Both the position numbers and the translations under genes were made by a program. Source: Promethearchaeota archaeon (lineage in GTDB: Archaea; Asgardarchaeota; Lokiarchaeia; Sigyniarchaeales; SOKP01). From it: a stretch of DNA of 64,000 bases. Each line of letters opens with the position of its first letter. The first letter of the stretch is position 1. The stretch is from assembly GCA_048940445.1 (NCBI GenBank), contig JBHLON010000018.1, positions 1 to 64,000 of the forward strand, written 5' to 3'. This document shows, piece after piece, positions 1 to 64,000 of the stretch. The notes beneath the pieces were generated by a model that saw nothing but the letters and a program-made list of their open reading frames with translations, was not told the origin of the DNA and ran no database searches.

Positions 1-49
1 ATATAATTATTTTTTTAAATTATTGATTGTTTGAGTTATCTTTAATAGT

Positions 50-313
50 ATGAACGATTTATATCAAAAGTTTTTTAACTTATTAAAAGAACATAAAGGT
101 GAAAAACTAGTCATTGAAAGAAAGTATTTACCAGAGATTATACATGAAGATGGATGGCAGCTTAATAATGATGATGGGTTACCAGAATTAAAGCAAAGGG
201 TGAACAAGACAATAAGATACTTGAGGGTTAGATTTGAATATGATAAAGATTTAATAATTTTGTATATTCCTGAAAACTTCCTCCAAGAGCCCGACCTGGC
301 CTATTATAGTTGA
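50..313 (+). CDS. hypothetical protein
   Basis: 87-aa ORF with ATG start and protein-like composition; no family recognised. Confidence 0.6.
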   Translation: MNDLYQKFFNLLKEHKGEKLVIERKYLPEIIHEDGWQLNNDDGLPELKQRVNKTIRYLRVRFEYDKDLIILYIPENFLQEPDLAYYS

Positions 314-378
314 TTTAATTTTACGTAACTTCGCGTGTTTTTTCCAGCACACAATCTTTAAGGTTATTCTTAATAAAG

Positions 379-406
379 AATTGTACCTTTAAAGATCTGT
401 ACAATT
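379..406. promoter_or_regulatory. inverted repeat, candidate operator upstream of maltokinase
   Basis: perfect 8-bp inverted repeat AATTGTAC-N12-GTACAATT ending 23 nt before the ATG at 430. Confidence 0.4.
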
Positions 407-429
407 AATTTGTATTTAAATGATTTTTT

Positions 430-2166
430 ATGATAAAAGAATTTGATAAAAATTTAATCCAGCAAGTTATTGACTCTAATGAATTTAAGGCTTGGTTAAT
501 ATCTAAAAGATGGCTTGGAGATAAATTATTATTATCAAACCTAGATTTTAGAATAGTTTTGAAGCATTTCGAATTTATGTCGGAAAGGATTTTTATTACT
601 GTTATTACTATAGAACGGGAAGAGTATTCTAAATCATATTTTTTACCTTTAATTTATTACCATAAAATAACAGATATTCTTGATCCGGTTGAAAGCATTA
701 GAGAAAATATTGTTAGATTAACAGAAAAAACCTTTAGTAAAATTTTAATTAGAAGTATTCCTGAAGATGGGCAAAGTAATGTGTTTCCAGTTAATCTAAT
801 TGAAGCTGAATACTGTCTTTTTTTTTGGAAAAAGATGTTTTTTGACAAAAATGTCTCAGAATCCTTTCCCTCAATGTCATTGAATTTAACTTTATATACA
901 GAGCAATTTCAAGATGAGTCCAATATGAGAAAAGTTCAGAATCTCATAGAAGCGAGCTTGTATCGTGATAGATTTCAATTTTCATTAGAGCAATTAGGAG
1001 GAGGGAATACTACTAATTTGTTATTCCTCCTTAGTATAAGAAATCTTAATTTTCCAAATTCTAAACCAATTTCGTATGTAATAAAATCTTATAAAGAATA
1101 TATAGAAAACTTTGAGCCTAAAGTACTATTTGTTTTGGTTAAAAATGAATTCCCTAATGCTCCAAAAATATATGGAACTTTAAAATTTCATGAAAAAGAA
1201 ACAGTAGGAATTCTCGAAAACGTAACTAACATAGGAAATCTAGGAGATATCTATTGGAATGAACTTAATAATATGATTAATAACGTTTTTAGGGGTCTTA
1301 ATGAGGATTATAGGTATTTGAGAGAAAAAGAAAAGAGCTCTCAGGTAATTAACCAAAACTGTACAGAATCTCTAAAAGTTTCAGAAGAAATTAGTTATTA
1401 TATAAAAAAATTGCACAATGCTCTAGTTCTCCCCGGTCAGAAAGAATTTGATAAAGAGATTGTTGATAGTGAAATTTTCCTTGAACAATATACAAATAAG
1501 TTAAATTCTATAATATCAGAGATTCAATCTAAAATGAAAAGAAAATCAGAAAATTCATTCTATAAATCTCCAAAAATAAGTTCCATATTGATCGATATTA
1601 AAGACATTATTGAGAAATTTAGAACAGAATTAAAGGCGCCAAAGATAGAAATTCAACCCGTCCACCAAGATTTGCATATGCAACAAATTCTTTATAATAA
1701 AATTGATGATGATTATCAATATTTCTTTATTGATTTTGAAGGTGATCCGCAATTAACTCCAGAGGAGAAAAAACAAAAATTTCCTGTCGAGAAAGATATA
1801 AGCTCATTTTTAAGATCTTTAAGTTACATTAAATTTAATTCGATATTAAATTTCATTGAACAAAACATTATAGATCCTAATAAATTTGAAGTAGCAGAGG
1901 AATTTTTATTTAGCATTTATTTTAGGAAAGCTTCAAAAATTACACAAAAACATAAAATTCTCGAAATTTTCTTACAATTACTATACAATTGGGAAAATAA
2001 GTTAATGAGTAAACTTTTTGGAAAAGGGCAGAAATTGCATTTTACTCTGATTAATTATTTTACTATAGAGCGTGCTTTACACGAATTAGATTATGAATTA
2101 CTATTTAGACCAAATAAAACTATTGTGCCAATTTTGGGGTTAAAAGAAATTATAGATAAATATTAA
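430..2166 (+). CDS. maltokinase (Mak/Pep2-like, aminoglycoside phosphotransferase fold)
   Basis: KRWLGDK (cf. QRWFGGK), HQDLHMQQIL (cf. HGDYHLGQVL), IDFEGDP, DISSFLRSLSY, ERALHELDYELLFRP. Confidence 0.8.
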   Translation: MIKEFDKNLIQQVIDSNEFKAWLISKRWLGDKLLLSNLDFRIVLKHFEFMSERIFITVITIEREEYSKSYFLPLIYYHKITDILDPVESIRENIVRLTEKTFSKILIRSIPEDGQSNVFPVNLIEAEYCLFFWKKMFFDKNVSESFPSMSLNLTLYTEQFQDESNMRKVQNLIEASLYRDRFQFSLEQLGGGNTTNLLFLLSIRNLNFPNSKPISYVIKSYKEYIENFEPKVLFVLVKNEFPNAPKIYGTLKFHEKETVGILENVTNIGNLGDIYWNELNNMINNVFRGLNEDYRYLREKEKSSQVINQNCTESLKVSEEISYYIKKLHNALVLPGQKEFDKEIVDSEIFLEQYTNKLNSIISEIQSKMKRKSENSFYKSPKISSILIDIKDIIEKFRTELKAPKIEIQPVHQDLHMQQILYNKIDDDYQYFFIDFEGDPQLTPEEKKQKFPVEKDISSFLRSLSYIKFNSILNFIEQNIIDPNKFEVAEEFLFSIYFRKASKITQKHKILEIFLQLLYNWENKLMSKLFGKGQKLHFTLINYFTIERALHELDYELLFRPNKTIVPILGLKEIIDKY

Positions 2167-2169
2167 CAC

Positions 2170-2778
2170 TTATTCCGATTCAGTTATTTTAGCAAATTCA
2201 AAAGAATAATGAGAAGAAGATCTATTAATAGGTTGGATTTCATTCTTGTATTTAGCTCTCAGACTTTTATTCCCTTTCATTTCTTCTTCAATATAACTTG
2301 GATTCATTTCTTTATTATAAAAAATTCGCCATAAAAATGATTCTACAAACCGTTGAGGCCCGAATTCTTTTGTAATCAGAAGATAATTTTCTTCATCGAT
2401 GAATTTTGTAAAAAATCCTAAATTGTCACAAAATTCTAATTTAAAATTTAGGTCTTCTTCTTTTCCATTTATGCGAGCGATATCATTAATAAAACGAGCC
2501 AATTTATCTCCTAAACTTATTTGATCTTGCTCATCGGTATTTTCTATCAACTTTTTTACATAACTTCTTTTAATAATTATGAAATCTCGATTATTTAATG
2601 ACTTAATTGAACCTTTTTGTTTTATTATGAATTTTGACATATCTAAATAATTCCGTATCAAATCAGCCTTCGAAATGCCTAATCTTTCTCTCATTCTATT
2701 TAAATTATTATTTAAATATCTATCTATCCTAATTGTAATTACATCTTGACTAGAGTTTGATTCCCCTTTCTGACTCAA
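2170..2778 (-). CDS. ribbon-helix-helix (CopG-like) transcriptional regulator with C-terminal domain
   Basis: N-terminal VITIRID...LNRMRERLGISKADLIRNYL RHH pattern. Confidence 0.7.
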   Translation of the reverse strand: MSQKGESNSSQDVITIRIDRYLNNNLNRMRERLGISKADLIRNYLDMSKFIIKQKGSIKSLNNRDFIIIKRSYVKKLIENTDEQDQISLGDKLARFINDIARINGKEEDLNFKLEFCDNLGFFTKFIDEENYLLITKEFGPQRFVESFLWRIFYNKEMNPSYIEEEMKGNKSLRAKYKNEIQPINRSSSHYSFEFAKITESE

Positions 2779-3306
2779 TTTTTATATCTACCTTCATATT
2801 TTATTGTTTATTTTGTAGTATTATGTAATCATGGTAACTTAAAAAGTTTAACGACTATTTTTGAAATTTTTCTTACTATTTTAATAATATGTACATATGA
2901 GGTTTTTCTATCTTGGAAGAATAAAACGTTGCTTAAATAAATCTCTCACAAGGGAGAGTTTTATAAACTAAACTAGGTTAAATATGAAAGATAAAAGTTT
3001 TTTTACTTTCTTTTTCATAAACTATCTTCACCAAAAATTGATAAGAGCATAAAATTAATTTCTGTTTAAAACATAATATATTAAATAGATAATTTTTTAA
3101 CTAAAATAAAAACACTAAAAAGATCATTTTAAGAAAAATTATGGAGATCATAAAAAATACTTATGACAGATGTTTTCTTAATTGAATTAGTTATTAAGAA
3201 TTGAATCCTTTCCTTTTAATCTTCATTTTAATCTAATAATAAAATCTTAATATCATATGTAATTAAAAGTAACTATTTGCCTCGTATGTAATGTAATGAA
3301 TATAAG

Positions 3307-3326
3307 ATCAGACTTAAAAGGCTGAT
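3307..3326. promoter_or_regulatory. imperfect palindrome upstream of ArsR-like gene
   Basis: ATCAGaCTTaaAAGgCTGAT, about 65 nt upstream of 3393. Confidence 0.3.
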
Positions 3327-3392
3327 TAGATTTACTTTTTTTGTACCCATACAATAATAAAAAATTGCTATATTAAGGGTTGAACAAAGATA

Positions 3393-3749
3393 GTGCAATT
3401 ATCAGAAAATATTGGTCAAAATTCAGAATTATATTCATCTTTAAAGTTAGAACTAGTCCATAGCGATAATGAATCTATTACTATTGAATCAGATGGGAAA
3501 ATTGAGTTGATAGCGAAAGCACTTTCATCAGAAACTCGACGATCAATCCTGCACCAGATTCAGATAAGTCAAGAAGGAATGGATGTATCTAAATTAGCAG
3601 CAATCTTAAATATGACAGAAGCAAATATTTCTGCTCAAATTAAGAAGCTTGAGGAAGCTGGTTTAATTGACTGTGATTATTGTTCTGGGAATCATGGAGT
3701 AAGAAAAATAAGTAAATTAAAATATTGTCAGGTAAATATCACATTCTAA
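3393..3749 (+). CDS. ArsR-family winged-helix transcriptional regulator
   Basis: AKALSSETRRSIL...VSKLAAILNMTEANISAQIKKLEEAGLI. Confidence 0.85.
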   Translation: MQLSENIGQNSELYSSLKLELVHSDNESITIESDGKIELIAKALSSETRRSILHQIQISQEGMDVSKLAAILNMTEANISAQIKKLEEAGLIDCDYCSGNHGVRKISKLKYCQVNITF

Positions 3750-3784
3750 TAAAATTTAGTTCTACGCTGAATGATTTATATTTT

Positions 3785-4927
3785 CTATATAAAATGAGAG
3801 ATTAGAGTATTTTTTATTCTTTCAAAATGACCTAAATTTACTTTCAACAAATCATTTAATGCCTCAGTTAAACCAACTTCTTCAATCTTTTTAGTAATTT
3901 TAAAATAGGGACTTCTTTTCAGTTTTGCTATTAAAGTATTATTTGCTTCAATTGTATCAAAAAGAAATTCTCTTGCTTTTATTTCTTCAACATTTAAAAT
4001 TCTCTGAATAATTGATAATAGCATAGCATCAAATGTAACTCTTAGAATTAATTCTCTATCAAATTCTTTTTTTTTAGGAAATAAATAAGTTTTAAGGAGC
4101 GAAATTGATTCTTGAAAGAGCTCAATTGAATCTTTTCCAAGATTTTCTATTCTTTCTTTAAGATCTGATTTATTCAAGGCAGTTAGACAAATTGCTGATA
4201 GAACTTGATATTCTGCAATAAAATGTATAAATCTTGCTTTAGCATTGAGCATTGTGTCTTTGGAATCTTCTGCTTCATCTAATAGGTCACCTAAATTCTC
4301 GAGAGATTTTCGAAAATAAGTGGATATTGTGTAAAATTTTTCTGCTGCTTCTTCAAATTCTTTACGCTCTAATAATGATTGGGCGTTCTTTTCTTCTTGT
4401 TGATAAAGTTCATCAAACTTATTAATTTTCATAACTGCTTTTAATATTAATCGTTTACCTAAATCTTTTGTTAACTGAGAGCGCTCATAAATTTGACCTG
4501 CTTTCAATAAAAAGATAGATGCTAAGCTATGATATTCTTCAGGATCTGCTTTGAGAAAGTATTCAGAGGCTTTACTCCAACTATCACCAGCAGTTTCCCA
4601 GTCGTTCATCTGAAATGATATATTTCCTAATTGGATTAATAGTTTCGCAGAAATTTCATATAATCTTAATTCTTCAGTTTTACGAATAATTGATTTTAAT
4701 CTGTAAACTGCTTGTATATGATTTTTAAACTGTGAAATCACACGGGTGATACGAATAAATATTTCATCCAATTTTAAATAACTCCCAAGATCTAAGTAAA
4801 TCTGTGCTGCTTTTTCATATAATTTTATTGCATCATTTCCTTTGCCCTTATCAATAAGTTCCTCCGCTTGATCAATTATTTGAATTGCTTCAATTTCTTT
4901 TTCTTCTTTATCTTGATTGTTATACAT
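3785..4927 (-). CDS. TPR / alpha-SNAP-like helical repeat protein
   Basis: repeated helical hairpins such as AIKLYEKAAQIY, AGDSWSKASEYF, EAAEKFYTISTYF. Confidence 0.6.
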   Translation of the reverse strand: MYNNQDKEEKEIEAIQIIDQAEELIDKGKGNDAIKLYEKAAQIYLDLGSYLKLDEIFIRITRVISQFKNHIQAVYRLKSIIRKTEELRLYEISAKLLIQLGNISFQMNDWETAGDSWSKASEYFLKADPEEYHSLASIFLLKAGQIYERSQLTKDLGKRLILKAVMKINKFDELYQQEEKNAQSLLERKEFEEAAEKFYTISTYFRKSLENLGDLLDEAEDSKDTMLNAKARFIHFIAEYQVLSAICLTALNKSDLKERIENLGKDSIELFQESISLLKTYLFPKKKEFDRELILRVTFDAMLLSIIQRILNVEEIKAREFLFDTIEANNTLIAKLKRSPYFKITKKIEEVGLTEALNDLLKVNLGHFERIKNTLISHFI

Positions 4928-5068
4928 TTTGCAAACATCCTTTAATTAGAATATCCTATAGACTTTAAAATTCCTTGAATGTTATTTTAAATTTTAGCTT
5001 AAATAATAATAGTATTCTAAAGAAAGAAAGTTTATTTAAGTTTTGATCAAAATATTTATTATTTCAGA

Positions 5069-5953
5069 TTAAAATCCGTCCAAGAGTTTAACATTATGAG
5101 CTTTTAGAGTATTTTTAAATTTAATCGATTGGTACGCTGATGCAAAACATTCTTTAGCATCTTCAATTGCTCCATAAAAAATGAAGTTAGAGAACCAAGA
5201 TACTATAAACATAATACTTGCTCTTCGATACCGAGTATGAAATTTTAGATTCAATTTTGGAGAGGAGTATTTAAATAGAAATAAATTAGGAGCAGTACCA
5301 ACGGGTAGTTTCAATGATGTACTTATTAATTGTTGAGCTTCAAGAATATGAGCTAAACTCTCAAGATCAACAACCCCACCATCAATCCATATCATTTTTA
5401 CTCCTAAGTTTTTTAAACCTTCGATTAGGTTTGATTTATCTGGTTGGATTTTTCCAGTTATATAATTAAATCTTTGAGTAGATGTCATATTACTTGAACC
5501 TAGTATTAATATCACAACGCTCATAATGTTATTATTTTTAATCAAATCACACTCTTTTTTATTCTTGAGACTTGAGATTGTGTTATAAATGAATTCTTCT
5601 GGTTTGACCCCTCTTTCGATTAGATATGCGACTCCTGAAGCCCTTGATTCAAAAGAACCTCCTAAAACAAATGGGGGTTTAAAATTATCTAGATAAAACT
5701 CAAGATATTTAATCATGGCTTTAGGATTATCTGCTGATATTTCAATCAAGTTTGGAATGTTATATTGTTTAGATAAATCCTGTTGCTGTTTGATTCGTTT
5801 CTTTGCTTTTTCTTTATTGAAATTCTGAGTATTATTTCTTTCTATAATTGATTGACCTTGATAAAACATAGTACCAATTAAAACAGGGGGTAAATTAAAG
5901 TTTCCAAAACCTACTTTAACATCTTTATAAACATAATAATTATTTATATTCAT
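5069..5953 (-). CDS. MtrH-like pterin-binding methyltransferase
   Basis: PPVLIGTMFYQG (cf. PTVLAGTIFY), FNKEKAK, IYNTIS; length typical of MtrH. Confidence 0.75.
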   Translation of the reverse strand: MNINNYYVYKDVKVGFGNFNLPPVLIGTMFYQGQSIIERNNTQNFNKEKAKKRIKQQQDLSKQYNIPNLIEISADNPKAMIKYLEFYLDNFKPPFVLGGSFESRASGVAYLIERGVKPEEFIYNTISSLKNKKECDLIKNNNIMSVVILILGSSNMTSTQRFNYITGKIQPDKSNLIEGLKNLGVKMIWIDGGVVDLESLAHILEAQQLISTSLKLPVGTAPNLFLFKYSSPKLNLKFHTRYRRASIMFIVSWFSNFIFYGAIEDAKECFASAYQSIKFKNTLKAHNVKLLDGF

Positions 5954-5984
5954 TATTAAATCAGTTAGAAATAAGAAGGTTTAA

Positions 5985-7184
5985 TTAATATAAATGTAAT
6001 TTTACACCACAATTTTTACATTGACTATTATTTAATTCTTCAAAACAATTTCGGTGGTATAATGTTTTACAATTTTCACAGCGAATAATTTTTTGACCTT
6101 TCTCAAATATAAGATTACAAACTAAACATGAATCAAATAATGCATCTTTTTCAATTTCTCCAAAGTTTACTAACTCAGCAGCAGCGATTTCTGGTTCATG
6201 ATTGGTCGAATTTGCTTGAATTCGTGGCTTTACTAAAGAGGTTAACTTTCTCATTTGAGAAACCTCAACAGGTATTTTTAATAAATAAAAACAGTGAGGA
6301 CATCTTACAGTTCCAGCCTTTCTCATCTTATGGTCTTTTTGAGAGTCTGCCCATGATGCTAAACAATGGATATGATAAGGTGTCTGACAATTTGGACAAT
6401 AACGGCCACTAACAAAGAAGGAACTTTTTGTATATGGGTTTGTATCAGAAAAACAGATTGAACATTTTTTATAATCAGCTAATCCTCTAATTTGTAATAA
6501 ACGCTGTTCTTGATCTTTTGTAAGATCTTGAACTCTTAATAAGTCAGCAGCAATCTTTCTAAGAAAGCTAGGGTTATCAACTAAAGATGTTGCTGTTTCT
6601 CCATAAGTTTTAATATTTGAATTGGCGAAATTAAGAGCAGCCTGTATTAATGATTCTGAGTCATTATTGTAATAATATCTCCCACCTGTAATATCACTCA
6701 ATCGTTTTAGAATATTAAGAGAAGAAACGTCACCTAAACGGAAACAATCAATTTTAATATTTAGCCCTTGTGCTAGGCGAGCCATCTTTAATGGATCTAT
6801 GGATGTCTTAGTAAACTTTCCATCTGATATTAGAAGAATTCTAGGTATTTTTGCGGCTATTTTTCGTAACTCAGATATAATAAGTTTTATAGAAAATGCT
6901 AGAGCATCTCCCATTGCTGAGTTTCCCGAGAATGTTAATGAATCTAAAGACTTAAAGAGCGAATCTTTTGTACTTGTAAAATCTAGTACTTTTTTCGGCT
7001 TATCAGAAAATCTGACTATAGCAAAAGAAGTCATATTATCTTCCGTGAATCTTCCAAGGATTAATTTTTTTGCAGCTTCTATACTTGCATCTAATCTACT
7101 TGGATAAGGAGGATAATCCGAACGATACATTGATCTTGAAGTATCAATGCAAATTACGATATTTTCGGGTACTCTTTCACTCAA
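5985..7184 (-). CDS. vWA-domain protein with two C-terminal C4HC3 RING/PHD-like zinc fingers
   Basis: MIDAS DTSRS and ISDG; CSIC..CPNC-x4-H-x2-C..CPHC; CLVC..CENC-x4-H-x2-C..CKNC. Confidence 0.8.
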   Translation of the reverse strand: MSERVPENIVICIDTSRSMYRSDYPPYPSRLDASIEAAKKLILGRFTEDNMTSFAIVRFSDKPKKVLDFTSTKDSLFKSLDSLTFSGNSAMGDALAFSIKLIISELRKIAAKIPRILLISDGKFTKTSIDPLKMARLAQGLNIKIDCFRLGDVSSLNILKRLSDITGGRYYYNNDSESLIQAALNFANSNIKTYGETATSLVDNPSFLRKIAADLLRVQDLTKDQEQRLLQIRGLADYKKCSICFSDTNPYTKSSFFVSGRYCPNCQTPYHIHCLASWADSQKDHKMRKAGTVRCPHCFYLLKIPVEVSQMRKLTSLVKPRIQANSTNHEPEIAAAELVNFGEIEKDALFDSCLVCNLIFEKGQKIIRCENCKTLYHRNCFEELNNSQCKNCGVKLHLY

Positions 7185-7392
7185 TTTCAGATTTACCCAG
7201 TTATATTTTTTTATAAACCCTAAATAATACTTCTAATTTTTATATGTTACAAAAAGAATAAATAATTATGTTTTTTTCATAAAAATAAAGTTTTATAAGG
7301 TAGTTTTTTCATATTTTATAAAACTCTTTTTAATTAAGTAAATACAATAATAGTATAGAGAAAAGTGAATTTGTTTAAATCTAAGATGTAGC

Positions 7393-8601
7393 ATGTCAGA
7401 GAATGAGATTAAAAATATAAAAGTAAAAGATTTCTTTAAGAGTAATGTTGTCATTAACGAGTTAGAAGAGATTTTAAATTTTAAACCTGAAACGCTCATC
7501 GGTATTGATAAAGTATCGTCTGATACCTTATCAGATTACAATATTAAGAATATTGGGGATTTAGCTAAAATTTCTTTAGATAATTTACCAGATGTTAAAG
7601 AAATTCCTAGTTCTATTTTAATTAAGTGGGTTAAAATTGCTCAGGTTGTTGTAAAGGCAATTAAAGAACAATTAAAGTCACATAAAAAGCTATTGATGAT
7701 TGGACTTGATAATGGTGGAAAGACATCTATATTAGCAGTCCTTCAAGATAAATTTTCAATTATTAAATCTTTATTACCAACAAGGGGAGTAAAAAGAGAA
7801 AGGTTAGATTTTTTTGGCTATCCGATTATATCTTGGGATCTGGGAGGCCAAGTTCAATATAGGGAAAAATTATATTTTAATAGACCCGAACTTTTTTTTA
7901 CTGAGGTTGATCTAGTTTTATATGTCGTCGATACATATGATTCAGACAGATTTCCAGAGTCTGCAAATTATTATCGCCAAGTTCTTAAAGCTTTAAATGA
8001 TTTGAGTGAATTTCCTCCAATTATTATAGTGTTAAGTAAAAGTGATCAAGATTTTCGTTCTACCGTCCAATGGCAAGATAATATAAATGTAATTAAAAAT
8101 AAATTTAATCAAATCACGAACGAATATGAAAAATATTCTGTTGATTATGCAGATACTACGATATATCAAAAAGAAACAATCATGCAAATGTTCAGTGTCG
8201 CACTCAAAAAGGTTTCTGATACTTCAGAAATTATTGAAAATATTCTTGAAGACTTCTCGCATATAATTGATGCGAAATCTTCAAGTTTAATCTCAATGGA
8301 TGGATTGATTTTTGGAAATTATAATGATTCCGATACGGATGAGGCACTATTAAATAATACAGCACTAATTATGCAAACTCTTTCAAACTTTCATAATTCA
8401 ATTGGATTACTTCGAGAAACATCGATTACGCTTAAATTCCCGCTAAATGGGTTTACTATTCAAGGAGAGAAACTGTTTAATTATTCCGAATTAGAGATTC
8501 CCGTTTACTTATGGATACTTTCAGAGAATCCAGAAATGATGTATAACAAATTAGATTACTTTAGAGAACAAATTCTTCCTTTAATTAATATGTTTCTCTA
8601 G
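7393..8601 (+). CDS. Arf/Rag-like small GTPase with N-terminal HhH-like and C-terminal roadblock-like domains
   Basis: G1 GLDNGGKT, G2 PT, G3 WDLGGQ, G4 SKSD, G5 TTIY; C-terminal SSLISMDGLIFG roadblock-type strand-turn. Confidence 0.8.
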   Translation: MSENEIKNIKVKDFFKSNVVINELEEILNFKPETLIGIDKVSSDTLSDYNIKNIGDLAKISLDNLPDVKEIPSSILIKWVKIAQVVVKAIKEQLKSHKKLLMIGLDNGGKTSILAVLQDKFSIIKSLLPTRGVKRERLDFFGYPIISWDLGGQVQYREKLYFNRPELFFTEVDLVLYVVDTYDSDRFPESANYYRQVLKALNDLSEFPPIIIVLSKSDQDFRSTVQWQDNINVIKNKFNQITNEYEKYSVDYADTTIYQKETIMQMFSVALKKVSDTSEIIENILEDFSHIIDAKSSSLISMDGLIFGNYNDSDTDEALLNNTALIMQTLSNFHNSIGLLRETSITLKFPLNGFTIQGEKLFNYSELEIPVYLWILSENPEMMYNKLDYFREQILPLINMFL

Positions 8602-8608
8602 ATTTTTC

Positions 8609-8836
8609 TTAAAGTAATTTGTCTAATTCCTTTTTAGCAGCAATCAAGTAATTATTACAATCTTTCATCATTTCAATTGCATTTTTGAGGTTATCTTCAA
8701 TAGTTATTAATTGCTTTTGATGAGCTATGTTTCGCCATTTTTCAAAATTTTCCATATGAGTTTCATTGTGAGACGCCCAGTGCTCACATAATTTAGATAA
8801 TTTAAACATTTCTTTATCTTGTTTGTTCAATATCAC
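8609..8836 (-). CDS. small His-motif helical protein, putative metal (Ni) binding
   Basis: HWASHNETH (HWxxHNxxH); directly downstream of cdhA on the same strand. Confidence 0.6.
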   Translation of the reverse strand: MILNKQDKEMFKLSKLCEHWASHNETHMENFEKWRNIAHQKQLITIEDNLKNAIEMMKDCNNYLIAAKKELDKLL

Positions 8837-8886
8837 TCACTTTTTAAAAAAAATTAAAATTGAAAAAAAGAGAAAAAATTTATAAT

Positions 8887-11232
8887 TTATGTTCTACATA
8901 AACGCTTTAAAAGAGTTGGATCTATAATTTCTTTTGGTTGCCAACCTTTTTGTTTTATATATTCTAAAATCTCGTCTTTCATATTAATTGGAATATCAGC
9001 TTCAACTCGAATAAATTTCTCAAGATCTTCTGGAAAATCGACACCTTTATATTTGCGCTCTAAATCAATCCAGTGTGAAAGTTTTATCATCCTTCCCTTT
9101 GAGTTATCAGCAGGGCGAATTGCTAATTTAGCTACTAAACAAATTGCTTGTTCAATAGATTCGGCAGTAGTAAGCAAGTGTTCTGGGCCTGGACCTACTA
9201 AATGATCTGATGTTCCATCTCGAGCATTCCATACTTTCCAAGTATCATCATCATCAGATCTACCTATATACATCCTTCTATATTCAGCAGCATGAGGTCC
9301 AATTACAGCTGGAACACCTAATCCATTTGCCATACTAGCTATACTTGCTGCCTTTTGAGACATTGCTCCCCATGCAACACCTACGGCACCGACTCGATTT
9401 AAGATATAATCTGCTATTTCCTCAAAATTACCTCTTAATGGTCTACGAGCAAATATGTTAGCAACCTTACAAGCAGCACCTGTAATATGTGGATTCGAAA
9501 CACAAGATCCTACATTTACCAAGCCACCTCGATCAAAATCTCCCGGGAAACGGTCATATAATGTCTTACCTTCTTCATCTTTTACAAGACCTATATCCAT
9601 TGCTCCACATCCAGAAACTACTACGATATAATTTCTCTTACAAAACTCTTCAGCCATTAAATATAGTTCTTGAATATCTTTAGCATAATTTGCACATCCT
9701 ATTATGGCAACAATACCAGGAATTTCTCCTAGAACTATCGGAGCACCCACATTTCGTATTTCGGTATCCATAATTGGGCCTCTACCAGCTCTACAATTAT
9801 ATTTCTCGGTTCTTATTTTCTCTCTTCCAGCATATTGTAATAATGTCAGTGGAGACACACCTTTCATGCAATCTGACTCGCAACGACCGCATCCTAAGCA
9901 CTCATCAAAAACATCTGCTAATAATGAAAAATCCCCCTCCTTTACTAATCTTACACCTTCAACAAGAGGAAGATCATTAGGGCAATTTCTTTGACAGTTA
10001 CCACAACCATTACATTTATAAGCCATATCAATGCAACCTTGTTCATCAGGTATACCACTTTTTGCTTTTCTAATTGGTTTTACTTTAATGGCTGTTTCAG
10101 TGGCAACTTCTCCGGCTTTTATTGGGTCTAAGATTAAAACTCCAGGAGTTTTACCACTAACCAAATCATCTACAATTTCATTGGTTGGATCCTTAGTCCT
10201 ATCTGGTAAACCCCCCATTATTTTTTCATTTGTAGCAATAAAAGGAGCACCAACTAATTGAGCTTGTTCGAAAGATCTTAAATTAACGCATTGTTCATCA
10301 ACCATTACGACGTCAGCCAATCCTGAACGGATAAAATGAAGTTGTCTAGACATAGAACCAATAATTTTAGCTCCATCATAATAGCGAGTAAGATCATGAG
10401 CTGTACAACAAATTGCTCCAACGTCAACCTTTTCATCGTATCCTTTTTCTCTTATATAATCAACTAACTCAATCCCAGGAGCAACGTTATGACCTATCAT
10501 TAAGATGGTTGCTTTACTTGTGTCCATTGTCCCCATACCCAATTCAACAATAGGTACATTGGGATCGCCTACTGGGAAACCATAAGCCGCAATTTGAACC
10601 GCATCAGAAATTTCCATTCCCACAGAATCCGCTAATCCTGCTAAAAAACTTTTTGCTTCATAGTCAAGATAATTTGATTCTTGACCTGTATGGCCTGCAG
10701 CTAAAAGATGTGTAATAGTAAAATGCACCCATTCCATTGCTGTTTCCAAATCCTCTAAGGTCTCTGGCTTCATACCAACTACTAATCGGGTATGAGGCAT
10801 TTCTACAGCAATATTATTCCCGAAATTAATTGGAACATTCCCATATTTCTCTTTGAGCCAATGTAGAAGATGATCTCCATGGGCAGAGTGACAAGCAGCC
10901 CCAATACAGCACGCTATTTCTACTATACGACTTTGTTGTGTTTCCATATTTATTCCGCATGCACCTGTCCTACCTTTCGAAAGATTACATTTACCGTATG
11001 TGCAGAGGCAACACATATCGCAGATTGGCATATAATATGGTTTATATCTTTCCATCAACCTAAAAAACCAATTCCGGAGGGTAGGTATGTGTGGCTCCGG
11101 CGTAGGGCCCATTGGTTCCCATTCGGTTTCGTCTCCATAAGAAACTTTTCCCGTAGTTAATTCGAAGCCTTTTATAGTTCCCAATGGACCTTTATATGAA
11201 TCAATCTTTAATTTTGCGCCTTTTTTACTCAT
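8887..11232 (-). CDS. cdhA: CO dehydrogenase/acetyl-CoA synthase complex subunit alpha (archaeal type)
   Basis: CDMCCLCTYGKC, ACHSAHGDH, GHN, ICCTAHD, two ferredoxin CxxCxxCxxxC motifs, GSCVSN, SQKA. Confidence 0.97.
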   Translation of the reverse strand: MSKKGAKLKIDSYKGPLGTIKGFELTTGKVSYGDETEWEPMGPTPEPHIPTLRNWFFRLMERYKPYYMPICDMCCLCTYGKCNLSKGRTGACGINMETQQSRIVEIACCIGAACHSAHGDHLLHWLKEKYGNVPINFGNNIAVEMPHTRLVVGMKPETLEDLETAMEWVHFTITHLLAAGHTGQESNYLDYEAKSFLAGLADSVGMEISDAVQIAAYGFPVGDPNVPIVELGMGTMDTSKATILMIGHNVAPGIELVDYIREKGYDEKVDVGAICCTAHDLTRYYDGAKIIGSMSRQLHFIRSGLADVVMVDEQCVNLRSFEQAQLVGAPFIATNEKIMGGLPDRTKDPTNEIVDDLVSGKTPGVLILDPIKAGEVATETAIKVKPIRKAKSGIPDEQGCIDMAYKCNGCGNCQRNCPNDLPLVEGVRLVKEGDFSLLADVFDECLGCGRCESDCMKGVSPLTLLQYAGREKIRTEKYNCRAGRGPIMDTEIRNVGAPIVLGEIPGIVAIIGCANYAKDIQELYLMAEEFCKRNYIVVVSGCGAMDIGLVKDEEGKTLYDRFPGDFDRGGLVNVGSCVSNPHITGAACKVANIFARRPLRGNFEEIADYILNRVGAVGVAWGAMSQKAASIASMANGLGVPAVIGPHAAEYRRMYIGRSDDDDTWKVWNARDGTSDHLVGPGPEHLLTTAESIEQAICLVAKLAIRPADNSKGRMIKLSHWIDLERKYKGVDFPEDLEKFIRVEADIPINMKDEILEYIKQKGWQPKEIIDPTLLKRLCRT

Positions 11233-11450
11233 CTTAATCCTTATTTGATTTATTTTTTTATAATTTTTAATTATGGGATGATCAATATTTAATAATATTT
11301 TAAAATTGACATTCTATGAGGTAGATAAATTCTAAGTTATAAAAATTAATGATTATAGCTTAAAACTTAATCTTTAACTATATTTATAATAAGTTAGTGT
11401 GAAATTTCATTTAGAAAGAAGAACTGATAAACTTAATAAAAAAATACCGG

Positions 11451-11990
11451 TTAATGAACAAATGATTTATACATTTCTATAGCAAGCTTATCAAATATCT
11501 CATCTATACCTTGACCAAATTTAGCACTTGTTTCAAAGTAAGCAGTAGATGTCAGATAAGCCTTAAGATTGTTCAATTCTTCTGAAGTTACACATCTCAT
11601 TTCAGGACCTATTAAATCAATTTTATTCCCTACCAAAATACTCGGTTTAGCTCCGATGATACTGTCAATTTCTTCCTTCCAAAATAGTAGATTTTCAAAG
11701 GTCCTCCGTCGTGTTAGATCAAACATATATACGATACCTTTAGTTCCTTTATAGAAAGCTTGTCTTACCCATTTAAAGCGCTCTTGCCCAGCAAGATCCC
11801 AAATTTGGAGTGTAATAAAACTCTTTATTTGAGGAATCTTTACATATTTTACAAAAAAGTTAGTTCCAATCGTAGTTTGAATATCTGGTCTAAACTCTCC
11901 TCTTATATATTGATGTAATAAGGTTGTTTTTCCTACTCCAGCATTTCCAGCGATGATAGTTTTGTAAGCTTTTAAGTTCATATTCTTCAA
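11451..11990 (-). CDS. Rab-like small GTPase
   Basis: GNAGVGKT, TTIGTNF, LQIWDLAGQERF, GNKID, ETSAK; no C-terminal prenylation Cys. Confidence 0.92.
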   Translation of the reverse strand: MKNMNLKAYKTIIAGNAGVGKTTLLHQYIRGEFRPDIQTTIGTNFFVKYVKIPQIKSFITLQIWDLAGQERFKWVRQAFYKGTKGIVYMFDLTRRRTFENLLFWKEEIDSIIGAKPSILVGNKIDLIGPEMRCVTSEELNNLKAYLTSTAYFETSAKFGQGIDEIFDKLAIEMYKSFVH

Positions 11991-12068
11991 TTAATTTTAG
12001 CCTTACCTAAATTCTAATACAAATAAAACTTTATAAATTTTCCATTGACGATAAAAAGAATTAATTAT

Positions 12069-12665
12069 CTATAAGGAAGCTAAAAAATCAGATACCGCTT
12101 GCTCTGACATCTCTTCATCTATTAAATTATTTGGAAGTTCTTCTCCTATGAGATCAAACTTGTAAGAACATTTCTCTCCACCTGTAAGAATGCACTCGAT
12201 CTCTTTTCCCTCAACATCAATAGACAATGTTTCAAATATTCCATTAAATATGCCTAGATATACAAGACAGAGGTTTTTCGCCATAATATTTTCCTTCTCT
12301 TCTGCTGCTAAGGATTCATAAACATTAATTATAATATGATCTTTTTTAAACATGCCAGTCAGAGCACCGTAACCCATAAGAATTAGTGATTCTAAAACGC
12401 CTAACACCACTTCTTTCTTGATAGCAATAGTCTCAGTACTCCAATCTTTATTCGAGAAGTATTTTTCCATAAGGGTTTTTCCAAGAGTTTTCCCTACCCA
12501 TATGATGATATCATCAGCATTAGTACCAGCAAATTCTGCAAACTCTAGAATTTCATTAGGGCGTAGCATAACAAGTCTAATATCTTTTCTTGCTTCTCCC
12601 AAATATAGATGTCCTTCTTTCTCTTCAATATTTATCTGTAAATCTTTTTTCAGTCTTTTAAACAT
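12069..12665 (-). CDS. V4R-domain (Bet3/TRAPP-related fold) protein
   Basis: VGKTLGK helix, MGYG, LC...GIFNGIF, EIECILTGGEKCSY V4R signature. Confidence 0.8.
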   Translation of the reverse strand: MFKRLKKDLQINIEEKEGHLYLGEARKDIRLVMLRPNEILEFAEFAGTNADDIIIWVGKTLGKTLMEKYFSNKDWSTETIAIKKEVVLGVLESLILMGYGALTGMFKKDHIIINVYESLAAEEKENIMAKNLCLVYLGIFNGIFETLSIDVEGKEIECILTGGEKCSYKFDLIGEELPNNLIDEEMSEQAVSDFLASL

Positions 12666-12764
12666 AGTTTATCTCAAGAATCTTTTTAGAAATTTAATAA
12701 TTTAATATGAAGAATATATTTAATATATTAGAAAGTTAATTGTCCAGATTTATAAATTTAATGT

Positions 12765-13775
12765 TTAATCACGGGAAATTAGGTTAAAAATCGTATTTAA
12801 CACTTTATTTATATGATAATTAGTCTTTACTGAAGTAAATAAGAATTCCCATTCTCTATTTTTTAACTTATTAAACTCAAAATAGTTAATAGTTTCATTT
12901 CTCACTCTTGTTAATTGATCTTGGCTATTTTCACTGGAATCATTAAATAAATCTACTTTATTTCCAAGAATTAATAGCGGAATCTCTGCTGTTGATTCTT
13001 CATCTATAATCTTCCAAAATTCCTTTTTTGATTCTTCGAATCGTATCTGATTAGCAATATCTATCATATACACTAATATATTAGAATCTTGGATGCCCTT
13101 TAACCACTTTTCTCGTAACGAAATTTGTCCAGGGATGTCCCAAAAAGCAAGAACACCACTTTCTTTTTGGATATATTCAATATCAAACTTTCGTGTTGGT
13201 GTGAAGAAATTATCATCAAATTGACCCGTTTTTAACCTCCTTATTAATGAACTTTTTCCTACTTCATCAATACCAGATAAAAATACCTTTATAAACCTAT
13301 TAACAGGATGAAAAATCGCTTCATGGTATTTCTCTAAAATTTCATCACCATATCTACGCAAATCAATGAATACGGTGATCAGAAAATTTTCAATTTCCAA
13401 TTCATCTTCAAACGAGCAGCAGTGTTCATTATTTAATAATTCATGAGATAAATCTTCAAATATGTCTTTATAATCATGAGGATTATCATTATTATCAAAG
13501 ATTAACCCAATAATCATCCTTGAATTTATGCAAATAGAGTATATGTTTTTTTCTCCGAACTTCTGAGGTATTGGAATACATAATGTAAAGTTTCCCCTCT
13601 TTTTTTTGGGAGAGTGTGAATCTAATTCTTCATTGCAGTGATCATGCCCTTTAATTATCTCATTAATAAAATGGCTCTTGTAGTTTTGAGTGATATCTTC
13701 TGGATAACTATAAATATCTAATTGGTTAAGATCGTCAAAGTTTTTACCCTTTAATAGAAAAATCGTGGATAACAA
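12765..13775 (-). CDS. Arf-like small GTPase with N-terminal longin-like domain
   Basis: GIDEVGKS, TPT, WDIPGQ, GNKVD, TSVK in the C-terminal half; about 160-aa alpha/beta N-terminal extension. Confidence 0.8.
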   Translation of the reverse strand: MLSTIFLLKGKNFDDLNQLDIYSYPEDITQNYKSHFINEIIKGHDHCNEELDSHSPKKKRGNFTLCIPIPQKFGEKNIYSICINSRMIIGLIFDNNDNPHDYKDIFEDLSHELLNNEHCCSFEDELEIENFLITVFIDLRRYGDEILEKYHEAIFHPVNRFIKVFLSGIDEVGKSSLIRRLKTGQFDDNFFTPTRKFDIEYIQKESGVLAFWDIPGQISLREKWLKGIQDSNILVYMIDIANQIRFEESKKEFWKIIDEESTAEIPLLILGNKVDLFNDSSENSQDQLTRVRNETINYFEFNKLKNREWEFLFTSVKTNYHINKVLNTIFNLISRD

Positions 13776-13946
13776 TTAATTGTCCTTAAAGATTTATTTC
13801 CTTAAGCTTGTAAATAAAAAATTATTAAAAAAAGTTTGGAATCTAAATTAATTTTGCTGTGTTTAAATAAATAGGGTTTTTGATAAATTTAATTGGAAAA
13901 TTTTGCCAATAATTATAATTATTTCTTAAAATGTATCATAAATTAG

Positions 13947-15341
13947 TCAAATTTCATCATTTTCTGTTTGGTCTTCATCAATAAGATCACCTGATGCTGA
14001 TTTATCCTCATCAGAGTCTATCTCAGAATCATCTAATGGTTCCTCGGGTAGCTCTTGTGATGATGGTTCACCTACAGGATTTCCACAAATTGGACATTTA
14101 CTCCAACCAGGTCTTAAACTATAGCCACAGGAGCATTCTACTAATTCTTCATCTGGGGTCCATTCAGGGATATTTAATCCTCCACCTCGTCTTTTTTCAG
14201 CTAAATCTTGTAATTCTTTTTCAGTCCAAACTTCCATACCCTCAGGAATTCCCGAACTTCTCTCGGAAGTAAATTTTTCTAGTTCTTCTGCCGTCCAAGA
14301 AGGAATATTAGGTTGAGCGGCCATTCTTTTCTGAGCTTCTTGTGATAGTTCCTCCGCTGTCCAAGTTTTCATTTCAGGAATTCCCGATGAACTAGCAATT
14401 TTTGCAGACTCAGAAAGATCCTGTTGCTTTATTGAAGGTGCTTGACAACTAGCGGCTGAAAATTTTAAGAGCGCTTCAAAACATCTCGAATATTTGTCTA
14501 AATCATCCCCTTCCTCAGTAACAATCATTATAGTCGTCTTATCAGAGGGAATAGGAACAGCTAAAGCACATATAGCAATATCTGACCTAATCCGACCAGA
14601 TTCTATTCCTGAGGTTAATTTTTCCATAGACTCTAATATCTCATCATTTCCCATAAAATAATCACATATAGGATCCCCATGTCTCTGGTAATTTTCATGA
14701 TATTTGAACAATTGGCTTGTGATTAGTGGAGACTCCATTGAATTAATTATAGCATTTATATAAGAAAAAATTTCAGATTTAGGCCCCTTCTCAGTTTCAG
14801 TTATTTTATGCCCATGTAAATCAAGAGTACCAATAAAGGGAGCAAATAAGGGTTTCTGATTCTTGATTTTGCCATAGACAGTCGTTCTTTCGAGAAAGCA
14901 TTTAATTTCACCATAATATGTAATTTGCTTATCTAGAAAGGTTAGTTTATTATCTTTATAAATTAAACGTGGTATAGTTCGAAAGATAAGATTAACCCAA
15001 GGTAATTCTTTTACTGGAATAATAGCTACACATGTTTTAAGTATCAGTTCTTTTAATTTTTTCAGATATTCCTTCAAGGATTTCTTAATTTCTTTGTATT
15101 TTACATTTTCTAATTCGGATTCTGCTTCTTTCATTAATTCATTAAATTTGTCCTCATTTTGTTTGATAGAACCTCCAAGCGTTTTAATTTCACCCACTAT
15201 ATTTTCTTTAAGAATGAAAGTGGCATCATCGATTATTTTTCTCTGAAGATCACTAAGTTCTTCAACTAAATATTCATTAACATTAAAATTCAAACTATTA
15301 ATAAAGATTTCAAATAATTTTTCTTCTGACAAAATTACCAC
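13947..15341 (-). CDS. hypothetical protein with WTxEEL repeats, zinc ribbon and acidic tail
   Basis: four IP..WTx(E/D)(E/K)-type repeats; CSC...CPIC; D/E-rich C-terminus. Confidence 0.7.
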   Translation of the reverse strand: MVILSEEKLFEIFINSLNFNVNEYLVEELSDLQRKIIDDATFILKENIVGEIKTLGGSIKQNEDKFNELMKEAESELENVKYKEIKKSLKEYLKKLKELILKTCVAIIPVKELPWVNLIFRTIPRLIYKDNKLTFLDKQITYYGEIKCFLERTTVYGKIKNQKPLFAPFIGTLDLHGHKITETEKGPKSEIFSYINAIINSMESPLITSQLFKYHENYQRHGDPICDYFMGNDEILESMEKLTSGIESGRIRSDIAICALAVPIPSDKTTIMIVTEEGDDLDKYSRCFEALLKFSAASCQAPSIKQQDLSESAKIASSSGIPEMKTWTAEELSQEAQKRMAAQPNIPSWTAEELEKFTSERSSGIPEGMEVWTEKELQDLAEKRRGGGLNIPEWTPDEELVECSCGYSLRPGWSKCPICGNPVGEPSSQELPEEPLDDSEIDSDEDKSASGDLIDEDQTENDEI

Positions 15342-15385
15342 CTTTATTATATTGTTTATTCACTAATTATAAATATAGCAATGAT

Positions 15386-16498
15386 TTGTATATAAAAATT
15401 TATTGGAGACAATTTTCTATTGCTAAGAAAAATCAATTTTATTATACGATGAAAGATTCAGAAAGTGTCTTATATGAGAAAGAGGTTAAGTTATGTTTTA
15501 TTTCTGATATTCCAGAACAAGTAAAAAATTATTTTATTTATCAATTAAAAGCAGTATCGAATATAAGAATTATATTTCCAGAAGATTTTACTGAAAAAAA
15601 TTTAAATAAGTTAGTTTCAGACGCAGATATATTAATTGGCTGGCGTCCCTCTAAAACTCTCTTATTACATGCAAAAAAGATGAAATTATTTATTAATCCT
15701 GGTGCAGGAATCCATCATTTGATCGAAAATTTTCGCGAAATAAATAGAAAAAGAGATGTGATTTTGGTAAATGGCCATGGAAATTCATATTTTGTTGCCC
15801 AACATACAGTAGCTTTACTTTTAAGCTTAATGAATAAAATTATTCTACATCATAATTGGATGAGTAATGGAATTTGGAGAACTGGAGATAATGAAGCTGC
15901 TTCAGTTCCTCTCAGGTTCAGAAAGATAGGATTACTAGGATATGGAGCAATTAATCAGAAAGTACATAAAATGCTTTCTGGATTTAAAAATAATAAGTTT
16001 TATATCATTAGAAAAAATTGGAACAAGCAGACTACACCTATTCCAACTGAAATCGTAAAATTTGAGTTCAATCGACTTCATGAGTTTTTAGAGTTAATAG
16101 ATATTTTAATAATTGCAGTGCCAGTTACGTCTCTTACTAAGGATATAATAAGAGAAAAAGAATTAGAGCTTTTAGGTTCTAATGGTTTATTAGTCAATGT
16201 TTCTCGAGGCGAAATAATTAATGAAGAAGACTTATTTATTGCCTTGAAGAATCGAAAAATACTTGGTGCTGCAATAGATGTATGGTATAATTATGACCCT
16301 AAAGCAAATGGTGAAGGAAAGAAATACCCCTTTCATTTTCCATTTCATGAACTTGATAATATTGTTTTATCTCCTCACCGTGGATATTCACCCTTTAACG
16401 ATTTATTAAGATGGGACGAAATAATTGAAAATATTATGAAATTTGCACAAGGAGATCATAATCTTAAAAACATCGTCAGTTTAAATGAAGAATATTGA
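15386..16498 (+). CDS. D-isomer-specific 2-hydroxyacid dehydrogenase (real start probably ATG 15449)
   Basis: GLLGYGAIN, VNVSRG, AAIDVW, SPHRG. Confidence 0.9.
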   Translation: MYIKIYWRQFSIAKKNQFYYTMKDSESVLYEKEVKLCFISDIPEQVKNYFIYQLKAVSNIRIIFPEDFTEKNLNKLVSDADILIGWRPSKTLLLHAKKMKLFINPGAGIHHLIENFREINRKRDVILVNGHGNSYFVAQHTVALLLSLMNKIILHHNWMSNGIWRTGDNEAASVPLRFRKIGLLGYGAINQKVHKMLSGFKNNKFYIIRKNWNKQTTPIPTEIVKFEFNRLHEFLELIDILIIAVPVTSLTKDIIREKELELLGSNGLLVNVSRGEIINEEDLFIALKNRKILGAAIDVWYNYDPKANGEGKKYPFHFPFHELDNIVLSPHRGYSPFNDLLRWDEIIENIMKFAQGDHNLKNIVSLNEEY

Positions 16499-17164
16499 AG
16501 ATATATTACTACTGAAAAAGCATGTGACAACCTTATAAGTAAAATCATTAAAATTAGAGATAGAAACATTAATCAAAGCCTAACTGTATAACATTTATCT
16601 TTATATTTAGAATGTGCTTAATCTATCTTTCCTTATAGTGATCTAAGTCCCTAAATTGATTAACATAAGAAATTTAAGTTAATTTTCAGAAAGATAATAT
16701 AATTTGAAAAGAAAAATTTATTAAAGTCTTTATTTTTATATGTAAAATTAAAATTAATAAATTTATTTACTATTTAATCAATTCAGGCACAAACTTTATC
16801 CATATAGAAGATTTCAAGTTACTCTTAGGAAAAAAAAGGAAAAAAATTTTTTTTTCTGGTTTTAAAAACTGAATTTTTCTTTTTTCTAAAAATAGATGTT
16901 TTTTTGAAAAACTTTCAAAAAATATAAAAATTTTTCAAAAATATTTTCATTAGTTTACTTAAATGGTAGTAAAAGGACCGATCTTCTAAGGATTCTAGAC
17001 TTTAGGAGGATATCTCTAAAAAATTACGCGAATTTTGTAATTTAGGAAAAATATATTTTTAAAATAATATTAATAGGTTAAAAAAAAAGGTTTATATATC
17101 ATATTGCAATAAAATATTATATGAAGTAAAATCAACAAAAATTAGAGGTAAAGGCGATTATTAA

Positions 17165-17455
17165 ATGAAGATCGTCACAGTTAATGTACCCGAGAGTTAT
17201 ATAGATGCAATCAATAAATTAATTGGAGAGAATGGACTTTATCCATCTCGATCTGAACTTATAAGATGTGCAGTTCGAGATTTCCTATTAAAAGAACTTA
17301 AGGCAGCCAATAACATGGCTCAATTTAAAAATACCAATATTGAAGATTTTGATGACGAACATTTTGTTCGAGTACCTTTTGAAAAGTTAGATGAGAATTC
17401 TGAGCCCGTACGAGAATTTAAAACATATAAAATTGTAAAGAGGTTGGAGTACTAA
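17165..17455 (+). CDS. ribbon-helix-helix (CopG/MetJ-like) regulator
   Basis: MKIVTVNVPE...GLYPSRSELIRCAVRDFL. Confidence 0.88.
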   Translation: MKIVTVNVPESYIDAINKLIGENGLYPSRSELIRCAVRDFLLKELKAANNMAQFKNTNIEDFDDEHFVRVPFEKLDENSEPVREFKTYKIVKRLEY

Positions 17456-17741
17456 AAATCCTCTTTTATAAAGTAAGATTTATCCACTATGGTTGTAAAA
17501 TAAGTTTTTTTACCTTTTTACTTTTTTTTTATTTTATTTATCATGCAAAAGACAGGTATTATTCTTATTTCTCTACATAGATGTCAATACGTAAAAAATT
17601 AAAAATGTTTAATTTTCAATTAAAAAATTAAACATTTATATAAATACATATTTAACTAAAAAGAATGGTTTATTAATTAAATTTGAATAAAATGTAAATT
17701 TATTTTATTAGAATATAGAACTTGCAAAAGGTTATGCAGTA

Positions 17742-19004
17742 ATGGTCAATCAAAATGAACAGCAGATGACTCCTGTTTTTATGGAATGGGGGATAATTAA
17801 TAAAGAAAATTTTAAAGATATTTACGAAGTTCCAATTAAAAGATGGGATCCATTATCTACAATTGTATTAGGCTCAGAGAATTTTGAGCTTCATAAAAAA
17901 GAAAAACGATATTCTGGGCATTATTCTTATATCTCACCAATAAGAGGAAAGAGGCCAAAAGGATACAAAACTAAAGAAAAAAAAAGTGAAGCAAAAGAGA
18001 TAATAGAAATTGATTTAGAAGAAATTAAAGATGTATTTATGGCAATTACCGAGGGAAGGGCGATATATCGAAGTGATGGAAAGTTACTTGGTGATGGTTA
18101 TACTATCGTAATAACTGAAGATGATAAAAAAATAGATCACCCTTTTACAGATAAACCACATAGAATTGATAAAGTTTCAAAAAATTGCAAAGCTATGACT
18201 CTAATTAATAGGTATCCCTCGATGGCACGAGTAGTTGATCCTGAAATTAAAACTATTATAAGGAGTCGTTTGCCATCACATTTAAAATTAGCTGAAGGAA
18301 TAAATTTAATTACTATTTCACGAGAATTTTATCCATCTCTTAATTTTGAGGTTATTCCAGAAGATGTTCTTTCAGCTATTTTTACCTCTATGAAGGAGGC
18401 AATAATATATTGCATTTTGGAAGCGATTGAGAAAGATTATTATGATATTCCAGTAAATCCATTCTTTAACATAGGAACTAAGGTTGGAGGTTCTCAACCT
18501 CGAATACATGGTCAGGTATATATCGATCTGAATGGAGATGGTCATGGATCGCGATTAGAAGGATATTTACGTGCTTTTAAACAAATGGGGGATAATTGTC
18601 ACCTCTGTGAAACATCTCATGGAGATACTGATCGCATTATACTGAAAACTCAATACTGGACTTTTTATACTACTGGTAGTCCCGTAAGGAACTATCATAT
18701 AAGATTTCATCCTAATGAGCATATAAGAAGATTTTCCCAGCTAAAAATAAATCAAATTAATGATTTAGCTAAAATTGTAAAGAAGCTTTTTCAAGCTTTA
18801 GATGATATTCAAATTGATAGAAACCGAAATATATTATTTAATTGTTGTCCTTATGGATATGATGACGACTTTCATTTATTTGGTGATATTATTCCCCATG
18901 AAATTATTGGTGGAGCGGAAATGGCAGATGATATGAGAGTTGCGCGAAAGTTACCTCATATCGCTGCTAAAGAAATAAGAGATGTTTTACAAATATATCT
19001 CTGA
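17742..19004 (+). CDS. GalT/HIT-superfamily nucleotidyltransferase (galactose-1-P uridylyltransferase or ADP-glucose phosphorylase-like)
   Basis: WDPL, NRYP, GGSQPRIHGQ (cf. GxSxxHPHxQ), CHLC, IGGAE...PHIAAKEIR. Confidence 0.72.
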   Translation: MVNQNEQQMTPVFMEWGIINKENFKDIYEVPIKRWDPLSTIVLGSENFELHKKEKRYSGHYSYISPIRGKRPKGYKTKEKKSEAKEIIEIDLEEIKDVFMAITEGRAIYRSDGKLLGDGYTIVITEDDKKIDHPFTDKPHRIDKVSKNCKAMTLINRYPSMARVVDPEIKTIIRSRLPSHLKLAEGINLITISREFYPSLNFEVIPEDVLSAIFTSMKEAIIYCILEAIEKDYYDIPVNPFFNIGTKVGGSQPRIHGQVYIDLNGDGHGSRLEGYLRAFKQMGDNCHLCETSHGDTDRIILKTQYWTFYTTGSPVRNYHIRFHPNEHIRRFSQLKINQINDLAKIVKKLFQALDDIQIDRNRNILFNCCPYGYDDDFHLFGDIIPHEIIGGAEMADDMRVARKLPHIAAKEIRDVLQIYL

Positions 19005-19093
19005 ATTTAATTTTATTTATAATAACTTTTAAATTACAAATAAAACTAGATTTATATCTGTTATAATAGTGATTCATATTTGAGGATGATTTA

Positions 19094-20242
19094 TTGAGAG
19101 AATGGTCAGCGATTATTTTAGCTGGTGGTAAGGGAACACGTTTAATGCCCTTGACTTCTCAAATTCCAAAACCATTAGTAAAAGTTACAAATAAACCAAT
19201 GGTAGACTATTCTATCGCACACTTAATTTATGCAGATATAAAACATATAATTCTAGCTTTAGCATGGCAAGGTAAGTTAGTAAAGGAACACATTGAAAAG
19301 ACATGGACCCCTGATAAATTGGGAGATGTTGAATTGGAATGTTTAGTTCAAGATAGCAAAGGTACTGCTGATGCATATAGGCTTTCGGCAAATAAAATAG
19401 ATTCTGAAAAAATTGTTGTTAGTATGGCAGATATAGTGACTAATCTTCCAGTGAGAGATTTTATGGAGTTTCATTCCGAAAAAGGTGGAATTGCTACCAT
19501 TTCTATGAAAACTAGTGAAAGTCATACTAGCCAGTATGGAGTTGTACTTTTAGATAAAAATAGAAAAATATATTTGTTTTTAGAAAAACCTGCTCCAATG
19601 GAACTGTATTTAAGCAGTATGGCTCAAAGAACGGATTTATTTTTGCATACTAATATTATCAATACAGGAATATACTGCTTTAAAAAGGATATAGCTGATA
19701 TTCTTTTCAGGACAAACTTAATGGATTTTGGTGGAGAAGTCTTTCCGTTTTTACTAGAAAATGAATATGAATTATATGGATTTGTAAAGAACTATTATTG
19801 GCTAGATTGTGGAAATGCACAAACTTATAAATGGGCAAATTGGGATTTATTACGTAAATATGCTTGGCCAATCACTCCAAATGGAGAAGAATACGACCAA
19901 GTTTTTGTTATGGGCATTATTGACTCCGGACAAAATGTAACCATTGAAAAGCCTACATGTTTTGGAGAATTTGTTGAGCTTAAAAATAGAGTTAAAATTA
20001 GAGAATTAACTTCTATAGGAAATCATGTTACAATTGGGGAAGATACCGTTTTAGAGAAAAGCGTTATTTGGGATCATGTGAAAATAGGAGCGGGCTGCAA
20101 AATAATAGATTCAGTTATCTGTGATAATTGTGAAATAGGAAACAATGTAGTTTTATATAATACTATTGTAGCTCCGACAAGTAAACTAAATGATGATTTA
20201 GAACTAAGAGATGAGGTCATTGAACTTGGGGAACAAAGATAA
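19094..20242 (+). CDS. NDP-sugar pyrophosphorylase (mannose-1-P guanylyltransferase/glucose-1-P nucleotidyltransferase family)
   Basis: ILAGGKGTRLMPLT..PKPL, GTAD, FLEKP, NTGIY, YWLDCG, C-terminal hexapeptide repeats. Confidence 0.92.
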   Translation: MREWSAIILAGGKGTRLMPLTSQIPKPLVKVTNKPMVDYSIAHLIYADIKHIILALAWQGKLVKEHIEKTWTPDKLGDVELECLVQDSKGTADAYRLSANKIDSEKIVVSMADIVTNLPVRDFMEFHSEKGGIATISMKTSESHTSQYGVVLLDKNRKIYLFLEKPAPMELYLSSMAQRTDLFLHTNIINTGIYCFKKDIADILFRTNLMDFGGEVFPFLLENEYELYGFVKNYYWLDCGNAQTYKWANWDLLRKYAWPITPNGEEYDQVFVMGIIDSGQNVTIEKPTCFGEFVELKNRVKIRELTSIGNHVTIGEDTVLEKSVIWDHVKIGAGCKIIDSVICDNCEIGNNVVLYNTIVAPTSKLNDDLELRDEVIELGEQR

Positions 20243-20356
20243 TTCTAAAAATCTTATGATTTAATGAAATTCTAATAAATTGTTAGACAGAATTTTGATA
20301 TTAGTTAACATAAAAATTAACTACTTTAAAAAAATTGATTAAAATATTGAAAATAA

Positions 20357-20842
20357 CTATTTGGATGCTTTTCTTTTGCGTATTTCTACAAATTCTATTA
20401 TTATACCGAAATCTTTCGCGGTATCCATATAGGCATATTCCAACTTACCAAAATTGAAAAATCCAGTTTGAATAACCTCTAGACTTTTATTCTGAAAGTG
20501 ATCAATATAATTTTTAAGATCTTCTACGTAACATCCAAAATGATGTAGTCCTTCCCTTTTAGCATCTATAAATTCTTTGTAAATACAATCACCATTTAGC
20601 CATTGGAAAAGCTCAATTGATGTACCAAAACATCGGCTGACTCCAATCTTCAAAGAAAAGTTAGTTTGTTTTCCCCGATAGATAGCGGACTGGTCGATAG
20701 CGTCTGAAAAGTTGAATTTTGGCATTTTAAATAGTGATTCCATTACCTTTGCTTGTTTCTCAGCTTCCTTATAAATGAAACATATATGATCTATTTTTAG
20801 AGTTCCTAGACTAATATCAATTTTAGACTCCATTTGTACCAT
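20357..20842 (-). CDS. VOC-family protein (methylmalonyl-CoA epimerase-like)
   Basis: IDHICF, IELFQ, EGLHHFG, YAYMDT, IIEFVE. Confidence 0.85.
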   Translation of the reverse strand: MVQMESKIDISLGTLKIDHICFIYKEAEKQAKVMESLFKMPKFNFSDAIDQSAIYRGKQTNFSLKIGVSRCFGTSIELFQWLNGDCIYKEFIDAKREGLHHFGCYVEDLKNYIDHFQNKSLEVIQTGFFNFGKLEYAYMDTAKDFGIIIEFVEIRKRKASK

Positions 20843-20924
20843 TAAAAATTTTTTGAATTAATAAGTTATATTTCAAGATAAGGATATAAAAAATTTTAAC
20901 TAATGGCTAGGAAATTTGATTTTT

Positions 20925-22301
20925 TTATATTTGTTTTTGAAGATTTGATACCTTTTTCTCTAATTTCTTAATTTTTGATTCGCTTCCATTTCCTTTAAAA
21001 GATTCGTCATTTAAAAGTCCAATCGCTTGTTTAAAGTGCTGTATTGCGTTAATATAATCTTTTCTTTTTTCTGCCTTTTCTCCTGCTTCTAGGTAAAATC
21101 CAATTTCGATTTCCTTAATCTTTTTATCAAGTTCTAGGACTATAAATGAGATTCGCCCAACATCTATTTTAAGGTCAAAACCAGTTGCTAAATAAAGAGC
21201 TTTTTCATATTCTTTTTGTGCTTCTTCGTATGCTAAGGCTTTTTCAGCAGTTTCTCCCTTTTTCATATATTGTTCAATTAACTTTTTAGCTTCTTCAAGA
21301 GTCATATTTTGAGCTTTTTCTTTTAGTTCATTAACTGCATTATCATTAGCAATTATAGGGGATATTAGTTCATTGTCAGCTATTCTCACTGCTCGATTTT
21401 CTTGGAATTTTCTGACCTCATTTTCTATAGATTCAATATTCGAAGGAATTATTATATTTTTCTTCAATAACTGGTAAATTTCATAAAGAATAATATGTGG
21501 AGATAGATTTACTATATTCTGCACTTTATTTAGCAAGTTATTAATAAAAAAAAACTTTTTCTTTGCTAACAATTCATGAGCAAAATCGATTATTGCTTTC
21601 TGGATGATATTTTTATTAATCTCATTAATGTCATCCGGTAATAAGGTGTGAGTCAAAACCATAGGAAACACAAGCCTTATGTTAAATGTTTCTATAATAA
21701 AATTGATGGTATCATCAAAATTGCGAAAACCAGTGCTTAATAGCTGTTCAATCTTTTTGGAATAGATCTGCTCATATTCACTTAAAAACTTTGCGACACA
21801 TTGTTTTAAACTTTCTGATGCTTTTTGATCCAATACTAAACAAACTCTAATGAAATTGCCATTTCTTACCAAAATATTAAATGTTTCAAATTGTAATTCA
21901 TAAAAACTACGTTGCCCTATAACATCGGTGCCATTACCTAAAGCTTTACCCGAAGTTGAAAACATGATATTTGCTTGTATAAAACCAATTAAGAGATCAA
22001 CATTAATTGATCCCCCTGAAACGGGATAATTTACTACAAGAAGTCCAGAATCTTTGGTTATTAATATTATATGTTTAATGTTTAAAATGTCTAAAAATTT
22101 ATGCCAAATTATGCTTTGTTGCATCTGGATTTGTTTTTCTTCTGAATCTACAATAGAAATTTTTATATTTTGACTAACATCAAATCCGACTTGTGCAAAA
22201 TAATTCATAACACATTCTTTGCACTGATCTGGATAAAAAGTACAAGATTCTTTTTCCTTACCACAATTAAATCCGATGCGACTAACTTGAAAATAGACCA
22301 T
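20925..22301 (-). CDS. longin-like domain protein with N-terminal Cys cluster and C-terminal TPR/MIT-like repeats
   Basis: HIILITKDSGLLV..DLLIGFIQANIMF longin-type pattern; C-x6-C-x6-CxxC; YEEAQKEYEKAL and YINAIQHFKQAI. Confidence 0.65.
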   Translation of the reverse strand: MVYFQVSRIGFNCGKEKESCTFYPDQCKECVMNYFAQVGFDVSQNIKISIVDSEEKQIQMQQSIIWHKFLDILNIKHIILITKDSGLLVVNYPVSGGSINVDLLIGFIQANIMFSTSGKALGNGTDVIGQRSFYELQFETFNILVRNGNFIRVCLVLDQKASESLKQCVAKFLSEYEQIYSKKIEQLLSTGFRNFDDTINFIIETFNIRLVFPMVLTHTLLPDDINEINKNIIQKAIIDFAHELLAKKKFFFINNLLNKVQNIVNLSPHIILYEIYQLLKKNIIIPSNIESIENEVRKFQENRAVRIADNELISPIIANDNAVNELKEKAQNMTLEEAKKLIEQYMKKGETAEKALAYEEAQKEYEKALYLATGFDLKIDVGRISFIVLELDKKIKEIEIGFYLEAGEKAEKRKDYINAIQHFKQAIGLLNDESFKGNGSESKIKKLEKKVSNLQKQI

Positions 22302-22655
22302 AAATGAAAAAATTTTTGTTTTATCTTGTAAGTAGGGTCAATGTTAATAAGATTTTCTAGAAATCTCTTTGTTATGTGAAAACGGAATTGGTTATTACAA
22401 AGTAATTTATTTACCAAAAATGTTAAATTGCGATTCAAACTGATTTTAAAGAAGAGATTTTCAATCTCAGCGTCCAAGTGTTTTAAATCTCTAACCACTT
22501 ACTTGAAAAATTTAATTAAATTTCCATGTAAAAATTGCGAAATTAGAAACAATATCACTTTACTCATGCAACTTTAACTCCGAATTATAAAATAAGTAAT
22601 GTTCCTCAAATTCAAGAAAAAATTCTTGATCTTGGAACCTATAATGGATTGGTTT

Positions 22656-25600
22656 TTATCTATTCCTATTTTTTTCAATATCAAGAAACTTTTGAACTTG
22701 GTACCTTGATCTCTTCGCACTTTCAATTAATTGCATTGTATATATAAATATGCTTTCTATCTTTTCGAGTTTAAGTTCATTCTTATAAGCAAAGTAAGTG
22801 ATTAAGGTTACTAAAAGTAACCATCTTAGTAAATCTTCGAATCTTTCAGCGCTAAACCATAGAATATCTTGATATCTGTTAAAGAGAAGAAATTGTTGAA
22901 TTTCAGGGTCTCTCATTAGAATTTCCATGTATAAGGGATTATCTATTTCATTAGATAAGCGTAAATTAAAAAGATTTTGATATTTAATTAAAACTTTAAT
23001 GAGTGAAACTGTTTCTCTTATTTTATCAGGTTCATTTGGAAGTAAAGAAGTAAGAAAAAGCGAGATATATTTAGATAAATGCCAATCATCAATTATACTT
23101 CGTGATCGAAGTTCATAATTTTTTAATCCAGAAATTTTTCCAAGATTATGAAGATATACCCAACTTGTTAGGATAGCGTACTCAAGGTAGGTTTTAGGAA
23201 GTAAATTTCTGAGTTTTTCAACTATAAGAGGAGATAAGGCAAAAGTGTTAGTAGTATCATTGAGGTGTGTCATTAATTCTAATTTCTTTAATATCTCTTC
23301 CTTTATATCAGTGATACTGGTTTCACTGGCAGAATATTTCTTAGCAGCATCTAGGAATTGTAATAATTGTTGTGAAATTTGTTTTATTGTTTTATTTCTA
23401 GTTTTATCTTTAAGTAATTTCTTAAGAGATTCAAGACTCATAATTGCTTGAAATGGTTCTATTAAAGGTTTATAAATCATCTCTTGAAGTGTCTCTTGTA
23501 AATTATAAACCCCCCTTCCTCCTAAAAGATCATGTAATTGGGAATAATGAAAGAATTCATTATCTTGTATTATCCTAAAATCCATAAAAACCGTTCTCTG
23601 ATACGCTCTTAATTCTATATATAATCCTTGTTCGTGTAAATCTCTGTTTCTTCGAATATATTCTAAACCTGTTACATAATCTTTAAAAGTACAATAGCCT
23701 TCGATTGGTAATTCTAATCCTTCTGCAAGATATCTTTGAATTACACTTTGTTCATCGTCGAGCTTATCTAAAAATCCTACAGAACTTTTTATGAACCCTT
23801 TGGTTTCTCTAAATTTATTATGATAAATAATTAAAGCCCTCTCATTACCGAACTTATTTGAATAGGCGAATACATCCTCATTTACATAATTTCCAGTCCA
23901 GAAATCATACATCAAAAAATTATTAACGTTTGCAAATAAATATCGCTTCTTTAAAAGCGGAAAAATCGTATCTTCATGATGTTTTAACATTCCATAATTC
24001 ACATTTTCATTCCAATATGCTTTCCGATACTCCATACCATATTTTTCGTGATACCCTTCGATTTGACCATGACCAAACATTGGTAAACCAGGCATAGTTA
24101 CCATTAGAGTACAGATTCCAAAATACTTCTCTCCATCTCCGAATTGTTTGATTGCTGTTTCTTCATCCGGATTGTTCATAAAATTAACAAATCTCTTTAA
24201 GATTTCGGGATCAAATTCAAGTGTATTTCGGATTACGGCCCGATAATTTGCATTATTTTCGTCACGCAACATATTCATAAACGCGGAATTATACACTCGA
24301 TGCATTCCTAAAGTTCTTACAAAAAATCCTTCCAATAGCCAAAAAGCTTCAGCAAGTAATAATGTATCTGGGTTTTCATCTTTAATACGATCTACGACTT
24401 CTCGCCAGAATTCGTTAGGTATTGCTTTTAGATACTCCTCTCGCGATATACCATGTTCAGCTCTCGAGGGTATAGCACCACCAGTTCCTGGTTCTGGAAA
24501 CCATAACCTTTGATAATTCCTCCTGGTAAGAGTCATTGCAGCATCAAAACGAATAATAGAAAATAATCTAGAGACATGCAAAATTGTTTGAATAACCGCT
24601 TCTCTCACTTCAGGTTTTAAATAGTTTAATTGCGCAGTATCATTCCATGGAAAACTTGTTCCATCATTACCATGATAAATGTATCTCTCATCACCATTTC
24701 GATAATCAATTCGTTTAAATGTTACAGCTGCATCGGTTCTTGAGAAATATTTATCTTCAATATATATCCCTAGATTTGAGTCTCCCGATAAACTCTCCCC
24801 AGAGTAGCTATAGGAAGGAAATGGAGGATATGGTAGTGCAATGAACCAATCAGGATGTTCTATAACCCATTTTGAGACTATTCCCATATGATTTGGGACC
24901 ATGTCACTTGCTAACCGAATTCCACGTTCCCATGCTCTCTTTTTTAAATTCATTAACGATTCATAGCCCCCTAAATCATAGGCAATCGTATAATCATATA
25001 TAGAATATGCACTAGCTTCTGCTTCAGGATTTCCACACCACCGTTTTATGGTTTTCGAAGCCTGACTCCGTTCCCATACACCAATAAGCCAAATAGTATT
25101 AAAGCCCCAGTTTCGCAAGAGATCTAATTCTTCATTTGGAATTTCGTGCAATTTACTAAGAGGGCGTTGATATTTCTTAGAAAGTTGAAATAACCATACA
25201 TATATGTTTTTAGCAATCATTACTGCTTTTGGCATCCATTCTTTATCTGGAGTAAAATTTTCAAATTCGGATTGATCATATTCATAAACTATTGATTCTC
25301 CGGGACCTAAACCACGAAAAAGTTCCTCTTCACGAATTAAATCTATAGCTGTTAGAATTCTGTAGAGATCTTTCCCCAAAAGATTTGCCCAATTTTGACT
25401 CATATATTCAAGTTGTTCACGAATAGAATGGGGAAATTTTTTTGCTGGTTCTATTAACATTTCAATTAAATTCTGACTTTTTGGACCGAATTTTGGCTTT
25501 TCATCAAAAAAATTGTTTATTTCGGTAATAACTTGATTATACTCAGGTTTTTTTTCTAAAGGTGTATCATCAAATAGTTCTAAATAGGGAGAAAAAGAAG

Positions 25601-26066
25601 GATTTTCGTTAGAAATCCATAAATCAATAAATTCATCTACAAAGGTAACTTTTTTCTTAAAAATAGCAGTTTTGCTTTCTAAAAATTCATCTGTATCACG
25701 TTCATGTAAATATATACTATTAGGAGGAAATTCTTCAACTAAATTTTTCGTAGTATCAAATAACTGTTCTTCTCCAATTTTTTCTGATAGATAATCATAG
25801 AGCTCCTTAAATAGTAGTTCATTTCCTGTTTGTTTAATATAGGTTTTTATTAAATCTCTAGTGACCTCACAAATAAGAGCCATTCCGTTAAATTGACCTA
25901 CTTTTATTGCCAATTCTGGATATTGAATTAAATCTTTTTTTTGATTTAATTTTTGAACAAATAACCTAACTGAGTATATATCTCCATCGAATTCAATATT
26001 TCCTTTTTCAGTCAATTTAAAATTTTCTAATCCATACTTTCTTCGAGCTTCTCTGGATAACTTCAT
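22656..26066 (-). CDS. large GH13 alpha-amylase-family glycoside hydrolase
   Basis: DMVPNH, RFDAAM (nucleophile), LAEAFW (acid/base), NNPDE. Confidence 0.9.
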   Translation of the reverse strand: MKLSREARRKYGLENFKLTEKGNIEFDGDIYSVRLFVQKLNQKKDLIQYPELAIKVGQFNGMALICEVTRDLIKTYIKQTGNELLFKELYDYLSEKIGEEQLFDTTKNLVEEFPPNSIYLHERDTDEFLESKTAIFKKKVTFVDEFIDLWISNENPSFSPYLELFDDTPLEKKPEYNQVITEINNFFDEKPKFGPKSQNLIEMLIEPAKKFPHSIREQLEYMSQNWANLLGKDLYRILTAIDLIREEELFRGLGPGESIVYEYDQSEFENFTPDKEWMPKAVMIAKNIYVWLFQLSKKYQRPLSKLHEIPNEELDLLRNWGFNTIWLIGVWERSQASKTIKRWCGNPEAEASAYSIYDYTIAYDLGGYESLMNLKKRAWERGIRLASDMVPNHMGIVSKWVIEHPDWFIALPYPPFPSYSYSGESLSGDSNLGIYIEDKYFSRTDAAVTFKRIDYRNGDERYIYHGNDGTSFPWNDTAQLNYLKPEVREAVIQTILHVSRLFSIIRFDAAMTLTRRNYQRLWFPEPGTGGAIPSRAEHGISREEYLKAIPNEFWREVVDRIKDENPDTLLLAEAFWLLEGFFVRTLGMHRVYNSAFMNMLRDENNANYRAVIRNTLEFDPEILKRFVNFMNNPDEETAIKQFGDGEKYFGICTLMVTMPGLPMFGHGQIEGYHEKYGMEYRKAYWNENVNYGMLKHHEDTIFPLLKKRYLFANVNNFLMYDFWTGNYVNEDVFAYSNKFGNERALIIYHNKFRETKGFIKSSVGFLDKLDDEQSVIQRYLAEGLELPIEGYCTFKDYVTGLEYIRRNRDLHEQGLYIELRAYQRTVFMDFRIIQDNEFFHYSQLHDLLGGRGVYNLQETLQEMIYKPLIEPFQAIMSLESLKKLLKDKTRNKTIKQISQQLLQFLDAAKKYSASETSITDIKEEILKKLELMTHLNDTTNTFALSPLIVEKLRNLLPKTYLEYAILTSWVYLHNLGKISGLKNYELRSRSIIDDWHLSKYISLFLTSLLPNEPDKIRETVSLIKVLIKYQNLFNLRLSNEIDNPLYMEILMRDPEIQQFLLFNRYQDILWFSAERFEDLLRWLLLVTLITYFAYKNELKLEKIESIFIYTMQLIESAKRSRYQVQKFLDIEKNRNR

Positions 26067-26276
26067 TATCTACACGAATCATTCATTCTTAAAATTTATA
26101 AACAATTTATCAAAATCGGGTAACCGTTTTGATGATGCTAAAATATTAATTTTTCCTACTAAAATAAAGCGTTCTTAATTTTTAAAAACAGTTAAAGTTA
26201 TTAATTTAAGATAAGCTATATAATATATATTTTCCAATTGACTTTTCTCAATTAATTCAAATTTCAAATGAGATAA

Positions 26277-27671
26277 ATGGTTCAAAATCTTGAAAACTTA
26301 AATAAGAGCGGCCGAATAGTAGGACGGGCAAATTATATTTTTACACCGGAGGTTTCATGCTCAATTGGCTCTATTCATGGAAGCACGTTTAAGGAAAATG
26401 AAACGGTTGTAATTGGTAGAGATTATCATAATGATAGTCTTATGTTGAAAAGAGCATATTCATCAGGTCTTATGAGTACCGGAGTTAATATTTTAAATTT
26501 ATCTGATTGTACTTATCCTTTATTACAGTTTACAATAAGAAGATTTGGGGCTACAGGAGGAACATATTTTTCCGGTGGTCACTTATATAGTGAGGATGTG
26601 GGCGTCAGATTTGTTGATGCAGGAGGAATGGAATTTGCGCCCTCTGAAATTGAAAAAATTATAAAATCTTATAATATTTATCCTCAGAAAGTAAGAAGAG
26701 TAGAGCCCAGTAAAATAGGTCAAATAACTGCTATTCCACAAACTCAAGATGTATATATCAAGTCTTTAGAACAATTTGTGGATAAAAAAAGAATTAAGGA
26801 AGCAAATCTTAAAATTGTTGTAGATTGTTCATATGGTCCTACTGGGAAAATTACACCCATTTTAGTAAATGATATTGGTGTTGAGGTTATTGCTTTAAAT
26901 ACACATTATCGTCAACGGGAACATGTTCCTGTCCCAAGTATCAATACTATTAGAAATACAGCTAATATTGTAAAAGCTTCAAATAGTCATCTAGGGGTTT
27001 GTTTTGATGTTGATGGTTCAAGGTTATTAGTTTTGGATGAAAATGGTTTAGAAGTTTCTTATGAAGATTTATTAATGCTCTTTATAACTTATGATGAGCG
27101 GATTCAAAAATCTAAATCAAATACAATAATCTTAACTCCTTCAATTTCTTCAGTGGTGATGCAGTTTATTCGAGAGTCTGGATTTCCGATAAAACTTGTT
27201 GAAAACTTACCAGGGGAAATTTCGAGACATATTAGAGAGGAGAGAGCATGTTTTGCGGCAGCAGATACGTTTAAGTTTTACTTTCCCCAATACAGCCCTT
27301 TTAGTGATGGAAATTTCATTTTATTAAAGATTCTCGAAATTATGACGTCCCAAAAAGATCTCTTAAGTTCCTTAACCAAAGGTTTTCCCAAGGGAATCAA
27401 AAATAATAAAACTATACCAGTTTCAGCAGATTTAGCTGATAATATTCATAACCGTCTTATTAAGTTTACTGAAGATAATAATTTAAAGTATCAAGATATA
27501 ATTAATGAGTTAAAAATTATTGGAGATAATGTTTTTACAAATATTAAAGTGGCACTAAATAGAAACGCGATACTTCTTTCAGCAGAATCAGAGGATTTGG
27601 TGAAATCAAAAAAGATGATTGAGGAGTTATCAAAACTTATATCAGAGTTAGAATTATTATATGAAAAATAA
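26277..27671 (+). CDS. phosphoglucomutase/phosphomannomutase-fold protein with degenerate active site
   Basis: VVIGRD, IVVDCSYG, FDVDGSR, DG..LKILE fold markers; TASHNP replaced by SGGHLY. Confidence 0.8.
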   Translation: MVQNLENLNKSGRIVGRANYIFTPEVSCSIGSIHGSTFKENETVVIGRDYHNDSLMLKRAYSSGLMSTGVNILNLSDCTYPLLQFTIRRFGATGGTYFSGGHLYSEDVGVRFVDAGGMEFAPSEIEKIIKSYNIYPQKVRRVEPSKIGQITAIPQTQDVYIKSLEQFVDKKRIKEANLKIVVDCSYGPTGKITPILVNDIGVEVIALNTHYRQREHVPVPSINTIRNTANIVKASNSHLGVCFDVDGSRLLVLDENGLEVSYEDLLMLFITYDERIQKSKSNTIILTPSISSVVMQFIRESGFPIKLVENLPGEISRHIREERACFAAADTFKFYFPQYSPFSDGNFILLKILEIMTSQKDLLSSLTKGFPKGIKNNKTIPVSADLADNIHNRLIKFTEDNNLKYQDIINELKIIGDNVFTNIKVALNRNAILLSAESEDLVKSKKMIEELSKLISELELLYEK

Positions 27672-27745
27672 TAAATGAACTATTAAAGATTTAAAAAATA
27701 AAATTTTATATAAATAATAATAAATGAAAATTAATAATAAAAAGA

Positions 27746-28456
27746 TTGATATGTATGGCATTTACAATTGATACAATAATATTTTTAATTACTTTTTTCA
27801 TAATCTATGGAGTATTTTTAGTATTTGACGTATTTAAAAGAAATGAGAAATATGGATACCTTGCCTATATTATCGCCCTTTTACCTTCGGATTATCTCTG
27901 GGGTTTAGGATTTGACGTACTTGGAGTTTATTTAGTGTTATTTATCCTTTGGGACATATGTTTAATTCGCGATTTATTTGGAGTAGCAATGGAGAAAAAA
28001 GAGATTAACGAAATTATACTTTATTTCGTATTGGCAATTATTATTCAAATCATTCTTACGGGAATTCTGCCAGTTTCATTTCCTTTTATGCAAACTAATA
28101 CCATCCCGTATTGGTTTTTCTATATGCCAGATATCTACACAAGTACTTTTACCATTGAAGCTTGGGTTAATTATGGAATTTTATTGGGATTTAGAATCGT
28201 AGCAACCATGAGTGTTGGATTAGTCATCATCCCATTACTAATTGATTTAAGAGGAGAAGAAGTTCCTATACCTGTTTTTATCGTCATTATTGCACTCTTT
28301 ATTCTACCATTTCTCTATTTAAGCTATATATGGTTACCTGAGGCGATGGCAGTATTAACTGTTCTCTTTTCTGTTATATTGTTCATTGTATTACTCCTTA
28401 TAACAAGAAGTGGTAAAGAACAGCCTATAAAAACGACTCCCCAAAAGAAAAAATGA
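27746..28456 (+). CDS. multi-pass membrane protein of unknown function
   Basis: about 7 hydrophobic segments. Confidence 0.75.
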   Translation: MICMAFTIDTIIFLITFFIIYGVFLVFDVFKRNEKYGYLAYIIALLPSDYLWGLGFDVLGVYLVLFILWDICLIRDLFGVAMEKKEINEIILYFVLAIIIQIILTGILPVSFPFMQTNTIPYWFFYMPDIYTSTFTIEAWVNYGILLGFRIVATMSVGLVIIPLLIDLRGEEVPIPVFIVIIALFILPFLYLSYIWLPEAMAVLTVLFSVILFIVLLLITRSGKEQPIKTTPQKKK

Positions 28457-28534
28457 ATATGTATTTTTTATTTTTAATAAATTTTTTATTATTATTTTTG
28501 TGTCACATTAAAATGAATGTAAAACAATCATATC

Positions 28535-29536
28535 ATGGCTAAAAAAAAAAGTAGTCAATCGGATGATGAAACTGAAAGCGAAGAAAGTCAAAATAAAGTA
28601 AAATTTCAGTTAGACGACATACCTGGAATAGGAGAGGCCACTTTGAAGAAACTTAAAGAGGCAGGGATAATATCGACTCGAACTTTAGCTGTTTATCCTC
28701 TAACCAAATTAATTGAGGAAGCTGGAATTGGAGAAAAAACTGCTCAAAAGATAATTAAATCTGCTCAAGAAATTGAAAAAATGGGATTTAAATCTGCCGA
28801 CATTATTTGGGAAAAAAGAAAACTTTTAAAGAAGATCATGACAGGAAGTCAAAATTTAGACGATTTATTAGGTGGTGGTATTGAAACAGAGGCAGTTACT
28901 GAATTATATGGGGAATATCGAACAGGAAAAACGCAAATAGTGCATCAATTATGTGTAAATGTACAATTACCTTATGAAGAAGGAGGACTTGAAGGTAGCG
29001 CCCTATATATCGATTCGGAAGGAACATTCAGACCAGAGCGGATTGTTCAAATGGCTTCAGCAAAAGATTTGGATTATAATACCATACTAAGAAATATTAC
29101 CTATGGAAGAGCATTTAATAGCGATCATCAGGTGTTATTGGTAAAAGAGGCTCCTAAAATTATTGAAGAGAAAAATATTAAATTAGTAGTTATAGATTCA
29201 ATAATAGGTCATTTTCGCAGTGAGTATATTGGAAGAGGTACATTAGCAAATAGACAACAGATATTAAATGGTCATATTCATGATCTCTTAAGATTGACTG
29301 AGATATTTGATGAATTAGCTGTGGTATTTACAAACCAGGTTTCTGCTAAGCCTGATGTATTTTATGGAGATCCACTAAGGGCAACCGGAGGAAATGTGGT
29401 GGCTCATGGAGCAACGATTAGGATACGATTAAGGAAAGGAAAAGGTGAACAAAGAATAGCCAAAATGATTGATGCCCCACATTTACCTGAAGAAGAAGCT
29501 GTATTTTCTATAACCGAAGATGGAATAGGAGACTGA
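28535..29536 (+). CDS. radA: DNA repair and recombination protein RadA
   Basis: N-terminal HhH domain, FKSA polymerisation motif, [35 protein letters not shown]. Confidence 0.97.
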
Positions 29537-29559
29537 AACAACTGTTTAAAGAATAAAAC

Positions 29560-29997
29560 TTAATAATGTAAATTCACTTCGACATCTATTCCTTCTCTTA
29601 CTGCTTGTGTGACCAGACAGTAATTCTCAAATATTTTCCTACATTGGTCTGCTCTTTTACGGGTTTTTGGGTCATCAATTTGAGAGTTTATATCAACATT
29701 GATTTTTTTTACCCTCCAAAACCCTTTTTCATTACGGGCAATCATTACTTCTGCTTCTGCTTTTAGGTTTTCTAGCGTTAGCTCCCTCTTTTTAAGACAA
29801 AAGATAAAACTAGCACTAAGACATCCCAAAATAGCTAAACCTAACATTCTTGAAGGATTTGGACCTAGCATATTGAATTCGTCTTTATTAGTATCATCGA
29901 TATAACAGTCTCTTACTTTCATTTCTCCTAGCTCACATTTAAATATCATCTGTTCTTCCAGAGAAATTCCGACATTAACTTTTTTCATTTCTGTCAT
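29560..29997 (-). CDS. OsmC-family protein
   Basis: GPNPSRMLGLAILGC ... NYCLVTQAV two-Cys pattern. Confidence 0.85.
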   Translation of the reverse strand: MTEMKKVNVGISLEEQMIFKCELGEMKVRDCYIDDTNKDEFNMLGPNPSRMLGLAILGCLSASFIFCLKKRELTLENLKAEAEVMIARNEKGFWRVKKINVDINSQIDDPKTRKRADQCRKIFENYCLVTQAVREGIDVEVNLHY

Positions 29998-30094
29998 ATT
30001 TCTTACCAGATTACATCTCTAGTATTTTAAACAAGATTGAAATTCTTAAAATTTATTTATTTAAATTATAAATTATTAAGTCAATCCATTAAGA

Positions 30095-30685
30095 TTAATT
30101 CGCTTCCACGTTTTTCAAGTGAAAGTGACGTTGTAGGTGAAAAATCAAAAACGGAAAATAGATTAAAATAATTAAAAAAAATTGATAAGCAAACATGAGG
30201 AGAGAAAAAAACATAAGAACAAATAATACAACTTCTATTGCTAGACAAAATTTATTATTATAATATTTTACATCAAAAAATGACTCGGGTCTCTTGTAAT
30301 TAGACAAGTATAGCGAGATATTGTCAAATTCTTCTTTTGTAATTAACAATTTTAACCCTACTTGTCTTTTGGGAAAGTAAAATACATTTGTTCCCCAGTC
30401 GAACGTATCTATAAGAATATGTATAATATATGCCATACCACTAAAAATTAATATTCTAAAAGGAAAAATAATTCCAATTATAATCATAAGGACACTAGGG
30501 ATAATTGAATGAGAAATTAACATCCTATGATTATGATCTTTAGCATATTTGGAGAAAAACACATCAAAATCACATATAAAAGAAAAAATTACAATTAATA
30601 TGAATTCTGTAAAATTAAAATTGTAAAAGTAATTCAATATCGAGGAAAAAATAACTCCTATGGCAAAATGTGAATTTATATGAAT
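30095..30685 (-). CDS. membrane-bound metal-dependent hydrolase (start extended to ATT at 30685)
   Basis: DFD..HR..SHS, HILID motifs; in-frame extension gives the typical N-terminal HINSHFAIG, with GGTGA 6 nt upstream. Confidence 0.72.
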   Translation of the reverse strand: MHINSHFAIGVIFSSILNYFYNFNFTEFILIVIFSFICDFDVFFSKYAKDHNHRMLISHSIIPSVLMIIIGIIFPFRILIFSGMAYIIHILIDTFDWGTNVFYFPKRQVGLKLLITKEEFDNISLYLSNYKRPESFFDVKYYNNKFCLAIEVVLFVLMFFSLLMFAYQFFLIILIYFPFLIFHLQRHFHLKNVEAN

Positions 30686-30691
30686 ATAAAA

Positions 30692-31672
30692 TCACCCAAC
30701 GTAGTTTTTTTGCCGTAATCGCTTTAATACATTTGATTTGCATTGAAATCCATCTGGACCTTTTCTTTCAACTAAAAAAGAGGCTGCTGCAGACGCAAGA
30801 TAGGCAGAACTTCTCACCGCTTCCCATGATTTGTCAGAGTTAAGAAATTCGTATAAAAAAATAGCTAAATAAACATCTCCTGCTCCCGTTTCATCAATAA
30901 TTTTATTAGCTTTAAATGCAGGAATATTCATTATTTCATGCCCTTTTTTAATTACTCTTGATCCTGCTTCACCAAGAGTCATGATATAGATTCCATTATT
31001 ATCGAATTTATTAAAATAATACATAACCTCATCTAAATCATCATTATTAGAAATTAGTTTCATTTCTATTTCAGAACCTTTTAATATTAATCTATCTCCA
31101 ACTAAATCAATAATTGCCTTCATATTATCCATCAGATCTCTATTCCAAACGTATGAAACAGCACCATCATCATCGATATGTCTAATAAAACCTTGAGCAT
31201 CTAAACCAATAAATACATTAGGGAATGCCTCCACAACTTTCGATACGTACTCGTAAGATATTTCATTACATAACGGCACTAAAACAATTACATCAGGTTG
31301 ATTAGCGATAAAATCCTTCGGAAAGTCTTCAAAATTAAGGTTTGGACTTTTAGTTTTAAGAGTTAAAGCACGAGAGTGATTAACATAGTTTAACACAAAT
31401 TGGGTATTATCTGTATTAAATGATTTTATACCCCTTAAATCAACTTTATTATCTTTTAATAAATCTAATAAAGCCATATTAAAGTTTAATATTCCTAAAT
31501 TAGAAACTATTTTAATAGACCCATTTCGATCATATTCTCTTAACGCTAATGAGCCAAAAGATACACTACCTCCTAAAGAAGGTTTTCTTATTTTCTTAAA
31601 ACGGATTATAGAATCAACAGCTAAATGACCAATGAATAAGAATGATAAATGATTGGGTTTTTTTTCGCTCAT
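30692..31672 (-). CDS. PfkB/ribokinase-family carbohydrate or nucleoside kinase
   Basis: LGGSVSF, DAQGFIR, TLGEAGS, DETGAGDVY. Confidence 0.9.
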   Translation of the reverse strand: MSEKKPNHLSFLFIGHLAVDSIIRFKKIRKPSLGGSVSFGSLALREYDRNGSIKIVSNLGILNFNMALLDLLKDNKVDLRGIKSFNTDNTQFVLNYVNHSRALTLKTKSPNLNFEDFPKDFIANQPDVIVLVPLCNEISYEYVSKVVEAFPNVFIGLDAQGFIRHIDDDGAVSYVWNRDLMDNMKAIIDLVGDRLILKGSEIEMKLISNNDDLDEVMYYFNKFDNNGIYIMTLGEAGSRVIKKGHEIMNIPAFKANKIIDETGAGDVYLAIFLYEFLNSDKSWEAVRSSAYLASAAASFLVERKGPDGFQCKSNVLKRLRQKNYVG

Positions 31673-31775
31673 GTGTCTTCATTTTTAATTTCTTATTATT
31701 GAAAAAATTTTTGATAAGAATTCATAATTCTAAAAGAAGTAGCTATCAAAATTTAATCCAATTTATGAGCATAAA

Positions 31776-32858
31776 TTAACGATCAATTGATTCTTGCAGT
31801 TCTTTTATTTTCTGGTCCTTTTCTTGTATTGTAGATTTTAATTTGTTAATATTTTTTTGTAATTCTTCTACGAGATTAGTCATAGGGCCAGAATTAGGTC
31901 CTACTTGAGCTATTTGGGATAATTTTAACTGTGTTATTATATCTACCTTTTCTTTTAACTCATTTTCCAATACTTTGATTTTTTCATCAAAATCTGATGA
32001 AATTTCCTTGGAAGCAGTTTTTTGTAGAGACTTTTGTAATTCGGTTACATCCTTTTTTAAGGCTTCATTTTCTGCTTTTAGGTTCAATATTTCTTCTGGA
32101 TTAATTTTCAAACCTTTTTCTTCAAGCACTTCTTTAAGTTGAGATTTTTCTGTCGTTAATTTATCAATCACTTTTTTATATTTATTTAAATCTGCTTGTA
32201 AATCTTGACATAGTTGTTCTAAAGGTTGTGAAGAACTTATAGGAGGTTTTGGCTTAATAACTTCAGTTTGTTCAATGGGTACTACATAGTCAATTGGAAG
32301 GGTTTTAATTTTTTCGACTAGTTGTTGATTAATTACTTCATTTTCATTTGTTAGTTCTGAGACTTTTAATTCTAATTCTGAAATGAGAGATGATTTCTTT
32401 GACAATTCTGATCTTAAATCATCAATCAAGGATCTATTTACAGCAGAATCCGAACTCATCCCAGACACCTTTAATCTTGATATTTCATCTTCTTTATTCT
32501 TTATATCTTTATCTTTTTCAAGCAAAAGTTTTACCATGCTCTTTGCCTTATTATTTAATTCTAAGTTTTCACTTTCTAAATCCTTTAGTCGGTTATTAAT
32601 TTCTTGTACGATTTGATCTTTCTCTGTTTTTAATTTTTCTTTCTCTTCAACAGTTCTTCTAATAATCTCTTCAGATCTACTGATTAAATCTATGTTTTGA
32701 GAAATTTTTTGCCTTAATTCATTATTTTCTTGCTGTAATTTATTAATTTGATTTAACGTATCAGTAACAACAGAGGGATTCTTATTATTAGTATCCATTT
32801 TCTTTTTCCAAAGGGATATAAAGTCCTCAACCTTCCCATCTTCATTTTCGTCGGTCAT
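31776..32858 (-). CDS. long coiled-coil protein
   Basis: continuous heptad-like K/E/L/Q-rich segments with a Pro-rich hinge. Confidence 0.75.
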   Translation of the reverse strand: MTDENEDGKVEDFISLWKKKMDTNNKNPSVVTDTLNQINKLQQENNELRQKISQNIDLISRSEEIIRRTVEEKEKLKTEKDQIVQEINNRLKDLESENLELNNKAKSMVKLLLEKDKDIKNKEDEISRLKVSGMSSDSAVNRSLIDDLRSELSKKSSLISELELKVSELTNENEVINQQLVEKIKTLPIDYVVPIEQTEVIKPKPPISSSQPLEQLCQDLQADLNKYKKVIDKLTTEKSQLKEVLEEKGLKINPEEILNLKAENEALKKDVTELQKSLQKTASKEISSDFDEKIKVLENELKEKVDIITQLKLSQIAQVGPNSGPMTNLVEELQKNINKLKSTIQEKDQKIKELQESIDR

Positions 32859-32900
32859 AGCATTTTAAAATTCTTTTAATCATATATTAAAATATTAGAT

Positions 32901-33785
32901 TTATTTAATAATTATCCCAGAAAAATATCCCACACAATATCCATAAAAATTTCCAGTTTTTTCTGCGCTAGTATAATATTTTAATAACTTGCCTTCTGTT
33001 GCATTTAGATTATTGCAAATTAGCATTAAAGTTGTAATTGTTTGAGGGCCGCATACAGTTCTTTCAAGTGCTGTTTCAAGGGCTTTTAAAGGATTTAACT
33101 CAATAAATGAATCAATAACTTTTTTATCTCCTTCTTTTAATTTTTTTAATTGATCTGTCCCATGTATTTCCTTATGAGTCATGTCAGATGATGCAATAAT
33201 GATTACATCTTTATCATATGTTCTAATCACTTCTGATATTGCTTCAGCTATAATTTTTAATGTATTGTAATCCCTCACGGAAATAACTATTGGAATTATT
33301 TTTACATCTTTATCACCCGAGCAGTATTTTATGAAAGGAAGTTGTACTTCGATATTATGTTCTCTTCCAAATGGATACCCAATGAATGCGGATTTATCGT
33401 TTTTAACGATATTACTCTTTTTTAGAATTTTACTTGATAATTCTGTATCGATAGTCAAATTACCTAAAGGAGTCTCCCATTCTCCTTTATCCATTAATGC
33501 AATTCCTCCATATCCTATATGATCTGTGCCAAGAACTATAACTGTATCAGGAATTTTTTCTTTAAATAGATTGAGATAAGTAAAGGCTGCACAACAACCA
33601 GAATATACATAACCAGCATGAGGACAGACTCCTCCTATAACGTTTCTTACTTCTTGATTAAGAGAATGTATATCTTCACCTGGACCAAATTCCTTGTCTA
33701 AAAATGATTGTTTAATGATCTTAGATAAATTAGAATTGTTGCTTGGATAAAACTGACCAGCATTTGACGCTTGTCGAATAGTCAT
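32901..33785 (-). CDS. MEMO1-family protein (AmmeMemoRadiSam protein B)
   Basis: IRQASNAGQFYP, PHAGYVYSG, WETPLG, EHNIEVQLPF, SSDMTH, CG, YYTS, VGY. Confidence 0.93.
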   Translation of the reverse strand: MTIRQASNAGQFYPSNNSNLSKIIKQSFLDKEFGPGEDIHSLNQEVRNVIGGVCPHAGYVYSGCCAAFTYLNLFKEKIPDTVIVLGTDHIGYGGIALMDKGEWETPLGNLTIDTELSSKILKKSNIVKNDKSAFIGYPFGREHNIEVQLPFIKYCSGDKDVKIIPIVISVRDYNTLKIIAEAISEVIRTYDKDVIIIASSDMTHKEIHGTDQLKKLKEGDKKVIDSFIELNPLKALETALERTVCGPQTITTLMLICNNLNATEGKLLKYYTSAEKTGNFYGYCVGYFSGIIIK

Positions 33786-33907
33786 ATTTAATCATATTAA
33801 TTTTTTATTTATACTTAAAACTAAGATGACTAAATTTTAAAATTTTTATTGTCACTTCCACTTTTTTAAATTGATAGAATTATTAAATTATATTTAATGA
33901 TTCTATC

Positions 33908-34513
33908 TTGATGAATGAAGAACAGAAAACCCAAATTTCCCTTGATGATATCAGCGAAGAGAATCTACCTGAAAAAATTCCAGCCACATTTATAAATTCA
34001 AGAGTAATTGTTTTTAACCCCTTATTTGCTTCTTATTTATATGTAAAACTAAAATTTTTTGGCTCTCCACTTGGAATTAGTAAACCACGTTTGGAATATT
34101 TTTCTAAACCCTCCGAATTAAGCTTAATAGAAGCTTATTATCTACTTCTAAAAGGTAAAATTACGATAGAGGATCCTGTAATGAGTCAATCTCTTGGTCC
34201 TAATGAGTTTCTTGAGATTGCTAAACAACAACATAATAAATTCGAAGAAAAATTTATAATTTATAAAGATTTACGAGAAAAAGGATATATTCCACGTCCT
34301 GGGTTAAAATTTGGAGCAGATTTCGTTGTGTATAAAAAAGGTCCTGGGTTAGAACACTCTCCATTTATAGTTCATGTATTACCACATGATGCTAAAATTT
34401 CTGCAATTGATATGGTTAGAGCTGGAAGATTGGCAACATCAGTTAGAAAAAAATTTGTAATTGCAAATCCATTGACGATTAGTTATTACTTTTTTGAATG
34501 GTTTAAACCTTAG
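33908..34513 (+). CDS. endA: tRNA-intron endonuclease
   Basis: LSLIEAYYL, YKDLREKGY, GLKFGADFVVY, HS, RLATSVRKK (catalytic Tyr/His/Lys). Confidence 0.93.
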   Translation: MMNEEQKTQISLDDISEENLPEKIPATFINSRVIVFNPLFASYLYVKLKFFGSPLGISKPRLEYFSKPSELSLIEAYYLLLKGKITIEDPVMSQSLGPNEFLEIAKQQHNKFEEKFIIYKDLREKGYIPRPGLKFGADFVVYKKGPGLEHSPFIVHVLPHDAKISAIDMVRAGRLATSVRKKFVIANPLTISYYFFEWFKP

Positions 34514-34800
34514 TGAAGATTCATGTTCTATTATTCCTACATTATAAAGAATTTTTAAATGAATATAGCTAATACCCTTATTTTACTCTAAACTACAATA
34601 TATTTCATCTCTATGAAAGAATTTATTGAAAAAGTACAAATCTGATACCAAAAAATACTATTTAATCTTACACTTATATTCGTTCAAATTTAAATAACTG
34701 ATACTTTACTTTAAAAATAAAGAATATTAAATTATGTACATTTTAATATGTTAATTAAATAGTTATTGTTTAAAACTAATTACAAATAAAAGGTCTAAAA

Positions 34801-35172
34801 GTGAAGCATAAAAATAAGTTTTACTTATTACTAGCACTTTATCAAGTAGTTTTAGTAATAATTGTGTTTTTTTCGGTAACTGGGTTAGTAACATTTGTCA
34901 GCGCACAACAACCAACCGCTTATGATTATTATAATACTCTAACCGCTGGACTTCTTGGTATTGGATCAGGATTATCTATTGGTTTAGCAGCTATAGGTGG
35001 TGGAATAGCAATTAAGACAGTTGGTACTGCTGTAATTTCTGCAATGTTAGAAAGAGAAGAATCATTCGGTAAAGCTTTTATAGTGGTTGCATTAGGTGAG
35101 GCTCTTGCGATTTATGGGTTAATTGTCGCGATATTATTATGGACAAAAATTCCAACCATCCCAACAGGTTAA
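34801..35172 (+). CDS. atpK: A/V-type ATP synthase proteolipid subunit K (c)
   Basis: Gly-rich hairpin with ALGEALAIYGL carrying the ion-binding Glu; extra N-terminal hydrophobic helix. Confidence 0.92.
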   Translation: MKHKNKFYLLLALYQVVLVIIVFFSVTGLVTFVSAQQPTAYDYYNTLTAGLLGIGSGLSIGLAAIGGGIAIKTVGTAVISAMLEREESFGKAFIVVALGEALAIYGLIVAILLWTKIPTIPTG

Positions 35173-35208
35173 ATAGCATAATCTAATTTTTTATCTGGTG
35201 AAATTACA

Positions 35209-36258
35209 ATGAGCGGTGTTATTGTACCTGAATATAGTTATTTATATGTAAAATTGGCAATTTTAAAACAGATTGTATTAAGTAAATCAGAACTTGTTAA
35301 AATACAAACTATCACATCAATTGATGAACTTATAGAGTTCTTAAAGCCGTATTACCCTGATACTTCTTTTAAAATACATTCAATTTCGGAAATCGAAAAA
35401 TCTCTTTATTATAGTTTTTTTAAATTAATTGGGAAAATCCTTGTAAATTCATCAGAAGAATTAAGACAATTTTTAAAGTTTTTTTTAATGAAGTATGAGA
35501 TTTACAATATAAAGAATATAATTCTGGGAACGATTCTGAATAAAACTAAAAAAGAAAAAACAAATGGTACAAATTTTTTAATTGAAGAATTACTAGATAA
35601 TGAAGATTTTATTCGGGAACTTATAAATAAACGTACTATCAACGAAATTCAGTTATATATGAAAAAAACAAATTATTATCAAGTTGTAAAGGAAGGTCTT
35701 GATTTTTATAAGAGAAATCAAGAAATTTTTGTTTTAGCAGTTTATCTCGATAAGTTATACTATGAAGATTTAAGCAGAGTAAAATCCAGATTCAGTAATA
35801 TAGATTTTAAAATAATAGAAACATACATTAATTATGTTGTCGAAATCTATAATCTTAAAATTCTTTACCGTGGGATTAAAAATAATATTGAAAAAAATTT
35901 ACTTTCTCAACTACTTGTAAATAGTTTTTTATTCCTAAATTCAAAAAAATTTAATATTTTATTAAATCAAGAGACAATTGAAGGATTTAATCAATCATTA
36001 ATAACCCTTTTAACGACATCTAAGTCAAAGATATTTCCACCAGATATTTTGAGTAAAAGTGATGAAGATATCATTGCTATATTAAAGAGTATATATGATG
36101 AATACTTTTTAAAGGAATGTCATAAAGAAGTGACGAGTTTAGCTTCACTTACAACAAGTAAAGTTTTAGAATTACTAGTTAAAAAGGAATCCGAGATAAA
36201 AGATGTTTTAATTCCTTTAGTTGTTAATATTATAAATCTGAAATATCAAACTTTATAA
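35209..36258 (+). CDS. atpC: A/V-type ATP synthase subunit C
   Basis: YSYLYVK, KYEIYNIK, LDKLYY, EIYNLKILYRG; operon position. Confidence 0.85.
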   Translation: MSGVIVPEYSYLYVKLAILKQIVLSKSELVKIQTITSIDELIEFLKPYYPDTSFKIHSISEIEKSLYYSFFKLIGKILVNSSEELRQFLKFFLMKYEIYNIKNIILGTILNKTKKEKTNGTNFLIEELLDNEDFIRELINKRTINEIQLYMKKTNYYQVVKEGLDFYKRNQEIFVLAVYLDKLYYEDLSRVKSRFSNIDFKIIETYINYVVEIYNLKILYRGIKNNIEKNLLSQLLVNSFLFLNSKKFNILLNQETIEGFNQSLITLLTTSKSKIFPPDILSKSDEDIIAILKSIYDEYFLKECHKEVTSLASLTTSKVLELLVKKESEIKDVLIPLVVNIINLKYQTL

Positions 36259-36283
36259 AAAAAATTAAGTAAGGGTAGAAAAA

Positions 36284-36595
36284 TTGAATATATTTGATAA
36301 CGTAAAAGACTTAGAGAAAATGTATGAAAATCTCTTAAATGAAGCAAAAGAGAGGCATACAAAAGAATTTCGTAAATTGAGAGAGAAATCTGATAAAATA
36401 ATTGAAGAACGTGTCAAAATATTGGATGAATTTATAAATAAAGTTTTGGAGAATCTTACAATAGAATTGCAGAAAAAAACTAATGAATATAAAAAAACTA
36501 TTGCACAACTATTCCAAAAAATTGAACAAGAATATAAAGAGAATAAAGAAGAGTTTATAAATCAAATAATAAAAATATTGGAGTTACCATTCTAA
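36284..36595 (+). CDS. A/V-type ATP synthase peripheral stalk subunit G/H
   Basis: 103-aa charged coiled coil within the operon. Confidence 0.7.
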   Translation: MNIFDNVKDLEKMYENLLNEAKERHTKEFRKLREKSDKIIEERVKILDEFINKVLENLTIELQKKTNEYKKTIAQLFQKIEQEYKENKEEFINQIIKILELPF

Positions 36596-36924
36596 TGTCA
36601 ACTTCGAATTATGATAGGATTATGGTTTTTGGGAATGAAGAAACAGTAACATTGTTTGAATTATTAGGTATTGAGGGGAAAGTTATTAATGATTTCAACG
36701 AATTTGAATTAGAATTATATGAAATTATAAAAAATCCGATGATTGGAATGATTCTTATCTCCGAAAATATTTTATCAGGTCACTTAGATTTTTATTTAAA
36801 TTTTAAATTGAATAACCCAAAACCTTTTATCTTTTTATTACCCGATATCTTTCAATCGAAAAACATCAATACTGATTTAATCACAAAAAAAATTCAAGAA
36901 TATATAGGAAAAGCCATGCATTAA
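36595..36924 (+). CDS. atpF: A/V-type ATP synthase subunit F
   Basis: IMVFGNEETVTLFELLGIEG, IGMILISE, P.I..LPD, IQEYIG. Confidence 0.9.
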   Translation: MSTSNYDRIMVFGNEETVTLFELLGIEGKVINDFNEFELELYEIIKNPMIGMILISENILSGHLDFYLNFKLNNPKPFIFLLPDIFQSKNINTDLITKKIQEYIGKAMH

Positions 36925-36940
36925 ATAGAGGTGAAAATTA

Positions 36941-37690
36941 ATGGAAGATAGTAATTTCAATTTAAAAAAAGAATTTGGAAAATTAGGATTATATTTAGTT
37001 GAGAATGCAGAAAATGAAATAAAAGAAATTGAACGTAAACAGGTTTTATTAAATTCTAGCTTGAAAAAAAGAAAGAATGAACGAATTGAACAAATTCTAA
37101 ATAAGAAAAAAAAGCAATTTAAAGATCTATATATCTCTGAAATAAATGAATCTACAGTTTCGATCTTATTGGATGTTAAAAATCAATTGTTAGACTTAAA
37201 AAATAAACTAATCTTTAACTTTAAAAATGATTTTAAAAAAGAGATTGCACTCAAAATCTCAAAAAATTATGATCAATATATTAATTATCTGATTAAGATA
37301 ATAAAAGAAAAAGTAGAGGACTTAAAGATTCATAAAAAGACAATATTTATTTTGAATTCTGGTGATTATAATTATCTCAATAATCATAAAGGATTATTAC
37401 AGTCTCTTCAAATAGATAATTATGAATTGAAGAAATCTGAAAAAGAATACATAGGAGGCTACATGTTAAAAATTCCAGAAGAATCATTTATTTTAAATTT
37501 TATGCTTGAAAATCAAATAAATCTAAAAACAAATGAATTTGAATCATTATTGACAGATGAACTATCATCATTAGAGGAAACCTTCTATGAAATAAATGAA
37601 AGATTTGAAAAAAGTATCGCAGATATAAGAAATAATATTCAAATTTATTTAGAAAAACTAGAAGAATTGGTATCGAATGATAAGTTCTAA
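36941..37690 (+). CDS. atpE: A/V-type ATP synthase subunit E
   Basis: N-terminal coiled coil, IGGYML motif; operon position. Confidence 0.82.
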   Translation: MEDSNFNLKKEFGKLGLYLVENAENEIKEIERKQVLLNSSLKKRKNERIEQILNKKKKQFKDLYISEINESTVSILLDVKNQLLDLKNKLIFNFKNDFKKEIALKISKNYDQYINYLIKIIKEKVEDLKIHKKTIFILNSGDYNYLNNHKGLLQSLQIDNYELKKSEKEYIGGYMLKIPEESFILNFMLENQINLKTNEFESLLTDELSSLEETFYEINERFEKSIADIRNNIQIYLEKLEELVSNDKF

Positions 37691-39479
37691 AAAAGGTTCT
37701 ATTGCAAGTATTCATGGATCATTAATTTCAATAAAAGGAATTGAGAAACAAGTAAAACTTCATAATATTGTGAAAGTTGAAAAACATAATATTTTAGGAG
37801 AAGTTTTACAAATTTATCCTGATCATGTGATTGCTCAATGTTTTGAAAATACGGAGAAATTAAGAATTCATGAGGATGTACTTGACTTAGGTTCACCATT
37901 ATCTATGGAACTAGCACCAGGTTTAATTTCGAGTATATTTGATGGTATTCAAAGGCCCTTAAAGGTTATTCATGAACAAAAAGGTGGATTTTTAGAGCGT
38001 GGCATCGAGGTTGAACCACTATCAAGAACAAAGAAATGGCTTTTTAAGCCCTCTAAAAAGATTGGAGATAAAGTAGTAGAAGGTGATGTTATAGGGACTG
38101 TAAAAGAAACTCCTTTAATTGAACATAAAATTATGGTTCCTTTCACTTATTCTGGAATAATCACACAAATCGCCCAAGAAGGAGAATATACGATTTTAGA
38201 AGATATTTATACACTTAAACGAGAGAATGATGTTATTTCATTTCCAATGCTTCAAAAATGGCCAGTTACAAAAGCTAGACCGTTTAAAAGAAAGAATGTT
38301 CCGCAGGAACCTTTAATTACAGGAATTCGTGTAATTGATTTACTATTTCCTATTGCAAGAGGAGGTTGTGTTGCAGTTCCTGGTGGTTTTGGAACAGGAA
38401 AAACGGTAATACAACAATCCTTAGCAAAATGGTGTAATGCAGATATAATTATTTTAGTAGGATGTGGAGAACGTGGAAATGAAATGGCTGATGTTCTAAA
38501 AGATTTCTTGAAAATTATTGATCCCAAAACAAATCGTCCTTTAATTGAAAGGGTTGTTCTCATAGCAAATACATCAAATATGCCCGTTTCTGCGCGAGAA
38601 ATTAGTATTTTTTCCGGTGTTACCATCGCTGAATATTACAGAGATATGGGATATAATGTTGCTGTGTTAGCAGATAGTACTTCAAGATGGGCAGAAGCTT
38701 TAAGAGAAATCTCGGGATTGATGGAAGAAATGCCTGCAGAAGAAGGATATCCCGCGTATTTATCTTCTAAATTATCAAGTTTTTATGAAAGATCTGGTGT
38801 TGTTCAATTAATTGGTTCTGAAGAAAAATATGGTTCTATTACCCTTGTAGGATCAGTGTCACCTCCCTCTGGGGACTTTAGCGAACCTGTTACTGCCACT
38901 ACAAAACGTTTTGTACAAGCGTTCTGGGCTTTAGATGCGAAATTAGCATACTCAAAACATTACCCCGCAATAAATTGGTTAGATTCATATTCAAAATATA
39001 CAGATTATGTTTCAGATTGGTGGTTTGAAAGAAATTTTAATTGGACAGAAATTGACGTAGATTGGACAGAATGTAGAACAAAAGTTGATGAAATTCTCGC
39101 TAAAGAAGCTAATTTAGAAAATATTAGTCAATTAATTGGAGAAGAAAACTTACCAGAAGAACAACAGCTCAGCCTTTTTTTAGCAAACCTCATAAAAAAT
39201 GGTTTTTTAATACAAAATGCTTTTGATGAAATTGACCGATTTACTAACCCTAAAAAGCTATTAGGTATGGTAAAACTTATTTTATTATTTTATAATAAAG
39301 CAAGTGACCTTTTACAATCTGGAGTATTATTAGAAGATATAAAAAGATTAGCTACTATTAATACAATCCTAAGAATTGGTATCACTATACCTAACGAGAA
39401 TTTTGATAAGATAGTCGAAATAAAAGATGATTTAATAGAAGAAATGGAAGATTTAAAACTAAGCTATAGAGAGATATAG
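37677..39479 (+). CDS. atpA: A/V-type ATP synthase catalytic subunit A
   Basis: GGFGTGKT, GCGERGNE, NTSNMP, DSTSRWAEALRE, MPAEEGYPAYL. Confidence 0.97.
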   Translation: MISSKKGSIASIHGSLISIKGIEKQVKLHNIVKVEKHNILGEVLQIYPDHVIAQCFENTEKLRIHEDVLDLGSPLSMELAPGLISSIFDGIQRPLKVIHEQKGGFLERGIEVEPLSRTKKWLFKPSKKIGDKVVEGDVIGTVKETPLIEHKIMVPFTYSGIITQIAQEGEYTILEDIYTLKRENDVISFPMLQKWPVTKARPFKRKNVPQEPLITGIRVIDLLFPIARGGCVAVPGGFGTGKTVIQQSLAKWCNADIIILVGCGERGNEMADVLKDFLKIIDPKTNRPLIERVVLIANTSNMPVSAREISIFSGVTIAEYYRDMGYNVAVLADSTSRWAEALREISGLMEEMPAEEGYPAYLSSKLSSFYERSGVVQLIGSEEKYGSITLVGSVSPPSGDFSEPVTATTKRFVQAFWALDAKLAYSKHYPAINWLDSYSKYTDYVSDWWFERNFNWTEIDVDWTECRTKVDEILAKEANLENISQLIGEENLPEEQQLSLFLANLIKNGFLIQNAFDEIDRFTNPKKLLGMVKLILLFYNKASDLLQSGVLLEDIKRLATINTILRIGITIPNENFDKIVEIKDDLIEEMEDLKLSYREI

Positions 39480-39482
39480 ACA

Positions 39483-40868
39483 ATGAGCGTAACATATAAT
39501 AAAATTAATCAGATAATCGGATCCCTATTATTTTTAAAGAATAATCATGATGTTCAGTTCGGAGAATTTGTGAAAATTATTACTAACACTGGAGAAGAAC
39601 GAAATGGACAAATTATAAGGATGGATGAAGAGGTATTAGTTCTTGAAGTTTTTCAAGATACGACTGGCATATCTTCAGAAAACTCAGATATCGCCTTTAC
39701 GGGAGATTTATTTAAAGTGAAATTATCTAAAGATATGATGGGGGGCACATTTAATTCTTTAGGAAAACCAATTAATATTTATACTAAAAAAACTTTAGAT
39801 TCGGATATAATTTCGGGCGTTGAACGAGAAATTAATGGAAGCCCCATTAATCCATTTGCTCGAGAATATCCTACTGAAATAATTCAAACAGGAATTTCGG
39901 TTATTGATGGATTAAATACACTAATTCGAGGTCAAAAATTGCCCATTTTTAGTGGACAAGGTTTATCTCATAATAATTTAGCAGCTCAAATAGTAACTCA
40001 GGCAAGAGTTTTGACAAATGAACCATTTTTAGTAATTTTTTGTGGGATTGGTTTGCTACAAGACGAAGCTGTATTCTTTTTGGATAAGTTTAAAGAAAGT
40101 GGAAATATAAATAATATCCTATCTTTTTTCAATTTTATAGATGATCCTGTCATGGAGCGTCTTATAATTCCAAGAGTTGCACTTACAGCTGCAGAATATT
40201 TTGCTTTTGAAAAAGATATGCATGTGTTAATTATTTTGATTAACATGACAAATTATGCGGAGGCTTTAAGAGAATTAAGTTCTGCTCGAGAAGAAATTCC
40301 AAGTAGAAAAGGGTATCCGGGATATTTATATTCTGATTTAGCCTCTATATATGAACGTACGGGTAAAATCAAGGGAAAAAAAGGATCAATAACCCAAATT
40401 CCAATTCTTACAATGCCAAACGATGACATAACTCATCCCATTGCCGACACCTCAGGTTATATTACTGAAGGTCAAATAGTATTAAATAGAAGTATGCATA
40501 AAAGCGGAATCTATCCTCCTATTGAATTATTAGCTTCATTATCACGACTTATGAAGGATGCTATAGGAGAAAAAACAACAAGGGCAGATCATGCTGATGT
40601 TGCATCCCAATTACTCGCATCTTATTCGGAGTCTCTGGATGTAAAAGAATTAATTTCTATAGTTGGAGAAGATAGTTTAAATCAATATCAAACATCATTA
40701 TTGAATTTTAATAGAGAATTTGAAGCAAAATTCATAAATCAAGAAGAAACAGAGAATAGAAGCTTTGAAGATACTTTAAATATAGCCTGGAAGGTGTTAG
40801 CAAATATTCGGAAAGAAAACCTTTATAGAATTCATGATGAATTTGTTAAAAAATATTATCCTGGGTGA
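39483..40868 (+). CDS. atpB: A/V-type ATP synthase subunit B
   Basis: RGQKLPIFSG, NYAEALRE, GYPGYLYSDL, DDITHPI, SLSRLM. Confidence 0.97.
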   Translation: MSVTYNKINQIIGSLLFLKNNHDVQFGEFVKIITNTGEERNGQIIRMDEEVLVLEVFQDTTGISSENSDIAFTGDLFKVKLSKDMMGGTFNSLGKPINIYTKKTLDSDIISGVEREINGSPINPFAREYPTEIIQTGISVIDGLNTLIRGQKLPIFSGQGLSHNNLAAQIVTQARVLTNEPFLVIFCGIGLLQDEAVFFLDKFKESGNINNILSFFNFIDDPVMERLIIPRVALTAAEYFAFEKDMHVLIILINMTNYAEALRELSSAREEIPSRKGYPGYLYSDLASIYERTGKIKGKKGSITQIPILTMPNDDITHPIADTSGYITEGQIVLNRSMHKSGIYPPIELLASLSRLMKDAIGEKTTRADHADVASQLLASYSESLDVKELISIVGEDSLNQYQTSLLNFNREFEAKFINQEETENRSFEDTLNIAWKVLANIRKENLYRIHDEFVKKYYPG

Positions 40869-40874
40869 TATTTA

Positions 40875-41510
40875 ATTAGTTTTAGAGAAGTTAAACCAAC
40901 AAAGTCAAATCTAATTAATTTAAAAAAGAAATTAGAATTTGCAATTAAAGGGAAGGATTTATTGAATATAAAACGGGAACAGTTGTTATTTTATATAGAA
41001 AAATATTGGAATGAATATATTTCATTAAAAACGCAGTTTTATAATTTATGGATTGATTCTTTCAGAAAATTAAATTTAACCTATAAAGGAATGGGTAAGA
41101 GATATCTCGATCTTATAAGTACATTAAGTAGAATTCAGTATGACTTCAGAATAAATATTAGAGTAATTAAGAATTTAGGCTTGTTAACACCCAAAATAGA
41201 TTACATTTTTGATGAGCATGAAAAATACCCTTCATATGCTTTTGAGAATACAACTCATCAATTAGATGATTTAATCTCTACTTTAAAAGCCGTTATCAAA
41301 AACATTATGAGATTGGCAGAAATCGAAGATTTAATGATGAAATTTGGATTTGATTTAAAAAAGTTAAATCGACGTATAAATGCTCTTGAAAGTAAAATTA
41401 TTCCGGGGATTGAAACAGATATAAAAAAAATTAAGGATGTTTTGGAAGAAAATGAAAGAGAATCATTTTCAAGATTAAAAAGAATAAAAGAATTAATAAA
41501 TAGTAATTAA
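40875..41510 (+). CDS. atpD: A/V-type ATP synthase subunit D (start extended to ATT at 40875)
   Basis: in-frame extension ISFREVKPTKSNLINLKKKLEFAIKGKDLLNIKREQL matches the subunit D N-terminus; RRINALE..IP; EENERE.F.RLK. Confidence 0.9.
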   Translation: MSFREVKPTKSNLINLKKKLEFAIKGKDLLNIKREQLLFYIEKYWNEYISLKTQFYNLWIDSFRKLNLTYKGMGKRYLDLISTLSRIQYDFRINIRVIKNLGLLTPKIDYIFDEHEKYPSYAFENTTHQLDDLISTLKAVIKNIMRLAEIEDLMMKFGFDLKKLNRRINALESKIIPGIETDIKKIKDVLEENERESFSRLKRIKELINSN

Positions 41511-41532
41511 AAAAAGAAAAAAGGCGTCATTA

Positions 41533-43905
41533 TTGACAGATCTGACTCAATTAAGTTTGTTTGAAGTACTTATCAATGATACGTATAAAGAATCACTACT
41601 GAATTATCTCGCAACAGTAAAAAATGTTCAAATAAGAGAATTAGATATTAAAAAAGAAAAGAAAGAACAAGAAATTTCTATAATTGAAAAAATAAAAAAA
41701 TTACGAACTAACCTAATCTCGTTATTTAACAAGTTAGAAATTGAAGAAATCAACTTAGAACCAGAAAAAAGAATAGATTTTAGAGTAACTTCATTGTACA
41801 ATTTAATCGGATATCTTTCAGATGAAGTAAAATATTTTGATAATAGATTAGCTGAATTAAATGAATATCAAACAAACGCTCAAATAGAACTAGAAAATCT
41901 AAATATTTTGAGAGGAGTTTATAAATTTCTTGAAAAATATGGGATTAATCGTGAAAACATACAAATTTTTAATTTTTTTCAGTTTAAGGTGTTTACGACA
42001 TTCAGTAAAAATATTCCCAATTTAGAATTAGCATTAGATACACTACCTTTTCCAACCATATATCAAACAGAAGATGTTGGAGAAGACAACGTGGCATTTT
42101 TCCTAATTTACCCTAAAAATCAAGAAGAAGCTATTTTTAAGGAATTAAAACTTATACATGCAAATGAAATTTCATTATTAAAAAAATATATAACTAATCA
42201 GGGCATTAATTTTACAAGATTAGAAAAAGAAATTGTCTTGATTTCAAAAAACATCTCACGACTACAAAATGAAAAGAATTCAATTAGAGACAATAATTTA
42301 TTGAAATTTTTTGCTTTCAAAGAAACCATGGAAAATATTGAGCTATATAATTGGAGTGAAAGACAGTTTCTAAAAACATCTTCTAATAATTCACTTCTTA
42401 CATTCTATATTCCCAGTTCTTATACCAAGCAAGTTAGAGAAGAATTGTCGAGAATCTTTAAAGATAAAATCAAAATGGATATTATAGAAATTACAAAGAG
42501 AGTTATGAAAATAGAGGAGGAACCGAAAAAGGAAACAGAAGAAACACATGAAATTGATCAGAGAGAACTTGATATTGCTGAGAGGTTTGTTGATACAAAA
42601 AATTTAAAAAATAAAGCTCCTACGGTTATGAAGCACAAGAGAAAATATATTAGACATTTTGAAGTTCTAACAAAAATGTATGGTGTCCCTGCCTATGCAG
42701 AAATTGACCCTACAATTTTTGTGGCTATCAGTTTCCCAATATTATTTGGTATTATGTTTGGTGATATTGGTCAAGGATTAGCTTTACTAATTGTTGGTTT
42801 AATTGGTGCGAGAATATATAAAAATAAAAAGGAAACTAGATATCACTTTAGCTATATTATTGCCTATTGTGGGATTGGAGCAACTCTAGCAGGTTTAGCA
42901 TATGGTGAATGGTTTGGAGGACATGATATATTTGGATTTACTTTAATTCCTTTATTGATTAATCCTTTAGATAATATATTTTTGATATTCATATTCGCAC
43001 TTTTTGTAGGGATTGTTCAAATTTGCCTAGGATGGTTTATTCAATTTATAAATTATTGGAAACAACATAAAAGATACCTTGCGGTCACCGATTCATTATT
43101 TAAAATTTGGATATTAGTTGCTGCAGGACTTCTGACCAGAATATTATATTTTGATTTTAGTATTGATATTTTTGCGTGGATAGCACCTCCATATCCCATC
43201 TTCTGGTATTTACTTATTCCCATAATTTTATTATTAGTATCAAAACCTTTGGGTAGGCTTCTGAAGATTTCTTATCTAAAACATGAATCATACAAATCCT
43301 TAATGACTGAAGGAACCATGGAAGCATTTGAATTAGTATTATCTACTTTAAGTAATGTCGCATCATATGCAAGGTTGTTAGCTTTGGAAATGGCTCATAT
43401 TGGTTTAATGCTAACTTTTACAGATTTGATTGCATTGATAACTGAACCTGAGTATATATCAAATCTTATCTTAGGTGCAGTCATAGGAGGTGTTGTCGTG
43501 GGAATAATTGGGTTTATAATTATTAAACGTTATAGAATACTCGGTGTTATTATAGGGATACCTTTAGGAATTTTGTTGGGAATTTTTCTAGGAGGTTATC
43601 ACCTTTCAGTGACAGTTGCGTTGATTGGAAGTAATGTTTCTGTAATTGTGCTAGAAGGATTATTAGTATTTATCCATGATCTGAGATTACATTTCTATGA
43701 ATTTTTCTCAAAATTCTATCAAGGATCTGGGATTGAATTTAAATCTTTTATGATGAGCGAAGAGTATTCAAAAATCTATTTTGAAGTAACAGAAAAAGAA
43801 GATAAGATTTCTGAAGAGTTAGAAAAGTTAATCAATCCGCAAGATAAAAAAGACCTTGACAAAGCAAGATCAAAAGTTATTTCAAAATTCATTAAAGAGA
43901 CTTAA
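41533..43905 (+). CDS. atpI: A/V-type ATP synthase subunit I (a)
   Basis: YGVPAYAEIDPT, FGIMFGDIGQG, SYARL (essential Arg), LRLHFYEFFSKFY.G.G. Confidence 0.95.
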   Translation: MTDLTQLSLFEVLINDTYKESLLNYLATVKNVQIRELDIKKEKKEQEISIIEKIKKLRTNLISLFNKLEIEEINLEPEKRIDFRVTSLYNLIGYLSDEVKYFDNRLAELNEYQTNAQIELENLNILRGVYKFLEKYGINRENIQIFNFFQFKVFTTFSKNIPNLELALDTLPFPTIYQTEDVGEDNVAFFLIYPKNQEEAIFKELKLIHANEISLLKKYITNQGINFTRLEKEIVLISKNISRLQNEKNSIRDNNLLKFFAFKETMENIELYNWSERQFLKTSSNNSLLTFYIPSSYTKQVREELSRIFKDKIKMDIIEITKRVMKIEEEPKKETEETHEIDQRELDIAERFVDTKNLKNKAPTVMKHKRKYIRHFEVLTKMYGVPAYAEIDPTIFVAISFPILFGIMFGDIGQGLALLIVGLIGARIYKNKKETRYHFSYIIAYCGIGATLAGLAYGEWFGGHDIFGFTLIPLLINPLDNIFLIFIFALFVGIVQICLGWFIQFINYWKQHKRYLAVTDSLFKIWILVAAGLLTRILYFDFSIDIFAWIAPPYPIFWYLLIPIILLLVSKPLGRLLKISYLKHESYKSLMTEGTMEAFELVLSTLSNVASYARLLALEMAHIGLMLTFTDLIALITEPEYISNLILGAVIGGVVVGIIGFIIIKRYRILGVIIGIPLGILLGIFLGGYHLSVTVALIGSNVSVIVLEGLLVFIHDLRLHFYEFFSKFYQGSGIEFKSFMMSEEYSKIYFEVTEKEDKISEELEKLINPQDKKDLDKARSKVISKFIKET

Positions 43906-43908
43906 ACA

Positions 43909-44349
43909 ATGGAACAGTCAGAGAATAAAACGTCTAAGAAAAAATCTCATGCAGGAATAAGGCTTTTGTTATTAATAATCTATGTCATTTTATTATTTGT
44001 GATTTATCAATTCTTTATAATAACTGAACATAATTTACTGGTTGGAATACTATTAAGTATTTTCTCATTCCTAATTTTTGTAGGTCCTATTTTTCAATAT
44101 CAGAAAACAAAAAGGATGTATCAACGATTATTCCCCGATAAAAATAAAAGAATAAAAGAAAAATATGATAAGAAGCGATTAGAAGAAAAAAAGAAAAAAG
44201 ACTTTGAATTTTATAAAAAGAAAATACCAATGCCAATTGATCTTGAGTACAATTACAAGAAATCGCTGATCCAGAAATGTCTTAATTGTGGAACTATTGT
44301 ACCTAGTTTTGTGAAGAAATGTCCTAATTGTGGAGCATCTCTTGAATAA
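43909..44349 (+). CDS. two-TM membrane protein with C-terminal zinc ribbon
   Basis: two hydrophobic helices, basic linker, CLNC...CPNC; 3-bp gap after atpI. Confidence 0.75.
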   Translation: MEQSENKTSKKKSHAGIRLLLLIIYVILLFVIYQFFIITEHNLLVGILLSIFSFLIFVGPIFQYQKTKRMYQRLFPDKNKRIKEKYDKKRLEEKKKKDFEFYKKKIPMPIDLEYNYKKSLIQKCLNCGTIVPSFVKKCPNCGASLE

Positions 44350-44386
44350 AATAATTTTTTAATATGGTAATTGAAGGAAAGAAAAA

Positions 44387-46207
44387 ATGACAATGGGATT
44401 AGAAATATCTAATGCTGAAGGTGTTATAACAGGTATAAATGGTACTCTACTTGAAGTTAAAGGATTGGAGGATAATGTGAGATTACATGATTTGGTAAAG
44501 ATTTCTAAACAAAATCTTTTAGGAGAAATCATTCAAATCTATAAAACTTATACTATAATCCAGTCTTTTGAAAGTACCTTAAATTTAAAGTTAGGTCAAA
44601 AAGTTACTTGTTTAAATGAACCCTTATCAATGGAGCTCGGTCCAGGTTTATTAGGAAGTACTTTTGATGGCATACAAAGACCATTAGAAATTACTTTTAA
44701 AGTAAATAAAGAAGGAAAATTGGAAAGGGGTATATATTTTGAACCTTTATCAAGAGAAAAGAAATGGCACTTTATTCCTTGCAAGAAAATAGGTAATATA
44801 GTTGAAGAAGGAGATGTTGTTGGCTCGGTACAGGAAACAGCATTAATCGAGCATAGAATCATGTTACCTCCGGGATACAATGGTGTCTTATCCTTTATCG
44901 TAGATGAAGGGGATTATACCATTATCGATGAAATCTACAAAATAAAAAATGAAAATACAGAAAAATCATTTAGTATGATGCAAAAATGGAAAATTACAAA
45001 AACAAGACCGAGTGCAGAGCTTAAAAGACCAAATATTCCATTAATAACAGGAATAAGAATTATTGACTTACTATTTCCAATAGCGAAAGGAGGTACAATA
45101 GCTATTCCAGGAGGATTTGGAACTGGTAAAACTGTGATACAGCAGTGTTTAGCAAAATATTGTGATGCTGATATTATTATTTATATCGGATGTGGTGAAC
45201 CTGGAAATGAGATTGCAAACGTATTGAAACAATTTACCGAAACAATCGATCCTAATAGTGGGAGACCGATAATGGATAGAATTGTTTTAGTGGTAAATAC
45301 TTCTAATATGCCCGGTTCCTCACGGGAAGCAAGTTTATTTTCTGGAGTAACAATCGCAGAATATTATAGAGACATGGGATATGATGTTGTTGTATTAACT
45401 GATAGTATCTCCCGTTGGGCGGAATCATTGCGGGAATTATCTGGTTTATTAGAAGAGATGCCCGCAGAAGAAGGATATCCTGGTTATTTACCCTCTAAGT
45501 TATCCAGCTTTTTTGAAAGAGCTGGTCTTATAAAAGCATTAGGTAAAGATAAGAGGGACAATGAAAAATTTGGATCTATTTCTATCATTGGTACAATTTC
45601 ACCTCCAGGGGGAGATTTTAGCGAACCAGTTACTTCAGCTGCAAAACGGGTAGTCCAAGGAGTATGGGCTTTAGATCAAAGACTTGCATATCTAAAACAC
45701 TTTCCAGCCATTAATTGGTTGCAATCTTATTCAAATTACCCTGAATATATTAAAAAGTGGTGGAAAAAAATAGATATTGATTGGCCAGAAATAAAATTAG
45801 ATTGGGTAGGTTGCCGTAATCAACTCAATGAGATCCTATCTCAAGAGAGTAACATTCAAAATATTACGCAACTGCTAGGAGAAGGGGGAATACCACCAGA
45901 ACAGAGATTAGAGATAATTATGAACAAAATCATTACAAATGGGTTTTTAATTCAAAATGCATTTGATGAGATTGATGTGTTTACTTCTCCAGAGAAACTG
46001 CTGAGTTTAATCAAACTGTTCCTATTATTTTATAAAGAAGGAAAAAACCGGATTAATAAAGGTTTAGTTATTAACGCTTGGAAATCTGAGCAAGTCATAA
46101 GTGAAATGATTAAGTTAAGGTATTCTATTCCAAACGAAAATTATTCCGAAATAGATTCAATTAAAACCAGAATGATAAACCAATATTTGGATTTGATGTT
46201 TATATAA
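44387..46207 (+). CDS. atpA: second A/V-type ATPase subunit A paralogue with altered catalytic motif
   Basis: colinear with 37677..39479; GGFGTGKT retained; GCGEPGNE in place of GCGERGNE. Confidence 0.93.
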   Translation: MTMGLEISNAEGVITGINGTLLEVKGLEDNVRLHDLVKISKQNLLGEIIQIYKTYTIIQSFESTLNLKLGQKVTCLNEPLSMELGPGLLGSTFDGIQRPLEITFKVNKEGKLERGIYFEPLSREKKWHFIPCKKIGNIVEEGDVVGSVQETALIEHRIMLPPGYNGVLSFIVDEGDYTIIDEIYKIKNENTEKSFSMMQKWKITKTRPSAELKRPNIPLITGIRIIDLLFPIAKGGTIAIPGGFGTGKTVIQQCLAKYCDADIIIYIGCGEPGNEIANVLKQFTETIDPNSGRPIMDRIVLVVNTSNMPGSSREASLFSGVTIAEYYRDMGYDVVVLTDSISRWAESLRELSGLLEEMPAEEGYPGYLPSKLSSFFERAGLIKALGKDKRDNEKFGSISIIGTISPPGGDFSEPVTSAAKRVVQGVWALDQRLAYLKHFPAINWLQSYSNYPEYIKKWWKKIDIDWPEIKLDWVGCRNQLNEILSQESNIQNITQLLGEGGIPPEQRLEIIMNKIITNGFLIQNAFDEIDVFTSPEKLLSLIKLFLLFYKEGKNRINKGLVINAWKSEQVISEMIKLRYSIPNENYSEIDSIKTRMINQYLDLMFI

Positions 46208-46477
46208 AAATCTTAAAAAAATGTTTTAATTTTATTAAATCTTTAAAGATAAAGAAAAATAGAATATTTTATGTTAAATTCTGCTTAATTTTATTGATGC
46301 AACGAAATTTCTATTAATTTTCTAATAAAAAGTTGTAAGATTCGCATCTATTTTAATGTAGGTTTAATTAAATAAACGGGTATATATCATAATTTTAAAC
46401 AATAATGAAAAAATATTAATGTAAGGCTTTTTTAATAACTGTAAAGAGTATATTATTTATACTAATTTTTGATCTAG

Positions 46478-47962
46478 ATGATACTTCAAGGTCTTTTTAA
46501 TATTTTAGAACTTTATTCAGATCAAGAAGATTTTTTTTATGAAAATATTGATAACTATTTTCGGAATCTATTAAACCACAATTTTAAAAGTTTTTCAGGC
46601 AAATATGAAGATCTCTTGAGAATTACAGAGGAAATTGTAAAAAAATTCAAAACTGAAATTGTAAAATTAGGTTTTGATAAAGATGAAATTGATAATAAAT
46701 TCTCTGGTCGGTTTTTGAATTTTACTAAAGCAGACTTAGAGGAATTAACAACAATTGAAAAACTCTACAGAAAAGTAATCGCTCCGATTGTTTATGAAAT
46801 TTTTTTAGAAGTAATTTTATATTATATCGCTGATTTAGAGGTTGAATCATTAATTTTAAATCTAAAATCCAAAGGATTTCTCCCCATTGAATTTATCTTA
46901 GAACTCGGTAATTTAAAGAAACTTTATTCACAAACTCCTGAAAAATTAGAAAATCTCCGGAAATATATTAAAGTCAAGGATGAAATTATTGCTAAATTTA
47001 GGAGTAATAAAACTAAAATAGAGACCTTGGAGAATATTAGTGAAGTTCAAGATAAATTACAATTATTATATTTAATTTACAGAATTCTTGATTTTTTCCA
47101 ATTTGTGGGGTTCTTTGATTTTTCGCATTTAAAAAATTATATCGAGGAGAATCAGAATGATTGGTTATATTCTCTCCCAATTGTAACTTTGAAAAATCCA
47201 GATCTTTATTTCTGTGGAATATATTTAGCAAATAGATTTAGTATTCAACTAAAAACTGAAAAAATTAACAATTTTTTAAATGAATTATATGGTGAATTTA
47301 TTGATGAATTTGAAGCCCCTATAGCCGAAGCAACCACTAAATTATATTATTTCTTTAAATCAACAGAAATAATGGGTTTCTGGTTGCCGATAGATAAACT
47401 TGCTCCTTTAATACATCGTGATGAGAAATTTTTCAATTCTAATTATCTTAAAGATTGTGAGACCTCTCAGTTAGCTGTTATTGTTAAGATACTTTATGTT
47501 CTTAACATTCAGAATAAAATCGAGCCTTCAATTTTAAAGAGTTTAATCGAAGAGATTGAGCAAAGAGTCACTCCAGAAGGAATCAAGCATCATAGAGATG
47601 GGTTTGTATCCTCAGAGTCAACATATTATGTTATTTTCTTAAATTATATGAGAAACACTTTAGATAATTTAAAGGACTACGATCTTTTAGACTCGATTAT
47701 CACTAGAATTTATAGAAACTTAGAACTCATAAATTTTTCAAGTGAAACTAACCATGATCTAGTAAGTGAAATCTTTTATTCTGTTGAAAGTTTAAAATTG
47801 TTCAATTGCATTGAAACAAAAGAAATGATTACTCACCTAGTAAAATATTTATTCCCACAAGAAGTTGTAGATAAAATAGTAAACAGCGAAAAAATAACGG
47901 AAACAGAGGCAAGGTTCAAACATTTGAAAGTCAATCGAATTTCTGGTGAAACTGTATATTAA
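46478..47962 (+). CDS. hypothetical all-helical protein
   Basis: 494-aa ORF; C-terminal half may be an alpha-alpha toroid, not established. Confidence 0.7.
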   Translation: MILQGLFNILELYSDQEDFFYENIDNYFRNLLNHNFKSFSGKYEDLLRITEEIVKKFKTEIVKLGFDKDEIDNKFSGRFLNFTKADLEELTTIEKLYRKVIAPIVYEIFLEVILYYIADLEVESLILNLKSKGFLPIEFILELGNLKKLYSQTPEKLENLRKYIKVKDEIIAKFRSNKTKIETLENISEVQDKLQLLYLIYRILDFFQFVGFFDFSHLKNYIEENQNDWLYSLPIVTLKNPDLYFCGIYLANRFSIQLKTEKINNFLNELYGEFIDEFEAPIAEATTKLYYFFKSTEIMGFWLPIDKLAPLIHRDEKFFNSNYLKDCETSQLAVIVKILYVLNIQNKIEPSILKSLIEEIEQRVTPEGIKHHRDGFVSSESTYYVIFLNYMRNTLDNLKDYDLLDSIITRIYRNLELINFSSETNHDLVSEIFYSVESLKLFNCIETKEMITHLVKYLFPQEVVDKIVNSEKITETEARFKHLKVNRISGETVY

Positions 47963-48243
47963 ATGAAAATTTGACTATTTTTAATAAATTTAGTGTAAAT
48001 TTACAACCTATATATCACAATAAGTTTAAAAGCAAGTAGAAATTTATTGATAAATCAAAAAACTTATCAAAACATGCTCAAAAGTCTTATTAAATAATAA
48101 GATTGAAAAAACTGCGTAAAATTTTTCTTTTCATTTATAGAAGAAGGCTATTCGGAACGATATTTTAATAATAAAATGATCGATATTTTAGAGAAGAATA
48201 AACTTGGATTATATTTTCATCATTAAGCAAAATGTTTAAGTTT

Positions 48244-48897
48244 TTATTGATAGAGTAAAATCCGAATAAGATCTGCAAGATCATGTATACGATCTGCAAG
48301 TTGTTCTAGCAAAACAACACTGTCTCTTAACCTTAATAATAACCTTATATCTAATTGCTCATTAGAAGTAGAATAAAGGTAATCCAGAAATTGTCTGTAA
48401 TTTGTATCTATATCATTTTCCATCTCATGAATCTTTACGGTGTTTTCGTATACTTTATCTCTAGCATCTCTAAGATTTTTTATCGTTTGCTTTAAAATAT
48501 CTGCCATTTCCATTATTTGATTTATTAACTTATAATAACGCTTCTTAATTTCACTAAATTTATTAGCTTTTAGATCAATTTTATCTAGCATATCAACAAA
48601 TTCAAGAGGGTAATTAAGAACGTTATCCATTCTTAATATAAAGGCTACATATTCTCCTAAACCTTGAGTTCCAGCTTCAGAGAAGTTTTGTATTAACTTA
48701 ATCTTATATTCATCTGCTTCCTCTTCAGAGATTTGCATTTTACTCTTTTTTTTTTGAAGACTATCTTTATTTTTTTCATAATCTTCTGCCCAGGCACTAT
48801 AATAAACACCCATATCGCTTAGAACGTCATACATTATTCTTGAATGTTCCACGAGTAAACTAATAATTTCTTCTTTCGTCTTACTATTCAAAGACAT
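48244..48897 (-). CDS. DUF47 / PhoU-like phosphate transport regulator
   Basis: EEEADEYK, IHEMENDID, LEQLADRIHD. Confidence 0.82.
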   Translation of the reverse strand: MSLNSKTKEEIISLLVEHSRIMYDVLSDMGVYYSAWAEDYEKNKDSLQKKKSKMQISEEEADEYKIKLIQNFSEAGTQGLGEYVAFILRMDNVLNYPLEFVDMLDKIDLKANKFSEIKKRYYKLINQIMEMADILKQTIKNLRDARDKVYENTVKIHEMENDIDTNYRQFLDYLYSTSNEQLDIRLLLRLRDSVVLLEQLADRIHDLADLIRILLYQ

Positions 48898-49002
48898 TTT
48901 TTTCTTTCACTAAATTTTTAATAATCTAAGAATATTATATGATTAGATCAATAAAAATCATAAGATTTTAGTGTAATTTAATAATCATCTTTTAGAGATT
49001 AC

Positions 49003-49049
49003 TAGTACAGCAAATAATATGACCCAATGTCTCAATATTACTGCTACTA
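49003..49049. other. bulged hairpin / imperfect inverted repeat in a divergent promoter region
   Basis: minus strand TAGTA-GCAG-TAATAT-tga-GAC-attgg-GTC-ATATTA-t-TTGC-tg-TACTA. Confidence 0.35.
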
Positions 49050-49106
49050 AACGTAAAGTTTTTACTTCTAGGTTAATTTATCCAGCATAGGTGTATCATA
49101 AACACA

Positions 49107-49880
49107 ATGCAAAGAGAGTCAAGATTTGAAAAATGGCGAAAGTATTCCCAAATGTCTGACTTGGGGATTATTACCCGTCGTAAATTTTTCAATAATTGTT
49201 TTGATGGAGCTTTAACTTGTGCTGGAATAGTAAGCGGAATGTTTATGATTTTTTTATTCGGAAATAGTACGTCAAACACTCCTTCAACTATAATAATAAC
49301 TGGTTTTGCAACTGCTTTAGCAATAGGTATTAGCGGTTTGTGGGGAGCCTTTCTTTCAGAAGATGCAGAAAGAAAGAAAAAGATTATCGATTTAAAGAGG
49401 GATATGGTTATTATAGAAGAAGACTTAGATGAATATAGTGATGATGAGCTCGAAAAAATTGAGTTAGCAAAAAAGATTCTTGAAGAGAAAGAAATCCAGA
49501 GAGCCATGGTAATCCCTGTGAAAATAAAAGGATCAAGAAAGAAAAGAAACTTATTAATTCCGATTAAGAAAAAAGAAAAAAATGAGAAAAATAATAAAAC
49601 AATGATAGAACATGCAGAACGATTTGCAACAATTGTTGCCTCTTTAGTAGATGGGGGTGCTCCAGTCCTAGGTTCATCACTTCCTTTAATTCCCTTTTTC
49701 TTCGGAGCAATTTTAACAATATATCATTTTATCTTTTCTTATATAATTTTAACAGGTTTACTAATTTATTTAGGTATTTTTCTTGGAAATATATCGGGAG
49801 GAGGGCGTATAAAATATGCCTTGCACTTGGTTACAGCGGGGATAGTCACATTATTGGTCTCACTATTATTAGGAATTTAA
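49107..49880 (+). CDS. VIT1/CCC1-family transporter-like membrane protein
   Basis: RRKFFNNCFDG, ISGLWGAFLSEDAE, DGGAP...PLIPF. Confidence 0.82.
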   Translation: MQRESRFEKWRKYSQMSDLGIITRRKFFNNCFDGALTCAGIVSGMFMIFLFGNSTSNTPSTIIITGFATALAIGISGLWGAFLSEDAERKKKIIDLKRDMVIIEEDLDEYSDDELEKIELAKKILEEKEIQRAMVIPVKIKGSRKKRNLLIPIKKKEKNEKNNKTMIEHAERFATIVASLVDGGAPVLGSSLPLIPFFFGAILTIYHFIFSYIILTGLLIYLGIFLGNISGGGRIKYALHLVTAGIVTLLVSLLLGI

Positions 49881-49923
49881 CAATGAAATTGTTGAATAAA
49901 TAACACTTTAAGAAATCTACAAA

Positions 49924-50634
49924 ATGTTTGAAAAGTATAAACTTTATTCAAAAATAACAAAATTAGGAGCAATTGCAAGAAGATATTTTGTAAATAATTT
50001 TTATGATGGGCTTTTAACCGTTCTAGGAATTCTATTAGGATTTTTTGTACTAATTATTAAGGGTTCTGATGTTGCGATTAGTAGTAATATTGTTCTTTTA
50101 ACAGGTTTTGGAACTTCTATTTCTATGCTTATATCAGGAATATCGGGTTCTTATCTATCAGAGAAGGCAGAACAAAGGAAATTGAAATTAGAATTAGATA
50201 AAGCAATGGTAATTGTTGAAGAAGCTCAAGAAGCAGGCAGTCAATTGTCTCAAGAAGAATTAGAAAAAGCCATGTTAAAAGAGATAAATTTAGATGAAAA
50301 TTATGATAATCTACGTGAAAAAAATGAACAAAGCGTGGAAAAGAAAACAGTTCAAGAAAAAGCAAAAAGATTTGCTACGATTTTAGTCGCACTGGTAAAT
50401 GGATTTGCTCCTTTCTTCGGTGGGGTTATTCCACTTATTCCATTCTTTTTTGTTTCTCAAGCGAGTTTTGAACTCTTTATAACTTCTTTCCTTATTATTT
50501 TTGGATCAATAATATTATTAGGAATTTTCTTAGGATTAATATCTCGTGAATCTATTATAAAAAATATTTTGCAAATGCTAATCGCATTTTCATTAACTAT
50601 GGTTATCTCAATTCTTTTTTTAAGTACTGGTTAA
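49924..50634 (+). CDS. VIT1/CCC1-family transporter-like membrane protein (paralogue)
   Basis: RRYFVNNFYDG, ISGISGSYLSEKAE, NGFAP...PLIPF. Confidence 0.82.
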   Translation: MFEKYKLYSKITKLGAIARRYFVNNFYDGLLTVLGILLGFFVLIIKGSDVAISSNIVLLTGFGTSISMLISGISGSYLSEKAEQRKLKLELDKAMVIVEEAQEAGSQLSQEELEKAMLKEINLDENYDNLREKNEQSVEKKTVQEKAKRFATILVALVNGFAPFFGGVIPLIPFFFVSQASFELFITSFLIIFGSIILLGIFLGLISRESIIKNILQMLIAFSLTMVISILFLSTG

Positions 50635-50693
50635 TACTGGTAATTAAAGGATAAATTTAATATTCCTTCATAAATTTTTAAAGTAAAATATAA

Positions 50694-51488
50694 ATGGTAA
50701 ATAAAACCTTGAAATCTTTTATCGGGATTGACATTGGATCATTAGCGACTAAAATCGTCTTAATTAATGAAGGTAAATTGATTGATCATAGGACAGAAAG
50801 ATCCACTTATAATTTTAAAAAAGTAGGACATAATCTTTTTGATGATTTATTATTGAAAAATAATTTAATGAGATCTGATGTCTATGTCATGAGTACAGGT
50901 TATGGTAGAAATACCATCGATATTGCTGATGATAGAGTCACAGAAATTACAGCTCACGCTAAAGGAGCCCAATTTTTTTTTAATGACACTCATTCGGTCA
51001 TTGACATTGGGGGGCAGGATAGTAAAGCGATATTAATCTCAAAGAAAACTAGAAATGTCATAGATTTCCAAATGAATGATAAGTGTGCAGCTGGAACGGG
51101 TCGTTTTCTAGAAGTGATGGCACATGCATTAGAGGTTCCTATCGATCAATTTGGCAATCTAGCATTAAATTCAAATAACGCAGCCTCTATTAGTTCTACG
51201 TGTACTGTTTTTGCTGAAAGTGAGGTCATTAGTTTATTTGCAAGAGGGTCATCTAAAGAAGATATAGCCGCTGGTATTCATAAATCAATTTCAAGGAGAG
51301 TTGCAGGTATGGCTAAACGAATCGGAGTTGCTCCAAAATTAATATTTTGTGGGGGAGTTGCTAAAAATGTTGCTGTTAAAAAGTACTTAGAGGCAGAGTT
51401 AGGTTTTGAGATTGTAATACCAGATTATCCTCAATTGACTGGTGCCATTGGTGCTGCGTTAATAGCTCAAGAAAATTATAACAATTAA
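50694..51488 (+). CDS. 2-hydroxyacyl-CoA dehydratase activator (HgdC/HadI-type ASKHA ATPase, 4Fe-4S)
   Basis: GIDIGS, TGYGR, IDIGGQDSK, NDKCAAGTGRFLE, STCTVFAESE, GGVA. Confidence 0.93.
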   Translation: MVNKTLKSFIGIDIGSLATKIVLINEGKLIDHRTERSTYNFKKVGHNLFDDLLLKNNLMRSDVYVMSTGYGRNTIDIADDRVTEITAHAKGAQFFFNDTHSVIDIGGQDSKAILISKKTRNVIDFQMNDKCAAGTGRFLEVMAHALEVPIDQFGNLALNSNNAASISSTCTVFAESEVISLFARGSSKEDIAAGIHKSISRRVAGMAKRIGVAPKLIFCGGVAKNVAVKKYLEAELGFEIVIPDYPQLTGAIGAALIAQENYNN

Positions 51489-51540
51489 AATTAAATCCTT
51501 TGATGGATTAACTCATTTTTAATCAAGATTTTATATCAAT

Positions 51541-52674
51541 ATGCAAGACTTAGAATTATTATCAGATTTTTCTTTATTTCTTAGAAAAAAGAAACAAGAA
51601 GGTAAGAAAGTTGTTGGTTTTATTTCTCATGATAACATTCCAGAGGAATTGCTTGATGCTGCTGGATTTTTTCCTCTTAGGTTAATGTTTGGTGGTAATG
51701 ATGATCTGATGAATGCAAGTCATGATTATTTACCACCATCAACATGCGCATTTGCTCAATCGTGTATTGGATTTTTTTCATTAAAACCTAATTTTTTTCA
51801 ATTTCTAGACTTATTAGATTACTTTATTGTGTCAAATCATTGCGTGTCTGATATTTGCGCTTCAGAGATTATTTCTAAATATTTCAATCTCCCCTCTCTA
51901 ACTTTCTATATCTCATATACTAAAAATGAGAATAGTTTGAAGTATTTAAAAATTGAGTTAGAAAACTTCAAGAATCAATTAGAGGAAATCATAGAATGTA
52001 AAATTACTGATGAAGATTTACTAAAAAGTATTAAAAAATATAATCTATTTAAGGAAAAGCTCAGGGAACTTAACAAATTAACGATAAAGGGTTCTGAAAA
52101 ATTAAGGATATTGCAAAGAGCGATTTTATTCGGTCCAGATTTCATGCCTGAATTAGAAAAAATAATTCAAAAACATAAAGAAAATCCTCATAAAATTCAA
52201 TTTAATTCAAAAGACTTGATACTTACGGGATGTTCTATTTTCATTAATGATTATGTAATAGATTTAATAGAAGAGGGAGGAGGAAACATTATTTTTTTTG
52301 ACACATGGATTGGCGATAATTATTTACAAACTATTGATCTTGTGAATATTGAAACAGCAAAAGATTCACTGAATCTGTTTGTTCAAAGATTTAAAGATAA
52401 TATATATGGAGATCATTCAGTTCCGGATTTTTTAGAAAATAGAATAAGTCTAATATTAAAAATCTACAAAAATTATAAAGAAAAGACTGGAAAAAAATTA
52501 GCAGTAATTAATCATATCATCAAATTCTGTGATCATTTTTCTATCATGTCTACGTTTTTTAAAAATGAATTGCAAAAGGAGGGTTTATCTGTTTTAAATT
52601 TAGAGAGAGATTATTCAAAAGCAAATAGAGGGCAACTTTCCACTCGAATTGAAGCATTCTTGGAGATGATATAA
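51541..52674 (+). CDS. 2-hydroxyacyl-CoA dehydratase (HGD-D family) subunit
   Basis: PEELLDAAG, C-C-C pattern, KFCD, LERDY..GQLSTRIEAFLEM. Confidence 0.85.
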   Translation: MQDLELLSDFSLFLRKKKQEGKKVVGFISHDNIPEELLDAAGFFPLRLMFGGNDDLMNASHDYLPPSTCAFAQSCIGFFSLKPNFFQFLDLLDYFIVSNHCVSDICASEIISKYFNLPSLTFYISYTKNENSLKYLKIELENFKNQLEEIIECKITDEDLLKSIKKYNLFKEKLRELNKLTIKGSEKLRILQRAILFGPDFMPELEKIIQKHKENPHKIQFNSKDLILTGCSIFINDYVIDLIEEGGGNIIFFDTWIGDNYLQTIDLVNIETAKDSLNLFVQRFKDNIYGDHSVPDFLENRISLILKIYKNYKEKTGKKLAVINHIIKFCDHFSIMSTFFKNELQKEGLSVLNLERDYSKANRGQLSTRIEAFLEMI

Positions 52675-52676
52675 CT

Positions 52677-54029
52677 ATGAGTCTAATTGCGGATGAATTA
52701 ATTAGATTTTCCTCTGTTCTAAGAATTGCATACAATTTCTTAGGTGGGAGAGATTATTTAAAAAGAAAAAAATTCAGGGAAAAGAAAAAATTAATTTCTG
52801 TTGCTCTCCCATTTTCAGATTTAATCTTTGCTGCTGGAGCAGTACCAGTTTTTCCAATCAGAATGCAAATATTTGAGATCAATAAATATTTAAGATATCT
52901 AGGATCAGCTTCTAGTTTTTTTGGTTGGAATCGAGTATCAGATTTTTTAGGTTTTGTAAAGAACCTTGGTATAGGGGAAGTTAGTAAGCTTATAGATGAG
53001 ATTATTGATGAAGTAATTGAAACAATAAATAGAAAGTATAATGAAATGTATGATTTAGGAATTGAGAGTGGTATTCCTAATGATTTCTGTTATGGCATAA
53101 AAAGTTTATATGGTATGCACGTTAGCAAAATTAAAAATGTGGATGCAACTTTAAATTATACTATTCGATGTAGTGCATGGAATAAATACTTAGAGTCTTT
53201 AAAAACAATTTCAGATGCCCCTGAACAAATCTGGGTTGATGTGCCTCCTCGGAATCTCGGGAATGCATTAGAACTTTTAACAGATAATCTTTCTATAGCT
53301 ATAAGTAAAATGGAAAAAATAACTGGAAATAATATAACTGACAACCATTTTAGAAATCATTTTAAAATTGCTAACCGCATAAAAAATTCCTATAAAGTAA
53401 TTTTAGATGAAATTAGTACCTCTGATTTTTACCCATGTAATCCCGCTACTTTTAGTGAAATTTTAGCTTTATTGAATATAACATTCCAAGATTATAATTC
53501 TGACGCCAAGAGATATGCAGATAATTTAGATTCATTAGTTACTGAAATACGGGAAAGAATTAGAAAAAGGATTGGGATGGATGTATCTAAAATGCCAAAA
53601 ATTTTGGTAACTCCCATGTTTGGTGGCTGGCCTCCCGAATCTCACGAGATCATTTATGAATTAGGAGGGAGAGCCATCTATGCTGATTGGTATATGCTAC
53701 AATTTTTCGAGAAAATTGATGTTTCTCCTAATTCGAATCCAATTGAAGCTTATGCTCATTTTTTAATGAATGCTACTGAAAATGGTTTAGGATGTGATAA
53801 CAACAAATTAACAGATTCTTATATGAGAATTGCAAAGAATCTTAAGGTAGATGGACTTGTATTCATCCAATTATTTGGTTGTCATTCCATATCAAATTGT
53901 TATAGTATGCTTAAAGAGAAAATTAGACGCGATTTGGAAATTCCATCCATTGCATTAACTTTCAACAAAATTGGAGAAAACAGTGAACAAGTGAAAACAC
54001 GTTTAGGAGCATTTATGGAGATGTTTTAG
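52677..54029 (+). CDS. 2-hydroxyacyl-CoA dehydratase (HGD-D family) subunit
   Basis: AAGAVP, GIPNDFC, VDGLV...GCH, EQVKTRLGAFMEM. Confidence 0.82.
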   Translation: MSLIADELIRFSSVLRIAYNFLGGRDYLKRKKFREKKKLISVALPFSDLIFAAGAVPVFPIRMQIFEINKYLRYLGSASSFFGWNRVSDFLGFVKNLGIGEVSKLIDEIIDEVIETINRKYNEMYDLGIESGIPNDFCYGIKSLYGMHVSKIKNVDATLNYTIRCSAWNKYLESLKTISDAPEQIWVDVPPRNLGNALELLTDNLSIAISKMEKITGNNITDNHFRNHFKIANRIKNSYKVILDEISTSDFYPCNPATFSEILALLNITFQDYNSDAKRYADNLDSLVTEIRERIRKRIGMDVSKMPKILVTPMFGGWPPESHEIIYELGGRAIYADWYMLQFFEKIDVSPNSNPIEAYAHFLMNATENGLGCDNNKLTDSYMRIAKNLKVDGLVFIQLFGCHSISNCYSMLKEKIRRDLEIPSIALTFNKIGENSEQVKTRLGAFMEMF

Positions 54030-54035
54030 ATTAAT

Positions 54036-55181
54036 TTAGTAACCGCGAGAGACTTCCATTTGATTCTTTATAAACTGTAGAGAGCTTACAATATCTTCTT
54101 CCCCAATAAAACCTATAACCTGGTTTGTCGTTTCATCCTTGACTGCTACTAAATGAGGGCGATTTTTCATTTTGATTAATTGAGTTATTGCTTCTTTTCC
54201 ATTAGCACTAGAACTGATAATTGGAAAATAGTTAATTCTTTTCATCACATATCCCGCTATTATTTCATGTCTTTGATTAAGTGGGACTCGCTTTACATCC
54301 TCTATATGAATAATTCCTACTACTTCTCCACCTTGAATAACGGGGAAATACGTTTTCTTGTACATCATAAAATAATTACTAATTACCTCACTTAAAATCG
54401 TATTAAACGGAACTGCTATTTCAGATATGGTTACTAATTCTCTAGCACTTAATTTTGAGAGAGCAATCTCGTTAAAAGTTTGTAGATACGCATGTCTTGA
54501 TTGGTTATTTAGGAATGAAGCTATAATGATCAACCATAAACCACTGAAAAAATTAATCATTAACATTAAAAGAAATCCAATACCCATCAAACTATATGCT
54601 AAATAAGTTCCTACTCTAGCAGCAGTTTTGGTTGCAGACAATATATCATGCCTACTTTTCCATAAAATAGCACGCAATACTCTTCCTCCATCCATAGGAT
54701 AGGCTGGGAGAAGATTAAATATGCCTAAGCCCACATTTGTTATTCCTGAATATAATAAAGTTACACTTACAATTAAGGGCAAAGTTAGTGATAATAAAGA
54801 GGTGGTTAAAAATAAAGTACCTAAAAATATCCCACCTAATACTAGACTTGAAATTGGCCCAAAAAAGGAAATAATGAGTTCACTTTTTGGAGTGGTGGGT
54901 TCTTGTTCTATTTTTGATACTCCTCCAAATAAATATAATTCAATTTCTGAAACTTTTAATCCATATCTTTGAGCGATTAATGAGTGCGTCAATTCATGAA
55001 TTAAAATTGAAAATAAGATTATTATGCCATTAATTAAACCTACTATTATGAGTTGAATAATACTACTTCCTGGTGCTAAAGTTGCATATTCATCTGCAGC
55101 GTAAAATCCTACCAATCCAATAATTAGCAATGTACTAATATGTAATGAAATGACTATTCCTTTTATCTTGGCAACTTTCAT
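54036..55181 (-). CDS. site-2 protease (M50) with CBS domains
   Basis: HELTH, LFGGV, GP, FNLLPAYPMDGGR; C-terminal CBS pair. Confidence 0.93.
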   Translation of the reverse strand: MKVAKIKGIVISLHISTLLIIGLVGFYAADEYATLAPGSSIIQLIIVGLINGIIILFSILIHELTHSLIAQRYGLKVSEIELYLFGGVSKIEQEPTTPKSELIISFFGPISSLVLGGIFLGTLFLTTSLLSLTLPLIVSVTLLYSGITNVGLGIFNLLPAYPMDGGRVLRAILWKSRHDILSATKTAARVGTYLAYSLMGIGFLLMLMINFFSGLWLIIIASFLNNQSRHAYLQTFNEIALSKLSARELVTISEIAVPFNTILSEVISNYFMMYKKTYFPVIQGGEVVGIIHIEDVKRVPLNQRHEIIAGYVMKRINYFPIISSSANGKEAITQLIKMKNRPHLVAVKDETTNQVIGFIGEEDIVSSLQFIKNQMEVSRGY

Positions 55182-55232
55182 ATTTATCTTTACTTTTTAA
55201 ATAGTTTTTTATTAATTTACATCTCAAAATGA

Positions 55233-55685
55233 TTATCTAACTAATAAAACATCAGAACCAACATCATTACTTACTTTATCTGGTATTGTTCCTATAAATG
55301 TTCTTTTCAGCTTTGAATGTTTTCCCTTACATCCTAATATCACTAATTCAATATTCTCTTCCTTAGTTATCTTTTTAATATAATCTTCTGGAAGAATGTC
55401 AAAAATTAATCTCGTCTCCACCTTTTGACCCTCCTTTATAAAAAGATTTTCTACATCTTCCAAAATCTTTTTTCCATTATTGATGTAATCTTCATGAATT
55501 TCATAAGAAATTATACTATTTGGCCTTGACAATGAGAAGTTTGGAATAAATTGATTTAAATGGTGAATTACTGAATGAAATGCAATTACTTTACAATTAT
55601 TACTTTTTGTATATTCTAATGCTTTTTTTACGGCATCCATACTATCTTCTGATTCATCAACACCAACTAAAATTTTTTTATATAT
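55233..55685 (-). CDS. universal stress protein (start extended to ATA at 55685)
   Basis: extension gives YKKILVGVDESEDS; LVILGCKG...FIGTIPDKV...DVLLVR. Confidence 0.9.
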   Translation of the reverse strand: MYKKILVGVDESEDSMDAVKKALEYTKSNNCKVIAFHSVIHHLNQFIPNFSLSRPNSIISYEIHEDYINNGKKILEDVENLFIKEGQKVETRLIFDILPEDYIKKITKEENIELVILGCKGKHSKLKRTFIGTIPDKVSNDVGSDVLLVR

Positions 55686-55868
55686 ATTAAATCACCTTAA
55701 TACTGTTTCTCATTCAAGTAATGTTAAAAATACTAGTTAAAGATCAGCCTTCATAATTAAAAAAAAATTCAATAATAGGTAATCTCGAAATAAATTTATT
55801 TGAGATTTTATCTAGATTTTATAATTAAAATTAATTCACATAAAGATGATGCGTTTTGAATTATAAAG

Positions 55869-56783
55869 TTAAACCAGATTGGAAATCTCTTTTAGCCTCA
55901 TCCTTAAAGTGATTTCGGAAATGTTTGCAACCTTGCAAACTTGTTTTTGTGTTCTAAATTCATCATTTAATTTTGAAAAATGATATAGTAGTGCAGCTGC
56001 GAAACCTTTGGGATCTTTTCCTGAAACTTTCAAACCTTTCCTTTGGCATTGGTTAATGGCATTAACGGCTAAATTTCTACATTTCATAGATAGATTTAAT
56101 TCGTCGTAAAACTTATGGATATAATCTTGAGGTGTAAAATTAGAGACTTTTAGATTTTTTTTTGGTAATATCTCATTAATAATTGCTTTGTAGCAATACA
56201 TAAACACTTTTCTAGAAATTTGAGAAGCCGATAGAACTTCTTCAATGGTTCTTGGTAAACCATGAATTTTTAGCGCACAATAAATAGAAACAGTTATTAT
56301 TCCTTCAATGGTTCTTCCAAGGGTTAGTTTTAATTTTGCTGCAGATTTGTAGATCTGCAATGCTTCTTCAGCTATATAATTAGGAAGATTTAATTGAGAT
56401 ACTAGCTGATTAAATTTTGGTAAGGCGGTCCATAAATTTCTCTCAAATCCAGTTATTAAACTCCTATTTCGTTTAGCTAATCTATCAAATGCGAAAGAAG
56501 ATTTAGGGGTCAAATAATTTCCCTTGCCATCTAAATTACCTTTAATGACAGTACGAGGCCCAATTTGATTCCGTACAGGTTCAGTATTAGTAGAATTTAC
56601 TTTATCATCTAAAAAGAAATTTCTACCTTCAGTATAAGAAATAACTCTTGAAATTACTTGCCCACAACTAGTACATACATTATAACCATTACATGGAATA
56701 ATATTTGGAATTACACAACAATTTACATCAGTATCTTCCATATAAACATTTTCATAATTCGCTAATACTTTGGATTGATTCAA
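55869..56783 (-). CDS. tfb: transcription initiation factor IIB paralogue
   Basis: zinc ribbon CC...VCTSCG, ERNL, GRTIE, PRTIEE, GKDPKGFAAA, TQKQV..VA.ISEITLR.R.KEI. Confidence 0.9.
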   Translation of the reverse strand: MNQSKVLANYENVYMEDTDVNCCVIPNIIPCNGYNVCTSCGQVISRVISYTEGRNFFLDDKVNSTNTEPVRNQIGPRTVIKGNLDGKGNYLTPKSSFAFDRLAKRNRSLITGFERNLWTALPKFNQLVSQLNLPNYIAEEALQIYKSAAKLKLTLGRTIEGIITVSIYCALKIHGLPRTIEEVLSASQISRKVFMYCYKAIINEILPKKNLKVSNFTPQDYIHKFYDELNLSMKCRNLAVNAINQCQRKGLKVSGKDPKGFAAALLYHFSKLNDEFRTQKQVCKVANISEITLRMRLKEISNLV

Positions 56784-56811
56784 TTTAAAAACCTTTTTTC
56801 TAGATGTTTTT

Positions 56812-57312
56812 TTATTCTTTTAAATTTTGATTCTCGATACAATTGCATGTACCAGTCTCTAAGTCAATTGGTATGAGGAAATCATTATAAATTTCAGTAA
56901 TTATCTCAACTTTGACATTAGTTATTTCAGGATTTTCTCTAAAGTGATAATTAACAATTTTATCTAGATCTTTTAAATTAAATGAAGCAACAATCAGAAC
57001 AAAGTTTGTAGATCCGCTGACTCTATATCCGCGGATAATATAAGGACAAGATTTGATTGTATTTAAAATTAAGTCAATATTCCATGTTTTTAATTCTAGT
57101 TTGGCGAAATAACAATTTATATTTTTCAAATTAAGTCCCGCTTTAAATTGCAATATTCCAGAATCTTCAAGCTTCTTTATTCTCATCCCAACCGTGGGTT
57201 GACTTCTATGAACCCTTTTTGCGATCTCTGTATATGTTGAGGTTGGATCTGTTTGAATACATTCTACAATCCTCTTATCAATATCATCTAATGCAAGTGT
57301 TTTATTAATCAT
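56812..57312 (-). CDS. Lrp/AsnC-family transcriptional regulator
   Basis: LDDIDKRI...EIAK...SQPTVGMRIKKLE..GI; RVSG RAM domain. Confidence 0.92.
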   Translation of the reverse strand: MINKTLALDDIDKRIVECIQTDPTSTYTEIAKRVHRSQPTVGMRIKKLEDSGILQFKAGLNLKNINCYFAKLELKTWNIDLILNTIKSCPYIIRGYRVSGSTNFVLIVASFNLKDLDKIVNYHFRENPEITNVKVEIITEIYNDFLIPIDLETGTCNCIENQNLKE

Positions 57313-57368
57313 GATAAATCAATTCTTTTTCAATTATAGAAATAAAAATTTTCAGTATATTGAGATCT

Positions 57369-57418
57369 AGTGATAACATGATATTTAAGTATTGTGAATA
57401 AGTGATATCGTGATATTC
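57369..57418. promoter_or_regulatory. 17-bp direct repeat pair, candidate operator in the Lrp/ArsR divergent promoter
   Basis: AGTGATAACATGATATT (57369) and AGTGATATCGTGATATT (57401): 15/17 identical, 32-bp period. Confidence 0.5.
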
Positions 57419-57525
57419 TAACTTAGTTATATTTAAATTTCTAAATCATCTTATTTAAATAAGTTGTACTCAGAATATTTTTTGAGTTAAAAGTTGATAA
57501 TGATTAAAATGTAGGATTTGCTATA

Positions 57526-57861
57526 ATGGATGAGTTAACGAAAGAAATAGCGAATTTTCTAAAACTTTTGAGTGATCCCTATGCAATAGAAATTATTAGA
57601 CTTCTTAAGAACAGAGAATTAGTATCTAAAGATATTCAAGATAGATTAAACATTAGTCAATCCTATGTATCACAGGAATTAAAAGCGCTAAAACAAGAAG
57701 GAATACTGAATGTTAGAAAAGATGGTAATATAAAATATTTTTCAATTAAGAATAAATCGATTTTTAAAGTATTTTCTTCAATTAAATCTTACATTTTGGA
57801 ATTACACAAGGAAAAGTTTCAAAAAATGGTTGATTCGGATAATTTAGATAAATTACTATGA
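57526..57861 (+). CDS. ArsR/SmtB-family transcriptional regulator
   Basis: FLKLLSDP..IEII.LL, SQSYVSQELKALK..GI...RKDG..KYF. Confidence 0.9.
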   Translation: MDELTKEIANFLKLLSDPYAIEIIRLLKNRELVSKDIQDRLNISQSYVSQELKALKQEGILNVRKDGNIKYFSIKNKSIFKVFSSIKSYILELHKEKFQKMVDSDNLDKLL

Positions 57862-57874
57862 ACTTAACTAACCG

Positions 57875-58429
57875 ATGTCTAATATAAACAATAAAGATAA
57901 ATCAGAAGGTTATAATAAAGTTGTAGTGATGGGATTAGATAATAGTGGGAAGACATCCATAGTTCTTAGTGTTACTGGTAAAGTAAATTTACTTAATTAT
58001 TTATCATTAGACCCAACATTAGGTCATAATATCATTAATTTTAATTCTATTAATTCAAAATTCAACATCTGGGATTTAGGTGGCCAAGAAAGTTTTAGAG
58101 ACGAATATTTGGATAATTTTGCAGAATACATTACGGGCGCTTCTAAACTTATATTTGTGATTGATATTCAAGATGTCCTACGTTATGATTTAGCTCTAAA
58201 ATATTTTGAAAGCACTTTGAAACGAATTGAAGAAATGAATCTAAATTTAGATCTTACTTTGTTTCTTCATAAATATGATCCCGATTTAAAAGAACTCCGA
58301 CCAGAAATTACTGAAAAAATGATTCTGGATTTAATTGAAGAGCTTAAAAACGTAATTCCTAACGATTTTTATTATGAAATTTATAAAACAACAATTTATA
58401 CTGTTTTTGATAAAATTCTTGTTTATTAG
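57875..58429 (+). CDS. Rag/Gtr-like small GTPase (single domain)
   Basis: GLDNSGKT, PTLG, WDLGGQE, FLHKYD (HKxD), KTTIY. Confidence 0.88.
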   Translation: MSNINNKDKSEGYNKVVVMGLDNSGKTSIVLSVTGKVNLLNYLSLDPTLGHNIINFNSINSKFNIWDLGGQESFRDEYLDNFAEYITGASKLIFVIDIQDVLRYDLALKYFESTLKRIEEMNLNLDLTLFLHKYDPDLKELRPEITEKMILDLIEELKNVIPNDFYYEIYKTTIYTVFDKILVY

Positions 58430-58728
58430 GATTTTTTGTAATTTGAATGATTGAACCATTCACTTACTAAATCTAATCTCATTAATTTGAAATTAGCTTT
58501 TCAATCATCTTCGCAAAATATTCTACTTATTACTTTATAGTTTTAATACATTAATTAGATAATTATAAGGAATTTGCTTAATAATATGATATTTTGTCAT
58601 TAAAATTTGGATAACTCTCACAACTGGTTTATGAATTTGGAAAGATAGGGAAAATCTCTTTTTTTACAAAAATTTCAATCTATTATAATTATATTAAAAA
58701 ATTATAATACTTTTTATTTCTTGCAATT

Positions 58729-59610
58729 ATGAAACCGTTTATTCTAGTAGTAGATGATAATAAACTAATATTGAAAAATGTTAAAATAGTGTTAGAAGAA
58801 AATGATTTCAGTGTGATAACGTCATCAAACGGAAAAGATGCATTAAATACGTTATCTAAGATTGAGGAAATACCAGATTTAATAATAAGCGATATAATGA
58901 TGCCTATTATGAATGGATACGATTTCTTTGTAAAGGTTTCATCCACACCAGAATGGAGCCGTATTCCATTTATATTTCTAACTGCTAAAACAACTCCTGA
59001 AGATATTCGATTTGGGAAACTTTTAGGTGTTGATGATTATATCACTAAACCTTTTGAACAAGATGATTTATTAGCTGTGATTAAAGGTAAAATTAAACGG
59101 AAAGAAAAAATAAAGTCTATTGAGAATAGGATAAAAAAGTTTGTTGAAGAAAATGAAGACAAAATTACAATTTCAGGCAAATATAGTGATGATCAGGGTA
59201 AATGTGCAGTTCTTTTAATAATGTTTTGGGATGATAAACTAGGACCTAAATTGATGTATTATAATTCAATAAGAGAAAATTTACCTTATTCTTTAGATGA
59301 AATTGGTAGACAATTATTTCATGCCTCTGTCTTTATCTATGGTCATAATAAGATGGAAAAAGCGCAGGGAATCTTAGTAAATATTGAAAATATTAATAGA
59401 AAAGGGTATGCTTATTTTGATTCATATCCAGACAAAGATTTGAGAAGTGGGCAACAACAATATATGATTGCATTTATTACAAAAGAACTTAGTTATTTTA
59501 AATCTTTAAAAATAAGAAATATTTTTAAGGAAATTTCAAAAAATATCAAAAAAATGAAACCTGAAATGCTTGAAACATATCTATATGAAATTATAGAGCT
59601 TGAATATTAA
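58729..59610 (+). CDS. response regulator: REC domain plus longin/uDENN-like output domain
   Basis: VVDD, SDIMMP (Asp55), FLTAK, TKPF; C-terminal FWDDKLGP...DKDLRSGQQQYMIAFI. Confidence 0.85.
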   Translation: MKPFILVVDDNKLILKNVKIVLEENDFSVITSSNGKDALNTLSKIEEIPDLIISDIMMPIMNGYDFFVKVSSTPEWSRIPFIFLTAKTTPEDIRFGKLLGVDDYITKPFEQDDLLAVIKGKIKRKEKIKSIENRIKKFVEENEDKITISGKYSDDQGKCAVLLIMFWDDKLGPKLMYYNSIRENLPYSLDEIGRQLFHASVFIYGHNKMEKAQGILVNIENINRKGYAYFDSYPDKDLRSGQQQYMIAFITKELSYFKSLKIRNIFKEISKNIKKMKPEMLETYLYEIIELEY

Positions 59611-59635
59611 AATTTAAAAAAAAGAAATTAATTTC

Positions 59636-61744
59636 TCATAAAGCAATTAAACCCACTATGAAAATTGGGGCAAATGCAATCGATACCGTATTAATTACCT
59701 TGACTAAAATATGAAGAGATGGACCAGCAGTATCTTTTAATGGGTCACCAAATGTATCTCCTACAATAGAAGCAGCATGAGCTATAGAACCCTTTCCACC
59801 TAAAAGGCCCCCTTCAATAGCTTTTTTAGCATTATCAAGGGCACCTCCACCAGTATTTAACACGAATCCTAAAATTATACCGGATACTGTTCCAGATATA
59901 ATAAAGGCTGCTAAAGCAACTGGACCGAATAAAAATCCAATAGCAAGAGGAGTCAGAGTGGGTAACAGTGCTGGAAAAATCATTTGTTTTAATGCTACTT
60001 TGGTACCAGTATCAATACACTTAGCATAATCGGGTAATGATCTATTTTCAAGTATTCCCGGATCTTCTTTAAATTGGCGTTGTATTTCTTTAATCATTCC
60101 AGAAGCTGCTACCCCTGCGGCTCTAATTGCAAATGCTGAAAACACAAATGGAATCACTGCGCCAAGCAATAATGAACACAAAATGATTGGATCAACAATA
60201 TTTACAATTTCATCCTTAATTTCGTCTAAATATGCTTCAAATAAAATTATAGCAGACAATGCAGCACAAGTAATACCAAAACCCTTTGCTAATGCTTTAG
60301 TTGTATTACCAACAGCATCTAGTCTATCTAAATTATATCGTACTTTTTCTCCTTGATGTGACATTTCTGCTATTCCAGCAGCATTATCAGATACTGGTCC
60401 AAATCCATCAAAAGCTAAGATTATCGTTGTAATTGACAATAAACCCATTGTTGAAATAGTTATCCCAAAGACACCACCTAAATAGTCATTTAAACCGGTC
60501 AATCTACCAAATAGAATGCCAAGAAAAAAGCTAAGAACGATTCCTACTACAAATGAGATTATTGGGATGGTAGGGGATTCTAAACCAAGTGACAATCCGC
60601 TAATTACATTCGTTGCTGAACCTGTTTCGGAACTTTTAATTACATGCTTTACAGGTTTATATCTCGAAGAGGTGTAATAATCTACTATATAATATGTTGA
60701 TAAACCCAAAAATATTCCTAAAACTGAGCAGGTAAACAAGTAATACCATCCTATTGGAAAGGAAATCAATGTCAAAATCAAGAAAAAGATGATATTGAAA
60801 ATCGCTGTAGCAATGAGACTTCTAGCAAACGCAGCGATAGGAGATTTATCTTTTTCTTTAATCTTTACAAAAAAACCTCCAAATATACCACCGATATTTC
60901 CTAATGCTCTTGATATTAAGGAAAAAATTATAAATAATGGATTGTTAGTAGCTGCACTTAATACTACTCCGATTATCATAGCAGCGATGTTATTCGCTGA
61001 TGAAGATTCATAGAGATCAGCGCCTCTACCTGCACAATCTCCGACATTATCTCCAACATTGTCTGCTATAGCAGCGGGATTACGTATATCGTCCTCAGGT
61101 AACCCATGTTCTAGTTTTCCTACTAAATCTGCTCCAATATCTGCTCCTTTTGTAAATATTCCTCCTCCTAATTGAGCAAATAATGCTGAGAAAGAGGCTC
61201 CAAAAGCAAATCCAACAATGTTTTGAGTAGTAAAATTAAATACGAGATATAAAACACTTATACCTAATAATGATATAGAGATCACTGAAACTCCAATAAT
61301 CATCCCTGCATTAAATCCTATCTTCAAAGCGCTATTTAAATCACTTTTACAAGCCTGTGTTACTTTCACATTTGATAATGTGGATGCAACCATACTGATA
61401 TAACTTGCAATCAGAGAAGAAACTGCTCCAATTAAAAAAGAAATAGAAATAGAAAAAAGTATAGGGACTACAAAGGAAAAACTAAAAAGTAAAGCAAAAA
61501 GAATTACCAATACTATAGCAATTGTTTTAAATTGCCTTTTTAGATATGCGTTAGATCCTAGCTTTATTAAATCGTGGATCTTTATCATTTCTTCAGACCC
61601 ATTGTCTAAATGCGATAATTTTCTCATTAGATAAATTATATAAATCAACCCAATAATAGATAATATTATCCCCAATAAAAAAAAGAGCCAATATAGCGTG
61701 ACTATTGGAATACTAACACCACTTAAATCAAAATCTTGAAACAT
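59636..61744 (-). CDS. hppA: membrane-integral H+-translocating pyrophosphatase, K+-independent type
   Basis: GGIFTKGADIGADLVGK.E, EDDIRNP, DNVGDNVGD, GNTTKA, GDTFGDPLKDT.GPS. Confidence 0.95.
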   Translation of the reverse strand: MFQDFDLSGVSIPIVTLYWLFFLLGIILSIIGLIYIIYLMRKLSHLDNGSEEMIKIHDLIKLGSNAYLKRQFKTIAIVLVILFALLFSFSFVVPILFSISISFLIGAVSSLIASYISMVASTLSNVKVTQACKSDLNSALKIGFNAGMIIGVSVISISLLGISVLYLVFNFTTQNIVGFAFGASFSALFAQLGGGIFTKGADIGADLVGKLEHGLPEDDIRNPAAIADNVGDNVGDCAGRGADLYESSSANNIAAMIIGVVLSAATNNPLFIIFSLISRALGNIGGIFGGFFVKIKEKDKSPIAAFARSLIATAIFNIIFFLILTLISFPIGWYYLFTCSVLGIFLGLSTYYIVDYYTSSRYKPVKHVIKSSETGSATNVISGLSLGLESPTIPIISFVVGIVLSFFLGILFGRLTGLNDYLGGVFGITISTMGLLSITTIILAFDGFGPVSDNAAGIAEMSHQGEKVRYNLDRLDAVGNTTKALAKGFGITCAALSAIILFEAYLDEIKDEIVNIVDPIILCSLLLGAVIPFVFSAFAIRAAGVAASGMIKEIQRQFKEDPGILENRSLPDYAKCIDTGTKVALKQMIFPALLPTLTPLAIGFLFGPVALAAFIISGTVSGIILGFVLNTGGGALDNAKKAIEGGLLGGKGSIAHAASIVGDTFGDPLKDTAGPSLHILVKVINTVSIAFAPIFIVGLIAL

Positions 61745-62012
61745 TTTTCTTTCAATTTTAATTGTATATTTTACTTTAATTCAGATGGGAAACCTTTTAA
61801 ATAATCTCATAAAATTTTATAAATCTCTCTGAATTTGAATAAATCAATCTTCAGTATTACTATATAATCTTTTGTTCATCATTTTATTATTACAAGTTAA
61901 AATTTCTAATTATTTTTAAATTATATCAATTATCCATATTTTACAAATTTTTCAAATAAGAATTTTCAATTTTATTTTTTTAAGGAATATTCTTATTAAA
62001 CTAAAAATCATT

Positions 62013-63767
62013 TTGATCTTAATTATTCAAAAACTACTTTCAAGGTGTAATATAAAAATTACTAATAATGAAAAAAACCAGGAGATAGCTTATTTCTCTA
62101 TGGAAATAGCATTAGAAAGCAGTGTTCCAATCTATTCAGGTGGTTTAGGTATTTTAGCTGGAGATGCACTTCGTTCTGCAGCAGATATGGGGATACCTAT
62201 AGTTGCCATTACTTTAACATACGATGCGGGTTACTTTTATCAGCAGATTAGCCCAGATGGAAGTCAAATTGAGAAAGAAATGGAGTGGAATTTTAGCGAC
62301 GATTTTGAAAAAATAGACCAACAAGTATCTCTTGAACTACAGGACAAACTACTTAAAGTAGAGGCATGGAAGTATGAAATACTTGGAAGAAATGGTCATA
62401 AAGTGCCAATAATCTTATTAGATACTGATCTTGATAAGAATGAACCATGGCAACGGAAATTAACGCATATGTTATATGATGCTAATCCATTTCAAAGAAT
62501 AGCCCAAGAGATGGTTTTGGGTATATGTGGTTATAAAATGTTAGAAAAATTGGGATATAATCGCATAAAGACATATCATTTGAATGAAGGACATGCTGCT
62601 TTTCTAATATTCGAGCTTCTAAAGAAATATAATTCATTAGATGAGGCTAAAAAACACTGTGTATTTACAACACACACTCCAGTTAGAGCAGGCCTTGAGG
62701 AATTTGATTACAACTTGGTTCGCGATGTATTTAGAGAGAGGTTACCAGAAAAAATTCAGGATTTTGCTGGAAAGAATGTTCTTAATATGACTATCTTAGC
62801 TTTAAATGGAAGTAGATTTGTGAATGCAGTCTCAAAAAAACATACTGAAGTTTCAACTAAAATGTTTCCAGATTACAGAATAAATACTATTACAAATGGA
62901 GTTCATGCTGGATATTGGATGTCATCTTATATGAGAAATTTTTTAAATGAAGAACTAGGAAGAGAATGGCACCACAATTTAAATTTATTTAACCAAGCTA
63001 TAAATTTAGATAATTATGAATTATGGAGAACTCATACTAAAGCAAAGCGTAATCTCATTAAATATGAAAAAGCTAATTCATGGATATTATTCGATGAAAA
63101 GTTATTAACTATTGGATTTAGTCGCAGAATGGCAGAATATAAACGACCACTTTTAATATTTACTGACGTTGAGCGATTAGCTAAGATCATAAAAGGACGG
63201 GCACAATTAGTTTTTGCTGGAAAAGCACATCCTGCGGATTCGCATTCGAAATCTTATATAAAGAAAATTTTTGAATACAGCGATTACTTATGGCATTCAT
63301 ACGGGATTGGTTTAGTGTTTTTAGAAAATTATGGAATTGCATTAGCAAAATTATTAGTAAGCGGAGTTGATGTATGGTTGAACAACCCTAGGAGGTATTT
63401 GGAAGCGAGTGGAACAAGTGGGATGAAAGCTGCTATTAATGGGGTCTTAAATTTCTCCACATTAGACGGTTGGTGGATAGAAGGCTATCACTTGTCTAAT
63501 AAAAAGGCAGGTTGGGCGATAGGTCCAGAACCTTCCGATCCAAAATCAAACATTAATGATGATCGGTTGGATGCTGAAGACTTGTATCATAAATTAGAAA
63601 ATGAAATAATACCATTATATTATCAAAATAAAACCGAGTGGCAGCAGAGAATGAAGTATGCTATAAAATTAGGAGCTTATTTCAACACAAACCGCATGAT
63701 GGAAGAATATGCTTTAAATTCTTATAAATTAGTAAAACAACCTTTATGGAAAAGCAGTATAAGTTGA
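62013..63767 (+). CDS. glgP: alpha-glucan (glycogen/maltodextrin) phosphorylase
   Basis: AYFSME, YSGGLGILAGD, HLNEGH, FTTHTP, TNGVH, RR..YKR, EASGTSGMKAA (PLP-Lys); exact start uncertain. Confidence 0.95.
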   Translation: MILIIQKLLSRCNIKITNNEKNQEIAYFSMEIALESSVPIYSGGLGILAGDALRSAADMGIPIVAITLTYDAGYFYQQISPDGSQIEKEMEWNFSDDFEKIDQQVSLELQDKLLKVEAWKYEILGRNGHKVPIILLDTDLDKNEPWQRKLTHMLYDANPFQRIAQEMVLGICGYKMLEKLGYNRIKTYHLNEGHAAFLIFELLKKYNSLDEAKKHCVFTTHTPVRAGLEEFDYNLVRDVFRERLPEKIQDFAGKNVLNMTILALNGSRFVNAVSKKHTEVSTKMFPDYRINTITNGVHAGYWMSSYMRNFLNEELGREWHHNLNLFNQAINLDNYELWRTHTKAKRNLIKYEKANSWILFDEKLLTIGFSRRMAEYKRPLLIFTDVERLAKIIKGRAQLVFAGKAHPADSHSKSYIKKIFEYSDYLWHSYGIGLVFLENYGIALAKLLVSGVDVWLNNPRRYLEASGTSGMKAAINGVLNFSTLDGWWIEGYHLSNKKAGWAIGPEPSDPKSNINDDRLDAEDLYHKLENEIIPLYYQNKTEWQQRMKYAIKLGAYFNTNRMMEEYALNSYKLVKQPLWKSSIS

Positions 63768-63795
63768 TCTAATTAAAAAATTCTTGAATATCTAT

Positions 63796-64000
63796 ATGTT
63801 TTCTTTAGAAGATACTGAAAATGGATTAGACACAACTCAAATTCTAAAAAGACTTAATAGGTATGGCTACAATGAAATAATTTCTAAAAAACCAAACCTA
63901 GTGTTACAATTTCTAAGAAAATTTTTAGGATTTACTCCTTTAATGCTATTTATTACAATTTTGCTAGAGATTGTTATAGGTAAATATTATGAAGCATATT
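63796..64000 (+). CDS. P-type ATPase N-terminus, probably type IIIA H+-ATPase (truncated by window end)
   Basis: not in the ORF track; translates MFSLEDTENGLDTTQILKRLNRYGYNEIISKKPNLVLQFLRKFLGFTPLML, matching the GL...RL..YG.NEI..KK.N..L.FL..F.G pattern. Confidence 0.8.
   Translation, partial: MFSLEDTENGLDTTQILKRLNRYGYNEIISKKPNLVLQFLRKFLGFTPLMLFITILLEIVIGKYYEAY

Follow-up and report, generated by a model that had tools for sequence, protein, structure and literature searches.

The ATPase locus and its second subunit A gene

The stretch of DNA analysed here (the window, the first 64,000 nucleotides of contig JBHLON010000018.1) carries a V/A-type ATPase operon in the order K-C-H-F-E-A1-B-D-I, followed by a gene encoding a small zinc-ribbon membrane protein and, 37 bp further on, by a second gene for subunit A, hereafter A2 (Table 1). 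A preliminary description of this DNA had presented A2 as a full-length, uninterrupted atpA paralogue, and our analysis agrees: the ORF encodes 606 amino acids without interruption and its product shares 57% sequence identity with A1 across 597 residues. Against the NF003220 profile A2 scored 705.6 bits, for a cut-off of 470, while TIGR01043 was uninformative here because A1 (781) also falls below its cut-off of 972, as does A2 (698). Four domains, PF02874, PF16886, PF00006 and PF22919, correspond to the beta-barrel, the non-homologous region, the nucleotide domain and the helical C-terminal domain. The single-chain model of A2 (mean pLDDT 67) matched subunit A of E. hirae V1 with an E-value of 6e-57 and a TM-score of about 0.77; its pLDDT is below 50 at residues 341-370 and 405-455, and given this low confidence in the nucleotide pocket we make no claim on pocket geometry. 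The best 25 matches of A2 comprised only rotary and export ATPase families, with no homology to a known inhibitor.

Table 1. Features of the ATPase locus and of the A2 gene (positions in the window).
Feature	Coordinates	Strand	Evidence or remark
Subunit K/c (proteolipid)	34801..35172	+	PF00137
Subunit C	35209..36258	+	PF01992
Probable subunit H/G	36284..36595	+	Inferred from position and size; no informative Pfam match
Subunit F	36595..36924	+	PF01990
Probable subunit E	36941..37690	+	Inferred from position; no Pfam match
A1, canonical subunit A	37677..39479	+	Profile, alignment; Arg266 (CGT at 38472-38474)
Subunit B	39483..40868	+	Sole B of the assembly; arginine finger R355 (40545-40547) invariant
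Subunit D	40962..41510	+	PF01813 from profile position 22; true start probably upstream
Subunit I/a	41533..43905	+	PF01496
Small membrane protein, C-terminal zinc ribbon	43909..44349	+	37 bp upstream of A2; also in operons without A2
A2, second V/A-type ATPase subunit A, Arg-to-Pro in catalytic loop	44387..46207	+	ORF, profile, fold
Walker A / P-loop, residues 241-249	45107..45133	+	Alignment; Gly and Lys invariant in A2
Catalytic Glu271	45197..45199	+	Invariant, 46/46 A2
Pro272 (CCT), replaces phosphate-binding Arg	45200..45202	+	Pro 46/46 A2, Arg 61/61 family A1-type
NMPGSSRE variant	45305..45328	+	Limited to the sub-lineage of the window genome; not a class feature
Leu317, class-diagnostic	45335..45337	+	Leu 46/46 A2, Ile 61/61 A1-type
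Walker B Asp339	45401..45403	+	Invariant, 46/46 A2
Leu436, class-diagnostic, 3 residues before adenine-stacking aromatic	45692..45694	+	Leu 46/46 A2; Ser/Ala/Glu in A1-type
Trp-rich segment, family-wide insert of about 6 residues	45758..45817	+	Common to A1 and A2
Rotor-side loop, residues 498-503	45878..45895	+	Acidic and near-fixed in A1-type; decayed or charge-reversed in A2

The window assembly is 93% complete and holds two A genes and one B. The order A1-B-D-I-Zn-A2 recurs wherever contigs allow, A2 being operon-terminal in nearly all contexts read and lying 16 to 59 bp behind the zinc-ribbon gene across relatives, which is consistent with co-transcription. Upstream of A2, a sigma-70 scan, which does not model archaeal promoters, found no excess of hits (74 versus 90.9 in shuffled sequence). 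Exceptions to the common arrangement are G213 and G214 (L296, L297), where a more diverged A2 stands alone outside the operon, and the closed chromosome of G238 (L294, L295), where A1-B-D lies at about 2.19 Mb and I-Zn-A2 at about 3.05 Mb. At least 11 genomes of the family have an intact locus that lacks A2, the zinc-ribbon gene being followed directly by its next neighbour. In seven A2-less genomes (L144, L145, L147, L148, L149, L155, L161) the zinc-ribbon gene overlaps a convergent tRNA-intron endonuclease gene by 4 bp at the stop codons, so that no remnant of A2 remains there. Four genomes were candidates for having A2 alone, all with A2 on broken contigs, and among them none was established to lack A1.

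Throughout the family the zinc-ribbon gene comes after subunit I, whether A2 is there or not, and so it does in three closed sister-family genomes. A role as dedicated partner of A2 is thus not supported; its product may be an additional subunit or an assembly factor for the ATPase of Lokiarchaeia. Each of the five genomes checked (G000, G205, G213, G214 and G238) has one full-length B, meaning that A1 and A2 would have to share it, and a second ATPase in which A2 has its own B is not supported. A separate 187-aa frame in G238 (C1:440338-440694) is 42% like the C-terminal quarter of subunit B. The ion-binding helices of the c subunit, compared by eye, are alike with and without A2, and a different coupling ion in A2 carriers was discarded. 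The predicted lengths of D, E and C vary widely among relatives and the D of the window begins at Pfam position 22; these lengths and the gaps at 40868-40962 and 36924-36941 are consistent with non-canonical start codons. On the 3' side of A2, positions 46478-47962 encode a 494-aa protein that matches no family above cut-off; in several relatives a homologue adjoins the ATPase operon, on one side or the other.

Reality and distribution of the Arg-to-Pro substitution

The GCGERGNE motif of A1, with its CGT codon, reads GCGEPGNE in A2, with CCT, as had been noted. One base separates the two codons and several lineages have no A2, two facts that would suit a sequencing error or a functionless duplicate heading for decay. 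This explanation has next to no chance of being correct. The other members of the 90% cluster of A2, drawn from NCBI, JGI, ENA and Logan assemblies, have Pro in all cases (6/6), and the A2 orthologues use the four Pro codons (CCT 15, CCA 7, CCG 3 and CCC 2 among 27 sequences), so that a sequencing error was rejected as the source of Pro272. The expectation of decay is further contradicted by frames that are open throughout, by a dN/dS of about 0.13-0.15, by a synonymous divergence between A1 and A2 that is saturated and by the presence of Pro in about 80 genomes.

Among the best 120 homologues, 82 have Pro and the remainder Arg. A search with the back-translated motif retrieved the Pro form from 80 of the 135 genomes of the window's Promethearchaeota (Lokiarchaeia) family, in 7 genera, and from none of the 265 other Asgard genomes searched; this pattern missed the motif variant of the G277 A2. 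The lineage-specific duplication that had been proposed is supported, as is a conserved group of GEPGNE proteins. Of the 80 metagenome matches to the motif listed, 77 fall in A2-type subunits A and 3 are chance hits. Public databases already hold examples, annotated as ordinary subunit A (TKJ26939.1, UCC19410.1) or as hypothetical (KKN09010.1). The GEPGNE motif of A2 is real and conserved.

Residues that distinguish A2 from A1

Residue statistics were taken from an alignment of 46 A2 with 61 family A1-type sequences. Position 272, which aligns with the phosphate-binding Arg of P. horikoshii A, is Pro in every A2, with no orthologue having Arg, and is one of three fully class-diagnostic columns, R272P, I317L and position 436 (where every A2 and no A1-type sequence has Leu), whose residues are all fixed in A2. 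In addition, the Phe at position 422 of A1-type sequences is replaced by Val, Leu or Ile in all A2, and Asp278 mostly by Asn. In the diagnostic columns, no A2 protein has acquired a basic residue that could compensate.

The rest of the pocket is intact, as the preliminary description had observed for Walker A, the catalytic Glu and the Walker B Asp. In the P-loop GxxxxGKT, Gly and Lys are found in 46/46 A2, the last position being Thr in 43 and Ser in 3; K248, E271, E275, D339, R343 and the aromatic residue 439 are invariant or nearly so. Of these, E271, E275, D339 and R343 are fixed in A2 and A1-type sequences alike, as are the P-loop Gly and Lys and most of both B-facing loops. At the position of the catalytic Glu, the subunit B of this operon has Ile. 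What is missing from A2 is thus the Arg that binds the gamma-phosphate or Pi, and the Pro in its place is not free to vary.

Two other features put forward earlier stand only in part. The change from NMPVSARE to NMPGSSRE is present in the A2 of the window but was rejected as part of an A2 signature: V310 is kept in 43/46 A2 and A312 in 44/46, while GSSRE occurs in two copies, both in the G000/G023 sub-lineage. Judged by the alignment it is local lineage drift, and it drops out as an argument for impaired catalysis. The Trp-rich insert is indeed common to both copies, but it amounts to about 6 additional residues, and the Trp residues that flank it are found in P. horikoshii A as well. It marks the A subunits of the family generally (and G055a), irrespective of A2, and the sister-family genomes examined lack it.

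Predicted interface with subunit B, and rotor-side loop

The predicted A2-B pair reached an ipSAE of 0.65, versus 0.00 for the best control, and so attained a mark that 58 of 80 solved complexes reach, against 2 of 110 mismatched pairs; as this is a textbook pair, the score may reflect resemblance to known structures and shows likeness rather than binding. The runs share at least 93% of contacts, with a partner pLDDT of at least 85, and the predicted contacts, at the catalytic interface, include A2 residues 272-278 and B residues 350-356. In the nucleotide domain, residues of the B interface have a conservation of 0.935 in A2 and 0.978 in A1. Pairing of A2 with the shared B is plausible on this model. 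A replacement of B by A2 was rejected: position 450, equivalent to the arginine finger that B keeps as R355, is Asn in 42/46 A2 and another residue in the remaining 4, never Arg. Six columns of B differ, none of them cleanly and with kinship as a confounder, and co-evolution of B with A2 was not retained either.

The C-terminal helical domain is looser in A2 (identity 0.51, versus 0.64 in A1), and its loop 498-503 is equivalent to the DELSEED loop by which F1 beta contacts the rotor. A single acidic hexapeptide occupies this loop in 58/61 A1-type sequences, whereas A2 has 25 variants. The acidic residue at position 500, present in 60/61 A1-type and 9/10 outgroup sequences, is retained in 2/46 A2 and replaced by Lys or Arg in 33/46. 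From the decay of this loop, A2 may never meet the rotor.

Origin and selection of A2

In the tree, the majority of Pro copies fall into a single clade, in which the subgroups of the Arg copies recur. A constraint placing all Pro copies together was not rejected (p-AU 0.395), which is no proof of a clade, and because of the weak backbone a single basal duplication in the family is indistinguishable from an origin in one lineage with early spread. On the tree of the other subunits, the presence of A2 changes at least 5 times.

The preliminary description had suggested a search for purifying selection, and A2 is under such selection, with a dN/dS of 0.145 compared with 0.122 for A1 (Nei-Gojobori counts, 16 non-overlapping pairs). 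For the same pairs, values are 0.082 and 0.067 in the nucleotide domain, and 0.192 and 0.145 in the C-terminal domain, for A2 and A1 respectively. In genus g8 (G048 and G201) the dS between A1 and A2 is 0.43, versus 1.16-2.17 elsewhere, and codons 312-330 of G048 are identical in both genes save codon 317. Despite this homogenisation, the g8 A2 copies are still A2-type at P272, L317, V422 and L436. Read from the sequences, either gene conversion spared the diagnostic sites or a separate duplication converged on them; under either history these residues appear to be selected.

In other genomes the locus shows signs of recombination. G017 has A2 while its sister G019 has none (L126, L148), and between G017 and G032 the dS of A2 (0.79) is lower than that of A1 (1.17) and B (1.34). 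For the G014/G013 pair (L116, L118), the dS of A2 is 0.29, versus 0.05-0.07 for A1 and B.

Further peculiarities of subunit A were encountered in Asgard genomes. In G044, a 97% complete genome of the same family, the sole subunit A found (L153/L303, G044:C32:43138-44928) has its catalytic Glu changed to Ile and an altered P-loop and NTPNMP, in an operon without the zinc-ribbon gene and without A2; it could be a decaying ATPase or an assembly error. G008 and G031, two genomes of one genus (L167, L168), have a different operon, A-B-D-x followed by K and I on the opposite strand, and their A groups outside the family, which suggests replacement by transfer. Subunit A matches in G232, G210, G211, G058, G070 and G078 lie in open frames of 1120-1160 aa and are probably intein-containing. 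About half of the genomes G095-G119 (family f10, another Asgard genus) have two subunit A matches and no Pro motif, probably owing to second ATPase operons.

Possible functions of A2

From the GER motif and the alignment with P. horikoshii A, we take position 272 of A2 to be that of betaR182 in E. coli F1 and of R262 in E. hirae V1. The latter touches the terminal phosphate of ATP (PMC6371843). In E. coli F1 the activity is 0.020 umol/min/mg for betaR182Q and 0.25 for betaR182K, versus 42 for the reference, and both mutants lose ATP synthesis and Pi binding while MgADP binding is kept (PMC3268026); these values concern an F1 enzyme with Gln and Lys substitutions, not Pro. Moreover, F1 halts once one beta is inhibited or mutated (PMC10949317).

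We propose, as the likeliest reading, that A2 acts as a pseudo-catalytic subunit: it would bind nucleotide, pair with the shared B and bring the head to a stall or park it. We consider this proposal to be evenly poised between right and wrong. A2 would dock on B via the normal catalytic interface, bind Mg-ADP while binding ATP and Pi weakly, and be unable to form the transition state. Rotary catalysis depends on all three sites, so that even one A2 would stall a head, and in both directions; indeed, the E. coli mutants lose synthesis as well as hydrolysis (PMC3268026), so that such a brake would not be specific for hydrolysis, unlike the brake on wasteful ATP hydrolysis suggested in the preliminary description. 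The cell would make A2 sparingly or conditionally, throttling or parking ATPase heads when energy is scarce, which would prevent futile ATP hydrolysis and ion leak through the coupled enzyme. A rotary head built of three kinds of subunit (A1, A2 and B), a motor regulated by its subunit composition, is a possibility to which we would give slightly less than an even chance.

Several observations count against a stalled head. Under random assembly the proportion of working heads is (1-f)^3, with f the share of A2, that is 73% at f=0.1 and 12.5% at f=0.5; equal co-expression would leave only the latter, and the short distance to the zinc-ribbon gene is consistent with co-transcription, so that an unseen control of the expression or assembly of A2 would be required. 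The possible lack of contact with the rotor, the retention of the catalytic Glu in all A2 and the intact loci of relatives that do without A2 weigh in the same direction.

The invariant catalytic Glu keeps in play a working isoform, slow or one-sided, in which Pro and the co-fixed L317, L436, V422 and N278 would remodel the site, with Lys248, Arg343 and the arginine finger of B carrying the phosphate. The outcome would be a head running in low gear, with a poor affinity for Pi and a bias towards hydrolysis or pumping, and used under other conditions. Such an isoform would remove the poisoning cost of co-expression, and it would account for catalytic residues that are invariant or nearly so and for a nucleotide-domain dN/dS near that of A1. 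We nevertheless judge it rather unlikely, as the change of Arg to Lys alone lowers the activity of E. coli F1 about 170-fold (PMC3268026), the A2 proteins have no basic residue in compensation at the diagnostic columns, A2 is not established in any genome without A1, and the rotor-side loop has decayed. The decayed loop leaves room for A2 as an assembly placeholder or decoy: it would bind free B in A2-B dimers or rotor-less rings, acting as a chaperone, a store or a means of sequestration, and would give way to A1 before the enzyme becomes active. Here catalytic deadness would be an asset, and the N-terminal barrel and the B-facing surface of the nucleotide domain are constrained as in A1, whereas the C-terminal domain is looser, in identity and in dN/dS, and has lost its acidic loop. 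The same operon, however, is managed without A2 in close relatives, B has no clean co-varying change, and a placeholder has no obvious need of an invariant catalytic Glu; we regard this explanation as unlikely. Finally, the position of A2 outside the operon in G213 and G214, on a long branch, might indicate that it no longer belongs to the ATPase and serves on its own as an adenylate sensor or scaffold. This is highly improbable, given that A2 is operon-linked nearly everywhere else, that it stays with I-Zn in G238 where the operon splits, and that its predicted B interface is kept.

Comparison with known rotary ATPases

By its full domain set, including the non-homologous region, and by its fold, Walker A and B motifs, catalytic Glu, adenine pocket and predicted B interface, A2 is a V/A-type subunit A like those of P. 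horikoshii (3M4Y/1VDZ) and E. hirae (NtpA, 3VR2-6), and NF003220 describes it as such. It differs from them in having Pro for the phosphate-binding Arg (R262 in E. hirae), a decayed acidic loop on the rotor side, the co-fixed L317, L436, V422 and N278, and a normal A beside it. A2 is thus a subunit A by descent and fold that has lost one defining catalytic feature, and should not be filed as a working catalytic subunit. Subunit B of A/V-type enzymes and F1 alpha resemble A2 as paralogues of the catalytic subunit that lack a catalytic residue and are kept by selection, but A2 retains the catalytic Glu and Walker A, has no arginine finger and would occupy an A position. For subunit B, the absence of a recognisable Walker A has been reported (10.1101/2023.04.11.536006). 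The E. coli F1 mutants and the hybrid F1 with one dead beta share with our proposal the loss of the same Arg and the halting of the motor by one dead site (PMC3268026, PMC10949317), but they are laboratory F-type enzymes without Pro, whereas A2 is a natural, selected paralogue.

IF1, epsilon, zeta, subunit H of V1 and Oxr1/TLDc are small or peripheral proteins that bind reversibly, and several of them act on hydrolysis only. The role proposed for A2, silencing the head to save ATP, is the same, but these proteins are unrelated to A2, which would sit in the ring and block both directions. A full-text literature search, with most subscription papers beyond reach, returned no description of a Pro-type A2, nor did a keyword search find it in two ATP synthase phylogenomic papers; it is apparently undescribed.

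Across A- and V-ATPases, the A3B3 head and its three equivalent catalytic sites are regarded as invariable. If our proposal holds, a selected pseudo-catalytic A, carried by over half the genomes of a large Asgard family, would represent a new control of the rotary motor, in organisms that live at very low energy flux and stand close to the origin of the eukaryotic V-ATPase. A2 offers a natural experiment on the beginnings of a non-catalytic subunit, with a short list of residues to consider (P272, L317, V422, L436 and N278). A dead A paralogue swapped into the ring would then be an off-switch for energy-starved life in sediments, a mode of regulation that has not been described in rotary ATPases, and it would repeat, in recent times, the ancient split between catalytic and non-catalytic subunits.

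Follow-up and report, generated by a model that had tools for sequence, protein, structure and literature searches.

Can a two-component receiver directly gate a GTPase-activating protein (GAP) for a Rag-like GTPase in an archaeon? In eukaryotes, longin GAP complexes act on Arf (C9orf72-SMCR8), on RagC/D (FLCN-FNIP) and on RagA/B (NPRL2-NPRL3 of GATOR1), and the arginine fingers are R147 in SMCR8, R164 in FLCN and R78 in NPRL2. The question is raised by a locus of a Loki-type Asgard archaeon, which was analyzed within a stretch of 64,000 nt of contig JBHLON010000018.1 (assembly GCA_048940445.1), hereafter the window. Here, the original prediction placed a small GTPase next to a response regulator with a folliculin-like output domain and no DNA-binding domain. 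Both open reading frames were found at the predicted positions, 57875-58429 for the GTPase and 58729-59610 for the regulator of 293 aa, on the same strand and 299 bp apart (Table 1).

Table 1. Features of the GTPase/regulator locus and its flanks (positions in the window).
Feature	Position	Strand	Remark	Basis
Lrp/AsnC-type regulator	56812..57312	-	divergently transcribed	Pfam HTH_24, HTH_AsnC-type, AsnC_trans_reg
ArsR/SmtB-family winged-helix regulator	57526..57861	+	first cassette gene	Pfam HTH_5 2.4e-9
Small GTPase, 184 aa	57875..58429	+	Rag/Arf-like G domain	Gtr1_RagA best Pfam match
AT-rich intergenic gap, 299 bp	58430..58728	.	canonical cassette: 580-960-aa sensor histidine kinase here	
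Receiver (REC) domain, residues 1-120	58729..59088	+		Pfam Response_reg
Long helix, residues 111-151	59059..59181	+	extends receiver alpha5, joins receiver to longin	AF2
Longin output domain, residues 155-293	59191..59607	+		AF2 and Atlas structure neighbors
W167-D168-D-K-L-G172-P173 motif	59227..59247	+	beta1-beta2 turn	translation
R239, candidate arginine finger	59443..59445	+	beta4-beta5 loop	translation

The N-terminal part of the regulator is an intact receiver. Pfam Response_reg matched residues 5-118 (9.7e-24, 84 bits, cut-off 30.2) and was the sole Pfam match in the protein. A DNA-binding output was not detected, and an NCBIfam search of the regulator gave receiver matches below threshold only. 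The predicted catalytic residues D9-D10, D55, T85-A-K and K107-P108 are all present, the codon of the phospho-acceptor D55 being located at 58891-58893. To obtain a structural model, AF2 was run with an alignment of 62 sequences, which yielded a pLDDT of 91.8 for the regulator; the model built from the single sequence was uninformative (pLDDT 32). The receiver was modeled with a pLDDT of ~97 and matched DivK and other receivers in VIA with Z scores of ~20. It is followed by a stalk of two predicted helices (111-141 and 143-151), and alignments running through residues 150-158 were obtained in the VIA structural search only with helical-stalk regulators: WspR (3bre, 2..153), DctD (1l5y, 3..151), EutV (6wsh, 1..158) and PleD (1w25, 2..150). 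In the model, the long helix appears as a candidate dimerisation stalk, through which two regulators might pair. The top PDB sequence match of the regulator, 12aw_A, aligned weakly beyond the receiver with disagreeing motifs and was dropped.

For the output domain, the AF2 model predicts the longin topology beta-beta-alpha-beta-beta-beta-alpha, with a pLDDT of 85-97 in the secondary structure elements (strands beta1 161-168, beta2 172-180, beta3 213-219, beta4 224-234 and beta5 242-251; helices alpha1 189-204, alpha2 256-274 and alpha3 278-292). When residues 155-293 were compared with the ESM Atlas, the FLCN, SMCR8 and C9orf72 longins were obtained as neighbors with TM scores of 0.75-0.80 over 133-137 residues. 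The highest score (0.80) was that of a Heimdall cluster with Pfam Folliculin in 23% of its members, followed by SMCR8 (0.79), the FLCN/SMCR8 uDENN (0.78) and C9orf72 (0.75); DENND11 and Avl9/DENN clusters (0.70-0.74) and a Loki cluster with Pfam NPR2 in 19% of its members (0.70) were also found. The nearest named homolog and Atlas clusters of the regulator belong to Promethearchaeota. With the full model as query, Foldseek (PDB) and VIA-align 'wide' retrieved receiver matches only (model range 1-144) and are silent on the longin fold.

At the sequence level, the sole full-domain PDB profile match was the human C9orf72 longin (residues 31-159) at a marginal E of 0.07-0.12, with WDxxxGP aligned. 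The Pfam models of the eukaryotic families, Folliculin (PF11704), NPR2 (PF06218) and C9orf72-like (PF15019), did not match the longin domain in a whole-genome search with E up to 10, and hmmscan of 16 domain-only family members, likewise with E up to 10, gave noise only. Nothing follows the longin helices, with which the regulator terminates at residue 293; in contrast to the eukaryotic longin GAPs, its output is a bare longin of 135 aa, as DENN core and NPRL2-specific C-terminal part are missing. No second longin gene that could encode a partner was present in the cassettes examined. Taken together, the model and its structure neighbors place the output domain in the structural class of the FLCN, SMCR8 and C9orf72 longins; of the predicted folliculin-like output, the fold was recovered, but neither an FLCN sequence profile nor a DENN core.

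The combination of GP motif and arginine finger is confined to GAP-type longins, and a class of Asgard longins has it in common with them (PMC12290439). Conservation of both elements was counted over 62 representatives of the family and in an alignment of 33 sequences (A3). W167 and G172 are each found in 60/62 representatives, P173 in 57/62 and D168 in 49/62, and in A3, W, G and P show no variation. G172-P173 forms the start of beta2 and corresponds to the GP motif that GAP-type longins carry in the loop ahead of beta2 (PMC12290439), and the WDxxxGP spacing is that of W33-D34...G38-P39 in human C9orf72 (numbering of PMC12290439; our profile alignments). R239 lies in the stretch DKDLRSGQQQYMI at 59431-59469, in a loop modeled with confidence (pLDDT of the block 96). 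At its column an arginine occurs in 44/62 representatives, an arginine anywhere in the loop in 50/62, and in A3 conservation is at least 90%; the conservation on which the original prediction hinged extends to most of the family, but 12/62 distant representatives have no loop arginine. R239 is a candidate arginine finger; C9orf72 itself has no arginine at this column, which speaks against a GAP.

The proposed partner is a Rag/Arf-intermediate GTPase. Gtr1_RagA (PF04670) was its best Pfam family (1.4e-23, 84 bits, cut-off 22), followed by Arf (1e-18, 67.8 bits). All G motifs are recognizable: G1 GLDNSGKT, T48 in switch I, G3 WDLGGQ71, G4 H132-K-Y-D135 and G5 T172-T-I174-Y175, with HKYD (58268-58279) and TTIY present as predicted. 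They are kept in at least 17/19 cassette GTPases, and the window GTPase keeps them all, including Q71. The PDB entries 8yl2 and 8zla ('GTP-binding protein') were the top matches, then Arf6, RagC/D and Gtr2, and in the Atlas Gtr1/RagA (TM 0.80) was the nearest eukaryotic cluster, with RagC at 0.75 and Arf-like proteins at 0.72-0.74. HKxD, T-x-I-Y and DxxGQ are shared with Rag/Gtr GTPases including the Asgard Rag-like proteins (PMC10933270). In contrast to these, the window GTPase has no C-terminal roadblock dimerisation domain, its Pfam match covering profile positions 1-172 of 232, and the paralogs in sister cassettes, including the one in the same genome, score higher for Arf than for Rag. 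"Rag-like" describes the best-matching family and the HKxD signature, but not the domain architecture. Cassette GTPases are 179-192 aa long; 18/19 of them, together with the short paralog L035, form one branch of the tree (support 85/91), in which the window GTPase is sister to that of locus L034 (support 95/97). The idea that the window locus is a chimera, with a GTPase closest to that of L034 and a regulator least like that of L034, was rejected, as L034 is a long unresolved branch of the regulator tree and gives no evidence for it.

The neighborhood of GTPase and regulator recurs in related loci. The order ArsR, ~180-aa GTPase, histidine kinase and REC-longin was found in 16 of ~28 related loci examined, among them a paralogous full cassette of the same genome on contig C47; in most cases an Lrp gene on the opposite strand precedes it. 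In loci seeded with the regulator, the full cassette was present in 8/21 and a GTPase beside the regulator in 14/21, while in loci seeded with the GTPase, kinase and REC-longin genes followed downstream in 8/8. Where the full order is present outside the window (15 loci), the GTPase, kinase and regulator genes lie 26-231 bp apart on one strand. The flanks are conserved as well. The ArsR gene (NCBIfam HTH_metalloreg 63.6 bits, cut-off 55), which in the window stops 13 bp short of the GTPase start, has a homolog at the equivalent place in 15 further cassettes, and the divergent Lrp gene has one upstream of ArsR in 14 further loci (L013, L016, L019, L020, L022, L031-L033, L036, L038, L039, L041-L043).

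With ~33 Gtr1_RagA-matching sites in the 3.64-Mb genome, the chance that a given gene has one within 8 kb is ~7%. The same four clades recur in the tree of the GTPases and in that of the regulators, and pairwise identities of the GTPases correlate with those of the longins (r = 0.88) and of the receivers (r = 0.72), which reflects co-inheritance among relatives and not physical contact. The regulator gene has been inherited together with the GTPase gene. In addition, an Arf-like GTPase, a longin with WD and Arg, PAS, GAF and HATPase_c are fused in a 1123-aa protein of the same genome. A link between the longin and the neighboring GTPase is thus supported by this fusion as well as by the conserved synteny and the congruence of the trees.

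The canonical cassette kinase is a membrane sensor of the architecture MASE3-PAS-HisKA-HATPase_c. As anticipated, no histidine kinase is encoded in the window: the paralogous kinase gave no tblastn match there, HATPase_c had no match on the window's contig (C3), and no remnant of a decayed kinase was found in any of the six frames of the 299-bp gap. All other cassettes examined have a kinase; its absence is a peculiarity of the window copy. We assign the locus to a conserved Lokiarchaeial signaling cassette, of which it is a paralog devoid of the kinase. Its regulator, with no cognate kinase beside it, is an orphan but still a member of the receiver family. A search of 41 further genomes of the genus for close orthologs of the kinase-less copy (E up to 1e-42) found none. 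A homolog with 62% identity to the regulator, P0004, has the same length and motifs. Compared with the family consensus, the window regulator has lost YP 179-180 and AP 251-252 and keeps R239, F230, D231, Y256, WDxxxGP and all five receiver catalytic residues. Within the 299-bp gap, the stop codon of the GTPase gene is followed by a T-run, and co-transcription of the window GTPase and regulator is therefore doubtful.

The most likely function of the regulator is that of a phosphorylation-gated GAP for the neighboring GTPase. Combined with the assignment of the locus as a kinase-less cassette paralog, this is the best explanation of the data as a whole, which we give a slightly better than even chance. 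Phosphorylation of D55 would rearrange a dimer mediated by the stalk and thereby bring two longins together, comparable to the paired longins of the eukaryotic GAP complexes. The paired longins would then bind the GTP form of the GTPase and insert R239 as arginine finger, which would turn the GTPase off. For the window copy the phosphodonor would have to act in trans, the simplest source being the paralogous cassette kinase on contig C47. Downstream of the GTPase, the output may be the co-transcribed ArsR regulator.

Alternatively, the longin might act on the neighboring GTPase as a GEF or as a platform or effector specific for one nucleotide state, comparable to DENN, Mon1-Ccz1 or TRAPP longins, or might stand in for the roadblock dimerisation domain, with R239 serving binding or structure. 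This is in line with the predominance of GEFs and platforms among the longin modules characterised so far (PMC3747258; PMC10933270), with DENND11 and Avl9/DENN among the structure neighbors, with a GTPase that has no Rag C-terminal domain and with the dozen distant representatives without the arginine; the synteny fits equally well. However, the GP motif is absent from the non-GAP longins FNIP2, NPRL3, TRAPP and DENND (PMC12290439), whereas here it is near-invariant and accompanied by a conserved loop arginine, and the closest structure neighbors are GAP-type longins. We consider such a role unlikely, yet worth keeping in mind. A function entirely outside the cassette, in which the neighborhood reflects co-regulation only and the REC-longin acts on one of the ~30 other small GTPases, on a membrane or on a SNARE-like target, appears highly improbable. 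The genome does offer at least 33 Gtr1_RagA-matching sites, some family loci have no GTPase nearby (L014, L018, L025-L027), and Asgard GTPase genes are generally not found in operons with longin genes (Tran et al., PMC10933270). On the other hand, the synteny is reciprocal, with the regulator in all eight GTPase-seeded loci, the two trees are congruent, the regulator adjoins a different Rag-like architecture in another family (L024, L028), and GTPase, longin and kinase modules exist in a single chain.

The loss of the kinase suggests a further scenario, in which the window regulator has been uncoupled from the phosphorelay and is constitutive, responsive to small phosphodonors or drifting to loss, the GTPase neighborhood being an ancestral leftover. 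That no other examined cassette is without a kinase, that a close ortholog was not found in the 41 other genomes of the genus, the consensus departures at YP and AP, and the gap with its T-run would all be expected. Yet both open reading frames are intact, the catalytic residues of the receiver, WDxxxGP, R239, F230, D231 and Y256 of the longin and the G motifs of the GTPase have all been kept, the paralogous kinase is present in the genome, and the shared length and motifs of P0004 argue for purifying selection. We regard uncoupling as rather improbable.

The proposed GAP resembles the eukaryotic longin GAPs and the Asgard longins of PMC12290439 in its longin fold, with GP at the beta1-beta2 turn and a loop arginine as candidate finger, C9orf72 in the spacing of WDxxxGP, and the eukaryotic proteins in the Arf/Rag-like family of the putative target. 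It differs from them in that control would be exerted by a receiver domain and not by lysosomal nutrient sensors. Further, in the eukaryotic heterodimers the WD-GP motif (human C9orf72) and the arginine (SMCR8, FLCN, NPRL2) reside on different chains, whereas both are found in one chain here, so that a homodimer could replace the heterodimer. This opens a more far-reaching, tentative possibility: the REC-longin might be a self-contained homodimeric forerunner of the heterodimeric longin GAPs, joining the C9orf72-type WDxxxGP to an arginine of the SMCR8/FLCN/NPRL2 type, in which phosphorylation would assemble a two-longin pocket on a bare GTPase. The C47 kinase would then drive two paralogous regulator-GTPase pairs, with the window pair as the kinase-less branch of a branched two-component-to-GTPase network.

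In Myxococcus, too, a small GTPase (MglA) is regulated by a protein of the roadblock/longin superfamily (MglB), and the receiver protein RomR belongs to the same circuit (PMC9481161, PMC13408092). There, however, MglB is a roadblock domain that supplies no arginine finger, the receiver of RomR is not fused to MglB, and the GTPase belongs to the MglA family, while that of the window is Rag/Arf-like. Closer to the present case, Liu et al. (2021; bioRxiv 10.1101/2020.10.19.343400, Fig. 5c) have already published the REC-longin type of fusion, in the form of Asgard NPRL2-like longins fused to two-component domains; as here, a receiver is joined to a GAP-type longin in an Asgard archaeon. From these, a growth-type signaling centered on two-component systems with eukaryote-like regulators was deduced, and the hybrid of two-component and proto-eukaryotic signaling put forward in the original prediction had been anticipated there. 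A conserved operon, a partner GTPase, a kinase and catalytic residues are not named in the accessible portion of the preprint, and the window copy has no kinase. Asgard longins with GP and arginine have been published as well (Traffic 2025). A literature search for an Asgard operon with histidine kinase, longin and GTPase found no paper.

Which GTPases partner the GP-motif longins is a question raised in PMC12290439. The cassette names one regulator, one GTPase and, canonically, one kinase, and is an exception to the general placement of Asgard GTPase genes outside longin operons (PMC10933270). Its proteins are small and, apart from the sensor part of the kinase, probably soluble, so that GAP versus GEF activity and the control by phosphorylation are directly testable in vitro. 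With the kinase-less paralog of the window, insulation versus cross-wiring of regulator-GTPase pairs can be studied in a natural example. If an R239-dependent GAP activity holds true, FLCN, GATOR1 and C9orf72-SMCR8 would share a catalytic design that is older than eukaryotes and that would once have been driven by a histidine-aspartate phosphorelay.

Response_reg was the sole Pfam domain detected in the response regulator P0001 (residues 5-118, 9.7e-24), and the functional receiver residues D9, D10, D55, T85 and K107-P108 were all kept, in agreement with the original prediction of an intact receiver without a DNA-binding output. Both sequence strings quoted in that prediction were located in the translation. 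An exhaustive HMMER search with P0001 residues 140-293 as query yielded 134 cluster representatives, the majority of which comprise a receiver and the output domain in 290-300 aa. With 62 of these as alignment, AF2 modeled P0001 (pLDDT 91.8) as a receiver domain, a long helix (111-151) and a C-terminal domain with the order β-β-α-β-β-β-α-α, which is that of longin and not of roadblock domains. In the model, strand 2 starts with G172-P173 and R239, the candidate arginine finger, is placed in the β4-β5 loop; judging from the usual longin topology, this loop and the β1-β2 turn would lie at the same sheet edge.

Comparison of the whole model with the PDB gave matches to receivers only. In an ESM Atlas structure search restricted to residues 155-293, the nearest neighbor was a Heimdall cluster (TM 0.80; Folliculin Pfam family in 23% of members), followed by SMCR8-like (0.79), FLCN/SMCR8-type uDENN (0.78) and C9orf72 (0.75) neighbors and a Loki cluster (TM 0.70; NPR2 Pfam family in 19% of members). 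The Pfam models Folliculin, NPR2 and C9orf72-like did not match the output domain. When the domain-family profile was compared with the PDB, the single full-domain match was the human C9orf72 longin (residues 31-159), with WDdklGP opposite WDNILGP, at a marginal E of 0.07 (0.12 with a larger profile). By its predicted structure the output domain belongs to the longin fold class of these FLCN, SMCR8 and C9orf72 neighbors. The proposed folliculin-like longin was thus supported by its longin order and its FLCN/SMCR8-type Atlas neighbors, but not by the FLCN sequence-profile and architecture tests. Because P0001 failed these tests for FLCN, NPRL2 and SMCR8, we assign it to the REC-longin class already published for Asgard archaea instead of calling it a folliculin. 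The homolog P0005 carries the NCBI family name 'PleD family two-component system response regulator', which is misleading, since GGDEF is absent and NF007135 scores 77.8 bits, under the cut-off of 474, via receiver and stalk only.

Positions of the features in the window and at related loci
Feature	Position	Strand	Remark
Response regulator P0001, 293 aa	58729-59610	same as P0002	ORF
GTPase P0002, 184 aa	57875-58429	same as P0001	Pfam
WDDKLGP	59227-59247		P0001 translation
DKDLRSGQQQYMI	59431-59469		P0001 translation; R239 codon 59443-59445
Divergent Lrp gene with adjoining TFB gene	55869-57312		Lrp: conserved cassette flank, 14 other loci
Paralogous locus, own genome	contig C47		Lrp (minus) / ArsR / 182-aa GTPase / 880-aa kinase / 297-aa REC-longin
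Third short GTPase, own genome	L035:332-856		contig C133 (4.4 kb)
1123-aa protein, own genome	L037:2591-5959		= contig C98:10590-13958
f24 loci with 455-461-aa Gtr1_RagA protein	L024:5594-6979; L028:5432-6799	(-)	directly adjoined by REC-longin gene
Tandem REC-longin genes	G214:C430 1636-2076 + 2575-3027; G265:C388 21201-21662 + 22158-22610		also G183:C300 and G132:C25
Longin matches in ~645-660-aa ORFs	G130:C9:190440-190853; G259:C1:4564739-4565149		examples

Among the 62 representatives, the turn residues W167 (60/62), D168 (49/62), G172 (60/62) and P173 (57/62) are conserved, as are F230 (57/62) and Y256 (61/62). A GP motif at this turn beside an arginine finger is the mark of the GAP-type longins FLCN, NPRL2, SMCR8 and C9orf72, while FNIP2, NPRL3, TRAPP and DENND longins are without it (PMC12290439). 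Motif and arginine are both present in one class of Asgard longins, which has thus already been reported, with the GTPases served posed as a question (PMC12290439). C9orf72 carries W33-D34 and G38-P39 (PMC12290439), the same WDxxxGP spacing as in P0001; in humans these elements are divided between two proteins, C9orf72 with the WD element and SMCR8 with the arginine, whereas P0001 has both in one chain. NPRL2-like longins fused to two-component domains were already described by Liu et al. (bioRxiv 10.1101/2020.10.19.343400), who drew the evolutionary inference as well, and Asgard GTPase genes lie generally outside operons with longin genes (Tran et al., PMC10933270). In the literature searched, no description of the present cassette with its GTPase and kinase was found.

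Gene context provides the strongest evidence. The longin family was detected in 90/301 sampled genomes of the phylum, including 59/68 of the window's own family and 21/21 of another. Synteny was recovered from both sides: among 21 regulator-seeded loci, 8 had the full cassette, 14 had a small GTPase gene no more than a few kb away and 17 had a kinase gene directly adjoining the regulator gene, and at all 8 GTPase-seeded loci of the same genus, picked independently of the regulator, kinase and REC-longin genes followed downstream. Since Gtr1_RagA matches about 33 sites of the 3.64-Mb genome, adjacency to a GTPase would be expected by chance at ~7%. In the paralogous C47 cassette the intergenic gaps are 36-73 bp and the kinase has MASE3, two PAS, HisKA and HATPase_c domains; beyond its Lrp gene lies a 480-aa ORF, by appearance a putative class I aminoacyl-tRNA synthetase.

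Other arrangements were also seen. The Gtr1_RagA proteins of f24, another family of the phylum, have this domain centrally, with extra N- and C-terminal parts, a GTPase architecture unlike that of the cassette. The 1123-aa single-chain protein combines a weakly longin-like N-terminus (~140 aa), an Arf-like GTPase (146-309) and a WD/Arg longin (320-400; 'WDENLGV', '...DESIRGG') with PAS (two copies), GAF and HATPase_c domains; many genomes of the window's family have ORFs of ~1130-1142 aa that give this longin match. The longin profile also matches ~645-660-aa ORFs in f24 and a few genomes outside it. Products of tandem REC-longin genes, present in some genomes, might form heterodimers, much as longins pair in the GAP complexes of eukaryotes.

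The predicted GTPase with HKYD and TTIY motifs is indeed encoded 299 bp upstream of P0001. P0002 matches Gtr1_RagA best (84 bits), then Arf (67.8 bits), has a normal P-loop and WDLGGQ, and is too short to accommodate the roadblock domain that true Rag proteins have. An ArsR/SmtB gene stops 13 bp 5' of it, with an Lrp/AsnC gene divergent from the latter. Since this Lrp flank is conserved and the adjoining TFB gene is not, Lrp probably forms a group with ArsR and GTPase genes and is not part of the TFB-USP-protease group. In the GTPase tree, 18/19 cassette GTPases and the short paralog L035 formed one branch (support 85/91), separate from the longer, multidomain Rag-like proteins of the same genome, and the regulator tree showed the same four clades; the genes are inherited as a unit. 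L035 (38% identity to P0002) has no adjoining REC-longin gene and is followed by a 726-aa opposite-strand ORF, its context being incomplete on this short contig.

As predicted, the window contains no histidine kinase, nor does its contig, and it is the sole kinase-less locus among 16 cassettes with full gene order. No kinase remnant was found in the gap between P0002 and P0001, and a search of 41 further genomes of the genus gave no close ortholog of P0001. Its one near relative, P0004, shares 62% identity over the C-terminal part and grouped with P0001 at 100/100 support in the regulator tree. In this subclade the family-consensus YP at 179-180 (Y 36/62, P 51/62) is replaced by N-S in P0001 and I-S in P0004, and AP at 251-252 (A 43/62, P 45/62) by T-K and T-R, respectively. 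P0001 retains all receiver, WD-GP and Arg residues and P0002 all G motifs, and an uncoupled or decaying copy of the regulator appears rather improbable. The sister of P0002 is the GTPase of locus L034, which retains a 583-aa kinase. The locus is most simply read as a duplicated cassette from which the kinase was lost and for which the phosphodonor is supplied in trans.

WspR, DctD, EutV and PleD are known stalk dimers. Because receiver-plus-stalk alignments reached residues 150-158 only for these proteins, we infer a stalk dimer for P0001. Phosphorylation of D55 would alter this dimer, the paired longins would bind the GTP form of P0002, and R239 would complete the active site; towards this mechanism as a whole we lean slightly. 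Arginine occupies the R239 column in 44/62 representatives and the loop in 50/62, the 12 without it being the most distant members, and among 33 aligned sequences of closer members the conservation of R239 is at least 90%. P0001 probably works like the FLCN/NPRL2/SMCR8-type GAPs, and a GEF or platform role for the longin regulator seems unlikely. Pairwise identities correlated at r = 0.88 between GTPase and longin vs r = 0.72 between GTPase and receiver, which is evidence of co-inheritance but not of contact, since the loci are related; mere co-regulation, with the REC-longin acting on another target, is considered highly improbable. P0001 and P0002 constitute a candidate regulator-target pair open to direct testing.
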